Shown piece after piece: positions 1-64,000 of a stretch of 64,000 nucleotides of DNA. Source of the DNA: TPA_inf: Saccharomyces (taxonomy: Eukaryota). Numbering within the stretch: position 1 is the stretch's first letter; the number at the start of each line of letters is the position of its first letter. The translations under genes and the position numbers were made by a program. The stretch covers positions 224,001 to 288,000 of the forward strand of contig BK006939.2 of assembly GCA_000146045.2 (NCBI GenBank), read 5' to 3'. The notes beneath the pieces are model-generated. The model was given only the letters and a program-made list of their open reading frames with translations. It ran no database searches and was not told the DNA's origin.

Positions 1-1199
1 AATGAAATATCATCGAATGCTAAAACTGGTGGTGGCAATCTTTCCACTTGTGGGAATCTAAATGAGAAAACTTTGTCAGGGACGACAGGTTGGACTAAAC
101 CATCTGCTTCCATCTTGTCCAAAATTTTTTGTCTAGATTTAGCTTGTTTCACCAAGTTAGCATAAGTACCAGCAGATGCAATGAATTTTTTAATATGTTG
201 GATTTCCTCTTGTTGTTTATTGTATTGTTTCATTTGATTGGTTTCCAATTCGGATCTTGTCTTGTGATAAGAATCATAGTTACCACCGTAAGCAGTTAGT
301 TTTTGAGCTCTCATGTCAATCATATTGGTACAAACACCGTTCAAGAAATCTTGAGAGTGGGACACCAAAACTAAAGTTCTGTCAAATCTCTTCAAATATT
401 CTTCTAACCAAACACAAGCTTCCAAATCCAGATGCGCAGTAGGATCATCCAACAATAATAGAGTTGGCTTAACGAAAAGAGCTTTTGCCAACGCAACACG
501 CATTTTCCATCCACCAGACATATCTTTGGTTTTCTTCAAAATGGTCTTCTTGTTGAAACCTAGACCGATCAAAATGATAGCAGCTCTAGATTCAAAGGTG
601 TCTGGATCCAAAGAGTCCATTCTTTCATATAGAGGCTCTAATAACTCGGACTCAGGACCATCTTCCAAGATAGTCTTTTCGACTAAGTCTTCTATTCTTT
701 TCAATTCGTGTTGAGCTTCAGTGACAACGTAGTCCAAGGCCGACAATTCACTTGGTTCCGCAGGTTCGTCCAATAAATAAATATCAATATGCTCAGGAAT
801 AGGATATTCTCTAGTAGCAAGAGCCTTTAAGAATGTTGACTTACCACAACCATTTTCTCCCAGAAGACCATATCTACGGCCGTAGTTTAATTCTAAACCA
901 GAATCTTGGATCAAAACTTTACCGTGGAACAGTAAAGAAACAGAAGATAGCTTGATATCACGGGAAGTCTCCAATGAACTCAAAACACCAGTGACAACAC
1001 GATCTGAAAGACCATCCTTATCTTGTTGCAACTTCATCATCTTGATTTCTCTAGCGGCTGCATCTACCTCCGATTCTTCAGCAGCAGCCTCCTTTTTTCT
1101 ACCTAGCTTTCTGATGGTTTTACCGGCAGCGGCTTTCTTAGCCTCTCTTTCAGCTTTCTTAGCATCTCTCTTGGCCTTTGACGCAGATACTGGTGGCAT
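1..1199 (-). CDS. ARB1: ABC-F family ATPase, N-terminal ~400 aa (5' part of gene; 3' end lies left of window)
   Basis: The minus-strand frame is open from the window edge to the ATG at 1197-1199. Translation begins MPPVSASKAKRDAKKAEREAKKAAAGKTIRKLGRKKEAAAEE. A Walker-A motif GENGCGKST is encoded near 845-880, along with ABC signature-like motifs. This matches yeast Arb1 from memory. Confidence 0.85.
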   Translation of the reverse strand, partial: MPPVSASKAKRDAKKAEREAKKAAAGKTIRKLGRKKEAAAEESEVDAAAREIKMMKLQQDKDGLSDRVVTGVLSSLETSRDIKLSSVSLLFHGKVLIQDSGLELNYGRRYGLLGENGCGKSTFLKALATREYPIPEHIDIYLLDEPAEPSELSALDYVVTEAQHELKRIEDLVEKTILEDGPESELLEPLYERMDSLDPDTFESRAAIILIGLGFNKKTILKKTKDMSGGWKMRVALAKALFVKPTLLLLDDPTAHLDLEACVWLEEYLKRFDRTLVLVSHSQDFLNGVCTNMIDMRAQKLTAYGGNYDSYHKTRSELETNQMKQYNKQQEEIQHIKKFIASAGTYANLVKQAKSRQKILDKMEADGLVQPVVPDKVFSFRFPQVERLPPPVLAFDDIS

Positions 1200-1568
1200 A
1201 TTTGGTTCTGTCAAGTTACTGTTTGTAGCACTGAGGGGAAGAAAACAATTTTTGCAAGAAAAAAGTTAAGAAAGAAGAAGAAAAACTACACGGGCACTAA
1301 CATGTTAAATATGATAATATTTTTTTTTATAAGAGAATCACTACCAAGTTACCTGAACTACGTCAAGGAAAAGCCATTAATTGAGATGAGGTGAACGAAG
1401 AAAAAAAAAAAGAAAAAAATTTTTATTTTTTTTTCCATCGGTCTCCCCCCTCACCTTTCTTTTTTCATTCGTTTAAAGTGAGATTAGGGTAATGCATTTC
1501 GTATTTAGTGAGTAAACGTCAAAGGTGATATAGGGGGTTTTTCTTTTTCCAGAAAAAGAAAGAAAAAA

Positions 1569-1586
1569 GCCGGCGGTCGCCGCCGG
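1569..1586. promoter_or_regulatory. GC-rich near-perfect palindrome GCCGGCGGTCGCCGCCGG in the divergent ARB1/PHM8 promoter (CGG...CCG half-sites; possible Zn2Cys6 factor site)
   Basis: Direct reading shows CCGGCGG-tcg-CCGCCGG inverted half-sites. An 18-bp all-GC block is unusual in an otherwise AT-rich intergenic region. Confidence 0.3.
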
Positions 1587-1613
1587 AGATGGTTGAGAAA
1601 AAAAGGGGGCAGC

Positions 1614-1619
1614 AACGTG
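1614..1619. promoter_or_regulatory. CACGTT/AACGTG E-box (Pho4-type low-affinity motif) about 270 bp upstream of PHM8
   Basis: AACGTG is read at 1614-1619. PHM8 is a PHO-regulated gene by established knowledge, but the motif alone is weak evidence. Confidence 0.25.
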
Positions 1620-1783
1620 CTTCACATACAAACCAAGTTCTTGGATCTGTACGATCGTTTCTGCGGGTTTTTCCGTATTTGCCGCAATACTGAAATGGCT
1701 CATTATTAGGAGATGTGCATATAATGTATATACATACATTTAGCATATGTAATACATTCGTACATGTATAGAAATATATGTTT

Positions 1784-1806
1784 ATATATATATATATATA
1801 TATATG
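1784..1806. repeat. (TA)n dinucleotide microsatellite in PHM8 promoter
   Basis: tatatatatatatatatatatat read directly. Confidence 0.9.
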
Positions 1807-1888
1807 TATATACGAACTCGGTTTAACGCATAGTTGGTAAAAGATTTAATGTAGATAAAAAACACATAAGTTTTATACGCACGTAATC

Positions 1889-2854
1889 ATGACTATCGCT
1901 AAAGATTACAGAACAATTTATAGAAACCAAATCAAAAAGCAGATACGACTAAATCAGGAGCATTTGCAAAGCTTGACACATCTAGGCTCACAAATCAATT
2001 TCGAGGTGGATCCTCCCAAATTACCGGATCCGGATCCTGCTCGAAAAGTATTTTTCTTTGATATCGATAACACTTTGTACAGAAAATCTACGAAGGTACA
2101 ATTGCTCATGCAACAATCATTATCAAATTTCTTTAAATACGAATTGGGGTTTGACGACGATGAGGCAGAACGCCTAATCGAATCGTATTATCAAGAATAT
2201 GGATTATCCGTGAAAGGTTTAATAAAGAATAAACAAATTGATGACGTCCTACAATATAATACATTCATCGATGATTCCTTACCTTTGCAAGACTATTTAA
2301 AGCCTGATTGGAAGTTAAGGGAGCTGCTGATCAATTTAAAGAAAAAGAAGCTCGGCAAATTTGACAAACTATGGCTGTTTACAAACTCGTACAAAAATCA
2401 TGCCATCAGATGTGTTAAAATATTAGGTATTGCTGATCTATTTGACGGCATAACCTATTGCCACTACGACAGACCCATCGAGGAAGAATTCATTTGCAAG
2501 CCAGATCCAAAATTCTTCGAAACAGCTAAATTGCAAAGTGGGTTGTCGAGCTTTGCAAATGCCTGGTTTATTGATGACAACGAAAGCAATGTGCGGAGCG
2601 CGTTGAGCATGGGGATGGGCCATGTTATCCATTTGATAGAGGATTACCAATATGAGTCAGAAAATATTGTTACTAAGGACCACAAAAATAAGCAACAATT
2701 TTCCATATTGAAAGATATCCTTGAGATTCCATTGATAATGGACGTTGAAGTTTACCGTCCATCCTCTATTGCCATAAAGGAAATGGAAGAGTTGGAAGAG
2801 GAAGGGGAAGCAGTCAACTGGTCAAATCAACAGATCAATGTTCAGTCATCATGA
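1889..2854 (+). CDS. PHM8: HAD-superfamily lysophosphatidic acid phosphatase / nucleotidase, 321 aa
   Basis: Complete ORF. The HAD motif I FFFDIDNTLY (DxDxT) is present. The 321-aa length and its position between ARB1 and KRE29 match YER037W. Confidence 0.9.
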   Translation: MTIAKDYRTIYRNQIKKQIRLNQEHLQSLTHLGSQINFEVDPPKLPDPDPARKVFFFDIDNTLYRKSTKVQLLMQQSLSNFFKYELGFDDDEAERLIESYYQEYGLSVKGLIKNKQIDDVLQYNTFIDDSLPLQDYLKPDWKLRELLINLKKKKLGKFDKLWLFTNSYKNHAIRCVKILGIADLFDGITYCHYDRPIEEEFICKPDPKFFETAKLQSGLSSFANAWFIDDNESNVRSALSMGMGHVIHLIEDYQYESENIVTKDHKNKQQFSILKDILEIPLIMDVEVYRPSSIAIKEMEELEEEGEAVNWSNQQINVQSS

Positions 2855-2857
2855 CTG

Positions 2858-4261
2858 TTACCTGATTTTAGAAAACAAATTTAATATTCCCTTCAGGATA
2901 GAAATTTCAACATCATTTGTCGTTTCATTAGAAATATCCAAAATACAATCTTTGAAATATTCTGTTACTTGACATTTGGGACCAAAAGGAATAAATTTCG
3001 AGCCATACATCGTTAAAATAAAATATAGTAGATTTTTATAGTTTTTACAATCAAAAAATTCGTTAAACTCTTTGATTATATTTTGCTGTATAGTTTCAGT
3101 CCGACCTTGCTTTTCACTAAAGCGTCTCCTGAGCAAGGCGCTTTGTAAATGAGGGAAGATTTGTAGTAGCCTATAATGTAAAAAAAAGTCGTTCTTGTCC
3201 ACAATTTCGAAATATGAATTTATGAAATGTGCCTCATTAAATAATTCCAGGACCTTAAAACACAGTCTATGGTCCGATTCCATAGCGTTAAAAACCTTTC
3301 TATCCAAGATTAAACATATGAAGGCTTTCAGAAAGAATTCTCTAACATCATCATTATCATCATCACTATAAAAATACATTAGGAATTTGAGCATTTTGTT
3401 AACGGGGAAAATTGTGCATAAATTATCATATCTAGAATTTTCCTTTTTCTCGTAGTTGATTTTTAACGAGTTACACTTTTCTTGATTGACGCCAAATAAG
3501 ACCAGTAAATTCGTGATGCTTGGGCATTTCAAGTGAACAAATTCAGGAACTTTTCCTTGCGATCTACTACTACCAAACAGGAATGAATACGCCGTATCTT
3601 TCATTTCCAAATCCATCAATTGCTCGTAATGGCAGTTTTTAGAGATGAAATGCCAATCTTTATATTTATCTGATATGGTTTCCTTGGTAACCACATCCAA
3701 ATAAATTTCTGGGATAGACCCAGAAAACTTTATGCTTTTTTGTAACTCACTTTTGGCTACAGTGTTACTAGTAATAACTATGCTTTTGTTGCTTCTAGGT
3801 GAATCCAATATTTCTTTTTTCAAGTCTTGTAGCTTGGCCACTGTAGTAGTGATCGTATCGTCGAAGCTATCACCTAGATTGAAAATTTTTAAAGGTACGT
3901 AATTGACTAATTTTCTGGGTGTCTTGACAATCTCCTCATCCTCGTTATTACTTGGTGCCTTTCTTTTGGAAATGATGGTTCTTTTTAAGATTGGATCAAA
4001 ATCGTCTCCAGACTCCGCCTTGGCACCAGAAAGATTCAAATCGCTGTTCTCTAGGCTAGAAAACTCTTCGTCGCTATTCAAACTGTCGTTCTCAGGATCA
4101 CTAATAAAGTTGGGATGCACCTTCTCATCGTCATCGTCATCGCGAAAGTAACTTCCCACACTAGTCGGTATCAAAGGAGAATCAAACCCTGAAATTTGTG
4201 AATCTGGCACAGTTTCAAACTCTTCATTCGGTGATGAGTTCACGCTTCCCATTTGTGACAC
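2858..4261 (-). CDS. KRE29: Smc5-Smc6 complex subunit (Nse6-like), 467-aa ORF; the annotated start is probably the second ATG at 4252 (464 aa)
   Basis: Long acidic/Ser-rich ORF. Synteny and length match YER038C. It is convergent with PHM8, and only 3 bp separate the two stop codons. Confidence 0.8.
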   Translation of the reverse strand: MSQMGSVNSSPNEEFETVPDSQISGFDSPLIPTSVGSYFRDDDDDEKVHPNFISDPENDSLNSDEEFSSLENSDLNLSGAKAESGDDFDPILKRTIISKRKAPSNNEDEEIVKTPRKLVNYVPLKIFNLGDSFDDTITTTVAKLQDLKKEILDSPRSNKSIVITSNTVAKSELQKSIKFSGSIPEIYLDVVTKETISDKYKDWHFISKNCHYEQLMDLEMKDTAYSFLFGSSRSQGKVPEFVHLKCPSITNLLVLFGVNQEKCNSLKINYEKKENSRYDNLCTIFPVNKMLKFLMYFYSDDDNDDVREFFLKAFICLILDRKVFNAMESDHRLCFKVLELFNEAHFINSYFEIVDKNDFFLHYRLLQIFPHLQSALLRRRFSEKQGRTETIQQNIIKEFNEFFDCKNYKNLLYFILTMYGSKFIPFGPKCQVTEYFKDCILDISNETTNDVEISILKGILNLFSKIR

Positions 4262-4455
4262 TGCCCTTTTGTGCGTCTAACAAAATTTTATCACTTTATT
4301 GCTATTTACTTGAAAAATTATATATGAATATATTTCATAAAACGATGCTGACATAATATGTAACATAAAAAAAGGAATAACCTAAAACAAATACAAAGAA
4401 GACCCCATATAAATGAATATAAATGTATATTTTGCTTGAGCAAATGAAGAATGTA

Positions 4456-5205
4456 CTACTTCTCAAGAGTAGCTGCTAGAACTTTTTGCTGTTGTATCTT
4501 TTTCTGTTTAGCCACAGCGTACAGCAGGCCAGACAGAAATCCTAGAAAGATAGAAAAGAAGGACAAAAAGTTTTTTGGAGCGTCAAAGAACACCAATCCC
4601 GCCAACGCTATGGGCAATTTGTTCAAAGCACCAACCATAGAATACGTTGTAGAGGAAGTTACACGAACACACCAGCCGGAACAGTACGATATCCCCACGG
4701 ACATGAGCCCACTGATGACCATTGCTGCCAGTGAGTCGGCGGACAAGTTCACAGACAAATTCTTTGTGGACCAATCTTCCATAATGAAGGAAAAGACTAG
4801 CAGCAAAGGCAATGCCAGAACGTTGTTATAAAACATAGTATCATAGTCTTTAAAGTTAGTCAGCCGAATTCTCTTCCGCATAATCAAAACGAACAATGCA
4901 GACGAAATACAATTGGTGAACATCCAGAGGTACCCCGGATTCAACACAAAGATGGTTGACTCAACAAGTTCCTGATCGAGATCCTCCAAAGATGATGCTT
5001 TGATTGCAATGGCCTGCTGATCGCCCCAGGTGGCCACTACAGATGAAAGGACCATCATAATAAATGACGTCAACTCCATAGAAGTGACTTTTCCGCCAAA
5101 GAAGAGGACCTCGCCATAAGCAATGAGAATGATCGTCAGATTCTTGAAAATTGTGTAGATGGGCACGGCAAGGTATTGTAAGCTCTTTGACGACGTATAA
5201 ATCAT
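4456..5205 (-). CDS. HVG1: VRG4-like GDP-mannose transporter, C-terminal ~249 aa (3' piece of a split paralog)
   Basis: The translation [38 protein letters not shown]... aligns with the C-terminal two-thirds of the Golgi GDP-mannose transporter Vrg4, recalled from memory. The frame stays open upstream to 5259 and is then interrupted by a TGA at 5263-5265. Confidence 0.8.
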
Positions 5206-5262
5206 CAATACGAGCAGCAAAGAAATTGGAAACCAGTTTTTTACATCTGTCCTGTTCAAAGA

Positions 5263-5490
5263 TCAAAAATTAGCAACGCCTACAATTCGTAGGATACATA
5301 GCGTCACAGTGCACACCAGTGATTGTACAAACAACATCACAAAGTTCATGTTAAAGTTGTCCAGGTTAACCACGAATTTGTTCGTTACTGTCATCAAAAT
5401 CGAGGACGCGCAGTAAGATAAGATTGAAGCCGGCCCAGAGTTGGCCACTGATTCCGTCCATTCATGCTTATGCTTGCTCATAATTACCAC
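5263..5490 (-). CDS. VRG4-like N-terminal fragment (72-75 aa), in the same frame as HVG1 and separated from it by one TGA
   Basis: The translation [72 protein letters not shown] aligns to the Vrg4 N-terminus. This corresponds to YER039C-A. Its stop TGA at 5263-5265 is in frame with the downstream HVG1 reading frame. Confidence 0.75.
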
Positions 5491-5794
5491 ACCTTCTTGA
5501 TCTCTTTACAGCTTTTCAACCTTCCATTCTTGTACTCTATCTCTACCTGGCCCTTTAAACATTCTTAATATGATATATTCACATTTTTTGCTCTATTACC
5601 CGGCGGACAGGTTCCCGAAAGAAAGTGACATGGCAATGCTGAGAGAGTGGAAAGAGTCATCTTGCAAGACAGAGAAAGATGTTCAAGAGTGGTAAGCTAA
5701 TGTCAGCGCAGTAGCCCATCCCACAATAACAGAGTGTGTAAGAAAGAGAGACGAGAGAGAGCACAGGGCCCCCTTTTCCCCCACCAACAAACAA

Positions 5795-7987
5795 ATGCAA
5801 GACGACCCCGAAAATTCGAAGCTGTACGACCTGCTGAATAGTCATCTGGACGTGCATGGTCGAAGTAATGAAGAGCCGAGACAAACTGGTGACAGTAGGA
5901 GCCAGAGTAGTGGCAACACCGGTGAAAACGAGGAGGATATAGCATTTGCCAGTGGATTAAACGGCGGCACATTCGACTCAATGCTGGAGGCACTGCCCGA
6001 TGATTTATATTTTACGGACTTCGTGTCTCCTTTTACAGCAGCTGCCACGACCAGCGTGACTACTAAGACGGTCAAGGACACCACACCAGCTACCAATCAT
6101 ATGGATGATGATATTGCGATGTTTGATTCACTTGCCACAACTCAGCCCATCGACATAGCCGCATCCAACCAACAAAATGGTGAAATTGCACAACTTTGGG
6201 ACTTTAACGTGGACCAATTCAACATGACGCCCAGCAACTCGAGCGGTTCAGCTACTATTAGTGCTCCTAACAGCTTTACTTCCGACATACCGCAATACAA
6301 CCACGGTTCCCTCGGCAACAGCGTCTCCAAATCCTCACTGTTCCCGTATAATTCCAGCACGTCCAACAGCAACATCAACCAGCCATCTATCAATAACAAC
6401 TCAAATACTAATGCGCAGTCCCACCATTCCTTCAACATCTACAAACTACAAAACAACAACTCATCTTCATCCGCTATGAACATTACCAATAATAATAATA
6501 GCAACAATAGTAATATCCAGCATCCTTTTCTGAAGAAGAGCGATTCGATAGGATTATCTTCATCCAACACAACAAATTCTGTAAGAAAAAACTCACTTAT
6601 CAAGCCAATGTCGTCCACGTCCCTGGCCAATTTCAAAAGAGCTGCCTCAGTATCTTCCAGTATATCCAATATGGAACCATCAGGACAAAATAAAAAACCT
6701 CTGATACAATGTTTCAATTGTAAAACTTTCAAGACACCGCTTTGGAGGAGAAGCCCAGAGGGGAATACTCTTTGCAATGCCTGCGGTCTTTTCCAGAAAT
6801 TACATGGTACCATGAGGCCATTATCCTTAAAATCGGACGTTATCAAAAAGAGGATTTCAAAGAAGAGAGCCAAACAAACGGACCCAAACATTGCACAAAA
6901 TACTCCAAGTGCACCTGCAACTGCCTCAACTTCAGTAACCACTACAAATGCTAAACCCATACGATCGAGGAAAAAATCACTACAACAAAACTCTTTATCT
7001 AGAGTGATACCTGAAGAAATCATTAGAGACAACATCGGTAATACTAATAATATCCTTAATGTAAATAGGGGAGGCTATAACTTCAACTCAGTCCCCTCCC
7101 CGGTCCTCATGAACAGCCAATCGTATAATAGTAGTAACGCAAATTTTAATGGAGCAAGCAATGCAAATTTGAATTCTAATAACTTAATGCGTCACAATTC
7201 GAACACTGTTACTCCTAATTTTAGAAGGTCTTCAAGACGAAGTAGTACTTCATCGAACACCTCAAGTTCCAGTAAATCTTCATCCAGATCTGTTGTTCCG
7301 ATATTACCAAAACCTTCACCTAATAGCGCTAATTCACAGCAGTTCAACATGAACATGAACCTAATGAACACAACAAATAATGTAAGTGCAGGAAATAGTG
7401 TCGCATCCTCACCAAGAATTATATCGTCCGCAAACTTTAACTCAAATAGTCCTCTACAGCAGAATCTATTATCAAATTCTTTCCAACGTCAAGGAATGAA
7501 TATACCAAGAAGAAAGATGTCGCGCAATGCATCGTACTCCTCATCGTTTATGGCTGCGTCTTTGCAACAACTGCACGAACAGCAACAAGTGGACGTGAAT
7601 TCCAACACAAACACGAATTCGAATAGACAGAATTGGAATTCAAGCAATAGCGTTTCAACAAATTCAAGATCATCAAATTTTGTCTCTCAAAAGCCAAATT
7701 TTGATATTTTTAATACTCCTGTAGATTCACCGAGTGTCTCAAGACCTTCTTCAAGAAAATCACATACCTCATTGTTATCACAACAATTGCAGAACTCGGA
7801 GTCGAATTCGTTTATCTCAAATCACAAATTTAACAATAGATTATCAAGTGACTCTACTTCACCTATAAAATATGAAGCAGATGTGAGTGCAGGCGGAAAG
7901 ATCAGTGAGGATAATTCCACAAAAGGATCTTCTAAAGAAAGTTCAGCAATTGCTGACGAATTGGATTGGTTAAAATTTGGTATATGA
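5795..7987 (+). CDS. GLN3: GATA-type zinc-finger transcription activator of nitrogen catabolite repression, 730 aa
   Basis: A GATA finger [30 protein letters not shown] is encoded. The protein is long with Asn/Ser-rich low-complexity stretches. The 730-aa length matches Gln3. Confidence 0.92.
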
Positions 7988-8460
7988 CCGCGTATTATCA
8001 TTATCATTATTCTTATTATGTTAATAATTACTGAACGGTTGCATTGATAGATTTTCATTACCTCTGACCACAATCCTGAGCATTGGTATTATTTGTTTTG
8101 CTATTTTCAGATCAAATTACTTGTAAAAAAAGAAATGGTAGTATATTGGCATTGAACACTGGCTGTTCTATTTGTATTACTTTTATGTGTAGACATATAT
8201 TATTAGGAATTTGTAATATCACTCTAATTATTATTTGGTATTCTTTCTCTATCTCCCCTGTTTCTTTTGTCTATCTCTTTCTTTTTTTTTTTTAAACGGC
8301 CCTTTTTTAATGGCATTTTCTTTTTCTTATAATGCCCACAGTTGAATAATTTAACTAGCTTTTGACTGACACATAAACAATAATGTATATGGTCCATCCA
8401 ATGAAATGACAGTTCTATTGCATTTTACCTACTTGTATATTCTGGATACTGCACAAGAAA

Positions 8461-10740
8461 ATGGGTGTCTCACAAATATGGGAATTTTTGAAGCCATATC
8501 TGCAAGATTCCAGAATTCCGTTGAGAAAGTTTGTCATAGACTTTAATAAATCGCAAAAAAGAGCTCCAAGAATCGCGATTGACGCATATGGATGGCTATT
8601 TGAGTGTGGATTTATCCAAAATATAGATATAAGCGCCAGATCTAGATCAAGATCAAGGAGTCCTACCCGTTCTCCGCGTGATAGTGATATCGACAGTAGT
8701 CAAGAATATTATGGTAGCAGAAGTTATACAACTACAGGAAAAGCTGTGATAAACTTCATATCTCGATTAAAAGAACTACTGAGTTTAAACGTCGAATTCT
8801 TGCTTGTATTTGACGGAGTTATGAAACCCTCTTTCAAAAGGAAATTTAACCACGAACAGAACGCTACTACTTGTGATGATGAGAAAGAGTACTATTCAAG
8901 CTGGGAACAGCATGTTAAGAATCATGAAGTTTATGGCAATTGTAAAGGATTGCTAGCGCCATCTGACCCTGAGTTCATCAGTCTTGTACGGAAATTATTA
9001 GACTTGATGAACATTTCATATGTAATCGCATGTGGGGAGGGAGAAGCCCAGTGTGTTTGGCTGCAAGTTTCTGGGGCTGTAGATTTCATTTTAAGTAACG
9101 ATTCAGATACTCTCGTATTTGGGGGAGAAAAAATCCTGAAAAATTACTCGAAATTCTACGATGATTTTGGCCCAAGTTCAATAACTTCCCACAGTCCCAG
9201 TAGACATCATGATAGTAAAGAATCTTTTGTTACTGTTATAGATCTACCCAAAATTAATAAAGTAGCAGGGAAGAAGTTTGATCGCCTGTCTCTCTTATTT
9301 TTCAGCGTGCTATTAGGTGCCGATTACAATCGTGGAGTCAAGGGTTTGGGTAAAAACAAATCTTTGCAGTTGGCTCAATGCGAAGATCCTAACTTTTCCA
9401 TGGAATTTTATGACATTTTCAAAGATTTCAATTTAGAAGATTTGACATCAGAAAGTCTGAGGAAGTCTCGGTATAGATTGTTTCAAAAAAGATTATATTT
9501 ATACTGCAAGGATCATTCTGTCGAGCTATTTGGAAGAAATTATCCTGTTTTATTGAATCAAGGTTCATTTGAAGGCTGGCCATCAACTGTCGCAATCATG
9601 CACTATTTTCACCCCATTGTCCAACCATATTTTGATGAAGAAGTTCTCAGTGATAAATACATAAATATGGCTGGAAACGGACACTACAGAAACTTAAATT
9701 TCAATGAACTGAAATATTTTTTACAAAGTTTGAATTTGCCTCAAATTTCTAGCTTCGACAAGTGGTTTCATGATTCTATGCACGAGATGTTTCTATTAAG
9801 AGAATTTTTATCAATTGATGAGTCCGATAATATAGGTAAAGGTAATATGAGGATTACCGAAGAAAAAATTATGAACATAGATGGTGGAAAGTTCCAAATA
9901 CCATGTTTTAAAATACGGTATACAACATTCTTGCCTAATATACCCATTTCTTCTCAATCTCCTTTGAAGCGCAGTAATTCTCCCAGTAGAAGCAAGAGTC
10001 CCACACGACGTCAGATGGATATAATGGAACACCCAAATAGTCTTTGGTTACCCAAATACTTGATACCTCAATCGCATCCATTAGTAATTCAATATTATGA
10101 GACACAGCAACTTATACAGAAAGAAAAAGAGAAGAAAGGTAAAAAATCGAATAAGTCTCGGCTACCACAGAAGAATAACTTGGATGAGTTTTTAAGAAAG
10201 CATACTTCGCCGATTAAAAGTATCGGAAAGGTAGGCGAGTCGAGAAAGGAAATCCTGGAACCTGTGAGAAAAAGGCTTTTTGTAGATACAGACGAAGATA
10301 CTAGTCTGGAAGAAATACCGGCTCCCACAAGACTGACCACCGTCGATGAACACAGCGATAATGACGATGATTCGTTGATTTTTGTAGATGAGATTACAAA
10401 CAGCCAAAGCGTTTTAGATAGTTCACCCGGTAAAAGAATTCGGGATCTTACACAGGACGAACAGGTTGACGTTTGGAAGGACGTAATAGAAATATCACCA
10501 ATAAAAAAGTCAAGAACTACTAATGCTGAGAAAAATCCGCCTGAGTCTGGTTTAAAATCACGCTCAAGCATCACAATCAATGCTCGCCTTCAAGGTACTA
10601 AGATGTTGCCTCCAAACTTGACTGCTCCAAGGTTAGAAAGAGAACACTCCTCTGTCCTTGACCAACTTGTCACAGACGCACAAGATACAGTCGACCGGTT
10701 TGTAGCCTGTGACAGTGATAGCAGTAGCACTATTGAATGA
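8461..10740 (+). CDS. YEN1: XPG/Rad2-family Holliday-junction resolvase, 759 aa
   Basis: An XPG-N domain starts at MGVSQIWEFLKPYL. The 759-aa length and synteny match YER041W. Confidence 0.9.
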   Translation: MGVSQIWEFLKPYLQDSRIPLRKFVIDFNKSQKRAPRIAIDAYGWLFECGFIQNIDISARSRSRSRSPTRSPRDSDIDSSQEYYGSRSYTTTGKAVINFISRLKELLSLNVEFLLVFDGVMKPSFKRKFNHEQNATTCDDEKEYYSSWEQHVKNHEVYGNCKGLLAPSDPEFISLVRKLLDLMNISYVIACGEGEAQCVWLQVSGAVDFILSNDSDTLVFGGEKILKNYSKFYDDFGPSSITSHSPSRHHDSKESFVTVIDLPKINKVAGKKFDRLSLLFFSVLLGADYNRGVKGLGKNKSLQLAQCEDPNFSMEFYDIFKDFNLEDLTSESLRKSRYRLFQKRLYLYCKDHSVELFGRNYPVLLNQGSFEGWPSTVAIMHYFHPIVQPYFDEEVLSDKYINMAGNGHYRNLNFNELKYFLQSLNLPQISSFDKWFHDSMHEMFLLREFLSIDESDNIGKGNMRITEEKIMNIDGGKFQIPCFKIRYTTFLPNIPISSQSPLKRSNSPSRSKSPTRRQMDIMEHPNSLWLPKYLIPQSHPLVIQYYETQQLIQKEKEKKGKKSNKSRLPQKNNLDEFLRKHTSPIKSIGKVGESRKEILEPVRKRLFVDTDEDTSLEEIPAPTRLTTVDEHSDNDDDSLIFVDEITNSQSVLDSSPGKRIRDLTQDEQVDVWKDVIEISPIKKSRTTNAEKNPPESGLKSRSSITINARLQGTKMLPPNLTAPRLEREHSSVLDQLVTDAQDTVDRFVACDSDSSSTIE

Positions 10741-10936
10741 GTTAACGGGCACAGCGTCAAAAAATCCGCCACCACAGTTGATCGCGCCGAAAACGAGGGA
10801 GTTGCGATGAGTAAAATGAAGGGCATATATAAACAAGAGTAGACAGAGACACATTTTTCAATATCATATATATAGATTTAATTGGAAAGACAGTTATATT
10901 CTAACGTCAAAAACTTAACAAGTAAATCAAGTTGCA

Positions 10937-11491
10937 ATGTCGTCGCTTATTTCAAAAACCATTAAGTATGATCCAGCCAAGGATAAATTAATCACATTAG
11001 CATGTGGATGTTTTTGGGGTACAGAACATATGTATAGGAAGTATTTGAATGACCGTATAGTGGATTGTAAAGTAGGTTACGCTAATGGAGAAGAGTCTAA
11101 AAAGGATAGCCCCTCTAGTGTCTCTTATAAGAGAGTTTGTGGTGGTGACACAGATTTTGCGGAGGTTTTACAAGTATCCTATAATCCCAAAGTGATAACT
11201 TTGAGAGAATTAACTGATTTCTTTTTTAGAATCCATGATCCTACTACATCTAATTCACAAGGACCTGATAAAGGTACACAGTATCGCAGTGGATTGTTCG
11301 CTCATTCAGATGCTGATTTAAAAGAATTAGCCAAAATAAAGGAAGAATGGCAACCAAAATGGGGTAATAAGATTGCCACAGTTATTGAACCAATCAAGAA
11401 CTTTTACGATGCTGAAGAATACCACCAGTTATATTTAGATAAGAATCCACAGGGATATGCATGCCCTACTCATTATCTGAGAGAAATGTAG
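10937..11491 (+). CDS. MXR1: peptide methionine-S-sulfoxide reductase (MsrA), 184 aa
   Basis: The MsrA active-site motif GCFWG is present at the start (ACGCFWGTEHMY). Length is 184 aa. Confidence 0.92.
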   Translation: MSSLISKTIKYDPAKDKLITLACGCFWGTEHMYRKYLNDRIVDCKVGYANGEESKKDSPSSVSYKRVCGGDTDFAEVLQVSYNPKVITLRELTDFFFRIHDPTTSNSQGPDKGTQYRSGLFAHSDADLKELAKIKEEWQPKWGNKIATVIEPIKNFYDAEEYHQLYLDKNPQGYACPTHYLREM

Positions 11492-11769
11492 CTTTTTTAG
11501 TGTACGTGCCCTTATTTATGAAAAAAAGTCAAGTGCATGAATGAAATATTTACTGTTGAAGAATTTATTATATATATAGGTATACAGGATCTATCTTTTC
11601 GATAACGTAACTTAGTATCACATGTATTAGTATTAATACTGTGATAGGATTGTTAGCTGTTGTTTTTATATTTGCAATTTATTTATGATCTTTTTTGATG
11701 ATCAAACCGTTGAGTTTTTGAACATTAAAAAATAGTGAGAAAGAAGAACTGAAATGGGAATTGAATTGA

Positions 11770-13119
11770 TCAATATCTGTAGTGGTCGGCCTTGAATGGA
11801 CCTTCTTCTGGAATACCCAAGTATTCAGATTGGACTTTACTCAATTTAGTCAATCTAACACCCAAGTTGCCCAAGTGGAACTTAGCGACAGCTTCATCCA
11901 AGATCTTTGGCAAAACGTGGACACCAACTTCGAATGGGCCTGTCTTTTGGAATTCAATGTGCTTTTCTCTGAAAGACTTATCGTTAGACTTGAACAAAGC
12001 AATTTGAGCTAAGACTTGGTTAGAGAAGGAACAAGACATAACGAAAGATGAGTGACCAGTAGCACAACCCAAGTTAACTAATCTACCGTTAGCCAACAAG
12101 ATGACGTGTCTACCAGAAGACAACAAGTAACGGTCGACTTGTGGTTTGATGTTAATACATTCTTTAGCGTTAGCCTTTAACCAGGCGACATCAATTTCGA
12201 TATCGAAATGGCCAATGTTACAAACAATGGCATCTTCTGGCATGTTGATGAAATGTTCACCGTTGATAATATCTCTACAACCAGTGGTGGTAACGAAAAC
12301 TTGACCAATGTGGGATGCATCTTCCATGGTAACAACTTGGTAGCCTTCCATGGCAGCTTGTAAAGCGTTGATTGGGTCAATTTCGGTAACCAAGACACGA
12401 GCACCCATTCCTCTTAAGGCAGCAGCACAACCCTTACCGACATCACCGTAACCAGCAACAACGGCAACCTTACCAGCCAACATGACATCAGTGGCTCTCT
12501 TAATACCGTCGACTAAGGATTCTCTACAGCCGTACAAGTTGTCAAACTTGGACTTAGTGACGGAGTCGTTAACGTTAATGGCAGGAACCTTTAACTTGCC
12601 TTCTTTGACCATTCTGTATAAGTGGTGAACACCGGTGGTAGTTTCTTCGGAAAGACCAAAGCAGTCTTCCAGCATTTCAGGGTGCTTTTCATGAACTAAA
12701 GTGGTTAAATCACCACCATCATCTAAGATCAAGTTCAATTTCTTGTTGTCCTTGAAGGCAAACAATTGTTGTTCAATACACCACAAATACTCTTCTTCAG
12801 TTTCACCCTTCCAGGCAAAAACTGGAACACCGGAAGCGGCAATAGCAGCGGCGGCATGATCTTGAGTCGAATAGATGTTACAAGAGGACCAGGTAACTTC
12901 GGCACCCAAAGCAACTAAAGTTTCAATTAAAACAGCAGTTTGAATGGTCATGTGCAAACAACCAGCAATACGGGCGCCTTTCAAAGGTTGGACGTCACCG
13001 TAAGCCTTTCTGATGGCCATCAAACCTGGCATTTCATGTTCAGCCAATTCGATTTCCTTTCTACCGAAGGCAGCCAAAGAGATATCAGCGATTTTGTAGT
13101 TTTGAGCTGGAGCAGACAT
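11770..13119 (-). CDS. SAH1: S-adenosyl-L-homocysteine hydrolase, 449 aa
   Basis: The translation [34 protein letters not shown] carries AdoHcyase family signatures with an NAD-binding Rossmann region. Codon bias is strong. Confidence 0.95.
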
Positions 13120-13354
13120 TGGGAATTGTTCTTTTTGTCAGTTGGGTTATTTCGAGGAGAAGAGGATTTTCAGAAAGAAAGAAAAACAAATAGGAATGGA
13201 ATCATGGAGTTAATAAACCACGTTACTAAATAAGAGATTGGAAAATCTAAAATACGGCTTCGAGGTCGTTTAATTTTCTTTTTCCTCTGAAAATTTTCTT
13301 TCTTTTTCGGCCTTAGCCTGTGAAAATTTCGGCCGAAAAAAAAGCCAACGAGAT

Positions 13355-13360
13355 CACGTG
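13355..13360. promoter_or_regulatory. CACGTG E-box (ATCACGTGC; Cbf1 / Ino2-Ino4 / Pho4-type) about 240 bp upstream of SAH1
   Basis: The motif is read directly. SAH1 is known to be co-regulated with phospholipid and methyl-cycle genes. Confidence 0.4.
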
Positions 13361-13569
13361 CACAGAAATATCTGCGTTAGAGGAGAGAGGTAGGGATACT
13401 TACAGAAATGAAGCCAAATTGGCAGCTTTTTGAGAAATAATCATGAATGATAAACAATTGCTGTTAAATAATGTACGGAAGGTTTGGATAAAGGTTGCTA
13501 TAGGCATTATATAAATAAATCATCTCTATATAATTTTTTTTACAGGATATGCTTGCCCTTACATCAGAA

Positions 13570-14016
13570 TTACCAAGCAACACCAGTGTAGTATTCTCTT
13601 TGTTTGTACATCCAAACCAAAGAGGTGGTTGAGACAACCAATGGACCCATGAATCCCTTTCCCAACTTACAAGTTCTAAAGATCAATAATTCAGAGCCGA
13701 AGTGGAATAGGGCAACCATATAAGACATGAAGACCAATTCGAAAATGTGTGGTTCATTCAAGTACATAGCCCCATAGAATCTGATAACACAGGAAATAAA
13801 GGTCCAAGTACCGAAAGTTCTTGCACTCAAATGGGTTGTTTCAGTGGGTTTTCTTTCGTAGACTTTACGTGTCAATTCTAAACCAGAAACGTAAGTCTGG
13901 ATAGAATTGAAGACTGATACAATGGAAATGAAAAGTAACCATTTTGGTAAGTAACCTTTTGGCATTGCTGCCAAGGTGGTCTTGGTTGTAGTTATTACGT
14001 CTTGTAGGCTGAACAT
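13570..14016 (-). CDS. ERG28: ergosterol biosynthesis ER scaffold protein, 148 aa
   Basis: The translation MFSLQDVITTTKTTLAAMPKGYLPKWLLF encodes a small two-TM membrane protein. The 148-aa length and position match YER044C. Confidence 0.88.
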   Translation of the reverse strand: MFSLQDVITTTKTTLAAMPKGYLPKWLLFISIVSVFNSIQTYVSGLELTRKVYERKPTETTHLSARTFGTWTFISCVIRFYGAMYLNEPHIFELVFMSYMVALFHFGSELLIFRTCKLGKGFMGPLVVSTTSLVWMYKQREYYTGVAW

Positions 14017-14459
14017 TATCTGATACTTTAGTGTATTTGAATCCTTCGATACTATGGTCTAGCTAGTGTCAAGAATATAAAAACCTGAAATTAGTCAATG
14101 CGTTTACGTCAAAAATAGTAGCAATAGTAAAGCAAAACAACAGGCTTGTTCAGCTTAGTTTTATATACGGGGGTAGAGAATACAATGGATCGTACCTTTT
14201 TTTTTGTTTCCTGTTCGTTCCGTCCCCGAACGAAAAAATCATAAAATAGAAGTTTCCTATCGGTAATACCGTAAAGTTTAATTCAGTTCGTATAAGATTA
14301 GGTTAATCATGGGCAAGTCCGGAAGAAGCGTTTTAATGTAGGTCTGTTGGGGAAGATGTTGTGTTCACTGTAATTTTCAACTGAAGTTGTTGTCCCCGAA
14401 ATGAAAGAGCTTTCGATATTTTTGTGTTTTATAATGCGCCTCCTACTGCAAAAGAAAAA

Positions 14460-15774
14460 TTAAATGTTTTCTGTCTCATTGAACCATCTTGACAATCGAA
14501 AGCGCGCTATCAAATTTCTTTCGGCAGTAATTAATAAGGCCGCCTGTATATATTTCCTTTTCTTCTGAAGCGATATTTCATGAGCCGGAAATTTTTCCAG
14601 GAAAGGTTTTAAGTGCTGCCATTCAATGCTTTCAAATGTCTCGAGCAATGATAGAATAACTATCTTGAGTATTTTCAATAGACCCCCTAACTCTTTTTCT
14701 GGGACACCGCTTATTACACTGTAAAAGTTCTTTAAGTAGGTTTTCTTCAAACTCAATTCTCTTTCGAGGTATACTCGACAGTACGCCTTTTTCCGGTTGA
14801 TGCATATTAGTTTATGCTTCGATACAAATCTAATAAGTACATGTATCAGACTTTCGATGATGATAAGTATGTGTTCAATTAATTTCAGAACAGATACGTA
14901 TTTTAATATCTGCGGTTCAAATGTTTGGTTTGTCTTGATTTTGATGAGTTGAATGTTAATAATAGAGTAAATAAGGGTAAAATGCAACGAACACAAGCGC
15001 TTGTAGTCAACTTTATCACATAAATGTTTGCCATCTCCCTGGTCGTAAAAGTTTTGAAGCCATTTTGGATCGTTTTGGTTCTTCTTCAATAAAATTCTAT
15101 TAAACAGAAACTTGGCGATGAAATTGAAAACATGAACGTCTATCAGTGTCCTCTTAAAAGAAGAATCAGAATCTATGCGATGCGAATAATGAGAAACTAA
15201 CAAGATTTGGAGTGTTTGAAACACTTGCGATAACCCTCTAAAGTCAATTTCTTTTGTTTTTAAGCTCAGGATTTTTAGCAGAATTTTATATCTCGGTAAA
15301 AACCAGTTGTTTATATCAGCAGTTGATACATCTTTGCTAAATGATTGCAGCTCCTTTAAACCAACTGCATCTTCGAAGCTTTTGTACTTATTCTGGCAAA
15401 GGAAATTGTATATAGGTTCCAGATGAGCAAACAGTGATTTATTATTCAAAAATCCATTTTCGAAAGGCGCAACCCATTTGTATATATGTTTTGAGTTTTC
15501 CCGAGGATTTATTTTTAAATTTTTTTCACTCTTGAGAGCACCTACATCTTCGACATCTCCTTTCTTTCTTGAAAGTGCCCTCTTCCACAACGTAGGATTC
15601 CTGGATTGAATTAAAGCAAAACACTGTCATAGATAATATTCGAGGAGATTACACCTCTTACTAAAAGTTAGTAAAGAGAAAATAGGTTAAGGATGTGACA
15701 ATTTCACGTACGATTATCCAGTCAACTTCCGATGTTTCCTTTTGTTCCATATCTTCCAGTTTGCCTCTACTCAT
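14460..15774 (-). CDS. MEI4: meiotic DSB-formation protein; two exons (exon1 15712-15774, intron 15624-15711, exon2 14460-15623), 408 aa
   Basis: Exon 1 ATGAGTAGAGGCAAACTGGAAGATATGGAACAAAAGGAAACATCGGAAGTTGACTGGATAATC is followed by the 5'SS GTACGT. The branch point TACTAAC is at 15673-15667 (minus strand). An 88-nt intron ends with AG at 15625-15624, and exon 2 continues ...CFALIQSRNPTLWKRALSRKKGDVEDVG. Total is 1227 nt, giving 408 aa. Confidence 0.8.
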
Positions 15775-15862
15775 GTCCTTACTCTTCTAAAAGATTATTT
15801 AATGAAACTGTTTCACAACTACAAGATGTTTGTTATGTTTTCTTTTACAAGTCGGAAACATT

Positions 15863-15872
15863 TAGCCGCCCA
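15863..15872. promoter_or_regulatory. URS1-like element TAGCCGCCCA (Ume6 site, consensus TAGCCGCCGA) about 90 bp upstream of the MEI4 ATG
   Basis: Nine of ten positions match URS1 and the GCCGCC core is intact. MEI4 is an early meiotic gene by established knowledge. Confidence 0.55.
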
Positions 15873-16031
15873 GCAATATATATGACTCCGAAAGAAAATG
15901 AAAGGAAATACATACATAGTAAAATAAATCGTTTAAACATAAATAATCGTACAGAGGAAAACATTAAGGAAGGAGAGTCAAACTAATGTACTGGGAATTT
16001 GGATCTCCCATAAGAAGTATGCGCAATACTT

Positions 16032-17501
16032 TTATTCATCATATAGACTGGAGCTGCGTATCATTTCTTCAATCATTTTCAGAAACCCGTTAACATCACT
16101 ATCCTTGTTTTGAAGGCTTTGATAACTATTATTACCACCATTAATTGTGCATTCTTGCATGTGCAACCTCGAAATTTTCTTCATTTTTTGAACCAATTTT
16201 TCGTAATTTTCAATTTTTTTCTTCATCATTGTGTTTTCTTTGCTTATTTGGTCAAATTCCCTTTGAAGTTGTAATTGTGACATTTTCTTTCTCTGTCGAC
16301 ACTTGGAAGCGGCAATTCTGTTTCGTTCTAGTAGCCTTGCACGCTTCCAAGCTTTAGCACCGTCTTTCAAGCCTGCAGTATTGTTCTCTATTTTTTGGGG
16401 TCTAGCTTCCTGCTTTATTTGGAAGGTTGCTGTAGTGTGCATAGAGGAGAAGGGCGCGGTATGTACGTCTTTCTCACTATTAATATTGTTTTTCAGTGCA
16501 GAAGTGGCATCCTTGTATTGTGGTTTTGAGTTGGCATGTGTTAAATTGACATCAGGGCATTTCGATTCGTATGGAAGGCTGCTTGAAATATTCAACTCGG
16601 CATTTTGGCAGGAATTATTAACAGTGTGGTGATTAACGCCATGGGAAATTGAAGAATGGACGGATTGATTTTCGATATTATGATCATTAATGTTTTGGCA
16701 GGAAGAAGAAGAGGAAACGGAAGAATTAGAGGCTGGAGTACATGGATGCACATTCAATTGAGCGTTTTTCCATGCCTTAGTTTGCATTTGAGCTTGTAAT
16801 CGGAGTTGCATGTTGATGTAAGCCTGATTCATTGTGGAATCGCCAGATGGGATAGAAGGCGTGGCAGAAGGAATGTCACAAGTGGCTGCTACTGCGGGTA
16901 TGTTAAGCTTTATATTGCTATCATACGGGGTCATTGCAGCGTAGATATTCTTGCTACCTGTTTGAGGTGCAGCTTCGGGTATGACTGTAGCTTGTTCGTG
17001 TGGTTGTGGCACGTTTTGCAATTCGTTCGAGCTAAAGCTTGGGTATATGGCTGCGCTTGGATTTGCCACCTGTTGAGGATTGGGATTCTGTTGCGCCTTA
17101 GACGATAGGATCGGAGGCTGACAGTTGTAAAGATTTTCAACCGTTTCTAAGTCTTCGCCTAATTGACTAATCTGACCATTGGAGATAGATATGCGTCTTT
17201 TGTACACGGGCTGATCAAACGCTGGTAAAGAACTTTGAAAAATGGGAGGGTTGGTAATGGGAAGATGGCTGATGTCGACGCCAAAGGGTTGAAACATTGG
17301 ACCCAGGTTTTCTTGCACGCTACGGTCATGCAAACTGTTTTGGTGATGAAAATTGTAGGCAGAATCCACAAGACCAGGACCCGATGGTTGTTTGTATATA
17401 AGCTCCTTGTTTGAAGATAGAAAATCTGTATATAAGAGTGGGTTCTGCCTTCCATCTAGGAAAGAATCTGGACTTGTAGCAAAATTATGCTTATAGTCCA
17501 T
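16032..17501 (-). CDS. ACA1: ATF/CREB-family bZIP transcription factor, 489 aa
   Basis: A bZIP basic region KRARLLERNRIAASKCRQRKK and a leucine zipper lie at the C-terminus. The N-terminal region is Q/N/S-rich. Length is 489 aa. Confidence 0.88.
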   Translation of the reverse strand: MDYKHNFATSPDSFLDGRQNPLLYTDFLSSNKELIYKQPSGPGLVDSAYNFHHQNSLHDRSVQENLGPMFQPFGVDISHLPITNPPIFQSSLPAFDQPVYKRRISISNGQISQLGEDLETVENLYNCQPPILSSKAQQNPNPQQVANPSAAIYPSFSSNELQNVPQPHEQATVIPEAAPQTGSKNIYAAMTPYDSNIKLNIPAVAATCDIPSATPSIPSGDSTMNQAYINMQLRLQAQMQTKAWKNAQLNVHPCTPASNSSVSSSSSCQNINDHNIENQSVHSSISHGVNHHTVNNSCQNAELNISSSLPYESKCPDVNLTHANSKPQYKDATSALKNNINSEKDVHTAPFSSMHTTATFQIKQEARPQKIENNTAGLKDGAKAWKRARLLERNRIAASKCRQRKKMSQLQLQREFDQISKENTMMKKKIENYEKLVQKMKKISRLHMQECTINGGNNSYQSLQNKDSDVNGFLKMIEEMIRSSSLYDE

Positions 17502-17867
17502 ACTTTATTTGGTTCCTTAGTCGTTACCTGGTGTTATTCCAGTACTATTAATATAACTCAGTACAATTAGCTGCCGTGAAAAAAAAAAAATAATAAGAAT
17601 ACAGTTTCTGCGCTTTTAGTCGGTAAGCACTCAGATTGAGAGATCTAGATTTACTATATTTTAATAATAACCAGTTAAAGCAGATTTTGAAGATGAACTA
17701 ACATAAAAAAAATTGATGAATTATGTAACATAATCTTCTGTACCACCAGGGTAAATCGCCAAAGAATATCTGCATCTAAGAACAAAAGAAAATGGTGCCC
17801 TAAATATCTTTCAGATGAAAAACTAATTATATATCACTACTAAAAAAAGCCAGAAAAAGAAAAAAAG

Positions 17868-17908
17868 TAAAATAGAAAATAGAAAATAGAAAATAGAAAA
17901 ATAGAAAT
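17868..17908. repeat. tandem heptamer (AAAATAG)n, about 5 copies
   Basis: gaaaatagaaaatagaaaatagaaaaatagaaatt read directly. Confidence 0.85.
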
Positions 17909-19020
17909 TAAAATTAAGAGCATTTTAAAATTAAGTCTACAAAGTAATACTTGGCATATTGCTTAACTCCTCACGCAGAGCCTTAGCGTACCACTATTTT
18001 ATCTGATACCACAAAAAGCTGCGCTTTGATGGCCCAACGGGGATATAATCGCGCCACTGCTACTCATGTGCTGCAAACTAACAGTGCCAGCAGAAGCGAG
18101 CATTGAAAAACTAAACTTTGCCTTGTTCTGCTTACTTCATGCAGAGGTACAGCTTCGATGTCCTAAGGTTGAACATCATCTTGCTTCGATTTCGGTAGTA
18201 ATCATTTTGCCTGCACGCCATTGTATGAATCTCGTGCCACTCCCTTTTTAACTCCGAGATACAACTTTCCGTGGGGAAAAGTACCGTAGTATTGTAATTT
18301 CGAGAGCATCTTTACGGTAATTGCCCCTCCACACCCAGACGTTACACAACCCTTAGTAAACAGCTGCGGAAAAAAAGTGTGCCTACGCACTGTACGACTC
18401 CTGATTGATTCCTTCATTAGCACTGACTGGCTTACGGTGCACATAAGTTATTAAGAGCAGTTTAATTCAGTTGCTGAATAGTCACGTTGATGAGCACGAA
18501 TACCTGAAACACCAACGGTAATGAATCAATTGGCCTAGCGCATCGTTGTGTGCTTGGGTGTGCCGCACAATGGCAACCAAATACTGCTCGTTCCTGCACT
18601 TCGAAAGAAAAGCAGCCAAAAGAAAACGCGTTTTCCTTTGCGAGCGCTGGTTTGTTCCTCAGTTTGATAGAGGCGTTCAATTGGCAATTTGGGCACTAAC
18701 ACCGATGATAACAAGATATCTTGACTTTGACCTCTGATATTGAGGCGTTCCAACCAATAAGAGGGGCTGACGGTTGAAAATAAGGGTAAAAGAGAGCTAT
18801 TCGGGTTGGGTCGCAGATTAACTTAGAAAACATGTACATGCAAATGTTGTTTTTTACGTACAGAAAGAGGCTGATGGAACCAAAGGAAGCAATAATTTGC
18901 ACCTTGATATTTTGCGCTTTCTGCTTTTGAAACCTTATTATATGCCTTTACATATACTGTCACGCGACATTTTCACCTTCTACAGTGTTTAATGAAAATC
19001 TGGCTTGTGTGCATTATCTT

Positions 19021-19030
19021 TTTTGTGAAA
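19021..19030 (-). promoter_or_regulatory. candidate middle sporulation element (CACAAAA core, Ndt80 site) about 155 bp upstream of SPO73
   Basis: The reverse complement of ttttgtg is CACAAAA, matching the CRCAAAW core. Flanking bases fit poorly. Confidence 0.3.
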
Positions 19031-19179
19031 GTTTATCTCCGCTTAAACAAAGCGATTGAATCTTGTCTACGTAATTGGGCTCGTGGGACCAAAAGGCTAC
19101 TATTTTCCAGGAAATTGAAGACTTTGCAATCGTAACAAGGTTTCTTTCATCGTTAAAATACAATCATACATAGAGATAT

Positions 19180-19611
19180 ATGGGCAAAAACCATTTCTTG
19201 AAGGATTTCTCTGCTTTACCGGAGGACGTACTCATAGAAAACGAGAGAGGCATAACTTTACTTGGTTACCCACTATTTTCTCCCAAGATTTTACTGCCTC
19301 ACGTTGACCCACCACAATTTCAAAGACTAAACACTGAAAATGGCTCGTTAATTGCCCTGTCGAAAAATACTATATCGAACTTCATAGAACTGTATCCTAT
19401 CGATCTGAGTACTGAACGCACTGCAGGCAGTAGCAGTTCACAGATGACAAAGTGGTTCGTACTGATGGATTACAAGGAAAAGTACGATATTGACGATCAA
19501 GGATGGTGTTATAGCTGGAATTTCAATAACTCTAGGTGGAAATCGAAAAATGGCTTGGTGAGAAGAAGGGTCTGGGTAAGACTACCTACGACCAGTCATG
19601 GATTAGATTAG
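19180..19611 (+). CDS. SPO73: sporulation-specific protein needed for prospore membrane/spore wall, 143 aa
   Basis: Complete 143-aa ORF beginning MGKNHFLKDFSALPEDVLIENERGITLLGYPLF. Length and synteny match YER046W. Confidence 0.82.
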   Translation: MGKNHFLKDFSALPEDVLIENERGITLLGYPLFSPKILLPHVDPPQFQRLNTENGSLIALSKNTISNFIELYPIDLSTERTAGSSSSQMTKWFVLMDYKEKYDIDDQGWCYSWNFNNSRWKSKNGLVRRRVWVRLPTTSHGLD

Positions 19612-19652
19612 TAATAGTTTACGCTAATATTAAATTGTTTAACAAACTAAGT

Positions 19653-19690
19653 AGTCAAAAAAAAGAAAAAAAAAAAAAAAAAAAAGAAAA
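19653..19690. repeat. A-rich homopolymer tract (about 38 nt, A>90%) in the convergent SPO73/SAP1 3' region
   Basis: aaaaaaaagaaaaaaaaaaaaaaaaaaaagaaaag read directly. Confidence 0.9.
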
Positions 19691-19756
19691 GGTGACATTA
19701 TGCAGAACATATTTTATCGATCCGCTTATGTGCACACAGTTTGTCCAGCTAGGCTA

Positions 19757-19803
19757 GAATATTATTTATTATTACCATTATTATTATATTATTATTATTA
19801 TTA
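19757..19803. repeat. (ATT)n / (TTA)n trinucleotide repeat immediately 3' of the SAP1 stop
   Basis: ttattattaccattattattatattattattattattatcatcatcat read directly. Confidence 0.85.
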
Positions 19804-19809
19804 TCATCA

Positions 19810-22503
19810 TCATGAACCTGATGATCCGAATTGTGAAGCCCACTTTTCGTACTTCACTAATCCGTCCTGGGATACAGAGGGCTTGATATACACTAAACTG
19901 TTCTTAAAATCCACAAGGCCTATGGGTCTTATCATCTCCCTCTCTGTTTCTAATAACTTATCACCCAGATCTCGTAGTGGGCCCATGGCAGCATCCTTCG
20001 CTAAAGACGTTATATCACTTCCTGAATAGCCCTCAGTAATCTTTACCAGTTCATCAAAATCTGATTCGGTTAACGTGTGCTTTTGATGGGAAAGAAGCTT
20101 CTTAAATTGAACGTGTCTGGTCTGGTCCTCTGGTAATGGGATATATTGTCTTCTCACAAATCTTCTCCTTGCAGCCTCATCAATAGACCATGGTAAGTTT
20201 GTCGCGGCAAGTACCAGTACCCTTGTATCATCTTCGTCGCCATTGGTGTCAGAATTGTTAGTGTTACTTTTGTTTGAACCAGCCGCTGCGCTGGACAAGG
20301 ATGACCACTGAACAAGAAATTCATTCTTTATCCTTCGGCTTGACTCATTTTCATTTTCGTTATTCCTACTACCCATGATAGAGTCAATTTCATCAACAAA
20401 TATTATAGAAGGTGACAATTTTTTGGCAATTGCAAATAGTGCCCTCACTAATTTTTCACTTTCACCCAAGTATTTAGATGTCAAACTGGAAGCACTAATA
20501 GAGAAAAAGGTGGAGTGCGACTCTGTAGCTACAGCTCTCGCTAGCATTGTTTTACCTGTACCTGGTGGTCCAAATAAGAGCATCCCCCTGACTGGTTCAC
20601 GTAACCCCCTGAATAAGTCTGGTCTCAAAAACGGATAGACAACTGCTTCCTTCAAAGAATATTTTGCACTTTCTAAACCAGCAATATCATCCCAATGAAC
20701 TTCATCTCCGTGCACTACGATTTCGGCAAAAATTTGCTTTGCAGCTTGCCTATCTACACCTTGTAAACTATCAATAATTTCATCTTCTAAAATCTCCCTC
20801 AGGACTTTCTTGTCTATTTCAGGCTCTTCTCTTTGCTCATTTAGGGAAGTGGCATGTTCAGTGGCATCTTCTGTTCCAACATCTTCTATTTTTGGAGAAC
20901 CGATTTTTTTTTGTGCTGGTATTTTTCGATTCGTTTTACTCATAGACGTGGTTTGATTTTTCGATGGCTTCTTATTCTGGGATGCACCATGCGAGTATGG
21001 TTTTGAGTTACTTACAGGTCTGGAAGGATGGCTACTCGTTTTCTTCGAACTGGAATTTGGGACTTTCGCCGTTTTGGATTTCAAAATGGGGTGACTCTTC
21101 TTCGTAGTGTTTAATGCGGGGTTACTCGCAACCTTTTTGCTGTTCAGAACTCTCTTAGCAGCCATTGCAGCCGTTTTGGGTTTTTGAATTACTGAATTTG
21201 GAACAGTCAGAGAAGAGGTCGGAGACGATGCATTGGATTTGATGATTGGTTTTGTATTACTTTTTGATCTTGTAATAAATGTTGGCGTTGATTTAGTGAT
21301 AAGAGTGGGCGTTGATTTGGTACCCTTTAAGTATGGTACGTGATTATTCTTCATTAATTTTGATATTTGAGGATTCCTAATCTTTGATGAATCCATAGTA
21401 GTAGAAGTTTCTAAACTATGTGGCTTTAGAGCGCCAGTGCTGGACGCTCTATCGACATTTAATAAAGGAGGTGGAGGTAATGAAGGAAGAGCAGGGGCGG
21501 TAGTCGGCAGGGACTGTATGCATGATCCGGGAACATTTTCTGAAGAACTTACACTCTTATTACTGGACGTAGAAGAAGTAACAGACAAGTCAGACATTTG
21601 CTGTTGAATTGCTTCTAACGTTTTTATACGTCGTCTTTCCTCTTTTTCTTCTTCTTCTTCTTCTACGTCGACTTCGGAGAAATTATCATAGTAATCGGAC
21701 ACATCAAACTCGAAACCATCACTTTCTTCTTCATCAAAAACGTTGTGTCCTTTTAAAATGCCGACATCGTGATCATCCTCGTCATTAGTCAAATCTATCA
21801 ATATTGGCTCTGAGATATATTTATCTGAGTACAGTTCAGTTTCCTTCTTAAGTGGAGGATCATTGTGCTCAATAGGGTTCTTGTGCTGTCTGCTTGCATT
21901 GTTGGATAAAGGCTTAGAAGGTACAAAATTTACTCTAATGTTCTCCGCATCTTCTCCGCGTTTTATCGATGTGCTGTTACCATATGATGATAGTGAGGGG
22001 TTGGAGTATGCGGTTTTATAGCCGCATGCATTTCTATTTCTTAATGTTTTCATCATTCTTCCGGGAACCATTTGGAATACAGGAGGTGGTTCAGTAGACC
22101 TTGTGAAAGATGAGCTATGATTAGTGTATGTTTTGGATGACGGCATATCATTCCTGGGAGCAGGCTCTTCTCGGACCAATTTTTTGACTCTTTTCAAATG
22201 CATAACGCTCTTGTGGTACAATTCTCGAATACCGTTCTGTAAACTAACTTCATCTTTCGTGTATGATTGAGTATTTGGGTAGTTATGCTCTATCAATGTC
22301 TGTTTGAATAGTACATCAGTGGTAAGCGCTTTCCATCCTTGCAATGCTTCTTTATATCGTTTTTTCTCTTCTAGGTTCAAGTAATATATTGTCTCATTGG
22401 CAATTCTACTGTAAAGTTCTGTAAAGTCGGTTAACGGTTGTTGAGGTCTTCTCCGTATCTTGGTTAATCTCGTTAAAATATGATGGCTTCTTTGTGAATC
22501 CAT
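19810..22503 (-). CDS. SAP1: AAA+ ATPase (katanin/spastin-like), 897 aa from the ATG at 22503; an in-frame upstream ATG at 22527 would give 905 aa
   Basis: A C-terminal AAA module carries Walker A GPPGTGKT and Walker [10 protein letters not shown]. The N-terminal region is long and Ser/Thr/Lys-rich. Confidence 0.88.
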
Positions 22504-22981
22504 AGTGTCACAGTGCGATATAATCAATCCTGGTAAAACCGCACGAGTGAAAGGGAAAGAAAAATTGCGTTTGTTAGCTGCAATAAATGTAAAAAGACTA
22601 TATTAAAAAAAGAACTGCAGCCTTTATTATTACCAATATATTTGATAAGAAAGTATATCGGACGCGTATTGTAGTTCTTGGGGAGCCGGTTGCTGTTGCT
22701 TCAGCCTCTTATGACCGTGAATCAAGAATTTTTATTATTCTTGATTTCAATTTTCTCCGCGAATCTCGGCTAAGATGCTTGGGTTGCCAGTGTTAATTCC
22801 ATATATATACTGAATAATAGAAAATAAGTTAAAACATAAGTGCTGAAGACTTGAAAGGTTGGTGTGAGAAAACCCGTATGCCTGTGATATGTCTAGAATA
22901 CATAGGGTTTTTTTTCTTCGCTTTGTAATTGATTGCGCTATATATGAAAAATATACATGAGGCGTTATTAACTTGCTGAGC

Positions 22982-24157
22982 TTATCTGGCCACAGTATGT
23001 TTTTTGTGTTCCTTCTCCTGCTCACCTAGGATTAGCTCTTCAAAAACTCTAGCTTCTTCAGCTTCTTCTGGTGACCTTCTAGCACTGGCAAACTTGTGGG
23101 CAATAAACAGCATTGCTTTTGCCTTTGCAATACGTTCCTTGGAAGGGACCTTTTTATCGTTTAGAATCTTATTGCAAACGTCTTTTAGTTTTCTTTCCAG
23201 TTCAAATTTCGACATAGCCCACATGACACCAAGTGCCTTACCAGCCATTGTGGACTCAAATTTGGCACGTTCATATTGGTCTAGTTCGTCAGTATTGACT
23301 TCACTCATTTTTTCCATGGCTTTTTGAGCTTCTAAGCCTGTAGACAATAAATTGTATGCTGATTTAACAGATCTAGCATTGTCGCGTGTACCAGTGAATA
23401 TTTTAGAAATTCCGTAAGTCTTCTTGGACATGATAAAATTATTCGCTTTTGTCTTGTAAACCCTGGCCAATAAATACAATAACTCTAGACCAAAACTTTC
23501 TAATTTCAAATCCTCGATTTCTTGATCTAGTTTTCGCGTAAATTCCTCCAAGTTATTGGACTTCACAGCAATTAAGTACCTAGAGATTTTTTCGTTCAGT
23601 TTTTCTGCCAACTCGTCGACTTGTTTCATCATATCTTCCCGTCTTTTTTTCTCCATTTCCATTAGCTTCTCTCTTTGCTCCTTCGATAATTTATCTTTTT
23701 TCAAAGATTCAGCTTTATTAGTGTCATGCTTAACCATTCCACCATCAGTGCTCTCATCTGCTTTTTCGGTTTCAGTGGCTGCTGTACCCTCCTCATCTTC
23801 CTTTCCAAACATTTCTGTTGCCTCGTTTAGCTCTTTGAACAAAGAAAATTCTCCAATCCAATCTTTGAAGCCATCACCACCGAATATTGCTGTAAAGTAT
23901 TCAGAAGCATCTTCAAATCCTTGCTGAGGAACAGCATCCTCCTTACCAAACTGGTCATACTTGGAACGAAGCCCTGGATCACTTAAGACTTGGTAGGCCT
24001 CGCCTACGGCTTGAAACTTTGCTTGAGCATCTGGGTCATCAGGATGCTTGTCCGGATGTGTTTCCATAGCCTTTCTACGATAGGCCTTTTTGATTTCAGT
24101 GGGCGTGGCCTCAGGCTTGATGCCCAAAATATCATAATACTCCGTCTCCTTTACCAT
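22982..24157 (-). CDS. CAJ1: type II DnaJ (J-domain) co-chaperone, 391 aa
   Basis: An N-terminal J domain reads YYDILGI...AYRRKAMETHPDKHPDDPDAQAKF with an HPD motif. Length is 391 aa. Confidence 0.9.
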   Translation of the reverse strand: MVKETEYYDILGIKPEATPTEIKKAYRRKAMETHPDKHPDDPDAQAKFQAVGEAYQVLSDPGLRSKYDQFGKEDAVPQQGFEDASEYFTAIFGGDGFKDWIGEFSLFKELNEATEMFGKEDEEGTAATETEKADESTDGGMVKHDTNKAESLKKDKLSKEQREKLMEMEKKRREDMMKQVDELAEKLNEKISRYLIAVKSNNLEEFTRKLDQEIEDLKLESFGLELLYLLARVYKTKANNFIMSKKTYGISKIFTGTRDNARSVKSAYNLLSTGLEAQKAMEKMSEVNTDELDQYERAKFESTMAGKALGVMWAMSKFELERKLKDVCNKILNDKKVPSKERIAKAKAMLFIAHKFASARRSPEEAEEARVFEELILGEQEKEHKKHTVAR

Positions 24158-25108
24158 ATTCCCTCTTTTCTTTTCCTTTGAGTTAATACGTCTTAATTAC
24201 GTGAAGCCGACAATTATCTAAGTTGCTCTTTTTACAGGCGTAAACCATTGGAAAGCAATGGTTACGGCTAACCGCGGATCCGACTATATCACCACTTTAA
24301 CACTTTATCGTCCCTGTTTGTCCTTGGCAGTGTACATTCGCCATCAAATTTTCCGTTCTCCGCCCCATCTTGGTATGACGGGCGAAAACACCGCAGTGAC
24401 GTTCCCAGGGTCTAAAACAATCCATAGGAGAACCACTTCGATTCACTGTCTTACTTCTCAAATACGAAATTTTTTGGATTAATCATCATTGTTTATTTCT
24501 GAAACGCTAACCGAAAGTCTTCATCATTTGATTTGACTCTAGCAGATATTCTCCAGGAAATGTTAGAATGTCCGGTAATTCCGTTTGCTATATTCTATTT
24601 GTTGATACTGATGAGCATCAAAAAATTATGTAATAAGGGTATCAATTCGCATTCTTATATTTAATACATACCCAGTTGTTTGTAGCTGGTTCATATTTAG
24701 CGGCAATTCTCTGTTGCGTAAATGAAAATATTAATGTAAACAAAAAAAGACCAAAACATTTTAGCAGTGTAAGAAGGTGTACTGATACAAAATGTGTTTA
24801 GAGTCTACTGATATGTTACTGACCGTTCGTTGGGAAAAAAATACTGTATCATTTATTAATCAAAAGCGACTTTTGGTGGAATATTATGATATGTGTTGTT
24901 AAAATATGACGTAATTTTAGAATTGTCTGATTCGTATTCAAATTTGGTGAAGGAATAACGCAGAGTTGACAATTTAATAGAATGGATTAATCGTAATTTT
25001 CAGAAACGTAGAAAAAGAAAAACAATTAAAACATTATATTAAGATTATTGATTTGCCTTTTAAGGGTCCATACTCCTGGGAGAGAACATTCAGGATAATA
25101 TATATACC

Positions 25109-25431
25109 TGAGAAACTGGCGAGTAATTTGATAATTGTTCGGATTGCATTGTTGCCGAATCCTATAACATTAGGTATACATAGTATACAAGCAATTCTCC
25201 CGACGTTATAGGAATTCACAAAAGAGAATCGATGGTGTTACTTTATCTTCCTTCCCGTTATACTTTGTCTTTCATTATCCTATTAGATTACATTTCAGTT
25301 TCCATCAATTTTTGATGGCTGTCTCTCAATTTATATTATCTTCTTATACCGTATATGATGGTATACTAGTTTACAATATTAGACGATGGATGATGATTGG
25401 TTCTTATCATAATTTGATTTCGGCAGAAGCA
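25109..25431 (-). mobile_element. solo Ty1/Ty2 delta LTR, about 323 bp (near full length), minus orientation
   Basis: The reverse complement aligns along its length with the delta consensus recalled from memory: ...GAAATCAA..ACTAGTATA..ATCATATACGG...GGAAGCTGAAA.GTAATCTAATAGGATAATGAAA...CAACAATGCAATCCGAACAATTATC...AGTTTCTCA. Confidence 0.7.
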
Positions 25432-25444
25432 ATATTAGAGGTAT

Positions 25445-25752
25445 TGTTGTAACGAAATTCCAATGTCATCTGCTTAGTATTATTAATGTTACCTGAATAT
25501 TATCACATGCTGCTTAAAAATGTGTTATAAGTATTAAAATCTAGTGAAAGTTGAAATGTAATCTAATAGGATAATGAAACATATGAAACGGAATGAGGAA
25601 TAATCGTTGTATCACTATGTAGAGATATCGATTTCATTTTGAGGATTCCTATATTCTTGGGGAGAACTTCTACTATATTCTGTATACATGATATAATAGC
25701 CTCTCCCAACAATGGAATGCCAACAATTATCGAATTATTCACCAGTTTCTCA
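25445..25752 (+). mobile_element. solo Ty1/Ty2 delta LTR, about 308 bp, plus orientation, head-to-head with the preceding delta
   Basis: It starts TGTTGTAACGAAATTCCAATGTCATC. The middle reads ...TGAAATGTAATCTAATAGGATAATGAAACATATGAAACGGAATGAGGAATAATCG...TTTTGAGGATTCCTATAT..GGAGAACTTCTA. The end reads ...CAACAATGGAATGCCAACAATTATC...CAGTTTCTCA. All three parts match the delta consensus. Confidence 0.75.
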
Positions 25753-25929
25753 GGTATACCTTGTATACCTAATATCTTGTATACCTGATATCATAATGTT
25801 CAATAACAGTAAAGTGCTAATAATTATGTATTTTTTTGCCGATTTTTCAATATTTCACCTGTTTATCGGTGTCAAAGTACTACGTTTAGTTTACTGTAGG
25901 GTTAGTTGATTTTTTTACGGCTAAATTTA

Positions 25930-26270
25930 TGTTGTATTACGGGCTCGAGTAATACCGGAGTGTCTTGACAATCCTAATATAAACAGTCTTAGGGAAGTAA
26001 CCAGTTGTCAAAACAGTTTATCAGATTAATTCACGGAATGTTACTTATCTTATATATTATATAAAATATGAATCATATTAAGTGGTGGAAGCGCGGAATC
26101 TCGGATCTAAACTAATTGTTCAGGCATTTATACGTTTGGGTAGTTCAGCTAGGGAAGGCCGGGTTTTATCTCATGTTGTTCGTTTTGTTATAAGGTTGTT
26201 TCATCTGTGTTTTATGAACGTTTAGGATGACGTATTGTCATACTGACGTATCTCATTTTGAGATACAACA
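25930..26270 (-). mobile_element. solo sigma element (Ty3 LTR), full length 341 bp, ending 15 bp upstream of tRNA-Gln
   Basis: On the minus strand it begins TGTTGTATCTCAAAATGAGATACGTCAGTATGACAATACGTCATCCTAAACGTTCATAAAACAC and ends ...ACTCGAGCCCGTAATACAACA, matching the sigma consensus from memory. The 15-bp distance to the tRNA is close to the characteristic 16-19 bp for sigma. Confidence 0.85.
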
Positions 26271-26285
26271 ATTTACAGTTGTACT

Positions 26286-26357
26286 GGTCCTATAGTGTAG
26301 TGGTTATCACTTTCGGTTTTGATCCGGACAACCCCGGTTCGAATCCGGGTAGGACCT
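26286..26357 (+). tRNA. tQ(UUG): tRNA-Gln, anticodon UUG, 72 nt, no intron
   Basis: GGTCCTATAGTGTAGTGGTTATCACTTTCGGTTTTGATCCGGACAACCCCGGTTCGAATCCGGGTAGGACCT folds as a cloverleaf. The acceptor stem GGTCCTA pairs with TAGGACC, and the anticodon loop is TTTTGAT. A-box TAGTGTAGTGG and B-box GGTTCGAATCC are present. A pol III T5 terminator follows at 26358-26362. Confidence 0.95.
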
Positions 26358-26717
26358 TTTTTATTCATTTTTACATAATATATGCTGAATATATTGGTTA
26401 AAGAGGTTTTTTTAGTTCCCAAATGTCCACAGTAAAGTAGATAAAGCAATAGCTATTTCCATCAAATCCAAACAATATTGTATTACCCACTTATTATTAA
26501 ACAATGCATTTATTGGAGAAACACCCGCTTTCCGGGTAATAGCAGTCTATTTATTCTCATTCATTTATAAGCGGCGGAGAAAAATGATTGAGGAATTGAT
26601 ATAATTACACAGTAACTTTACGGAGCCTAAGGTAACAAGTGAAGTTTGGATAGCAGTTTTATTCCCATTTTTATCTGCAGTATAGGGAACTTGGAATCAC
26701 CTTTTGAAAGAAGAGAA

Positions 26718-27002
26718 ATGCCTGGATTTACAGCTCCAACAAGAAGGCAGGTGTTGTCTTTATACAAGGAATTCATCAAGAATGCTAATCAATTCAATAA
26801 TTACAACTTCAGGGAATACTTTTTAAGTAAAACAAGGACTACTTTCAGAAAGAACATGAATCAGCAAGACCCAAAAGTGTTAATGAACCTATTTAAGGAA
26901 GCTAAGAACGACTTAGGTGTCTTGAAAAGACAGTCTGTTATTTCTCAGATGTACACATTTGACAGGCTGGTCGTAGAACCATTGCAAGGAAGAAAACACT
27001 AA
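26718..27002 (+). CDS. ISD11: LYR-family (LYRM4) partner of the Nfs1 cysteine desulfurase, 94 aa
   Basis: The translation [36 protein letters not shown]... carries a LYR/LYK motif. Length is 94 aa. The ORF-track entry starts at an upstream in-frame ATG (26646). Confidence 0.8.
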
Positions 27003-27667
27003 AACCTGGCCTAACTGGTCATTGCATGTAAGAAAGAACTTTCCAGTAATTTTTTCCTTCTCACGTCAGGAAATTCGTATGGTTATATCTTATAGAGAGG
27101 TGGCCGCCTTTAATTTGGAAAAGATATTATTAGATGATATTCCTAATTTTCGACCGATACTTTGCATGGTTGGACTTCAATTAGATCATGTAATTTACTT
27201 CCTTAATATCAATAGCATTTCTTTTTTGGTAGAAGATTTTTCTTTTCTTTTCTTTTCTTCAACCCACATGGGACTATAAGAGGAGAGTTTATAGCTTGTA
27301 TATAAAACGCTATAACTAAAACATAAGCCCACTCTGAGGTGAGATGTCTTTACGGTATGATAACAAGCTGATGCAATGAGAGATCCTATGAATTGCTTGG
27401 ATTCTTTTACATCAGGCATAAAGTTTCCGAAGTATGCAATAAAATGAGTATTTGCTTATTTATTGTTTGTATCGGGCGATCTTACACCTACTTTATGTGC
27501 GTAATAGTTGCATCTTCTTTTTTCGGACCATTCCATCGGATAAACTTCTTAGGTAAAAGTGAAAAAAAAAAAAAATTCGCTTATATATTAATCAAGTCAT
27601 CACTTGGAAGCCGTTCTCTTCCGTTTACAACACGAAGAGCCAACTGTTTTCTTGTGTCATTCTTTAG

Positions 27668-29662
<1,995 letters not shown>

Positions 29663-29970
29663 ACAATTAACCCGTCTTATTAAGTAAATGGCAGCTTAGA
29701 TATTTATAAAGTTGTATAATAGAAGTAATAAAATTATTTGAAAAGTTATTCGTCAATTTCAGCTTATTCCTCTGGCGTGAATATCATTACCATAATCCAA
29801 ATTCGAGTAAGCGAATAAAACGGGTATATTAAAGAAATATAAGAATGAATATAAGTTTAACTTAAGATCTAATTGCGATTCTTTTTACATATTGTATATT
29901 TACAGACAGAACTATGAAATGCCTTATTTTCTTAATTATTTCATGTGGAGAAGCATTAGTGTAGTACAGT

Positions 29971-30579
<609 letters not shown>

Positions 30580-30655
30580 CTAATAGAAGTGGGTGATTAT
30601 AATGAGTAAGAAGACGTAATGATCATAAAACAAAATACTAATAAGCTATGGTGCA

Positions 30656-32134
30656 ATGCAAGATCCCAATATTTGCCAGCATTGCCAGTTGAAGGATAAT
30701 CCAGGCGCATTAATTTGGGTGAAGTGTGATAGTTGCCCGCAGTGGGTCCACGTGAAATGCGTGCCTTTGAAACGCATTCACTATTCAAATCTTACAAGTT
30801 CTGAAGTTCTGTCTTATCCAAATTCTGCGAAGCAAATCAAGAGCTACCGTTGTCCTAATCATAAGGAAGGAGAATATCTTACCGCATACGCTCTCATCAC
30901 ACAAAAAGGAAAGCGGCAAAGGAATAAAGAAAACCCTGAAGATAGTCATATAAATAAGCGGTATAATTTCAGAAAGAAGAAATTACTTGACTATATCGCT
31001 TTGAATGAGGGTGAATCGAAAAGGGATAAAATGAATCACCCTCATAAGGAGAGTTTCATGAAATCTTTTGAAAAATGGAAAAATGGCTCAAATATTATAA
31101 ACGCCGCTGACTTTGCTGAAAAGTTTGATAATATAGATGTGCCGTACAAGATCATCGATCCACTGAATAGCGGAGTATATGTACCGAATGTGGGCACAGA
31201 CAATGGATGCCTCACAGTTAATTATATCACCGAAATGATAGGCGAGGATTATCATGTTGATGTAATGGACGTTCAATCACAAATGAATGAAAATTGGAAC
31301 TTGGGATCTTGGAATGAATATTTTACAAATACTGAACCAGACAGGAGGGATCGAATAAGGAATGTTATATCATTAGAAGTCTCTAATATTGAGGGATTAG
31401 AACTAGAGAGGCCCACTGCAGTTAGGCAGAATGATCTTGTTGATAAAATTTGGAGTTTCAATGGACATTTAGAAAAAGTCAATGGGGAGAAGGCGGAGGA
31501 GAATGACCCCAAGCCAAAAGTGACCAAATATATTTTGATGTCTGTAAAGGATGCTTATACGGATTTTCATTTGGATTTTGCCGGTACCTCTGTTTATTAT
31601 AACGTTATCTCAGGACAGAAGAAGTTTTTATTATTTCCACCTACCCAATCAAACATAGATAAGTATATTGAGTGGTCTTTAAAAGAAGACCAAAATAGTG
31701 TTTTCCTCGGTGATATTCTTGAGGATGGTATTGCGATGGAATTAGATGCTGGTGATTTGTTTATGATTCCAGCTGGATATATTCATGCAGTTTATACACC
31801 AGTAGACTCTTTGGTATTTGGAGGCAACTTTTTAACCATCCGTGATTTGGAGACACACCTTAAAATTGTGGAAATTGAAAAGTTAACAAAGGTTCCTAGA
31901 AGATTTACCTTCCCGAAGTTTGATCAAGTGATGGGTAAATTATGCGAGTATCTTGCGCTTGATAAAAATAAAATCACTAGTGATGTCAGTGATGGGGATT
32001 TGCTTTCCAGGACCACTAATTGCGCAATTCAATCACTTCATGCATACGTTATAAAACCTGAAGTTAAGTACAAGCCGTTAAATTTCACTTCAAAGAAGCA
32101 TTTAGCGAAAGCTTTAGCCGATCTTATTTCGTAA
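30656..32134 (+). CDS. JHD1: JmjC-domain histone H3K36 demethylase with N-terminal PHD finger, 492 aa
   Basis: PHD finger CQHCQLKDNPGALIWVKCDSCPQWVHVKCV. The JmjC region carries HxD...H Fe-binding residues (DFHLDFAGTSVYY...IHAVYTP). Confidence 0.88.
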   Translation: MQDPNICQHCQLKDNPGALIWVKCDSCPQWVHVKCVPLKRIHYSNLTSSEVLSYPNSAKQIKSYRCPNHKEGEYLTAYALITQKGKRQRNKENPEDSHINKRYNFRKKKLLDYIALNEGESKRDKMNHPHKESFMKSFEKWKNGSNIINAADFAEKFDNIDVPYKIIDPLNSGVYVPNVGTDNGCLTVNYITEMIGEDYHVDVMDVQSQMNENWNLGSWNEYFTNTEPDRRDRIRNVISLEVSNIEGLELERPTAVRQNDLVDKIWSFNGHLEKVNGEKAEENDPKPKVTKYILMSVKDAYTDFHLDFAGTSVYYNVISGQKKFLLFPPTQSNIDKYIEWSLKEDQNSVFLGDILEDGIAMELDAGDLFMIPAGYIHAVYTPVDSLVFGGNFLTIRDLETHLKIVEIEKLTKVPRRFTFPKFDQVMGKLCEYLALDKNKITSDVSDGDLLSRTTNCAIQSLHAYVIKPEVKYKPLNFTSKKHLAKALADLIS

Positions 32135-32295
32135 AATTTCTTCTTGTCCGCCACGTTCTTGTATCTTTTATTTCATCCTATGCTCTCGATGAATGAGATC
32201 TACTTTAGCAATTGATACAGTATAACCCTGACATTACATTTAGGGAATAATCGCCCCAATATAGGTTACAAAACATTAATATATATGTAAATATA

Positions 32296-32302
<7 letters not shown>

Positions 32303-32326
<24 letters not shown>

Positions 32327-32327
32327 A
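32303..32327. repeat. (TA)n microsatellite between the convergent JHD1 and HOM3 3' ends
   Basis: gtatatatatatatatatatatata read directly. Confidence 0.9.
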
Positions 32328-32374
32328 AAGGGAAAATTAATATTCTATCATTAAAGTGAAGAAGAAAGGTGGAT

Positions 32375-33958
32375 TTAAATTCCAAGTCTTTTCAATTGTT
32401 CTAAACGTTCATCAATGGCATGTTCAAATTGGTTTGAAGTATTTGTCCGCTCACTTAGTAACTTGGCATGAATACATTGTAGCGCTTTTATGGAGTCAGA
32501 TTCATTGATAACGCAGGATATGTTTATTTCATTTGCCCCTTGAGAAATCATTTCAATGTTGATGCCTTCTTCAGCAAGAGTAGTAAACATGGTACCAGCA
32601 ATGCCGATGTATTGTTTCATATGTTTACCAACTAATGAAACAATAGACAACTTCTTTGTGATATCAACAGAACCTAAAATTCTCAATTTTTCCTCAGCTT
32701 GTCTCAGAGATTTTAATGAGTCTGCATCTGGAATGGGCAAAGCCATCGAAACATGAACTTCAGAAGTAGATATTAAATCTACGACTAACTTGTACTTATC
32801 CAGGATGGTAAATATTTGAGCTAGGAAACCATGGGATAGGGTTTTCTTATTGGAATGAATGTTGATGACGAAAATGTCATTTTTGGTGGTGATAGCAGTG
32901 GCACCTCTCTTTCTCTTTTCATAGAAAGATGAGGATAAGTTCTCAGGAGGATGTGGTGGAGTAGATTCACCCTTCTTTGCTACATTATCTGGGTAGATAA
33001 TGGTACCGTTACCTAATGGATTTTGAACATTCTTGATTCTAATAGGAATCTTAGCCCTAATAACTTGTTCCATCGTAAAAGGATGTATAACTTCGGAACC
33101 ATAATATGTTAATTCAGAAGCTTCTTCTGGAGTAACACTGTCTAGCAAACGTGCTTCAGGAACCTTACGAGGATCAGCAGTAAATATACCATCAACTTCC
33201 TTCCAAACTTGTAGTTCATCAGCATTTACAGCAACTGCTATCAAAGCGGCACATAAATCGGTATAGCCACGACCAACACCATTCAGAAGACCAGTTGGAA
33301 CTAAACCAAAAAACCCTGTAAAGACTGGAACGATACGCTCTTTAGCACTTACAAAGGGGGCCAATTTTTCTTTCAATGCTTGAACCAGGAAAGTGTAGAA
33401 ACTGTTATCCAAAGCGCTGGCACTGAAATCAGAGGGAACAATGTGGCTCAAATCCACATATTTGGCCTTACAGCCACGGTCATTACATAAAGCAGTCATG
33501 AACAAACAACTCAACTTCTCACCACATGACATCACCAGATCTACTGTACGTGAACTCACTTCACCCAAAACTTTTGAAGCATTTAAATATTTCTTGACCA
33601 GTTCAAGTTCTTTATTGGTATCATCCACTAACTTGGCTTGCAAGGCAGGATTGAGAATGAAGCGGTCGGCATTATCGATATGGTCTTGTCTGATAACTTC
33701 GATAATGTCTTGAAATTCAGATTCTTGCGAAGCCAAATCACAACATTTCAAAAGACGAGAAGTGGTACCTTCAGCCTTGGTGTATGAAGAACGGGCGGAA
33801 CAAACGACAGCGACATTATTGTTTGGGCCGTCAGGTTTAGAATAGTGCTTCACAATGTCATCCACTATTTGGACGGGAAATTTACCGACAGATGTACCAC
33901 CGAACTTTTGCACGACCCAGTTCGAATGACTTGATGTAGGTTGGAAATCCATTGGCAT
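32375..33958 (-). CDS. HOM3: aspartate kinase (aspartokinase), 527 aa
   Basis: An N-terminal amino-acid kinase fold reads VVQKFGGTSVG. C-terminal ACT domains are present. Length is 527 aa. Confidence 0.93.
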   Translation of the reverse strand: MPMDFQPTSSHSNWVVQKFGGTSVGKFPVQIVDDIVKHYSKPDGPNNNVAVVCSARSSYTKAEGTTSRLLKCCDLASQESEFQDIIEVIRQDHIDNADRFILNPALQAKLVDDTNKELELVKKYLNASKVLGEVSSRTVDLVMSCGEKLSCLFMTALCNDRGCKAKYVDLSHIVPSDFSASALDNSFYTFLVQALKEKLAPFVSAKERIVPVFTGFFGLVPTGLLNGVGRGYTDLCAALIAVAVNADELQVWKEVDGIFTADPRKVPEARLLDSVTPEEASELTYYGSEVIHPFTMEQVIRAKIPIRIKNVQNPLGNGTIIYPDNVAKKGESTPPHPPENLSSSFYEKRKRGATAITTKNDIFVINIHSNKKTLSHGFLAQIFTILDKYKLVVDLISTSEVHVSMALPIPDADSLKSLRQAEEKLRILGSVDITKKLSIVSLVGKHMKQYIGIAGTMFTTLAEEGINIEMISQGANEINISCVINESDSIKALQCIHAKLLSERTNTSNQFEHAIDERLEQLKRLGI

Positions 33959-34234
33959 GTAAAAGTTAAAAAAAATGAAAGCTTCTGTGATAAAATGCGA
34001 TAGCTATGTGAGCTTAAGCGATGGAGAGAGTATTGGCTACACAAATATCCTTCAATGAGTAGAGCACTGTTAAAATAGAAATAAAATAATTATCCAGCAG
34101 TATTCTTATATATGGATATTATACATTATTTCTTCGAAGCTAAAAGAATCTCTGGAGAAGACTGCGTACGGAAAGTGAAAAAAAAAAAAAGTGATGATGA
34201 AATTTTCGTTTGCTAGTGAAAAAGAAAGAAAAGG

Positions 34235-34241
34235 TGAGTCA
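34235..34241. promoter_or_regulatory. Gcn4 response element TGAGTCA (within ggTGAGTCAtgg) about 280 bp upstream of HOM3
   Basis: A perfect palindromic GCRE core is read directly. HOM3 is a known general-control target. Confidence 0.6.
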
Positions 34242-34736
34242 TGGGCCTGAAAAATACACGTGGTTAGAGCCACAGTAGAGTAAAAAGTTGATATTAGGGG
34301 AGTTCTAGAAAGAAAAGGATCCTGTGAGACCAATGACAGTGATTGTAAATTGTGGGAGTGATATTTGATGTTACTATCAAATAAGGCCTCAGCCTCTGAA
34401 TATGTTCACCTAAAAATTGTAGAAGATTCAATCGCGAGCGGCTGGCAAGTTTGGGCATGCATCGAGTATTGCCGTATATCGAAACTACCTTATAAATGTG
34501 TTTCTGATATGGCACTTTCAAAGTTTTCCTGGGCCTGTTCTTGGCTTGAGAAATTTGGCAATCATAACAAAACTCTTAGTATGAAAAGAAATTGTAGGAC
34601 GAATATTTATTAAGACATATGCAAAGAAGAACAAACTATAAATGCCGGTCATTTACTAACTTTATGAAATCCTGTGTATACAATATTCCTCTAGCACAGA
34701 GTGTTTACGATAAACCTTGCCGATTGAATCGATCAG

Positions 34737-35639
34737 CTAACCGGTGGTTGGTAAGCCTACATAAGCCTTGAACGAATCGTAAATTAGCCATTGGAAACTT
34801 GTCAAAGTACCGATCATGACAATTCTCACCATTAACCCATTCCACAACCCAGTAAAGCCAATTTTTTGATATATTCTTTTAGAGGCTACAGACATGGACT
34901 CGTTGGCCTTTCTTTCGCTATTGATCTTGGAAACCATAACGTCTGCAGGATGTGAGACTGCAGCACATAATATACCTGCCAGATAACCACCTACAAAACT
35001 GACTGATATTTGCTGTAATGCGTTCATTTCTTCTTTCTTTTTAGGTAAAACACTGTATATTTTTTGAACAATTTTTTCGAATGAGGTAAACTTACACATT
35101 GTGTAAGGAATCTGTCTGCACCATAGGGGAACAATACCTTTATAAAATGCTTTCATACCTCCACTTTCTGCATACATTTTTTTCCATCCATCAACAACGT
35201 TATTGCAAAAGGGCGGCATAGTAGTCTGCTGTTTCACTTTAATAGCTTCAAATGGGCACAACATGATATCAGCGAGGAATTCAGCGGTCGCTGAGGCCAT
35301 CAAGTACACAGTGACACCAGGACTTAACCAACTAGAATACAAATGCTTGAAATACTCATAACCACCATACTTACCTGCACCTTGTAGCGAATATCCGACG
35401 AATGTAGCACCAAACCCAGTGTATACTTTCTTCCAGCCTTCATTAGCTATAATCTTACGGAACCCTTGTAAGTTTGAAGTATACAACTTGGGATTGACCT
35501 GTAGCCTACATTTGACAAGATCTAGTGGAGTGATCGAAGAATGTGTTGGACCGCACGCAATTATACCACCTAAGGTACATGTGGCATAAAACTCTTTCGT
35601 ATATAATTGGATTTTACGTGGTTGTTTATTGGACTCCAT
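34737..35639 (-). CDS. PIC2: mitochondrial carrier family protein (phosphate/copper carrier), 300 aa
   Basis: Three mitochondrial-carrier repeats carry PxD/ExxK/R-type signatures ([10 protein letters not shown] etc.). Length is 300 aa. Confidence 0.85.
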
Positions 35640-37461
35640 GCTTTACAACTGTCAATGAGTCCGTTCTCTTTTTCCCTTACTTTATTTTTTTAGAATTAAA
35701 ACAATAACAGAACACTTTCAGTTAACAATGTGTCATTGACTGCCTGGAAAAAAAAATAAAATATCTATAAAACACAAGCAAAATGAAAGTATATTTGGTA
35801 GGTCCCGCTGTATTTATATCAAATGTAACAGGGTATGCAGAAAATCGATATATCCATTTTCCTTTTTATTAAGCAAAATGAAACTAAAAACAAGGAATAA
35901 ACCTAAAAAAGATCTCCTTATTTCGCTAATACCCCTGAAGTCCAACTTTTGGTTAGCCGAGATCTTAGCCGAATGAGATTGTGAAATGCAACCCAAAGTG
36001 ACCGTTGTTGCTAGCTAGCATATGAATGAATCTAAGAACTGGAAAGGCAAGTTAAGGGCCAAAAATAATGACTTGAATATTTTGCAGTATCTACGTTGAA
36101 TTAAAGTATTCTTCGTAAGCGGTACTTTTCACTTGCTACTTGTCACCTTATTACCTATGTGCTGAGAGGGTAATGGTACGATGTTCCTTTTTGACACAAT
36201 GCGTCTTTTCCCTATGCTGTAACAAAAAAAACAAAGGCCGAGGTTCGGATTTCTTAGCAGATCACGTGCTGACTTTTTGGAATACACCGTTAAAATTCTC
36301 ACACGGTTAGTATTTACATTTTTTCAAGAATAGGGTTTTGCCGCTTACCTTGATATGCGGGCGATTTTGCGGGATTTCTGACATCTAATAACTTAGTAGT
36401 CATTGAAGGAACAAAGTTTTAGTCTTATTCGGATGTTTCCCTTCTTATTTTCGAAATGAAGCTTTTTGGAGAGATGGGGATAGGTGGCTTTTTGTGCCTT
36501 CCTCGAATGTCTAGCCGAGTCTTGCGATGGAAGGGCTAGACAGCATGTTTTAGAGATGTAGTAAGTTATATTATAATCATATTATAATTGCCTAAATATA
36601 GACGTATATCATATACAATAGCAAAAATACATAATTACGAACATAAAAATGAAAATAACTTTGGTCAAACAGCGTGAGCTGTCAAACGTATAAATCTTAA
36701 AAAACGTGTATTAAGTATGAGCTAAGAAGGCGCTCATCAATAGAAAACCGGATTAAAAACATCGAAAATTATTGAAAAAATATTAAGTGTAGTGTGGAAA
36801 TGAATGAGTAGAAAAAAGATAAATTAGAAAACAGAACATCAACTTCGTAAATAGTAAAACGCTAAGCCAGACTAGGTAGAACTGACTTTGCATACCTCTC
36901 TTGGCGGCAGTAAGCAGATTAGCTGATTTAAATCACTGCAAGTAAGGAACATCGCTCTTGTTTCTGTTCATGACTGTTCTATGAGCACCAAAGTAGAAAA
37001 CGAAAATGAAAGCGAAAATACTCAAAAAAATCTCTAAATCTTGCATTGTAGTGTGTACTGTGTAGTAAAGCTATTGTTTGTTTTTATTATTTCTATGTAG
37101 AATTCTGTAAAAGGACGAAAAGAATGTTTCCAAGCAGTATGTCTACCTCTGTCGTTGTAGAAGGGATTCCTACTTCTTTATATACAAAATGCACATCGGT
37201 AGAAATATCTAATTCTCTATTTAATTGAATGCATAAGGGGTACCAAAAAATCTCTCTTCACGTCTTATAGCTGAACAGTTATCGGATATAGGCTACCACA
37301 TAAAAGAACAGGGATGTCCTAATACAGCAATCATTTTTTTTTTCATTACGTAAAAAGTAAAGTAAACCATCCATTCTCCCTTCTTTCAGTCAAATGCCGC
37401 AGTCCCTTACATTTCAAACTGAAGCGTCGGGATGAGACTGTAGAAAGAAGTAGGAGTAGTA

Positions 37462-37486
37462 TGCAAAAAAAAAAAAAAAAAAAAAA
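37462..37486. repeat. poly(A) tract of about 25 nt (T-rich on the GIP2 strand) in the long GIP2 upstream region
   Basis: aaaaaaaaaaaaaaaaaaaaaaata read directly. Such tracts are typical nucleosome-excluding promoter elements. Confidence 0.85.
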
Positions 37487-38051
37487 TATAACCTCTGCCG
37501 GAAGTGAAGGCACAAAAATAGCTCTCTCTAAATGGGCGGTGGAAGGGTGTTCAAAAGTAAAGAAATATAGGCGCACTTCTGAAGTCATCGTAGGTGAATA
37601 AGCAAGTCTTTATCGGCATGTTCGGGGTTTTTTTTACCAATGACGATTTCTGTCACTTAACTTTTTAGGCCTTCCGTGGTCGTGTCATAGCAACCCCTAG
37701 TTTTCTCTTCACATTTTGTCGCGTTTCCGTCGCACAGTAAGAGCTGTATAGCGTTGAATGAATGTAAAAAATGCTCACTGAAGGACGGTAGCCTTTACCA
37801 GTCTTTTACGTGCCGAATGCACATTTGTATATACGCCCACACACATCGAAGATCGGCTCCCGATTTCTTGTGAGATATTTATCTGTTTATTTGCTTATTT
37901 GTGATTTATGTATATTTACTTGAAATATTCTAGCATGTTTTAGAGTTATTTATCGGAGTTCGGTCCCAATCATGAGAGTAACTCAGGCCAAGATCTAGCA
38001 AGTCATTTTGCTTTTTATGTCCATTCTTCATCTCCTTCCTTCTGGTTGCCT

Positions 38052-39698
38052 TCATGCTGCCGCCGCGAAGGGATCGTTAAAGCCATCCATTACAACATCC
38101 ACCTTATAATTATTCCCGTTGTTGTTGTCCCAGTACTCTTCGCGCTCATAGTCGTTACGTGTAGAATAATGAATGCAAAATTCTAACTTGCCGCGAGGAT
38201 CCACTTTGCTGACATCATCGATAATGAAGTGGAAAATGTCCATGTTAGTGCCCGGCAATATTCCATCGCCATCACTGATGTAAACGCATTCCACTTCATG
38301 TGTTGTTCTCCAACTATCCCACGTATATCGTACCACCACTCTTTTATCATAGAAAATGTTTTTCACTAGTATCCTTCCAGCAATTAATCTTGTACAGCCA
38401 GCGTTATAACCCTTGGCCACACCATTACAGTCATTACCATTGTGGCTATTGGGAATATTATAAAATGAGGAGGAATTTGAAAAGTAATTGTTGTCTCTAT
38501 GGATGTATAATGACAATTCTTGTAGAAAAACTTTCTTATTTTGTGATAAATTGATAAAAATGTTCAGCTTTAAACTTTTAGGATTCTTGTTGCTTAAAAT
38601 GGGGAAGTTCTTGCTGTATAATCCAACAACATGGTAATTTTTTGAATTACGATCTGAAATTTCATGAGCACCGCCACCATTAACGAATTTTTTATTTGAT
38701 TTTGATGGTGGCATGTCGGTCCTGTTCTTTAGGAGGTTCTGAAATCTTTTACTTTTTCTTAATTTTGTATTGTTGGTGCCTTTACCATTGTTTGGATTCG
38801 AAATTTTAGCAGGATGTGCGAAGCCTTTTGGCGCAACTGTCGTCAAGTCATCATCTATGGATGTCGTTTCTAATCCAGATGATAGCATTTTTGTCTCTTC
38901 TTCCGGGTCCACCATTAAATTCACTGGCTTATGCTTAAAGCTTAGACAATTATCGTGTTGTTCAGTTTTATTAACGTTTATAGGGCTTTCATCCTCAGCA
39001 AAATATTTTACAGGTGCCGCCTGATCAAAGTGAACACTCTTACTCCTAATCAACATCGGACTACCGTCTCTTGCTTGGACACCATTCCCGCTCCTTATAC
39101 CTGGGGTTGTAGGTAATGATTTTGATCTTCTCTTCAATGAGCTCTTCAATAGTTCACCTGACTTTTTATATACAGGTGGCGCAAATGGAATTAGAATTTC
39201 TTCATCATATTCAAAATTCATATCATTGCCAGGTGACTTAGCTTCGGGATATTCTGCTTGAAAAGATTTTGGTACGGTGGATTTGGGGGAAAGGGGAGGC
39301 AGCTCTATTTTGAATGGGGGTCTCGTACTGCCATTTAATGATTCTACGGAAGTGTGATTCTTGGCAGCGGCAATTTTTGACCAGCCGCTCTCATTATCAA
39401 CGTTTTCATCATTCCCTGCGGAGAAAATTCTTTTGTTTAAATCAGTGTTTCTTTGCACTTCTTCCTCTGGGAACCTGTTCGCTCTCATTTGAGTTACTCT
39501 CTGAGGTTTATGTAAAAACTTCAAAGAGTTTAAAGTCTCTTCCGTACTTCCATCTCGTTCTTTGTTGTATAGGTCCGAATTCACTCTGTAACCCTTGAAA
39601 TCTGTTTCAAGATCTGGTAGCTGCTGGTTTTTATTTCTGTCTAGTTTTTCATTCTTCCTCTCAAACTGTTGGGGTTTCTGTTCTGCCTTTATATACAT
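38052..39698 (-). CDS. GIP2: glycogen-targeting regulatory subunit of PP1 (Glc7) with CBM21 starch-binding domain, 548 aa
   Basis: Complete 548-aa ORF. The C-terminal region VVVRYTWDSWRTTHEVECVY...FCIHY is typical of a CBM21/PP1-targeting subunit fold. Confidence 0.82.
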   Translation of the reverse strand: MYIKAEQKPQQFERKNEKLDRNKNQQLPDLETDFKGYRVNSDLYNKERDGSTEETLNSLKFLHKPQRVTQMRANRFPEEEVQRNTDLNKRIFSAGNDENVDNESGWSKIAAAKNHTSVESLNGSTRPPFKIELPPLSPKSTVPKSFQAEYPEAKSPGNDMNFEYDEEILIPFAPPVYKKSGELLKSSLKRRSKSLPTTPGIRSGNGVQARDGSPMLIRSKSVHFDQAAPVKYFAEDESPINVNKTEQHDNCLSFKHKPVNLMVDPEEETKMLSSGLETTSIDDDLTTVAPKGFAHPAKISNPNNGKGTNNTKLRKSKRFQNLLKNRTDMPPSKSNKKFVNGGGAHEISDRNSKNYHVVGLYSKNFPILSNKNPKSLKLNIFINLSQNKKVFLQELSLYIHRDNNYFSNSSSFYNIPNSHNGNDCNGVAKGYNAGCTRLIAGRILVKNIFYDKRVVVRYTWDSWRTTHEVECVYISDGDGILPGTNMDIFHFIIDDVSKVDPRGKLEFCIHYSTRNDYEREEYWDNNNGNNYKVDVVMDGFNDPFAAAA

Positions 39699-40891
39699 TG
39701 TTGCGTTGATGAAATCCTAATAAACTTGGGCTGTAAGAATAAAATTTTGACAAGATATCTGTACCCGTTCCTATTAAACTTGTTTCTGAGTACAACGGAG
39801 ATCTTTTTGATGTTCAGCCTACTAAAAACTATACCTTACAGAAAGAAAAAAAAAAGTCCAATGTGGTTCCTTTCTCCTCAATCAAACAGAATGCCAACCT
39901 TCCTTGTTTCTTTTCCTTTTTTACTACTAAAAGGTTTTATAAACCAGACTTCTCTCTTTAAACGTCCCGTCAACCCTGCCTTTAGTAACTGCTTTCCCGT
40001 CTAGCTTTCTTTTCGTTCCTATTGTTTTAACCGTATTGTATGCAGGTTTACCTTCTATAAATATGCACTGAACTGGAAAGGCTATGTTTGAAAAGCTTTA
40101 GTTTTCTTCTGTTGAACGGATGGGCCCTGTGTTGCTTATTACGCAATGCAGTATATATAAAGGAACTCAACCTGAAGAAGAATATGCAAGATATAGAAAG
40201 ACCGTTGCAATATCGAAATATTTCCTGTTGGATAGAACGAACTTCTTGGCCCCTTCATTGAGAAGCGTAGCTGATACACATTTTTGGTAAAAGACCTCAT
40301 GGTAGCAGCCCCTTTCCCCTTAAAAAGACTTAATATGGCATACTGTTTTTCTTTTATGCGCTTCATTCCACGGCAAAAAGAACCTTTCCCCGCCCCCACT
40401 CTGCGACAGGAGTTTGCCGCCCATCTCCACAATAGGCATAGTTGTCGGTACCTTCCAGCGCTACGTCAGCCTCTTCCGGGCAAAAAATCGACGTAGCATG
40501 GAAAAATGCATTCTAGACAGCTTTATGCGTTACGATCCCCAATCTATGCTCCCTGGGGAGAGTTTGTACAGGTTTTCTCCAAAATAAAAATACCTACAAA
40601 ACTCCGAATATTTATGGGTAGCTCCAGTTTTCGAAAATTGGAGAAATGAAGGGGGTTGAAGAAGAAGGTTTCATGAGCATGAAGACGGTAGTAAAGCTGA
40701 CAAATATGCTACGAAGATTTAACTTCCTGGGGAAGTAGCAAAAAAAAAGAAAAAATATTCACAGAGATAACCTCAAAACACACTTGGGAAGTCATGAGGG
40801 GTAACTTAGAATAAGATAGAACTCTATCAAATTATTGCCTATAAAAAATACAAAATTAATCGGGATTTGGCTTCCCTTTTTCTGTTCTATC

Positions 40892-41785
40892 TTATACACG
40901 ACAATTAGAAATTTCGAAAACCATGATATCAGATGCGCCGAGTCTTTTCAATTCATCTAAAACAACACCCTTCGTTTTTCTCTCAATCATGGAACTAACA
41001 GCAACCCATCCTTCATCGTCAATTTTGGAAATGGTTGGTGCTCTACGGCCAGGCGTCACCTTCAACAGTTCAGGCAGCTTGTCTTCAGGTGCGTTATAAA
41101 TACATGAAACGAACCTTTGAGCGGTCATGACACCTTCAATTCTTGATTTGATAGTAGCAATCAAACTCTTATCGCTCTTTGGGTTCTTTGATTCTATTAG
41201 GTAGGCACTTGTGCTTAGGACGGTGGCAATATCAACTAAACCTGCTGCCCTCATTGTCTCACCACTCTCTACAAGATCTACAATAGCATCACCAATTCCC
41301 AGAGCACATGATGCCTCCACGGAACCACTGACAAACTTTATCCTTGTGGTCATTTTTTCAACAGTAGTACCTTCCAAATCGGCAAAGTATTTTTCAGCAA
41401 GTTTCACGAAACTGGTAACAATGGTTTTGCCAATTAACTGTTCTGGCTTTTTATACTCGCCATTTACGGGGACTTGTACCTGCAATTTACAGTTACCAAA
41501 TTGCAAATCGATTGCTAAGTCTACGTCGACGTTAGATTCACGAACTTGGTCAACACCAGTTATACCAAGATCACATTTACCTTCACCAACAAAAGTTGGA
41601 ATATCTGCAGCGGGCAGAAAGACCAACGCTACAGGTAAGCTTGTGCTTAGTGCAATGTCTAATCTTTGAGAGCGGTGAAAGGTAATATCAGCACCATTCA
41701 AAATAGAAACACTTTTAGAATATAAACGACCTTTCTTTGGGATTGCAAACAGTAGTCTATCGGTTAGATGGTTCACCAAATCCAT
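40892..41785 (-). CDS. HIS1: ATP phosphoribosyltransferase (histidine biosynthesis step 1), 297 aa
   Basis: The translation MDLVNHLTDRLLFAIPKKGRLYSKSVSILNGADITF... matches the HisG family. Length is 297 aa. Confidence 0.93.
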   Translation of the reverse strand: MDLVNHLTDRLLFAIPKKGRLYSKSVSILNGADITFHRSQRLDIALSTSLPVALVFLPAADIPTFVGEGKCDLGITGVDQVRESNVDVDLAIDLQFGNCKLQVQVPVNGEYKKPEQLIGKTIVTSFVKLAEKYFADLEGTTVEKMTTRIKFVSGSVEASCALGIGDAIVDLVESGETMRAAGLVDIATVLSTSAYLIESKNPKSDKSLIATIKSRIEGVMTAQRFVSCIYNAPEDKLPELLKVTPGRRAPTISKIDDEGWVAVSSMIERKTKGVVLDELKRLGASDIMVFEISNCRV

Positions 41786-41962
41786 TTTTCTATTGAATTT
41801 TTTAGAAACCTATCCTTTCTTTTCTATTTTCAAAGATTCAAACCGTTAATAGGAGTAAAATGCCAAAGTTTAGACGGTAAATACTTGCAGTTCACTGCGT
41901 ATAAATGGACTTTCAGGCGAGTATATTCTGCAAAAATATTTTATAAGTTCCAACGGTAGAGG

Positions 41963-41969
41963 TGACTCA
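41963..41969. promoter_or_regulatory. Gcn4 response element TGACTCA (gGTGACTCAc) about 180 bp upstream of HIS1
   Basis: The GCRE core is read directly. A second GAGTCA sits at 42062-42067. HIS1 is a classic Gcn4 target. Confidence 0.6.
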
Positions 41970-42061
41970 CTTGGAAGCTTTTTTTTTCAATCGTTGGCTA
42001 CGTGCGTACACGTGTTTTGCGGTCTCGCTTCGAAATGCCGAAATGAAAGAATTTCCGGGAA

Positions 42062-42067
42062 GAGTCA
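42062..42067. promoter_or_regulatory. second Gcn4-type core GAGTCA (TGACTC on the opposite strand) about 280 bp upstream of HIS1
   Basis: Motif read directly. Confidence 0.45.
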
Positions 42068-42511
42068 CGCTGTTATCAATGACTTTGCAACTAATAAATT
42101 AACTAATAAATATTTTAATTAATTTTTTGACAAGGAGTCTAATACCTCGCATGCTAAACAACCTCTCTAGCCGGGTTGCCGGGTTACATCTCGTTCTCTT
42201 TACGTTCACATAGTCACATAACCACTAGTCACCTGTGCATTCTTACTTTTTTTTTTTCTTTTTGGCTTTTATTGTAAGACTGATATGCAGGCCACAAAGT
42301 CTCAATTAGGTCGCAGCCGTGCAAATTGTCTTGGCATTTTTGAAGTTTTGTATATACCATAGAGATTATCTTTGATATGTTACTAATATTGTAAAATACA
42401 GTTTGTAGCTATTTTTATTAAATGAGATGTCTAAATAGTTTACATGAAATTGCATCTATGATACATGACGTGAAATGTGCACGGGGAAATGATCGCCCTA
42501 ATCATTACTTC

Positions 42512-44113
42512 CTAACGACCGAAGTATTTTAATTCTAAAGGTCTTAAGATGTTGTAGATGATGAAGGCCCAACTTGCACCCAACTCGAACCCAATGTCAC
42601 CACCATATTTACCAATTAAGCGGCCAATTTCACCAACCCAATAGGTTTGACACATACCCAATGCAACACCGAAGGCACCAACAATTAAGGCAGCAGTACC
42701 TGCGATACCGATAGGTAGATGCTCCCAATTATCCCAATCATCAATATTGTAAGCACTGAAGGAACGTCTGTAGAAGAAATGTTCTGAACATGAGATGGCA
42801 ATGTAAATAGCTAAGTAGTAACCGATAGAATCCATGAAATTCTCCATAAAGCCATCAAAGTAATAGGTAGCAGGGATGGAAATACCTAAAGTGGCAGCAT
42901 TACCTGCCATTGTCCAGACTACTCTTGGTATTTTAGCCAAAGGTGCCCACAAAGCTTGAGCGGATAAAGCAACAGTATACATATTTGGAATATTATTTGC
43001 AATAGTGGACAGAGCTAACAAAACGCAGCAGAATTGACCAAATCCGTTCAGAGAGTTAGGAACCAGGATAGCATATATGACACCACCCATAGCATTTTTG
43101 TCATAATATGCCTTCCAGGTTGGGTCATTAAGAGCAGCCATAGCAGAAGCAGCACCAAGAATCATGGTGAAAAATAGAGGGAACGCTAGACCAGCAACTA
43201 GGGAGAAAAAAATCTTGTACTTGTTTGTACTCTTTGGCATATAAACAGTGTAGTCAGCTGCATAGGTCGTCCATCCTGCGGCAAAACCGAAAATAGATGA
43301 ACCAAAAGAAAGAACACTACCTGCAGTAGTTGCACCTCCTACCCATTCACCACCTTTAAACTTTCCTGATCTCGATAGTTGGGCAATAATAACCAAAAAG
43401 ACGGCAAAATTGGGTACCCATGACCATTTCTCGTATGCATGAATGACACTGTAACCAAAAAAAGTCACAAGCACGGTACCACCAATAATGATCAGACAAC
43501 CGGCCCAAATAGGACAGACGTGGCCGGAGCCTTCATTCACCATATTCAGCAGTTGTGCGGATACTGAGGTATTCACAATACCCCAACCGACACAAGCAAT
43601 AACGTTAATAAGAGAGAAAATTCTTGCCGTTACATTACCAACCAGATATCTTGATAAAATCATCTGTCTTAAGCCCAGTTCTGCACCAAAGACAGAAAAG
43701 AACGCAACAAATATCAACCCCATTATATTGAAAAATATGATAACTAAAACACTTTGACCAAAATTTAGACCGAACACCATGGGTCCTAAGGCACCCAAAG
43801 CATATGATGCAATGACCATATTAGCTGAAAACCACATGGACGCAGCATTCAGTATGGAATCGTCCGTTTTTTCATCCTCTGTAACTGGTTCAACACCCTT
43901 TGTTTCTGCATTCAAACTGGCAAAGAACTTATGGAACCACGATAATTTTGTGGCCTCTGATGATTCAACGATATACTGTTGGTCATCTTCGGAAGTTGCT
44001 GTGAAAGTTTCAGAAGCGGCTACCTTCTTTTCGTTTTCCAAGCTTGAGCCTATTACAGGAGATCTCTTCTCCAAGTCTTGGATTTCGTAAACATTATTTC
44101 CCTCTTCCAACAT
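42512..44113 (-). CDS. FCY2: purine-cytosine permease (NCS1 family), 533 aa
   Basis: Twelve-TM NCS1 transporter paralogous to the two ORFs at 50567 and 52572. Motifs GQSVLVIIFFNIMGL and NEGSGHVCPIWAGC are present. Length is 533 aa. Confidence 0.92.
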   Translation of the reverse strand: MLEEGNNVYEIQDLEKRSPVIGSSLENEKKVAASETFTATSEDDQQYIVESSEATKLSWFHKFFASLNAETKGVEPVTEDEKTDDSILNAASMWFSANMVIASYALGALGPMVFGLNFGQSVLVIIFFNIMGLIFVAFFSVFGAELGLRQMILSRYLVGNVTARIFSLINVIACVGWGIVNTSVSAQLLNMVNEGSGHVCPIWAGCLIIIGGTVLVTFFGYSVIHAYEKWSWVPNFAVFLVIIAQLSRSGKFKGGEWVGGATTAGSVLSFGSSIFGFAAGWTTYAADYTVYMPKSTNKYKIFFSLVAGLAFPLFFTMILGAASAMAALNDPTWKAYYDKNAMGGVIYAILVPNSLNGFGQFCCVLLALSTIANNIPNMYTVALSAQALWAPLAKIPRVVWTMAGNAATLGISIPATYYFDGFMENFMDSIGYYLAIYIAISCSEHFFYRRSFSAYNIDDWDNWEHLPIGIAGTAALIVGAFGVALGMCQTYWVGEIGRLIGKYGGDIGFELGASWAFIIYNILRPLELKYFGR

Positions 44114-45422
44114 TCTTATAAATCGTTATAATAGAGGATAGGATGTTTTATATGCGAAATTTATATGGATATTGTTGTGAATACTATTACAGTTAAGCTT
44201 ACTTATCTACATTTCAAAGAAAAATGCCTCCAACGCGTTTTAGACTCACCACTATTTTACTGTCTAAATATTTTTAATGGATATTTATATTAAAACCATT
44301 ATCTTGGTTGGTTCCCTAACATCTTGATCATCGAGAAAAAAAAAAAAAAAAGGACATGAAAAATTCTGACAATGAAAAAAAAGAAATTAAAGACTCATAA
44401 TTATTTATTGATAAGGCGAAGACGTAGCAACTATATGTACGTAGAAGTCAATGGCAATCGCGATAAAGCTGTGCATTAATGACCGAACGCGGGCGGCAGA
44501 CATTTCTGAAAAAGAGTCAATTTGTACGAATACGCCCCCCACTCGGGAAAGGCGATAAAATCGACTGATATTTAGTTCCTTGAGGCCGTTCCATTGGTGA
44601 CAAAAGAAAACATGCCGCTCGATTTTCTAACACTAAGCAAATCCGCAGAGGAGTATTGCAGTCACTTTGACCGAATAAGACCAGTATCCATCGATTTTCT
44701 GTCTTGGATGACCTCTTTGCTGTTCTCCACAGGTAAATCACTTAAAAAAGATATGAGATACGTTAGATTAATTAATTTCAGAAATTAATATGATTACGGA
44801 AACTTGGTTGAAAGTGGCTGAATTTACGACGTAATCTGTCTTGACATCTTTTTTTTTTTCAGCGAGCATTCTCTAGGATTTTTTGTTTACTTTCCACTTG
44901 GATTTTATCTGTAGGCTTTATCAAGTTCCTGTATGTATGGTTGTGCAAGGCACTCTTCTTCATAAAGGAAAAGATGTGTTGAGATTTGTAAGGCTTTTCA
45001 TCAGTGTTAGATCTGAGGTGGTGTTCACATTAAATTAATCGACGCAGGATTTGGCGAAAGCTTCTGGCATAATGTTTGGTGTTTGTGGTGTGTGATTTCT
45101 TTTTTTGATTTTTTCTTTTGCAGTTGTATTCCCATACATTAAATTGTTCGTGGCACATGAAAAAAAAAAAATAAAATATGAACAGGTCTTTTTTATAGCA
45201 GAGTTACGTCGTCTACAGTTGGACAGGCGATTGACTACTAAATTCCCATGGCTATGGATGACGATGATTAATGAAGAAATAGTAGCTCGACAACATTACA
45301 AAAAGCATTATTCATAGAGCGCTAGAGCCATGAAAGTTTTCTTGTGATATGAATTATTTTTATTCGTGCTTTATATAAAACAGTTAATTAGGTACATAAG
45401 AAAAGTAACATTTTCTTAAAGT

Positions 45423-46185
45423 TTATTTCTTAGCCTTCTTTTCAGATTTCTTGGCAGCTTCGGTTTGTTCCTTGACAACCTTCTTGACAATTTTTTGTTC
45501 TTCGATCAAGAAAGCTCTAATAATTCTTTCCTTAACACAGTTGGCACATCTGGAACCACCGTAAGCTCTGGAAACAGTCTTGTGGGTCTTGGAAACAGTG
45601 GCGTATTGTCTTGGTCTCAAAGTAGAGATACCTTGCAAAGCGCTACCACAGTCACCACACTTTGGTCTGGTAGCTAACTTCTTGACATGTTGGGCACGCA
45701 AAATACCACCTGGGGTCTTAACAACCTTGATTTTGTTAGAACGGGTGTTGTCTATTTGAAAATGTTTTCAGAAAGTTGGTATACTTTCTCATTTGAAAAA
45801 TATGTTAGTACGAAATGTTTCAATAGGAAGGAGTTCGAGAAAACTTTAAAAGAAATTTTCGTAACACAGATTGAGATTATTAGCTCTAGTCAGTATCAGG
45901 GTTAAAAGTGGCTGCTCTTATTAACTATCGTTTTTCTTCTCATTGCTACTAATATTGTATTATTTCTGGACACAATATTTCGCGCAGAATAAGTTATTGA
46001 TAGTGGATTACAAAAACGGGGTAAATTGCTTTTGATAACTATACTAGGACCCCTGACATGGTATCCTCTCCTCTCTTGCTCTTTTTTAGTTGAATAATCA
46101 TCATCTCGTCAGAATTTCTCGTAATTTATAAGTGTGCCTTTAACATACATGGATTTCTTCTTCTGAAAGTAACACGTTGGGCCAT
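45423..46185 (-). CDS. RPL34A: ribosomal protein L34e; exon1 46149-46185, intron 45752-46148, exon2 45423-45751; 121 aa
   Basis: Exon 1 ATGGCCCAACGTGTTACTTTCAGAAGAAGAAATCCAT is followed by the 5'SS GTATGT (46148-46143, minus strand). The branch point TACTAAC is at 45810-45804, and the 3'SS is ...aaatAG|ACAACACCCGTTCTAAC. The spliced product is [37 protein letters not shown]...KKAKK. Total is 366 nt. Confidence 0.9.
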
Positions 46186-46486
46186 CTTTGGTTGTTCTGT
46201 TATGCAGTCTACACGTTAATACCGTTTAACACTAAGCGTAATTAATCTATAATATTTCAATTCCTTCTAGATAATATCCTCTGCGCCTAGGCTCACGAAA
46301 TTACACGGAGGAAGCGTCGACCAGGCGACTCGTTGGTAGGGGACCAAGCGCGAGTAACTACCAGAATCGCCTTGGCTCAGTAGAAAATGACGGCCTAAAG
46401 GGAACCTAGCGGGGGAGCGTAGTCGTAAGCGGGAACAGCGAAAGTCAAGCTTCTTTTTTTTTTCACAATATATGGAAAAAAATTTA

Positions 46487-46500
46487 TCACCCATACATAC
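46487..46500. promoter_or_regulatory. Rap1 binding site tCACCCATACATAc about 300 bp upstream of RPL34A
   Basis: Matches the ribosomal-protein-gene Rap1 consensus ACACCCATACAT. Confidence 0.6.
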
Positions 46501-46736
46501 CACTAAATGTGTTATATATTTGAGAACACCTTTACATCCTAATGTTTAATGGAAAAAACAGTCCTCGAAGAGCATCGTATTTGTAGAAGGAACCAAGTAA
46601 ATTAGTATACAATGTACAATGTACATTCTTCAGATGGGAAGGTGATGAAAGTCATACTTCTATGGGCTTTATATTATAAAGCTAAAAAATACGTAGTAAA
46701 ATCCTAAGTTCTAAAAGACGCTATTAAGACTTGCCC

Positions 46737-47126
46737 TTAATCTCTTTCGGCAGCAATGGCTTCCATTTCCATGTCAACGCCTAATGGCAATGCTGCAACA
46801 GCAACGCATGATCTGGCAGGTTTGTGAGTATTGAAGTACTTGGCGTAAACGGAGTTAAACTCAGCAAAGTGATTGATATCTGCCAAGAAAATGTTAACTT
46901 TTACGACCCTGTCCAATGAGGAATTGCTTGCTTCTAGAACATTCTTAATGTTTTGAATCACCTGTTCAGCCTTATCAGCAATGGAACCTTCAACTAACTT
47001 GTTGTCTGGGGTCACTGGAATTTGGCCAGAAAGGAAAATCAAATTGTTCACTTTCATGGCATGGGAGTATGAAGCCGCAGCAGCTGGAGCGGATTCACAA
47101 ATAACGGGAGTTAGCGTGGTGACCAT
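46737..47126 (-). CDS. HMF1: RidA/YjgF/YER057c-family reactive enamine deaminase, 129 aa
   Basis: The translation MVTTLTPVICESAPAAAASYSHAMKVNNLIFLSGQIP...AIAAERD is a RidA fold. The ORF-track start at 47195 is an upstream in-frame extension. Confidence 0.82.
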   Translation of the reverse strand: MVTTLTPVICESAPAAAASYSHAMKVNNLIFLSGQIPVTPDNKLVEGSIADKAEQVIQNIKNVLEASNSSLDRVVKVNIFLADINHFAEFNSVYAKYFNTHKPARSCVAVAALPLGVDMEMEAIAAERD

Positions 47127-47767
47127 AATTCTAATGTAATGATGATGTTCGAAGGGTAAATTTTCTTTCGCTTTTTCGTGGAAACCAAATATCAAAGTTG
47201 TTCCTTATCATGTATCCGTTTGATAATGAAGTAAATTAGTATTTCTTTTGTAGGTCAGCAGCTCGCGCTATGGAGAAAGGAGTTATAATGAAACCACGTG
47301 AGCACGATGAAATAGCAATATGTTACTATTGATTACCGGATTAGAATGGTTAAAATGGTGAAATAAGAAGAATGATTATTGTGTGCTCAGTATCGGTTGA
47401 AACCACTAGTTTTGGCGCTTGACTCCACTCGTGAGTCATGTTTGGACTATATATGTGCCTTGAATATATATAAATATATATATTGCTATATGATCCCGCT
47501 GTTTCCAAGAGTAGTAATTACTAGACGGCTGTTGGCATATGTCAATGAGAGATTAGTGTACTCTTCGTACCATCAATCCGCCCATAATCTTCTAAGTGAT
47601 CTTCCGATCGTATCCATCGAACTTTACTAAAGGCTCTTTTCGGGGTTACCCCTAAATTTTCAGTATTTGATTTGTATTAATGTTTAGCATTCAGGTAGTC
47701 GTAGTAAACGGACACATTTGACATTCAACGACGGTACACACGGTAGGAGACGTCAATTTCGGCTGAG

Positions 47768-48091
47768 ATGAGTAGGGCTAGCAAGATAACGTTTGCAGCT
47801 TCCTGTCTGATAACGGCAGCGACGGTAGTGGGCGTGCATTATGTGCAAGAAATGGAAAGGGAAACTTTGCATCAGGGTCCGATAAAAGATGCTAAACGAG
47901 TCGAAGAAAAGAGGTTGAGAAAGACAAACGGAGTTGCATCATTAGATCCCACAAAAGAAAGGAAAAGGTACTTCAATATGAGTGAACACGAGGAACAAAA
48001 AGAGTTGCGAAAGAAGTATGAGACCATGCAACCGCTTAGTGGAGAAGTTGTGACCAAAGATGGAGAGGTGGTTAAAGAATCTAAGAAATAA
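47768..48091 (+). CDS. PET117: cytochrome c oxidase assembly factor, 107 aa
   Basis: The translation MSRASKITFAASCLITAATVVGVHYVQEMERETLHQ has an N-terminal TM segment. Length is 107 aa. Confidence 0.8.
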   Translation: MSRASKITFAASCLITAATVVGVHYVQEMERETLHQGPIKDAKRVEEKRLRKTNGVASLDPTKERKRYFNMSEHEEQKELRKKYETMQPLSGEVVTKDGEVVKESKK

Positions 48092-48623
48092 ACACCTGTC
48101 GGCAGTAGTTTACCTCTCTATTATAGACTACTCTTGTTTGTATATATGTAAGAATCGTGTAATTATTTTCAAGAAGCCTTCAAATTGAAGGAATAATCTA
48201 AAACTCGAATAATATCAATGTTAATCAATAACTATAATCAAGACCTTAATGTGCCTGCTTGCCCCTTTGGGGATTTTACCTCTATTTTGAAATTCCATTC
48301 AATCAATCTCTCGACGATCTCTAAGGTAAGATCTCGCCTTGATGTGGCTCTTTTTCTTCCGCCCTTGCGGAAAAAATCTGAATGAACGTAATTTACCTAA
48401 GAGATAACAAGGCTAACCTTGATAGAACCTTAAAAAACAGTATTGGTAATTGCAATAGCACCAACCGTAAGTGAGCTAAACTAGTGAAAGATTTTCTAAA
48501 TCATAACGCGCGGAATTCCAGTTAATATATTACGTAGTCATCCCTCATCATAGAACTGTTTTTTTTTTTTGCAAAGTATTGAACCAGTTATTAGTTAAGT
48601 TAATTGTAGCAAATAGCGCCGGT

Positions 48624-49886
48624 ATGTCTATCAAAGGTGATTCCCCCTCATCAACAAATGCCAGTAGTAGTCCGAAGTCTACATATTCAATACAATCGGA
48701 TGATAAAGCAAACCTTGGCAGTGGTAACGTCGATATACGTACAGATAATTCACAACAGGACAGTAATAATAGACGCGATATTGTGGTAGTGACGAGGGTA
48801 GCTTCTGAAGAGACTTTAGAATCACAATCATCTACTTCATCAATGGGAATTAGACCAGAATCATCTTTTAACTATGAGGATGCTTCTAACCAAGCTAGGG
48901 TCGAAATGAATAACAGGGTACATGGCTCAAATATGAACACAATTAACAAATATTATCCAGTACGATTCCCAAAGAATAACGAAAGGCAATTGAGCGACAC
49001 AAATAATTTAAATGAGAAAGTGCAAGGCACACATACAGTTCAATCATCCACCCAGGAAGACAAAATACTCGACGGTGACACAAGCAACTCACAAGTAACC
49101 CCGTCTTTGAACATTGCAGAGTTTCCCACAGACAAGCTTCTTAAAATGCTGACAGCGTTACTAACTAAAATTATTAAGTCAAATGATAGGACGGCAGCGA
49201 CAAATCCTAGTTTGACACAAGAGATTGAGAATGGTAGGTGTCTTGCTTTAAGTGACAATGAAAAGAAATACTTAAGCCCCGTTCTGGGGTTTAGAGGGAA
49301 GCACGTACCACAAATTGGTCTTGACCAATATTTCCAGAGGATCCAGAAATATTGCCCCACAACGAATGATGTATTTTTATCGCTCCTCGTGTACTTTGAT
49401 AGAATATCCAAGAGATGCAATAGTGTCACTACGACCCCTAAAACTAATACTGCAAAACATGAATCTCCCTCAAATGAAAGCTCTCTAGATAAAGCTAACA
49501 GGGGCGCTGACAAAATGTCCGCATGTAACAGTAACGAAAATAATGAAAATGACGATTCAGATGATGAAAATACAGGAGTTCAAAGGGATTCAAGGGCTCA
49601 TCCTCAAATGTTCGTAATGGATTCACATAATATTCACAGATTAATCATAGCAGGTATTACTGTCAGTACGAAGTTTCTGAGCGATTTCTTCTATAGCAAT
49701 TCAAGATACTCAAGGGTAGGTGGGATATCTTTACAAGAACTCAACCATTTGGAACTGCAGTTTCTAGTTTTGTGTGATTTTGAACTTTTGATATCAGTCA
49801 ATGAATTGCAGAGATACGCGGACTTACTATACAGGTTTTGGAACAACGCAAAAGCTCAATCGCAAGCACTAGTTACGGGCATGTAG
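48624..49886 (+). CDS. PCL6: Pho85-family cyclin, 420 aa from the ATG at 48624 (the ORF track starts 15 codons upstream)
   Basis: A C-terminal cyclin box reads FVMDSHNIHRLIIAGITVSTKFLSDFFYSNSRYSRVGGISLQELNHLELQFL. The N-terminal region is S/N-rich. Confidence 0.82.
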   Translation: MSIKGDSPSSTNASSSPKSTYSIQSDDKANLGSGNVDIRTDNSQQDSNNRRDIVVVTRVASEETLESQSSTSSMGIRPESSFNYEDASNQARVEMNNRVHGSNMNTINKYYPVRFPKNNERQLSDTNNLNEKVQGTHTVQSSTQEDKILDGDTSNSQVTPSLNIAEFPTDKLLKMLTALLTKIIKSNDRTAATNPSLTQEIENGRCLALSDNEKKYLSPVLGFRGKHVPQIGLDQYFQRIQKYCPTTNDVFLSLLVYFDRISKRCNSVTTTPKTNTAKHESPSNESSLDKANRGADKMSACNSNENNENDDSDDENTGVQRDSRAHPQMFVMDSHNIHRLIIAGITVSTKFLSDFFYSNSRYSRVGGISLQELNHLELQFLVLCDFELLISVNELQRYADLLYRFWNNAKAQSQALVTGM

Positions 49887-50566
49887 AAATGCGTAATATG
49901 CAAGTAGATATATTTACATACACAGTTTCTCTCAAAGGTAGTAATTATCTTATGTGTTAACGTACGGTTGCTAAGAAATAAGCATGGTAACTTTCTTAGG
50001 TAATTCTTTGGTATTAAGATATATTCTGAATTACGGTTTGGACTACTTTATTGTTCAGAGATAAGAAACATGTTGAGCAGCACTTTATGGTGTTGCTATA
50101 TTCCCGTTCAAATACAACAGCAACAAAAAATGCTTATCCCTCATCAAATTGAACAGAAAAAAAAAAACCATATTATTTTATTCAAGCTTATCGCATGATA
50201 GACTGTATATGGAGCAGTCAAAATTGACTGCTAACTGAGTTTTCATTTTGGAAATCTTATCATTTTGCGTTCACCGATTCTAACTTATTTTCATCACGAA
50301 TACGAGAAGGGCAAAGGTGCCGGCGTCATTATGTGACGGAAAGAAAAATTCGATAAGGCCTTTTTTTTTTCACTCATCGTATTGCCAAGCAATTTTAGTC
50401 AGAAGTAACACGTATATATATAAGGGCGTAGACGTCCCTCTTAACAGATACTCTGTAGTCCGTGCTAACGTAAACACAGCATTAAAAGTGCTTGTTACTT
50501 CACTATTATTAGCATTGAGGCGCGTGTGCTCGGAAAACCTACCATATTATAAAAGGGCTAACAAAT

Positions 50567-52153
50567 ATGCCTCAAACGCACGAAATGTCCCTGAACGGCA
50601 CTCAATACTTAAAATATGAACTTAAAGACCTTGAGTCTCGAGCTCACGATGCAAAGACTCCTTCAACAAATGAATTCTATGATGATGTAGAATCGCACGG
50701 AACAGAAGAATTAGTTGAAGCTAAACTGTCGTTTTTGAACAGAATTGCTGCTGGTTTAAGTGCCGAGACAAAGGGTATTGAACCGATTACAGAAGATGAA
50801 AAAACTGATGATTCTATACTGAACGCTGCATCTATGTGGTTTTCAGCAAATATGGTTCTGCCTGCTTATGCCATTGGCGCCCTAGGGCCTATGGTGTTTG
50901 ATCTAAATTTCGGCCAAAGCGTTTTCGTTATTATTTTCTTTAACCTCTTAGGCTTGGTATCAGTTGCTTTCTTTTCTGTTTTCGGTGCAGAGCTGGGCCT
51001 AAGACAGATGATTTTGTCTAGATATTTAGTTGGCAATATCGCAGCCAGGATCTTCTCTTTCATCAATTTTATTGCCTGTATCGGTTGGGGTATCGTTAAT
51101 ACCGTAGCAAGCTCGCAAGTCCTGAATATGGTTAACCCCGGTCATCAATGTCCTCTCTGGGCTGGTTGTATAGTTATTATCGGTGCTACTGTAATTGTAA
51201 CTTTTTTCGGCTATGGAGTCATTCATGCTTACGAGAAATGGGCGTGGGTACCAAATTTTGCCGTTTTTTTGGTAATAATTGCTCGTTTGGCAAGGTCTAA
51301 AAAATTTGTCCTTGGGGAGTGGACATCTGGTCCTACTACAGCAGGTAACGTGCTTTCATTTGGATCAACAGTTTATGGGTTTGCTGCAGGCTGGACAACA
51401 TATGCGGCTGACTATACCGTTTATATGCCAAGGAAAACGAACAAGTATAAAATTTTTTTCTCGCTTGTAGTTGGGTTAGCAACACCATTATATTTTACTA
51501 TGATACTTGGTGCAGCTGTAGCAATGGCAGCTATCGGCGATCCAGCCTGGAAGACGTATTATGACGAAAATTCCATAGGTGGTTTAACTTTTGCCGTTCT
51601 TGTCCCTAATTCTGTTCACGGATTCGGTCAGTTCTGTTGCGTGTTATTGTCTCTGTCCACTATCGCTAATAATGTTCCCAACATGTATACTATTGCTTTA
51701 TCGGTGCAAGCCACGTGGGAACCTCTTGCGAAAGTCCCAAGAGTTATTTGGACTTTATTAGGCAATGCGGCCGCACTGGGTATTGCCATTCCTGCCTGCT
51801 ACTATTTTTCTACCTTCATGAATTACTTCATGGATTCCATAGGTTATTATTTGGCTATTTATATTGCCATTGCATGTTCAGAGCATTTTATTTATAGGCG
51901 TTCCTTCAGTGCTTACAATGTTGATGATTGGGATAGTTGGGAACGTCTACCTATCGGCATTGCAGGTACTGCTGCCTTAATTGTTGGTGCCTTTGGCGTA
52001 GCGTTGGGTATGTGCCAAACTTATTGGGTTGGCGAGATCAGCCGTTTGATCGGAGACTACGGTGGTGATATTGGATTCGAGTTAGGACTAAGTTGGGCAT
52101 TTATAGTTTACAACATTGCTAGACCCTTTGAGCTCAAGTACTTTGGTCGTTAA
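50567..52153 (+). CDS. FCY21: purine-cytosine permease paralog (NCS1 family), 528 aa
   Basis: Colinear with FCY2 and FCY22. It carries distinct residues (NPGHQCPLWAGC, FSTFMNYFMDS). Length is 528 aa. Confidence 0.9.
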   Translation: MPQTHEMSLNGTQYLKYELKDLESRAHDAKTPSTNEFYDDVESHGTEELVEAKLSFLNRIAAGLSAETKGIEPITEDEKTDDSILNAASMWFSANMVLPAYAIGALGPMVFDLNFGQSVFVIIFFNLLGLVSVAFFSVFGAELGLRQMILSRYLVGNIAARIFSFINFIACIGWGIVNTVASSQVLNMVNPGHQCPLWAGCIVIIGATVIVTFFGYGVIHAYEKWAWVPNFAVFLVIIARLARSKKFVLGEWTSGPTTAGNVLSFGSTVYGFAAGWTTYAADYTVYMPRKTNKYKIFFSLVVGLATPLYFTMILGAAVAMAAIGDPAWKTYYDENSIGGLTFAVLVPNSVHGFGQFCCVLLSLSTIANNVPNMYTIALSVQATWEPLAKVPRVIWTLLGNAAALGIAIPACYYFSTFMNYFMDSIGYYLAIYIAIACSEHFIYRRSFSAYNVDDWDSWERLPIGIAGTAALIVGAFGVALGMCQTYWVGEISRLIGDYGGDIGFELGLSWAFIVYNIARPFELKYFGR

Positions 52154-52302
52154 CGAAAGTTCATTTAAATGTTTCGCTATTTTAGTCTTTGTAATGTAAC
52201 ATAAATGGCTCTAGTATGCAAATCATTAAAAAATAGCATGTATGTTAATTAAATTATCACGGCTCATTCATTTGAGTTGATAACGCAATTCTGATAAGCA
52301 TA

Positions 52303-52310
52303 TCACGTGA
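52303..52310. promoter_or_regulatory. perfect palindromic E-box TCACGTGA (Cbf1-type) about 265 bp upstream of the FCY22 ATG
   Basis: Read directly within catATCACGTGActg. Confidence 0.45.
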
Positions 52311-52571
52311 CTGTGGTTCTAAGAGTTACTCCGATCGCCAGTAAATACTTTATGAGACGTTGCATTATTTCTGTTTAGTTGATAAATTTTGATTTCTAGT
52401 CTGTTGAAAGCCTAATGCATGCAGATGACATAAATGTAGTCTGTTTTTGCACTGGTGATTTGTAAACCAGACAAATATATAACATGATAACCAAATTGTT
52501 TGTTATAAGATACGCTTGTCAGATTGAAATGGAGGGTGTTTCAGAAGGTGACTAAAATATCGAAGAAAAGT

Positions 52572-54164
52572 ATGCCAGAAAAGTTAGCCATGTCAATGGT
52601 CGATATAAAAGATGCGGGGAGTGAACTAAGGGACCTCGAATCTGGAGCTCTGGACACAAAATCTTCCGCCGCTGATGTATACTATGAGGGTGTAGAATTG
52701 CATAGAACCAACGAATTCATTGATAATAAGCCGTCCTTTTTCAATAGGATTGCAGCTGCTTTAAATGCTGAGACGAAAGGTATTGAACCAGTTACAGAAG
52801 ATGAAAAAAATGATGACTCGATACTCAATGCCGCCACTATATGGTTTTCAGCTAATATGGTGATTGTAGCCTATTCCGTAGGTGCCTTGGGTCCTCTAGT
52901 ATTTGGCCTAAATTTCGGCCAAAGTGTTTTAGTTATCATTTTTTTCAATATTTTGGGTTTGATCCCTGTTGCATTATTCTCACTTTTTGGGGTAGAACTG
53001 GGCCTAAGACAGATGATTCTATCGAGATATTTGGCTGGTAACATCACAGCAAGATTTTTCTCTCTTGTTAATGTCATTGCTTGTGTCGGTTGGTGTGTTT
53101 TAAATATTTCTGTTTCTGCTCAACTTTTGAATATGGTGAATGAAGGCTCTGGGCACAACTGTCCTATTTGGGCAGGTTGTTTGATTATTGCTGGTGGTAC
53201 CGTGCTTGTGACTTTTTTTGGTTACAGTGTCGTTCATGCATACGAAAAATGGTCGTGGGTACCCAATTTTGCTGCCTTTTTGGTCATTATTGCCCAACTA
53301 TCGAGATCAGGAAAATTTAAAGGTGGTGAATGGGTAGGGGGTGCAACTACTGCAGGTGGTGTTCTTTCTTTTGGTTCATCTGTTTTTGGGTCAGCTGCGG
53401 GTTGGGCGACTTATGCAGCAGATTACACTGTTTATATGCCAAAGACCACAAGTAAATACAAAATTTTTTTTTCCGTAGTAGCCGGTCTAGCGTTCCCTCT
53501 ATTTTTCACCATGATTCTTGGTGCTGCTTGCGGTATGGCGGCCCTTAATGACCCAACCTGGAAGTCATATTATGATAAAAACGCCATGGGTGGTGTCATA
53601 TATGCTATCCTGGTCCCTAACTCTCTAAACGGATTCGGTCAATTCTGCTGTGTTTTGTTGGCTCTTTCAACTGTTGCTAATAATGTCCCTGGAATGTACA
53701 CTGTCGCTTTATCCGCTCAAGCTTTGTGGGCACCTTTGGCTAAAATACCAAGAGTAGTCTGGACAATGGCAGGTAATGCTGCCACTTTAGGTATTTCCAT
53801 CCCTGCTACCTATTACTTTGACGGCTTTATGGAGAATTTTATGGATTCCATTGGTTATTATTTGGCTATTTATATTGCCATTGCATGTTCAGAGCATTTT
53901 ATTTATAGGCGTTCCTTCAGTGCTTACAATATTGATGATTGGGATAATTGGGAGCATCTACCTATCGGTATCGCAGGTACTGCTGCCTTAATTGCTGGTG
54001 CCTTTGGAGTAGCGTTGGGTATGTGCCAAACTTATTGGGTTGGTGAGATCAGTCGTTTGATCGGAGAGTACGGCGGTGACATTGGGTTCGAGTTAGGCGG
54101 AAGTTGGGCGTTCATCATCTATAACATTGTAAGACCTTTAGAACTCAAATATTTCGGTCGATGA
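52572..54164 (+). CDS. FCY22: purine-cytosine permease paralog (NCS1 family), 530 aa from the ATG at 52572
   Basis: The protein is overall closest to FCY2 (GQSVLVIIFFNILGL, NEGSGHNCPIWAGC, FDGFMENFMDS). Its last ~290 nt of DNA are almost identical to FCY21. Confidence 0.9.
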   Translation: MPEKLAMSMVDIKDAGSELRDLESGALDTKSSAADVYYEGVELHRTNEFIDNKPSFFNRIAAALNAETKGIEPVTEDEKNDDSILNAATIWFSANMVIVAYSVGALGPLVFGLNFGQSVLVIIFFNILGLIPVALFSLFGVELGLRQMILSRYLAGNITARFFSLVNVIACVGWCVLNISVSAQLLNMVNEGSGHNCPIWAGCLIIAGGTVLVTFFGYSVVHAYEKWSWVPNFAAFLVIIAQLSRSGKFKGGEWVGGATTAGGVLSFGSSVFGSAAGWATYAADYTVYMPKTTSKYKIFFSVVAGLAFPLFFTMILGAACGMAALNDPTWKSYYDKNAMGGVIYAILVPNSLNGFGQFCCVLLALSTVANNVPGMYTVALSAQALWAPLAKIPRVVWTMAGNAATLGISIPATYYFDGFMENFMDSIGYYLAIYIAIACSEHFIYRRSFSAYNIDDWDNWEHLPIGIAGTAALIAGAFGVALGMCQTYWVGEISRLIGEYGGDIGFELGGSWAFIIYNIVRPLELKYFGR

Positions 54165-54297
54165 CTAAATGTTAATTGATTAATATTTTTGCTAATCATT
54201 GAAATGATTGGTTTTAATGGATAAATCTCGACATTCGAATAGATAGCATATAATTCAAAAACGATTATAATGGGATATATATATAAGTTTAATAATA

Positions 54298-55626
54298 TTA
54301 ACTCCCTTCCCATTTCTTGAAGAGAAGAGATGTGTTAACTCCTCCAAATCCGAAGCTGTTGCATAATGCGTACTTCGGATTAGCTCCCACAATAGGTTTG
54401 TCTCTTATGAAATGTAGCTTATCGGCCTCGTTATTTTCTAGAGTCAGAACATTGTCCAGGTTTAAGGTATGCGGCATCTTATCATCCTTCAAGGAACAAA
54501 TTGTAAATATACTTTCTACGGCGCCAGCTGCACCTAAAAGATGGCCAATTGCACCTTTGTTACTGGATATGTACAGTGGCTTGCTTTTGGATCTTCCTGG
54601 TAAGAGTGCTGAGGCTACTGCCAGACACTCTGCTTTATCGCCTAGTAAAGTTGATGTAGCATGTGCATTGACGTAGTCAACATCAGTTGGTTCTAATCTA
54701 GCCATTTTTAGAGCCATCTCTATTGCTCTTTTGGCACCATTTCCATCAGCAGGAGGGGAGGTAATATGGCAGGCATCACTGCTTAAACCATAGCCCACGA
54801 GCTCAGAAATTATGTTTGCATTTCTCTTTTGAGCATGTTCTAGCGATTCCATGACAATCATTCCGCATCCTTCACCAAGTACGAATCCAGAACGTTGTGT
54901 ATCAAAGGGTCTAGAGATCCCGTTTGTAGTAATCGACTTTGCTCTGATGAAACCTGCTAAACTTAACGGATGCAAACTCGTTTCACTTGCACCGGCGACA
55001 CAGATGTCTTGCATGCCTAACCGAATAAAATTGAATGCATCGCCAATGGAGTTATTACCTGTTGCGCATGCTGTGGAAACACTATGGGATAATCCTCTAA
55101 GGTTAAACTTGATGGAAACATTACCAGCTGCCATATTTGTAAGGATTTTAGGGACGAAATATGGATTTATTCTTTTATTGTCGTTATGGAATTGTAGAGA
55201 AGTTTGGTATATGTCTTGAATGGATCCTATACCAGAACCTATCAGGCAACCAAAGTGATCCAGATTGCACAGAGATGTATTGATGGTTATATCATTTGGG
55301 TTCAAGAGACCAGCATTGTGAAGCGCTTCATAAGTTGTACGTAGTGCTAGCTTGATAAAGCTTGAGGTTCTTCTCTCATCCTGGCTAGTGAACAGCAGTT
55401 TATTGATGGCTGAATTTTCGTTTTGAAAATTCTCTGGAATCTTCCCCACTGTTATCGTTGATGGGATACTTTTTTCTCTGAGTTTGTAGTCCTCATTATA
55501 GTTGGGCAAAGATGTGATTGGTGTGAGTCCATTTTTGGAAGAGAGCAGATTCCCCCATGACTCACTTAATGATCTTCCCAACGGCGTTACACAGCCCAAT
55601 CCTGTGATAACCACTCTTCTTGACAT
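54298..55626 (-). CDS. CEM1: mitochondrial beta-ketoacyl-ACP synthase (KAS II-like), 442 aa
   Basis: KAS family protein with an active-site Cys region (GLSHSVSTACATGNNSIGDA) and the His-His catalytic dyad. Length is 442 aa. Confidence 0.9.
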   Translation of the reverse strand: MSRRVVITGLGCVTPLGRSLSESWGNLLSSKNGLTPITSLPNYNEDYKLREKSIPSTITVGKIPENFQNENSAINKLLFTSQDERRTSSFIKLALRTTYEALHNAGLLNPNDITINTSLCNLDHFGCLIGSGIGSIQDIYQTSLQFHNDNKRINPYFVPKILTNMAAGNVSIKFNLRGLSHSVSTACATGNNSIGDAFNFIRLGMQDICVAGASETSLHPLSLAGFIRAKSITTNGISRPFDTQRSGFVLGEGCGMIVMESLEHAQKRNANIISELVGYGLSSDACHITSPPADGNGAKRAIEMALKMARLEPTDVDYVNAHATSTLLGDKAECLAVASALLPGRSKSKPLYISSNKGAIGHLLGAAGAVESIFTICSLKDDKMPHTLNLDNVLTLENNEADKLHFIRDKPIVGANPKYALCNSFGFGGVNTSLLFKKWEGS

Positions 55627-55929
55627 TTCTTTACTAGAAATTAAATTTTAATCCGTTGTGGCTCCTGTCACTTTCAAGTTGCTAATAACCTGATAACGTT
55701 TAAGGATTTTACTTCCTTTTTTATCATTTATTTTTCTGAGATGAGACAGAGTCAGAAATAATAGCACACTATATGTTTTAAAAAAAAAAATCTATCTACG
55801 TATTTATTTAATCAATAAGATGTGATTTTATAAATGTGTCGTTTTTTAGCATCATTACTTGTTTTGTGGCGAATATAGAATAGGACTGTATCTGAGAATT
55901 ATTACTCAAATATGTTCGATTTTAGAGGA

Positions 55930-56682
55930 TTACCATTTCAACAGATCGTCCTTAGCATATAAGTAGTCGTCAAAAATGAATTCAACTTCGTCTGTTTCGG
56001 CATTGTAGCCGCCAACTCTGATGGATTCGTGGTTTTTGACAATGATGTCACAGCCTTTTTCCTTTAGGAAGTCCAAGTCGAAAGTAGTGGCAATACCAAT
56101 GATCTTACAACCGGCGGCTTTTCCGGCGGCAATACCTGCTGGAGCGTCTTCAAATACTACTACCTTAGATTTGGAAGGGTCTTGCTCATTGATCGGATAT
56201 CCTAAGCCATTCCTGCCCTTCAGATATGGTTCTGGATGAGGCTTACCCTGTTTGACATCATTAGCGGTAATGAAGTACTTTGGTCTCCTGATTCCCAGAT
56301 GCTCGAACCATTTTTGTGCCATATCACGGGTACCGGAAGTTGCCACAGCCCATTTCTCTTTTGGTAGAGCGTTCAAAGCGTTGCACAGCTTAACTGCACC
56401 TGGGACTTCAATGGATTTTTCACCGTACTTGACCGGAATTTCAGCTTCTAATTTGTTAACATACTCTTCATTGGCAAAGTCTGGAGCGAACTTAGCAATG
56501 GCATCAAACGTTCTCCAACCATGCGAGACTTGGATAACGTGTTCAGCATCGAAATAAGGTTTGTCCTTACCGAAATCCCTCCAGAATGCAGCAATGGCTG
56601 GTTGAGAGATGATAATGGTACCGTCGACGTCGAACAAAGCGGCGTTAACTTTCAAAGATAGAGGTTTAGTAGTCAATCCCAT
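55930..56682 (-). CDS. GPP2: DL-glycerol-3-phosphate phosphatase (HAD family), 250 aa from the ATG at 56682
   Basis: HAD motif I FDVDGTIIIS. The translation begins MGLTTKPLSLKVNAALFDVDGT. The ORF-track start at 56733 is an upstream in-frame extension. Confidence 0.88.
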   Translation of the reverse strand: MGLTTKPLSLKVNAALFDVDGTIIISQPAIAAFWRDFGKDKPYFDAEHVIQVSHGWRTFDAIAKFAPDFANEEYVNKLEAEIPVKYGEKSIEVPGAVKLCNALNALPKEKWAVATSGTRDMAQKWFEHLGIRRPKYFITANDVKQGKPHPEPYLKGRNGLGYPINEQDPSKSKVVVFEDAPAGIAAGKAAGCKIIGIATTFDLDFLKEKGCDIIVKNHESIRVGGYNAETDEVEFIFDDYLYAKDDLLKW

Positions 56683-56933
56683 TCCGAATATTGTTTTTAT
56701 TGTTTTATGTTTTTCCACTGATCTGGTAAACACTAGCTGGTTGGCGCTATTAATATGAAAAGAGTTAGACCAAATTGAGTAGAAAAGAAACCTTTGGCAA
56801 TCCTAACTATGTTGTTTTAGCTTGTGTATTTAAGCGCATATATATATATTTCTGAAAATGACAACATCAAAAGAAACGAACTTATTTAGAATAAAAAGAA
56901 ACGACTTGGCTTCTTATTATTCCTACTTTACGT

Positions 56934-56957
56934 CACGTGGGAGGCCCGTTTAGGGGG
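56934..56957. promoter_or_regulatory. GPP2/HOR2 upstream stress elements: CACGTG E-box (56934-56939) and STRE AGGGG (56952-56956), about 250-270 bp from the ATG
   Basis: Motifs read directly in cgtCACGTGggaggcccgtttAGGGGGgc. HOR2 is osmostress-induced by established knowledge. Confidence 0.4.
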
Positions 56958-57655
56958 GCAGCTATGTAGTTTTTCCGAGCGTACTTTCTTTCAGCATCCG
57001 AAAAGTCCTCACTTGACGGCTTACACGGAAACGCCGCGGATTGTGGGGCACAGATGATGACGCAGACGGAACACTGCAGAAATCTTTTTACCTTGTCGTT
57101 AAAGACGATATTAGAGAGAAGAGTTTGGCTGGGGACAAAGTGCCAGCTTTTCGTTCAGGGCGAGGTGCCAAAATACTTGAGAAGGCCAAACCCCAAAGGA
57201 CAGGGCCAAATACGTACGCTACGGTAATATCTAATGGGAGAGGGTATAACATTGACCATTTTCGAAGGAGGCATAGGAATTTAGACGCTGATGGATGTTA
57301 TCAATATTGAAGTTTTTCACCGTTTCCCTCTTTCTCTGCTCCTTTAAAGAACGCAAAGTCTCCTCTTGAGAGAAAGCAGACGATTGGAATTGGTATCTTT
57401 CACGTAGCATTGCTTAACCTACGGCCATATTAATGATATGAAGTCATATGAAAATGGCCGAGGCCAGCGGTTCATTCGAGGATATATATTTTATTACCCG
57501 GCGTCTCTAGCCGAAGTAAGAAAACACAATGCAACCAGCGTTGGTGGAAGGGCGTGATAATGCTGAATGGGAGAAGAAAGTTGAATAGTGACTCTTCAAA
57601 TGTGTCCTTTCAGGATGCGCTACTTTCAGAAGTTACAAAGATATCTGTATATTGA

Positions 57656-58366
<711 letters not shown>

Positions 58367-58704
58367 AGGCTCAAGCCGTTTTGGTGGAGTTTTTCATTCT
58401 AGTTTCGGTTCTTTCCCACTTTTTAAACGACCGCAGTTGTTTGTATATGAAGGTGCAAAATTTGTTGCATACGTAAACATGTGTAGATTATTCTAAATAA
58501 ATCTGTGTTATTAAATCCGAAGAGTCGGCGGTTCACTGTATTACACATACAGTGGCTGTCAACGTTGTAAAGTGCTAGTAGAGAATGAGCGGCGAGATTT
58601 ACAGACTGAACATTCTTGTACAAGTTACAATGATGATAGAGGAAAAATAAGCTATGATAAATAGTTCATAGTAATGCAGGTGGGGATGATGCAAGCGGGC
58701 CTAT

Positions 58705-60222
58705 TTATTTTGAAATAGTACTGAATGGTTTGGAAAAGGTGGAATTTTCAATCTGCAACGATATCGCGCTCAACATCTTTAACCTGTCATCATCGTACGT
58801 ATTTGGGACTTCAATTGAAGGCAATGTAATGATAGTGCTATCTGCCGATGTGCTTGACCTCGTCACTCGAGGCTCTTCTTTACCGGGAGTGCTTGCATCT
58901 TTCGTTGAAGAATGTGCACTCAAGACCTCAGATGTGGAGTGTGGCCTCATTGGATTGGACTGTTTATTACTACAAACCAAGGGATATTGATGGAGTGTCA
59001 TGTGATAGATAATTTCGTTGATTGGTGCCAAAGATGCATCAAACCCATAATCTTTGACAAGAGATCCCAGTATGAGATTCAGCACTCTCACCTGAATTTT
59101 TTCTTGTGATAGGTCAGCGAATAGTTGACGTGTAGCGGGCATAAATAGCCTTTGCGATAGAATAGTCAAAAATTCGATTGATGACAGCCGTTCAGTAAGA
59201 TATTGCTTAGTAGAAGACGGTAAATGTGAAAAGCTGTTTTCTACCACAAGGGAAATGGAAGCCATTAGTGAATTTTTGCCCAGCGTTTCTAGATTAGCAA
59301 AAGAATCCAAATTTCTTTCATCCTTAGACATCTCCAAGCACGTCCTTGAGTTATGTATCTTTGACAGGATGAGTTTTCTCAAGTTGTTGGATATTACAAC
59401 TTTGCTTTGGCACCCTTTTTTTTTCGTTAAATTTGGTCTAATGAACTTATCTCTTTGAATTTGTTCAGGTAGTGGAATAGCATTATTTACAATTTCAACA
59501 ATTATTGATTTGGCAATAAAGTCGTATTCTTGTTCACTTTCTAGAGGCTGATCTTCTATATCAAACTTTTGTAATTTTTCATCGCCGCCGTGCGCATACG
59601 GTGCCGATGGATCACGAAGAAGAGATGCGTTCTTCTTAAGTAAAGAGCGAACTTGAGTTGGTACAGGTGGAAGAGTGCGGCCATTCGGATAAGGTAACAA
59701 TTTTTGTGATGTTATAGTATTAAGAGAAGGAAGAGCGTGCTCAGCAGGTTCTTCCTTCACGCTGGCTTCTTCGTCAGAGCTTGATGCATTGGAAGCTGAA
59801 CAAGACCCCATATTACTTGAGCTGGGGGGAGACAAAGGAATTTTTTGAACTTTACCACGGGCTATTTTCTTCTTAGAGTCTAATAATTTTTTCTTGGAAC
59901 GTTTCCTGTTTCTTCTCACCGATTGAACAGCAGCGGTAACCAACTTTTCAAATTCTGCCGAAAACGTATCAGGGTACTCAAATTCACTCCTTAATATGGT
60001 GGCTATTTGTCTTATATTATCATCTTGTTCACTTGCTTTGTGCTGGCTCAAGCCAAATGAGTCAATGAGTTCTAGTCTTCTGCTAGAAAACTTCTTCCAT
60101 TTCTTTTCATCATTAAAGTTTAACTGAGCTCTGATTTTATGTGTAGTACCATAGCCCGTATACTTTCCTGTTTTATGGCTACCTTCCAAATGAATTTTGG
60201 AGTTCTCAGTATCGTCAATCAT
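58705..60222 (-). CDS. VHR2: VHT1-regulator-like transcription factor paralog, 505 aa
   Basis: Complete 505-aa ORF with a basic/Ser-rich middle region. Length and synteny match YER064C. Confidence 0.75.
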   Translation of the reverse strand: MIDDTENSKIHLEGSHKTGKYTGYGTTHKIRAQLNFNDEKKWKKFSSRRLELIDSFGLSQHKASEQDDNIRQIATILRSEFEYPDTFSAEFEKLVTAAVQSVRRNRKRSKKKLLDSKKKIARGKVQKIPLSPPSSSNMGSCSASNASSSDEEASVKEEPAEHALPSLNTITSQKLLPYPNGRTLPPVPTQVRSLLKKNASLLRDPSAPYAHGGDEKLQKFDIEDQPLESEQEYDFIAKSIIVEIVNNAIPLPEQIQRDKFIRPNLTKKKGCQSKVVISNNLRKLILSKIHNSRTCLEMSKDERNLDSFANLETLGKNSLMASISLVVENSFSHLPSSTKQYLTERLSSIEFLTILSQRLFMPATRQLFADLSQEKIQVRVLNLILGSLVKDYGFDASLAPINEIIYHMTLHQYPLVCSNKQSNPMRPHSTSEVLSAHSSTKDASTPGKEEPRVTRSSTSADSTIITLPSIEVPNTYDDDRLKMLSAISLQIENSTFSKPFSTISK

Positions 60223-60380
60223 CTTGCAATTTTTACTCTGACTGTTGCTGTTTTTTTTGCTGAGATATTTTCCGGTTAAGATGTTTGAATATGCTAAAGG
60301 TAATATACAGCTAGAGAAATATGAAAAGCAAGAATATAAAAATAGAACAGGAGCACTTAGTTCGGTTTTTTGCCATCATG

Positions 60381-60386
<6 letters not shown>

Positions 60387-60423
<37 letters not shown>

Positions 60424-60450
60424 CGTGCGTGTGTGTGTGTGTGTGTGTGT
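60387..60450. repeat. compound dinucleotide microsatellite (AT)~17 followed by (GC/GT)n, about 64 bp, in the VHR2-ICL1 intergenic region
   Basis: atatatatatatatatatatatatatatatatat gtgcgtgcgtgtgtgtgtgtgtgtgtgtgt read directly. Confidence 0.92.
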
Positions 60451-61240
60451 ACATGTATGCGGCAGCTAAAAGATGACGAGTACCTTCTAACGGCCATGTT
60501 ATTTTCTACAGAAAGCATCTCACTTTGAGCGCCCAGAAAAAAGAAAAGGGAGAACAAAGTGATTAATTTTGCCTCTCGATTACATTATGAGGTGGCACTA
60601 TTTGTCACATTTTATGTTTTTCATCCCGCACTTGGCTTTCATGAGAAAAGCATGTAGGACGCTTGAGTTTGGCATGCGAGAGAAGAGGCGTGTCAGAAAA
60701 AAAAACGCCTTTTGCTCTTGAGAAGAGCGGCAAAAATTGCCGAACAGGTGGAATTTCTCGACCAAAGGTGGGGTAAATATCGGTTACCCGTTTGCGAGTT
60801 CCTTTACAGTCTCAATGATTTCCAAGATGACTAAGGGAATATTTTCCATGGTGCCTTTTGCCTCGCGTACACTCACGGCACTAATGGGCGATACGATACT
60901 ATGATTGTGTTCGGGATTAGTTCGATTCAATCATTCGCGCACGAGGCATGGACAGAAATGGCACTGATTTTAGTCACCGAGTCAACAAAAATGAGGCGAC
61001 TCGATCAAAGATGTTTATTGACTCGTTTTTGCAACTAGAGAAAGGCATTCTTGCACGGAGAGAATGTTGACTTTAGTTGGAGTACCATTAGAGAGATGCC
61101 ATTAGAGAACATTGTACTGCAGTAACGATGAGTTTAAGTTTTTAAGTACGCATGTTTATATATGAAAAAAATATACATTGAGATTACGAATATATATACT
61201 TGTCAGGAAATGCCGGCAGTTCTAATGGTTAATCCTTGTC

Positions 61241-62914
61241 CTATTTCTTTACGCCATTTTCTTTGAATTGATCTTCTGTGACACCGGTTCCCATAGCAGC
61301 TGTTGCGCTAACACCACCTTGAGCTAACTTCAATAACCCATCGATGTACTCCGCACCAGACCATTTTTGATGTTTCAACACATCAACACCATCGTCCATT
61401 TCCCTCTGCTGAACATTCTGGGCATAAGCTTTCATCCCATCCTTGGCAAAGTCACGAGAGAAGTTATGGACAGCTAAAGCGTTAGTGTGTAAACCGGCCA
61501 ATGTGATAAATTGCCAGATGTAACCTAGATCACCCAGCCTTTGGATGAAGGTGTGTTGTTCATCAACGGACATGGCTTTTGGCCAGTTAAAGGATGGAGA
61601 CAAGTTGTAAGCTAGCCATTGGTCAGGGAATTTCTCTTTAACACCTTCTGCAAACTCCTTGGCCTGTTGGAAGTCTGGGTAGTTAGATTCCATCCATACC
61701 AAATCAGCATATGGAGCAAATGCACGGGCCCTCATGATAGAACATTGCGTCCCACCTCTGTAACGGTACAACCCTTCCCTTACGCGTGGTAGCTCCCAGT
61801 CGAAGAAAATTTCGTGGCCAAGAATTTCTTTAGCGAGCTTCTTGGCTTCTCTGTGGGATGTTTCAGTCAATGGACCCACTTTAGAGGTGAATTTCTTAAT
61901 CAATTCTTGCTTATTTGACAGGGCTGATCTTTCAATTTCATCAATGACGGCTTCATGGAATAACTTGAGTCCAGCGTCTCTACACCATTTTTGTTCAATG
62001 TCAGCTAGTTCTTGTCCTGATGCACCACTCATGATGGCATCATTTAAAACTTCGGCAAATGGCTCGATATTTGGATTGGTGGCACCGACAATGAAATAAT
62101 GATCTCTGGTATCGATGGTTGAGCTAATCAAAGTGGCTGCTTCTGAATCAGTCCTAGCAACGACAATTAAGTCAGAATGCATGATATCAGCACACATTCT
62201 AATAGTCACCAATCTGTTAACATGTTCCTGAACGGGTATAACACATCTTCCTGCCATATGCCCACATTTCTTATTTGTAGATGTCTGGTCTTCCATGTGG
62301 ATCCCAGCAGCACCACGCTCAATGAACATCTTGGTCAATTTGAAGACTGCGGTTAAACCGCCGTGGCCTGCGTCTGCATCAGCGACAATTGGTGTTAGGT
62401 AGTCAATTGGGGCACCCATCTCATCGAGTTCTTCCTGAGATTTAGCCTTTGACCGTGCCTCTAGTTGTTTTCTGTCGTGAAACAATTGGGCCTTGAACAA
62501 ATGTTCCACTTTGTTTGGAACGGTGTCCATTGGATAATCAGCTAAGTCTGGACCAGGTTCATTTGAGGTGGAAGCAGTTGATGAACACTGCCAACCAGAA
62601 ATATAGATTGTGTCTAAGTATTTTGCCATTTGAGAAATCTGGACAGGATCTAGGGCACCGAAAGTTTTAGAGACTGTACCCTCATTGTGATGCTTCTCTA
62701 ATACCTTGAATAATTTTCTGGCCATGACCGAAGATGGGTATTCGATTGGTGGGAATGTCCCGCGTCTAACAGCAATATCTCTGGCTGAATAATTTCTCTT
62801 AGTCTTACTCCAACGTGAGTCAGACCACCATTTCTCAATTTCGGCAGCATCTGCATCTAGTTTTGCTTGTAAAGCTGCAAAATCGTTCTTCGTATTTCCA
62901 ACGGGGATAGGCAT
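61241..62914 (-). CDS. ICL1: isocitrate lyase (glyoxylate cycle), 557 aa
   Basis: The ICL signature KKCGHMAGR is present. Length is 557 aa. Confidence 0.95.
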
Positions 62915-63300
62915 TTTTCGTTGACTTTTTGTTATGTTATGCTAAGAGTTTTCTCTCAATTGTTAGGTATTTGGGTGTGAAAAGAAAAAAAGGATAAGAT
63001 GAAATTAGCAAGCCAAGACAAATAATAAGAATTTTGCCAGTGAAGCAGCTCCTTTATATAATAAAGAAACGTTTTGTGAATTCCGATGTGCCTGGTTAAG
63101 GGCGGACTTTGGACTGACTTATGCTTTTCTCTTTTGCACCAATATTGAGTCACATACTGGGATGCTAGTCCGGACTATGGATATTTTCTTCTGTAAAGGG
63201 TAGTGAAAGATGACGTTGAGTGTTAATTTTGTGGTGATTGGCTTCAGTTTTGATTGTTTCGGATGAAATGAAAAAGTGACGAAGTCAGATAAGTGATCGC

Positions 63301-63311
63301 TCGGATGAATG
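63301..63311. promoter_or_regulatory. carbon-source-responsive element CGGATGAATGG (CCATTCATCCG on the other strand; Cat8/Sip4 site) about 390 bp upstream of ICL1
   Basis: Matches the CSRE consensus CCRTYSRNCCG. Degenerate CGGATGAAATG and CGGATGACG copies lie at about 63259 and 63344. Confidence 0.6.
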
Positions 63312-63719
63312 GAAACCTGGGGCAAAAGGGAACAGTTTTTCTCATCGGATGACGAGTAGCAAAACCCGACCGCCCAAAGCATCCGGGTTACGAGATATTT
63401 ACTTTTCAATAAATAGATTCAATTATTATTATTTTCTCGAGACATATTACTGACACAAGAAATTTCCTATGGGAGCTTGATTTAGTTTTTCCTTCTAACA
63501 TTGTCATTTTAACTGTGTTGCCTTCCCTTGCTCGCAACTATGCTACGCTATATTGTACTCTTGAATTTTATTTATGTTTTGTTCCCAGCGGGCATCTTTC
63601 AATAAAATGAACTCAAGAAGAAGTAAATAATAACAAGCTATAATGGGTGGCCATTTGTGATCAAATTTGGAGTGAAACACGTATGATTATGTTTGAACTC
63701 TCTTTCTTTGATACGAAAC

Positions 63720-64000
63720 CTCAAGCGACGTAGGTGATGGATATATTCACAAGATAACAAAGGCCGTGTTACAACATTAGATATGTAAACAACGTGCTAG
63801 AAGTTCTCCTCGAAGATCTCGAAATCTACAAAAGGGAATCGATATTTTATACATAATCCTATTATTATTTTTTCTTCCATTTTATATGCTCACTCATTAT
63901 CCTTTACATTTCCAAAATCATGCATTTCAGCTTCCATTAAATTTTGATGGCTGTCTCTTAATTTTGTTATCTTTCTTTATGTCATCCTCTTACAGAGTAT
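63720..64000 (-). mobile_element. diverged solo delta (Ty1/Ty2 LTR), minus orientation, truncated by the window edge
   Basis: The reverse complement reads ...TGGAAGCTGAAATGCATGATT..GGATAATGAGTGAGCATATAAAATGGAAGA...TCGATTCCCTTTTGTAGATTTCGAGATCTTCGAGGAGAACTTCTAGCACG...ACATATCTAATGTTGTAACACGGCCTTTGTTATC. This aligns with the delta consensus, and its sequence resembles the delta at 25109-25431. Confidence 0.55.

Follow-up and report, generated by a model that had tools for sequence, protein, structure and literature searches.

The tandem permease genes FCY21 and FCY22 of Saccharomyces cerevisiae become nearly identical over a short segment close to their 3' ends, which raises the question of whether this segment was exchanged between the genes or was held alike by other means, and, if exchanged, between which genes and how often. 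The window analysed, a stretch of 64,000 nucleotides of S. cerevisiae chromosome V, holds both genes together with FCY2:

FCY2 (YER056C), 42512-44113, minus strand: purine-cytosine permease; ORF of 533 aa, exactly the S288C Fcy2 protein; PF02133, E=1.5e-118
FCY21 (YER060W), 50567-52153, plus strand: upstream tandem member; 528-aa ORF, the representative sequence for the Fcy21p cluster of S. cerevisiae; PF02133
FCY22 (YER060W-A), 52572-54164, plus strand: downstream tandem member; 530 aa from the ATG at 52572, identical to the S288C Fcy22 protein

The gene identities and their order agree with the initial annotation of this DNA. All three proteins are full-length PF02133 (NCS1) matches, scoring 397-401 bits against a curated cut-off of 23.5, and the gene order is kept in all species compared. 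The orientation of FCY2 is inverted relative to FCY21 and FCY22. At informative sites FCY22 is a mosaic with an FCY21-like N-terminal tail, an FCY2-like body and a patchwork 3' end. Because its dN/dS among orthologs is 0.06, it does not have the status of a pseudogene and is better annotated as a mosaic but functional paralog that purifying selection maintains. We consider it very probable that non-allelic (ectopic) gene conversion made the 3' segments of FCY21 and FCY22 nearly identical and that this stretch is one patch of an ongoing three-way exchange among FCY2, FCY21 and FCY22.

Extent and significance of the FCY21/FCY22 tract

The motif ATGGATTCCAT is present exactly twice, at 51830 in FCY21 and at 53841 in FCY22. 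The tract had initially been said to start at 51841 and 53841; the FCY22 position holds, but the FCY21 position is 11 nt off. The FCY21/FCY22 comparisons were redone on a codon alignment, and the reported 90/91 identity at the tract start became 89/91 with the correct pairing (33/91 if 51841 is paired literally with 53841). Likewise, an identity of about 93% is found over the next 140 nt (130/140) and not over the 190 nt first given (169/190 = 89%), and the tract ends about 30, rather than 20, codons before the stop. The background identity of about 75% was confirmed with an aligned control (61/81), although the pair of segments first quoted for it, 50895-50975 and 52885-52965, is misregistered by 15 nt and matches at 27/81. 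The tract and its border are as follows:

Whole tract (A+B+C), FCY22 53841-54071 and FCY21 51830-52060, plus strand: 219/231 = 94.8% identical
Tract 5' boundary, FCY22 53820-53840 and FCY21 51809-51829, plus strand: FDGFMEN in FCY22, FSTFMNY in FCY21; 11/21 nt mismatched

Within the tract, 78 nt at 53853-53930 match exactly. FCY21/FCY22 identity is 67% (89/132) in the 132 nt upstream and 76% (71/93) in the last 93 nt downstream, and 74.3% overall. Uniform dS had been named as a finding that would speak against conversion; Nei-Gojobori dS is in fact strongly non-uniform, at 0.06-0.22 within the tract, whereas outside it dS exceeds 1 or is saturated. FCY21 and FCY22 match at up to 12 consecutive polymorphic sites (p<=1e-4, 10,000 column permutations), which excludes a chance origin of the tract. 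Homology between the two genes starts near codon 17 and stops 12 nt past the stop codon, so neither promoter nor terminator takes part. The boundary codons are paralog-specific in all species and in all of the 30-odd S. cerevisiae alleles checked. The motif pairs by which the paralogs had first been told apart, FDGFMENFMDS versus FSTFMNYFMDS and ACSEHFIYRR versus SCSEHFFYRR, were found as described.

Ancestry of FCY22 and grouping by species

Sixteen sequences from six Saccharomyces species were compared, a set without S. paradoxus, which would date the S. cerevisiae event, and without the 3' end of S. eubayanus FCY22. Among the members listed for three protein clusters, all were from S. cerevisiae or S. 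pastorianus, and a metagenome scan gave only S. cerevisiae loci of identical sequence or distant yeasts. Regional neighbour-joining trees of 52722-52900 gave three clean orthology clades (bootstrap 0.92-1.0), and in the middle region FCY2 and FCY22 paired by species. The tract region, 53841-54071, groups by species, with the three S. uvarum paralogs together at 0.99, S. cerevisiae FCY21 and FCY22 at 1.0, and all six from S. cerevisiae and S. mikatae at 0.88. Well-supported nodes were few, since the sub-tracts are short (65-90 nt). In trees with outgroups, all 16 Saccharomyces sequences formed one tight clade over residues 424-500. Some residues are species-specific and common to all paralogs, such as YISI in S. 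uvarum and FFYRR in S. mikatae.

FCY22 may have been born chimeric from an FCY21-type gene and an FCY2-type gene, at a duplication junction or by unequal crossover, its mosaic ends being relics of that birth, and we give this origin an even chance. The FCY21-like N-terminal tail is found in all five species with FCY22 (5/5), its sequences do not cluster by species, with FCY21/FCY22 identities of 0.61-0.73 in every combination, and other genera also have FCY21-type and FCY2-type tails. Such an origin accounts for the 5' end only, however, as the paralogs group by species at the 3' end, where synonymous divergence (pS) is 0.14 between S. cerevisiae FCY21 and FCY22 versus 0.5-0.6 to the S. mikatae orthologs. 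From the species grouping and these pS values, the 3' exchange is far younger than the genes. The 5' side had been counted among the mosaic ends in the initial annotation; there, the FCY21-like tail of FCY22 reflects ancient shared ancestry and not a recent conversion. A recent conversion of the 5' end was rejected because every combination of species shows the same N-tail similarity.

Patchwork, strain variation and constraint

Ectopic conversion at the 3' end did not leave the clean two-gene tract first described. Six sites at 53931-53972 are of the FCY2 type, and FCY2 equals FCY22 over 53910-53994, so that the following parts can be told apart:

Sub-tract A, FCY22 53841-53930 and FCY21 51830-51919, plus strand: FCY21/FCY22 conversion, 1 mismatch in 90 nt
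Sub-tract B, FCY22 53910-53994 (plus strand) and FCY2 42682-42766: FCY2 exactly as FCY22 over 85 nt, by site comparison
Sub-tract C, FCY22 53996-54066 and FCY21 51985-52055, plus strand: FCY21/FCY22 conversion, pairing bootstrap 0.99
FCY2 side of the tract, 42605-42835, minus strand: in S288C, A and C unconverted, B equal to FCY22
FCY2/FCY22 block, FCY22 53706-53821 (plus strand) and FCY2 42855-42970: 100% identical over 116 nt, the longest exact run

In sub-tract A, S. cerevisiae FCY21 and FCY22 pair with a bootstrap of 1.0 and carry derived synonymous states absent from every other sequence compared. At the six sites of sub-tract B, FCY21 differs and FCY22 follows FCY2. The 116-nt block comprises 35 consecutive matching polymorphic sites (p<=1e-4, permutation), pairs S. 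cerevisiae FCY2 with FCY22 (bootstrap 1.0) and is the youngest portion of a longer FCY2-like region, 53192-53837.

In the initial annotation ACSEHFIYRR was read as an FCY21-type sequence within FCY22, which would make FCY21 the donor, but in S. kudriavzevii, S. uvarum and S. eubayanus every one of the three paralogs has it. Only one residue in the tract tells the paralogs apart, the Ser of GEISRLIG (codon 54051-54053), which is FCY22-specific in the other species and yet is carried by S. cerevisiae FCY21. For part C this points the opposite way, and FCY22 was likely the donor to FCY21 for 53996-54066, as judged from this one diagnostic residue. Sub-tract A holds no diagnostic site for the donor, and sub-tract B is compatible with either order of events.

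Six other strains have the S288C tract base for base. Parts A and C were also found in two wild strains, L017 and L018, with chromosome-level assemblies from independent projects, and C is present in L044 as well, where part A of FCY22 has been overwritten by FCY2 sequence. In sub-tract B of L017 and L018, both FCY2 and FCY22 bear FCY21-type bases, at 6/6 sites in L018 and 5/6 in L017. The six sites switch together in FCY2 and FCY22 between strains, and the encoded protein alleles are NIDDWDNWEHL, NVDDWDSWERL or recombinants of both. The tract segment of FCY2 in L017 is largely of the FCY21/FCY22 type (216/231 versus FCY21), and the FCY21/FCY22 tract of L018 is continuous (225/231). Strain differences in FCY2 matched the paralog base in 23/26 and 41/49 cases (85%), against an expectation of at most 17% (p<1e-14). 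The description of the conversion as recent is thus valid in a relative sense only, A and C being shared by S288C-like strains and two divergent wild strains, B being strain-variable and A being overwritten in L044.

In S288C, FCY21 and FCY22 are both intact with a spacer of 418 nt, and therefore the outcome there was a non-crossover conversion. An unequal crossover (NAHR) would fuse the two genes into one and delete the DNA between them. Such a product is not seen in S288C and was found in strain L043, which has one FCY21::FCY22 hybrid gene with its junction between FCY22 positions 54053 and 54068, inside the tract. Three further FCY21 alleles have FCY22-type tails and may represent additional hybrid deletions joined at other points.

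A single, very recent conversion of FCY22 by FCY21, within the S. cerevisiae lineage, might have been thought to explain the whole pattern, given the 78-nt exact match, the 89/91 identity at the tract start and the unbroken tract of L018. We regard this as very unlikely, in view of the FCY2-type patch inside the S288C tract, the FCY22-specific Ser in part C of FCY21, which implies the opposite direction, and the different dS of the parts (0.06 vs 0.16-0.22). Since the strains carry different sets of patches, at least three or four events would be required.

The probability is smaller still that the 3' segments stay alike with no exchange, through purifying selection at the nucleotide level on codon usage, an RNA structure or an embedded element. 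All paralog pairs are elevated in the same segment in four species (0.79-0.97, windows 53847 to 54027), and the encoded protein segment is highly conserved. However, the synonymous conservation among orthologs that such selection predicts was not found, as tract pS between orthologs of different species is 0.60 versus 0.51-0.55 elsewhere. Within species, tract pS between paralogs averages 0.39 (0.14 for S. cerevisiae FCY21/FCY22 and 0.25-0.33 in S. uvarum), FCY21 and FCY22 of S. cerevisiae have several synonymous states absent from the other 14 sequences, and the tract sequences cluster by species. The same high-identity block in all species had been put forward as a sign of selection on codons rather than conversion; such a block does occur in all four species compared, but the difference in pS between orthologs (0.60) and paralogs within species (0.39) leaves conversion standing, homogenisation of the block having taken place separately in each species. 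Its strength differs within the genus, as the S. kudriavzevii paralogs show scant recent homogenisation (pS 0.51-0.59). Ectopic conversion between FCY21 and FCY22, as first proposed, is thus upheld by the sharp boundary, the synonymous identity, the non-uniform dS and the exclusion of constraint.

An assembly or collapse artefact of near-identical paralogs has a negligible probability, as the S288C tract recurs exactly in six other strains, A and C recur in two further independent chromosome-level assemblies and the gene order is kept in all species, even though repeats of 66-116 nt can mislead assemblers and one metagenome scaffold joins FCY21 to the FCY2 3' end and HIS1 over a 66-nt identical stretch (L016). 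The PCL6-FCY21-HIS1 junction of this scaffold may be a true inversion or a misjoin. Polishing with mis-mapped paralog reads could mimic conversion in the assemblies behind some of the variable patches; several variable alleles were seen repeatedly, in many assemblies of independent origin (16 and 6 contigs).

Proposed mechanism and wider meaning

In the mechanism that we propose for the three-way exchange, a break or lesion in one copy would be repaired with the paralog 2 kb away as the template, and the repair would copy about 80-230 nt with the gene number unchanged. The tract begins at a conserved cliff of paralog-specific codons (FSTFMNY vs FDGFMEN), where dense mismatches, selection or both may halt the further spread of exchange. 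Downstream of the cliff the proteins are nearly equal and conversions would be close to neutral, and each of them would restore perfect matches of 78-116 nt that favour the next. Non-crossover resolution would yield patches, and crossover the FCY21::FCY22 hybrid deletion found in some strains. In each Saccharomyces lineage covered, exchange among FCY2, FCY21 and FCY22 appears to homogenise the last ~230-320 nt, which encode the final predicted TM helices and the tail.

Yeast duplicates such as SSB1/SSB2 and ribosomal-protein pairs show concerted evolution via interlocus conversion, while selection keeps paralog-specific sites. Like the FCY genes, SSB1/SSB2-type pairs show species grouping in the converted segments, sharp borders at functionally diverged residues and low dS. 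The FCY case differs by involving three genes, of which two lie in tandem and one is inverted, and by its short, patchy tracts and the strain variation that can be seen directly. FCY conversion is a well-known kind of process, of which this is an ordinary though well-documented case, and the current understanding of the conversion mechanism is unchanged.

At the same locus, conversion of FCY2 by FCY22 made up 47.5% of the mutations in late-arising 5-FC-resistant clones (Quinto-Alemany et al. 2012, PMC3409178). Those events likewise were short non-reciprocal patches within this family, between paralogs 8.5 kb apart, with end points at high identity, many of them at FCY2 nt 1143, just before the 116-nt block. 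They came through laboratory selection because they inactivate FCY2 and lay mostly at nt ~900-1143, and no FCY21 events were reported, whereas the present tract is a natural, apparently neutral FCY21-FCY22 exchange at the 3' end. In nitrogen-limited experimental evolution FCY2 was converted by FCY21 or FCY22 (Hays et al. 2023, PMC10218751), so that FCY21 acted as a donor besides FCY22 and conversion recurred independently; there, however, FCY2 received the sequence and the resulting alleles were adaptive losses of function, with no FCY21-FCY22 exchange and no natural or species comparison. FCY21/FCY22, with ENA1/ENA2 and PHO3/PHO5, are copy-number breakpoint pairs in sgs1-deleted cells, the copy number changing through non-allelic homologous recombination between tandem paralogs (bioRxiv 10.1101/119677). 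The same interaction between FCY21 and FCY22, ending in a crossover, gave the L043 hybrid, which is joined inside the tract; in S288C both genes are intact. No published description of the natural FCY21/FCY22 tract was found in the literature searched, the scope of which left aside GENECONV screens in subscription journals.

For population genomics, most of the FCY2 'SNPs' between strains are copied from paralogs and are not new mutations. This copying inflates the apparent diversity of FCY2 (1.6-3.1% vs 0.06-0.7% in FCY21) and can confuse short-read variant calling, and whole-gene trees of the FCY family will mislead. FCY2 is the 5-fluorocytosine uptake gene, and the exchange behind the laboratory resistance alleles evidently acts in nature too, where it seems to be filtered wherever it would bring in FCY22-specific residues.

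A broader reading, which we find unlikely, is that the 3' module of the three genes is a genus-wide conversion hotspot with a 5' border held by selection. TM11-12 and the tail would then co-evolve, and the module would be the main source of natural FCY2 variation and would seed structural variants, among them the FCY21::FCY22 hybrid deletion of 2 kb and perhaps an inversion of ~8 kb between FCY2 and FCY21. Homogenisation itself may even be advantageous, for instance if the transporters share a trafficking partner. If this reading were true, the paralogs would form a standing donor library that could change nucleobase or 5-fluorocytosine uptake in one step in nature.

The FCY21/FCY22 tract and the mosaic structure of FCY22

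The window lies on S. cerevisiae chromosome V. Its gene order here is HIS1, FCY2, HMF1, PET117, PCL6, FCY21, FCY22, CEM1 and GPP2, and all three FCY proteins match Pfam PF02133 with ~400 bits each.

Permease genes (window coordinates)
42512-44113, minus strand: FCY2; protein as in the S288C entry
50567-52153, plus strand: FCY21; representative of the S. cerevisiae Fcy21p cluster
52572 (ATG) to 54164 (end), plus strand: FCY22; protein as in the S288C entry

A mechanical ORF list begins FCY22 at TTG 52524, whereas the annotated 530-aa protein begins at ATG 52572; the intervening 52524-52571 matters only for the quoting of coordinates. Purifying selection on each of the three is strong (dN/dS among orthologs 0.03-0.06), and FCY22 is therefore not a pseudogene, contrary to its label in PMC3409178. 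In population assemblies FCY21 and FCY22 are annotated as one spliced 1066-aa gene (strain loci L017, L018 and L044 at 9001-12598). The fused proteins (P0123, P0129, P0131-P0134 and P0141; 1055-1066 aa), which draw FCY2, FCY21 and FCY22 into common 90% protein clusters, look like merged gene models, and the DNA under them contains two intact ORFs with a normal spacer between.

In the three-gene codon alignment, overall nucleotide identity was 74.3% for FCY21/FCY22, 81.6% for FCY2/FCY22 and 72.8% for FCY2/FCY21. The initial annotation proposed that FCY21 and FCY22 become abruptly near-identical at the motif ATGGATTCCAT, which lies at 53841 in FCY22 and at 51830 in FCY21, 11 nt from the position it gave (51841). 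The sharp jump at 53841 was confirmed; with the correct pairing the identities are 89/91 over the first 91 nt and 130/140 over the next 140 nt. Over the whole tract (FCY22 53841-54071, FCY21 51830-52060) 219 of 231 positions are identical, with an exact run of 78 nt, against 67% in the 132 nt upstream and 76% in the last 93 nt. Immediately 5' of the tract, 53820-53840 contains 11 mismatches in 21 nt, followed by a single one in 90 nt. Nei-Gojobori dS between the two genes exceeds 1 or is saturated along the gene and falls to 0.06-0.22 in the tract. When the 524 polymorphic columns were shuffled, no permutation gave as long a run as the observed 12 matching sites (p<=1e-4). By identity, dS and column shuffling, the segment is genuine, and chance does not account for it.

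Each variable site in S288C was then sorted by the paralog that FCY22 matches.

Segments of S288C FCY22
N-terminal tail: FCY21-like
~52900-53837, body: FCY2-like, similarity rising steadily
53706-53821, 116-nt block closing the body: 100% identical to FCY2
53841-53930, part A: matches FCY21
53931-53972, part B (six sites): matches FCY2
53996-54066, part C: matches FCY21 once more
End after part C: mixed matches

FCY2 and FCY22 are exactly identical over 53910-53994. FCY22 is thus a mosaic as proposed, but one finer than a tract shared by two genes, since the FCY2-type part B lies inside it. Three or more exchanges, in which each of the three genes took part, are therefore visible within the last 460 nt.

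Conversion haplotypes and crossover products in S. cerevisiae

No tract variants were found in six strains with a common FCY22 allele. Parts A and C also occur in two wild strains whose flanks diverge from S288C by 1.8% (L017; GCA_903819205, gene names EM14S01-3B) and 0.9% (L018; GCA_903819125, HN1), and they are older than the divergence of the sampled strains. In L018 all three genes carry the FCY21-type base at 6/6 B sites, and the FCY21/FCY22 tract is therefore continuous there (225/231). In L017, FCY2 and FCY22 carry it at five of the six, with the S288C base at 53956, and its FCY2 is additionally of FCY21/FCY22 type at 53849-53906 and of FCY22 type at 54095-54129. Where FCY2 departs from S288C, it carries a paralog base at 23 of 26 sites in L018 and 41 of 49 in L017, compared to at most ~17% expected from random mutation (p<1e-14); FCY21 differs from S288C at 1-11 sites, mostly private. 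In L044, FCY2-type DNA extends across 53822-53909 of FCY22 and erases part A. Some of the strain-variable patches are still subject to confirmation by spanning reads.

Among ~30 S. cerevisiae protein alleles, the 5' border is invariant (FMNYFMDS in FCY21, FMENFMDS in FCY2 and FCY22). The B segment of FCY22 occurs as NIDDWDNWEHL, NVDDWDSWERL or recombinants of both, one FCY22 allele has the FCY2-type SCSEHFF, and several FCY21 alleles have FCY22-type tails; three of these with other junctions (P0139, P0144 and P0146) may be further hybrids. Strain locus L043 (3001-4587, GCA_029990335.1; window 50567-52042 joined to 54068-54164) has one FCY21::FCY22 hybrid in place of the two genes, with CEM1 directly downstream; the hybrid's protein, P0137, was found on 6 contigs. 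Unequal crossover within the conversion tract has deleted 2,011 bp here, and the junction falls in part C, between positions 54053 and 54068 of FCY22. The S288C arrangement is one of several haplotypes, and non-crossover and crossover outcomes are both natural.

In another assembly (L009:996-2582, GCA_000977085.2), a TA-to-AT change at window 51448-51449 turns TAT AAA of FCY21 into TAA TAA, with stops at codons 294-295 and no gene called, a natural null allele. On a metagenome scaffold of an S. eubayanus-like yeast (ERZ28621719, L016:4024-5610), PET117, PCL6 and an FCY21 gene with an FCY2-type 3' end are followed by HIS1. The single, clean switch lies within a 66-nt stretch over which S. eubayanus FCY21 does not differ from FCY2. 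It reflects either an ~8-kb inversion, by crossover between these oppositely oriented paralogs, or a misjoin of the assembly at the repeat.

Concerted evolution across Saccharomyces

Syntenic loci from five other species were compared, with all three genes from S. kudriavzevii, S. uvarum and S. mikatae, FCY2 and FCY22 from S. arboricola, and FCY2 and FCY21 from S. eubayanus; gene order is conserved in all. The same 3' segment has raised identity for all paralog pairs in 4/4 species with all three genes, which at face value is the genus-wide block that the initial annotation equated with codon constraint. However, constraint as the cause is ruled out by a normal proportion of synonymous differences (pS) between orthologs across species (0.60 in the tract, 0.55 in the TM1-3 region, 0.51 mid-gene) and a lower one between paralogs within species (tract mean 0.39; S. 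cerevisiae FCY21/FCY22 0.14, S. uvarum 0.25-0.33, S. mikatae 0.30-0.39, S. arboricola FCY2/FCY22 0.40, S. kudriavzevii 0.51-0.59).

The neighbour-joining tree of 52722-52900 gave three orthology clades (bootstrap 0.92-1.0), and all three genes are therefore older than the genus. Mid-gene, FCY21 forms a clean clade and FCY2 and FCY22 pair by species. Over 53841-54071 the grouping is by species: the trio of S. uvarum paralogs has support of 0.99, S. cerevisiae FCY21 and FCY22 pair at 1.0, and S. cerevisiae and S. mikatae, with six sequences in all, cluster together (0.88); the sub-tract trees are based on few sites. With outgroups from other genera, 16/16 Saccharomyces sequences form one tight clade over residues 424-500, and over residues 200-420 FCY21 groups with FCY21-like genes of those genera. 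Some residues are common to all paralogs of a single species (YISI in S. uvarum, FFYRR in S. mikatae). These patterns amount to concerted evolution of the 3' segment by recurrent conversion. The S. cerevisiae events postdate the split from S. mikatae, a loose bracket, as S. paradoxus is not among the species compared.

ACSEHFIYRR, taken initially as an FCY21-type marker, is present in all paralogs of S. kudriavzevii, S. uvarum and S. eubayanus and is therefore no marker of FCY21; the S of SCSEHF is a change of S. cerevisiae FCY2's own. Within the tract, only one residue is diagnostic of a paralog: the Ser of GEISRLIG, which is Ser in FCY22 orthologs (Ala in S. arboricola) and Gly in all FCY2 and FCY21 orthologs except S. 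cerevisiae FCY21, which carries Ser. Part C was therefore most likely copied from FCY22 to FCY21. Part A has no diagnostic site, and FCY21 and FCY22 share there several derived synonymous states absent from all other sequences.

The 5' mosaic end of FCY22 is not a recent conversion. Its FCY21-like N-terminal tail was found in all species, with FCY21/FCY22 identity of 0.61-0.73 for every species combination, and tails of both FCY2 and FCY21 type exist in other genera. This end is old and possibly dates from the origin of FCY22 beside FCY21. Homology between the two genes stops 12 nt after the stop codon and does not include the promoter. The FCY22 tail evolves fast (ortholog nucleotide identity 64-74% vs 74-94% for FCY21), and at 52572-52760 S. 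cerevisiae FCY22 is without a ~13-residue GTDE-V-KLES-like repeat present in the FCY22 of S. mikatae, S. kudriavzevii, S. arboricola and S. uvarum.

In the TM1-3 region of S. uvarum (L003, aligned to 52767-52992), identity between FCY2 and FCY21 is 86-96% and pS is 0.31; S. eubayanus has a pS of 0.51 and other species ~0.6. This suggests a separate 5' conversion between FCY2 and FCY21 in the S. uvarum lineage. S. arboricola seems to have lost FCY21: in H-6, only degenerate fragments of it (36-64% amino-acid identity, in pieces) lie between PCL6 and an intact FCY22 (L013:3206-3660).

Mechanism and precedents

The non-reciprocal patches measure 80-230 nt, the tract and its immediate surroundings contain perfect matches of 78-116 nt, and the fixed 5' border is located where paralog-specific codons are clustered. 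By what is established for homologous recombination, a break would be repaired by strand invasion into a paralog, heteroduplex would be rejected where mismatches are dense and mismatches would be corrected in patches, each conversion restoring identity and thereby favouring the next. FCY22-specific residues such as VPG (53685-53705) are kept in FCY22 orthologs and are absent at the DNA level from 4/4 FCY2 alleles (S288C, L017, L018 and L044). Laboratory conversions spanning this patch inactivate FCY2 (PMC3409178), which fits with selection limiting where conversions survive.

Ectopic conversion of FCY2 has been directly observed from FCY22 (PMC3409178) and from FCY21/22 (PMC10218751), and FCY21/FCY22 is listed among copy-number breakpoint pairs in sgs1-deleted cells (bioRxiv 10.1101/119677). 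In the searchable literature, a scope outside which older genome-wide surveys in subscription journals fall, neither the natural FCY21/FCY22 tract nor the genus-wide pattern was found described. The natural FCY tract is a new, well-documented case of a familiar process.
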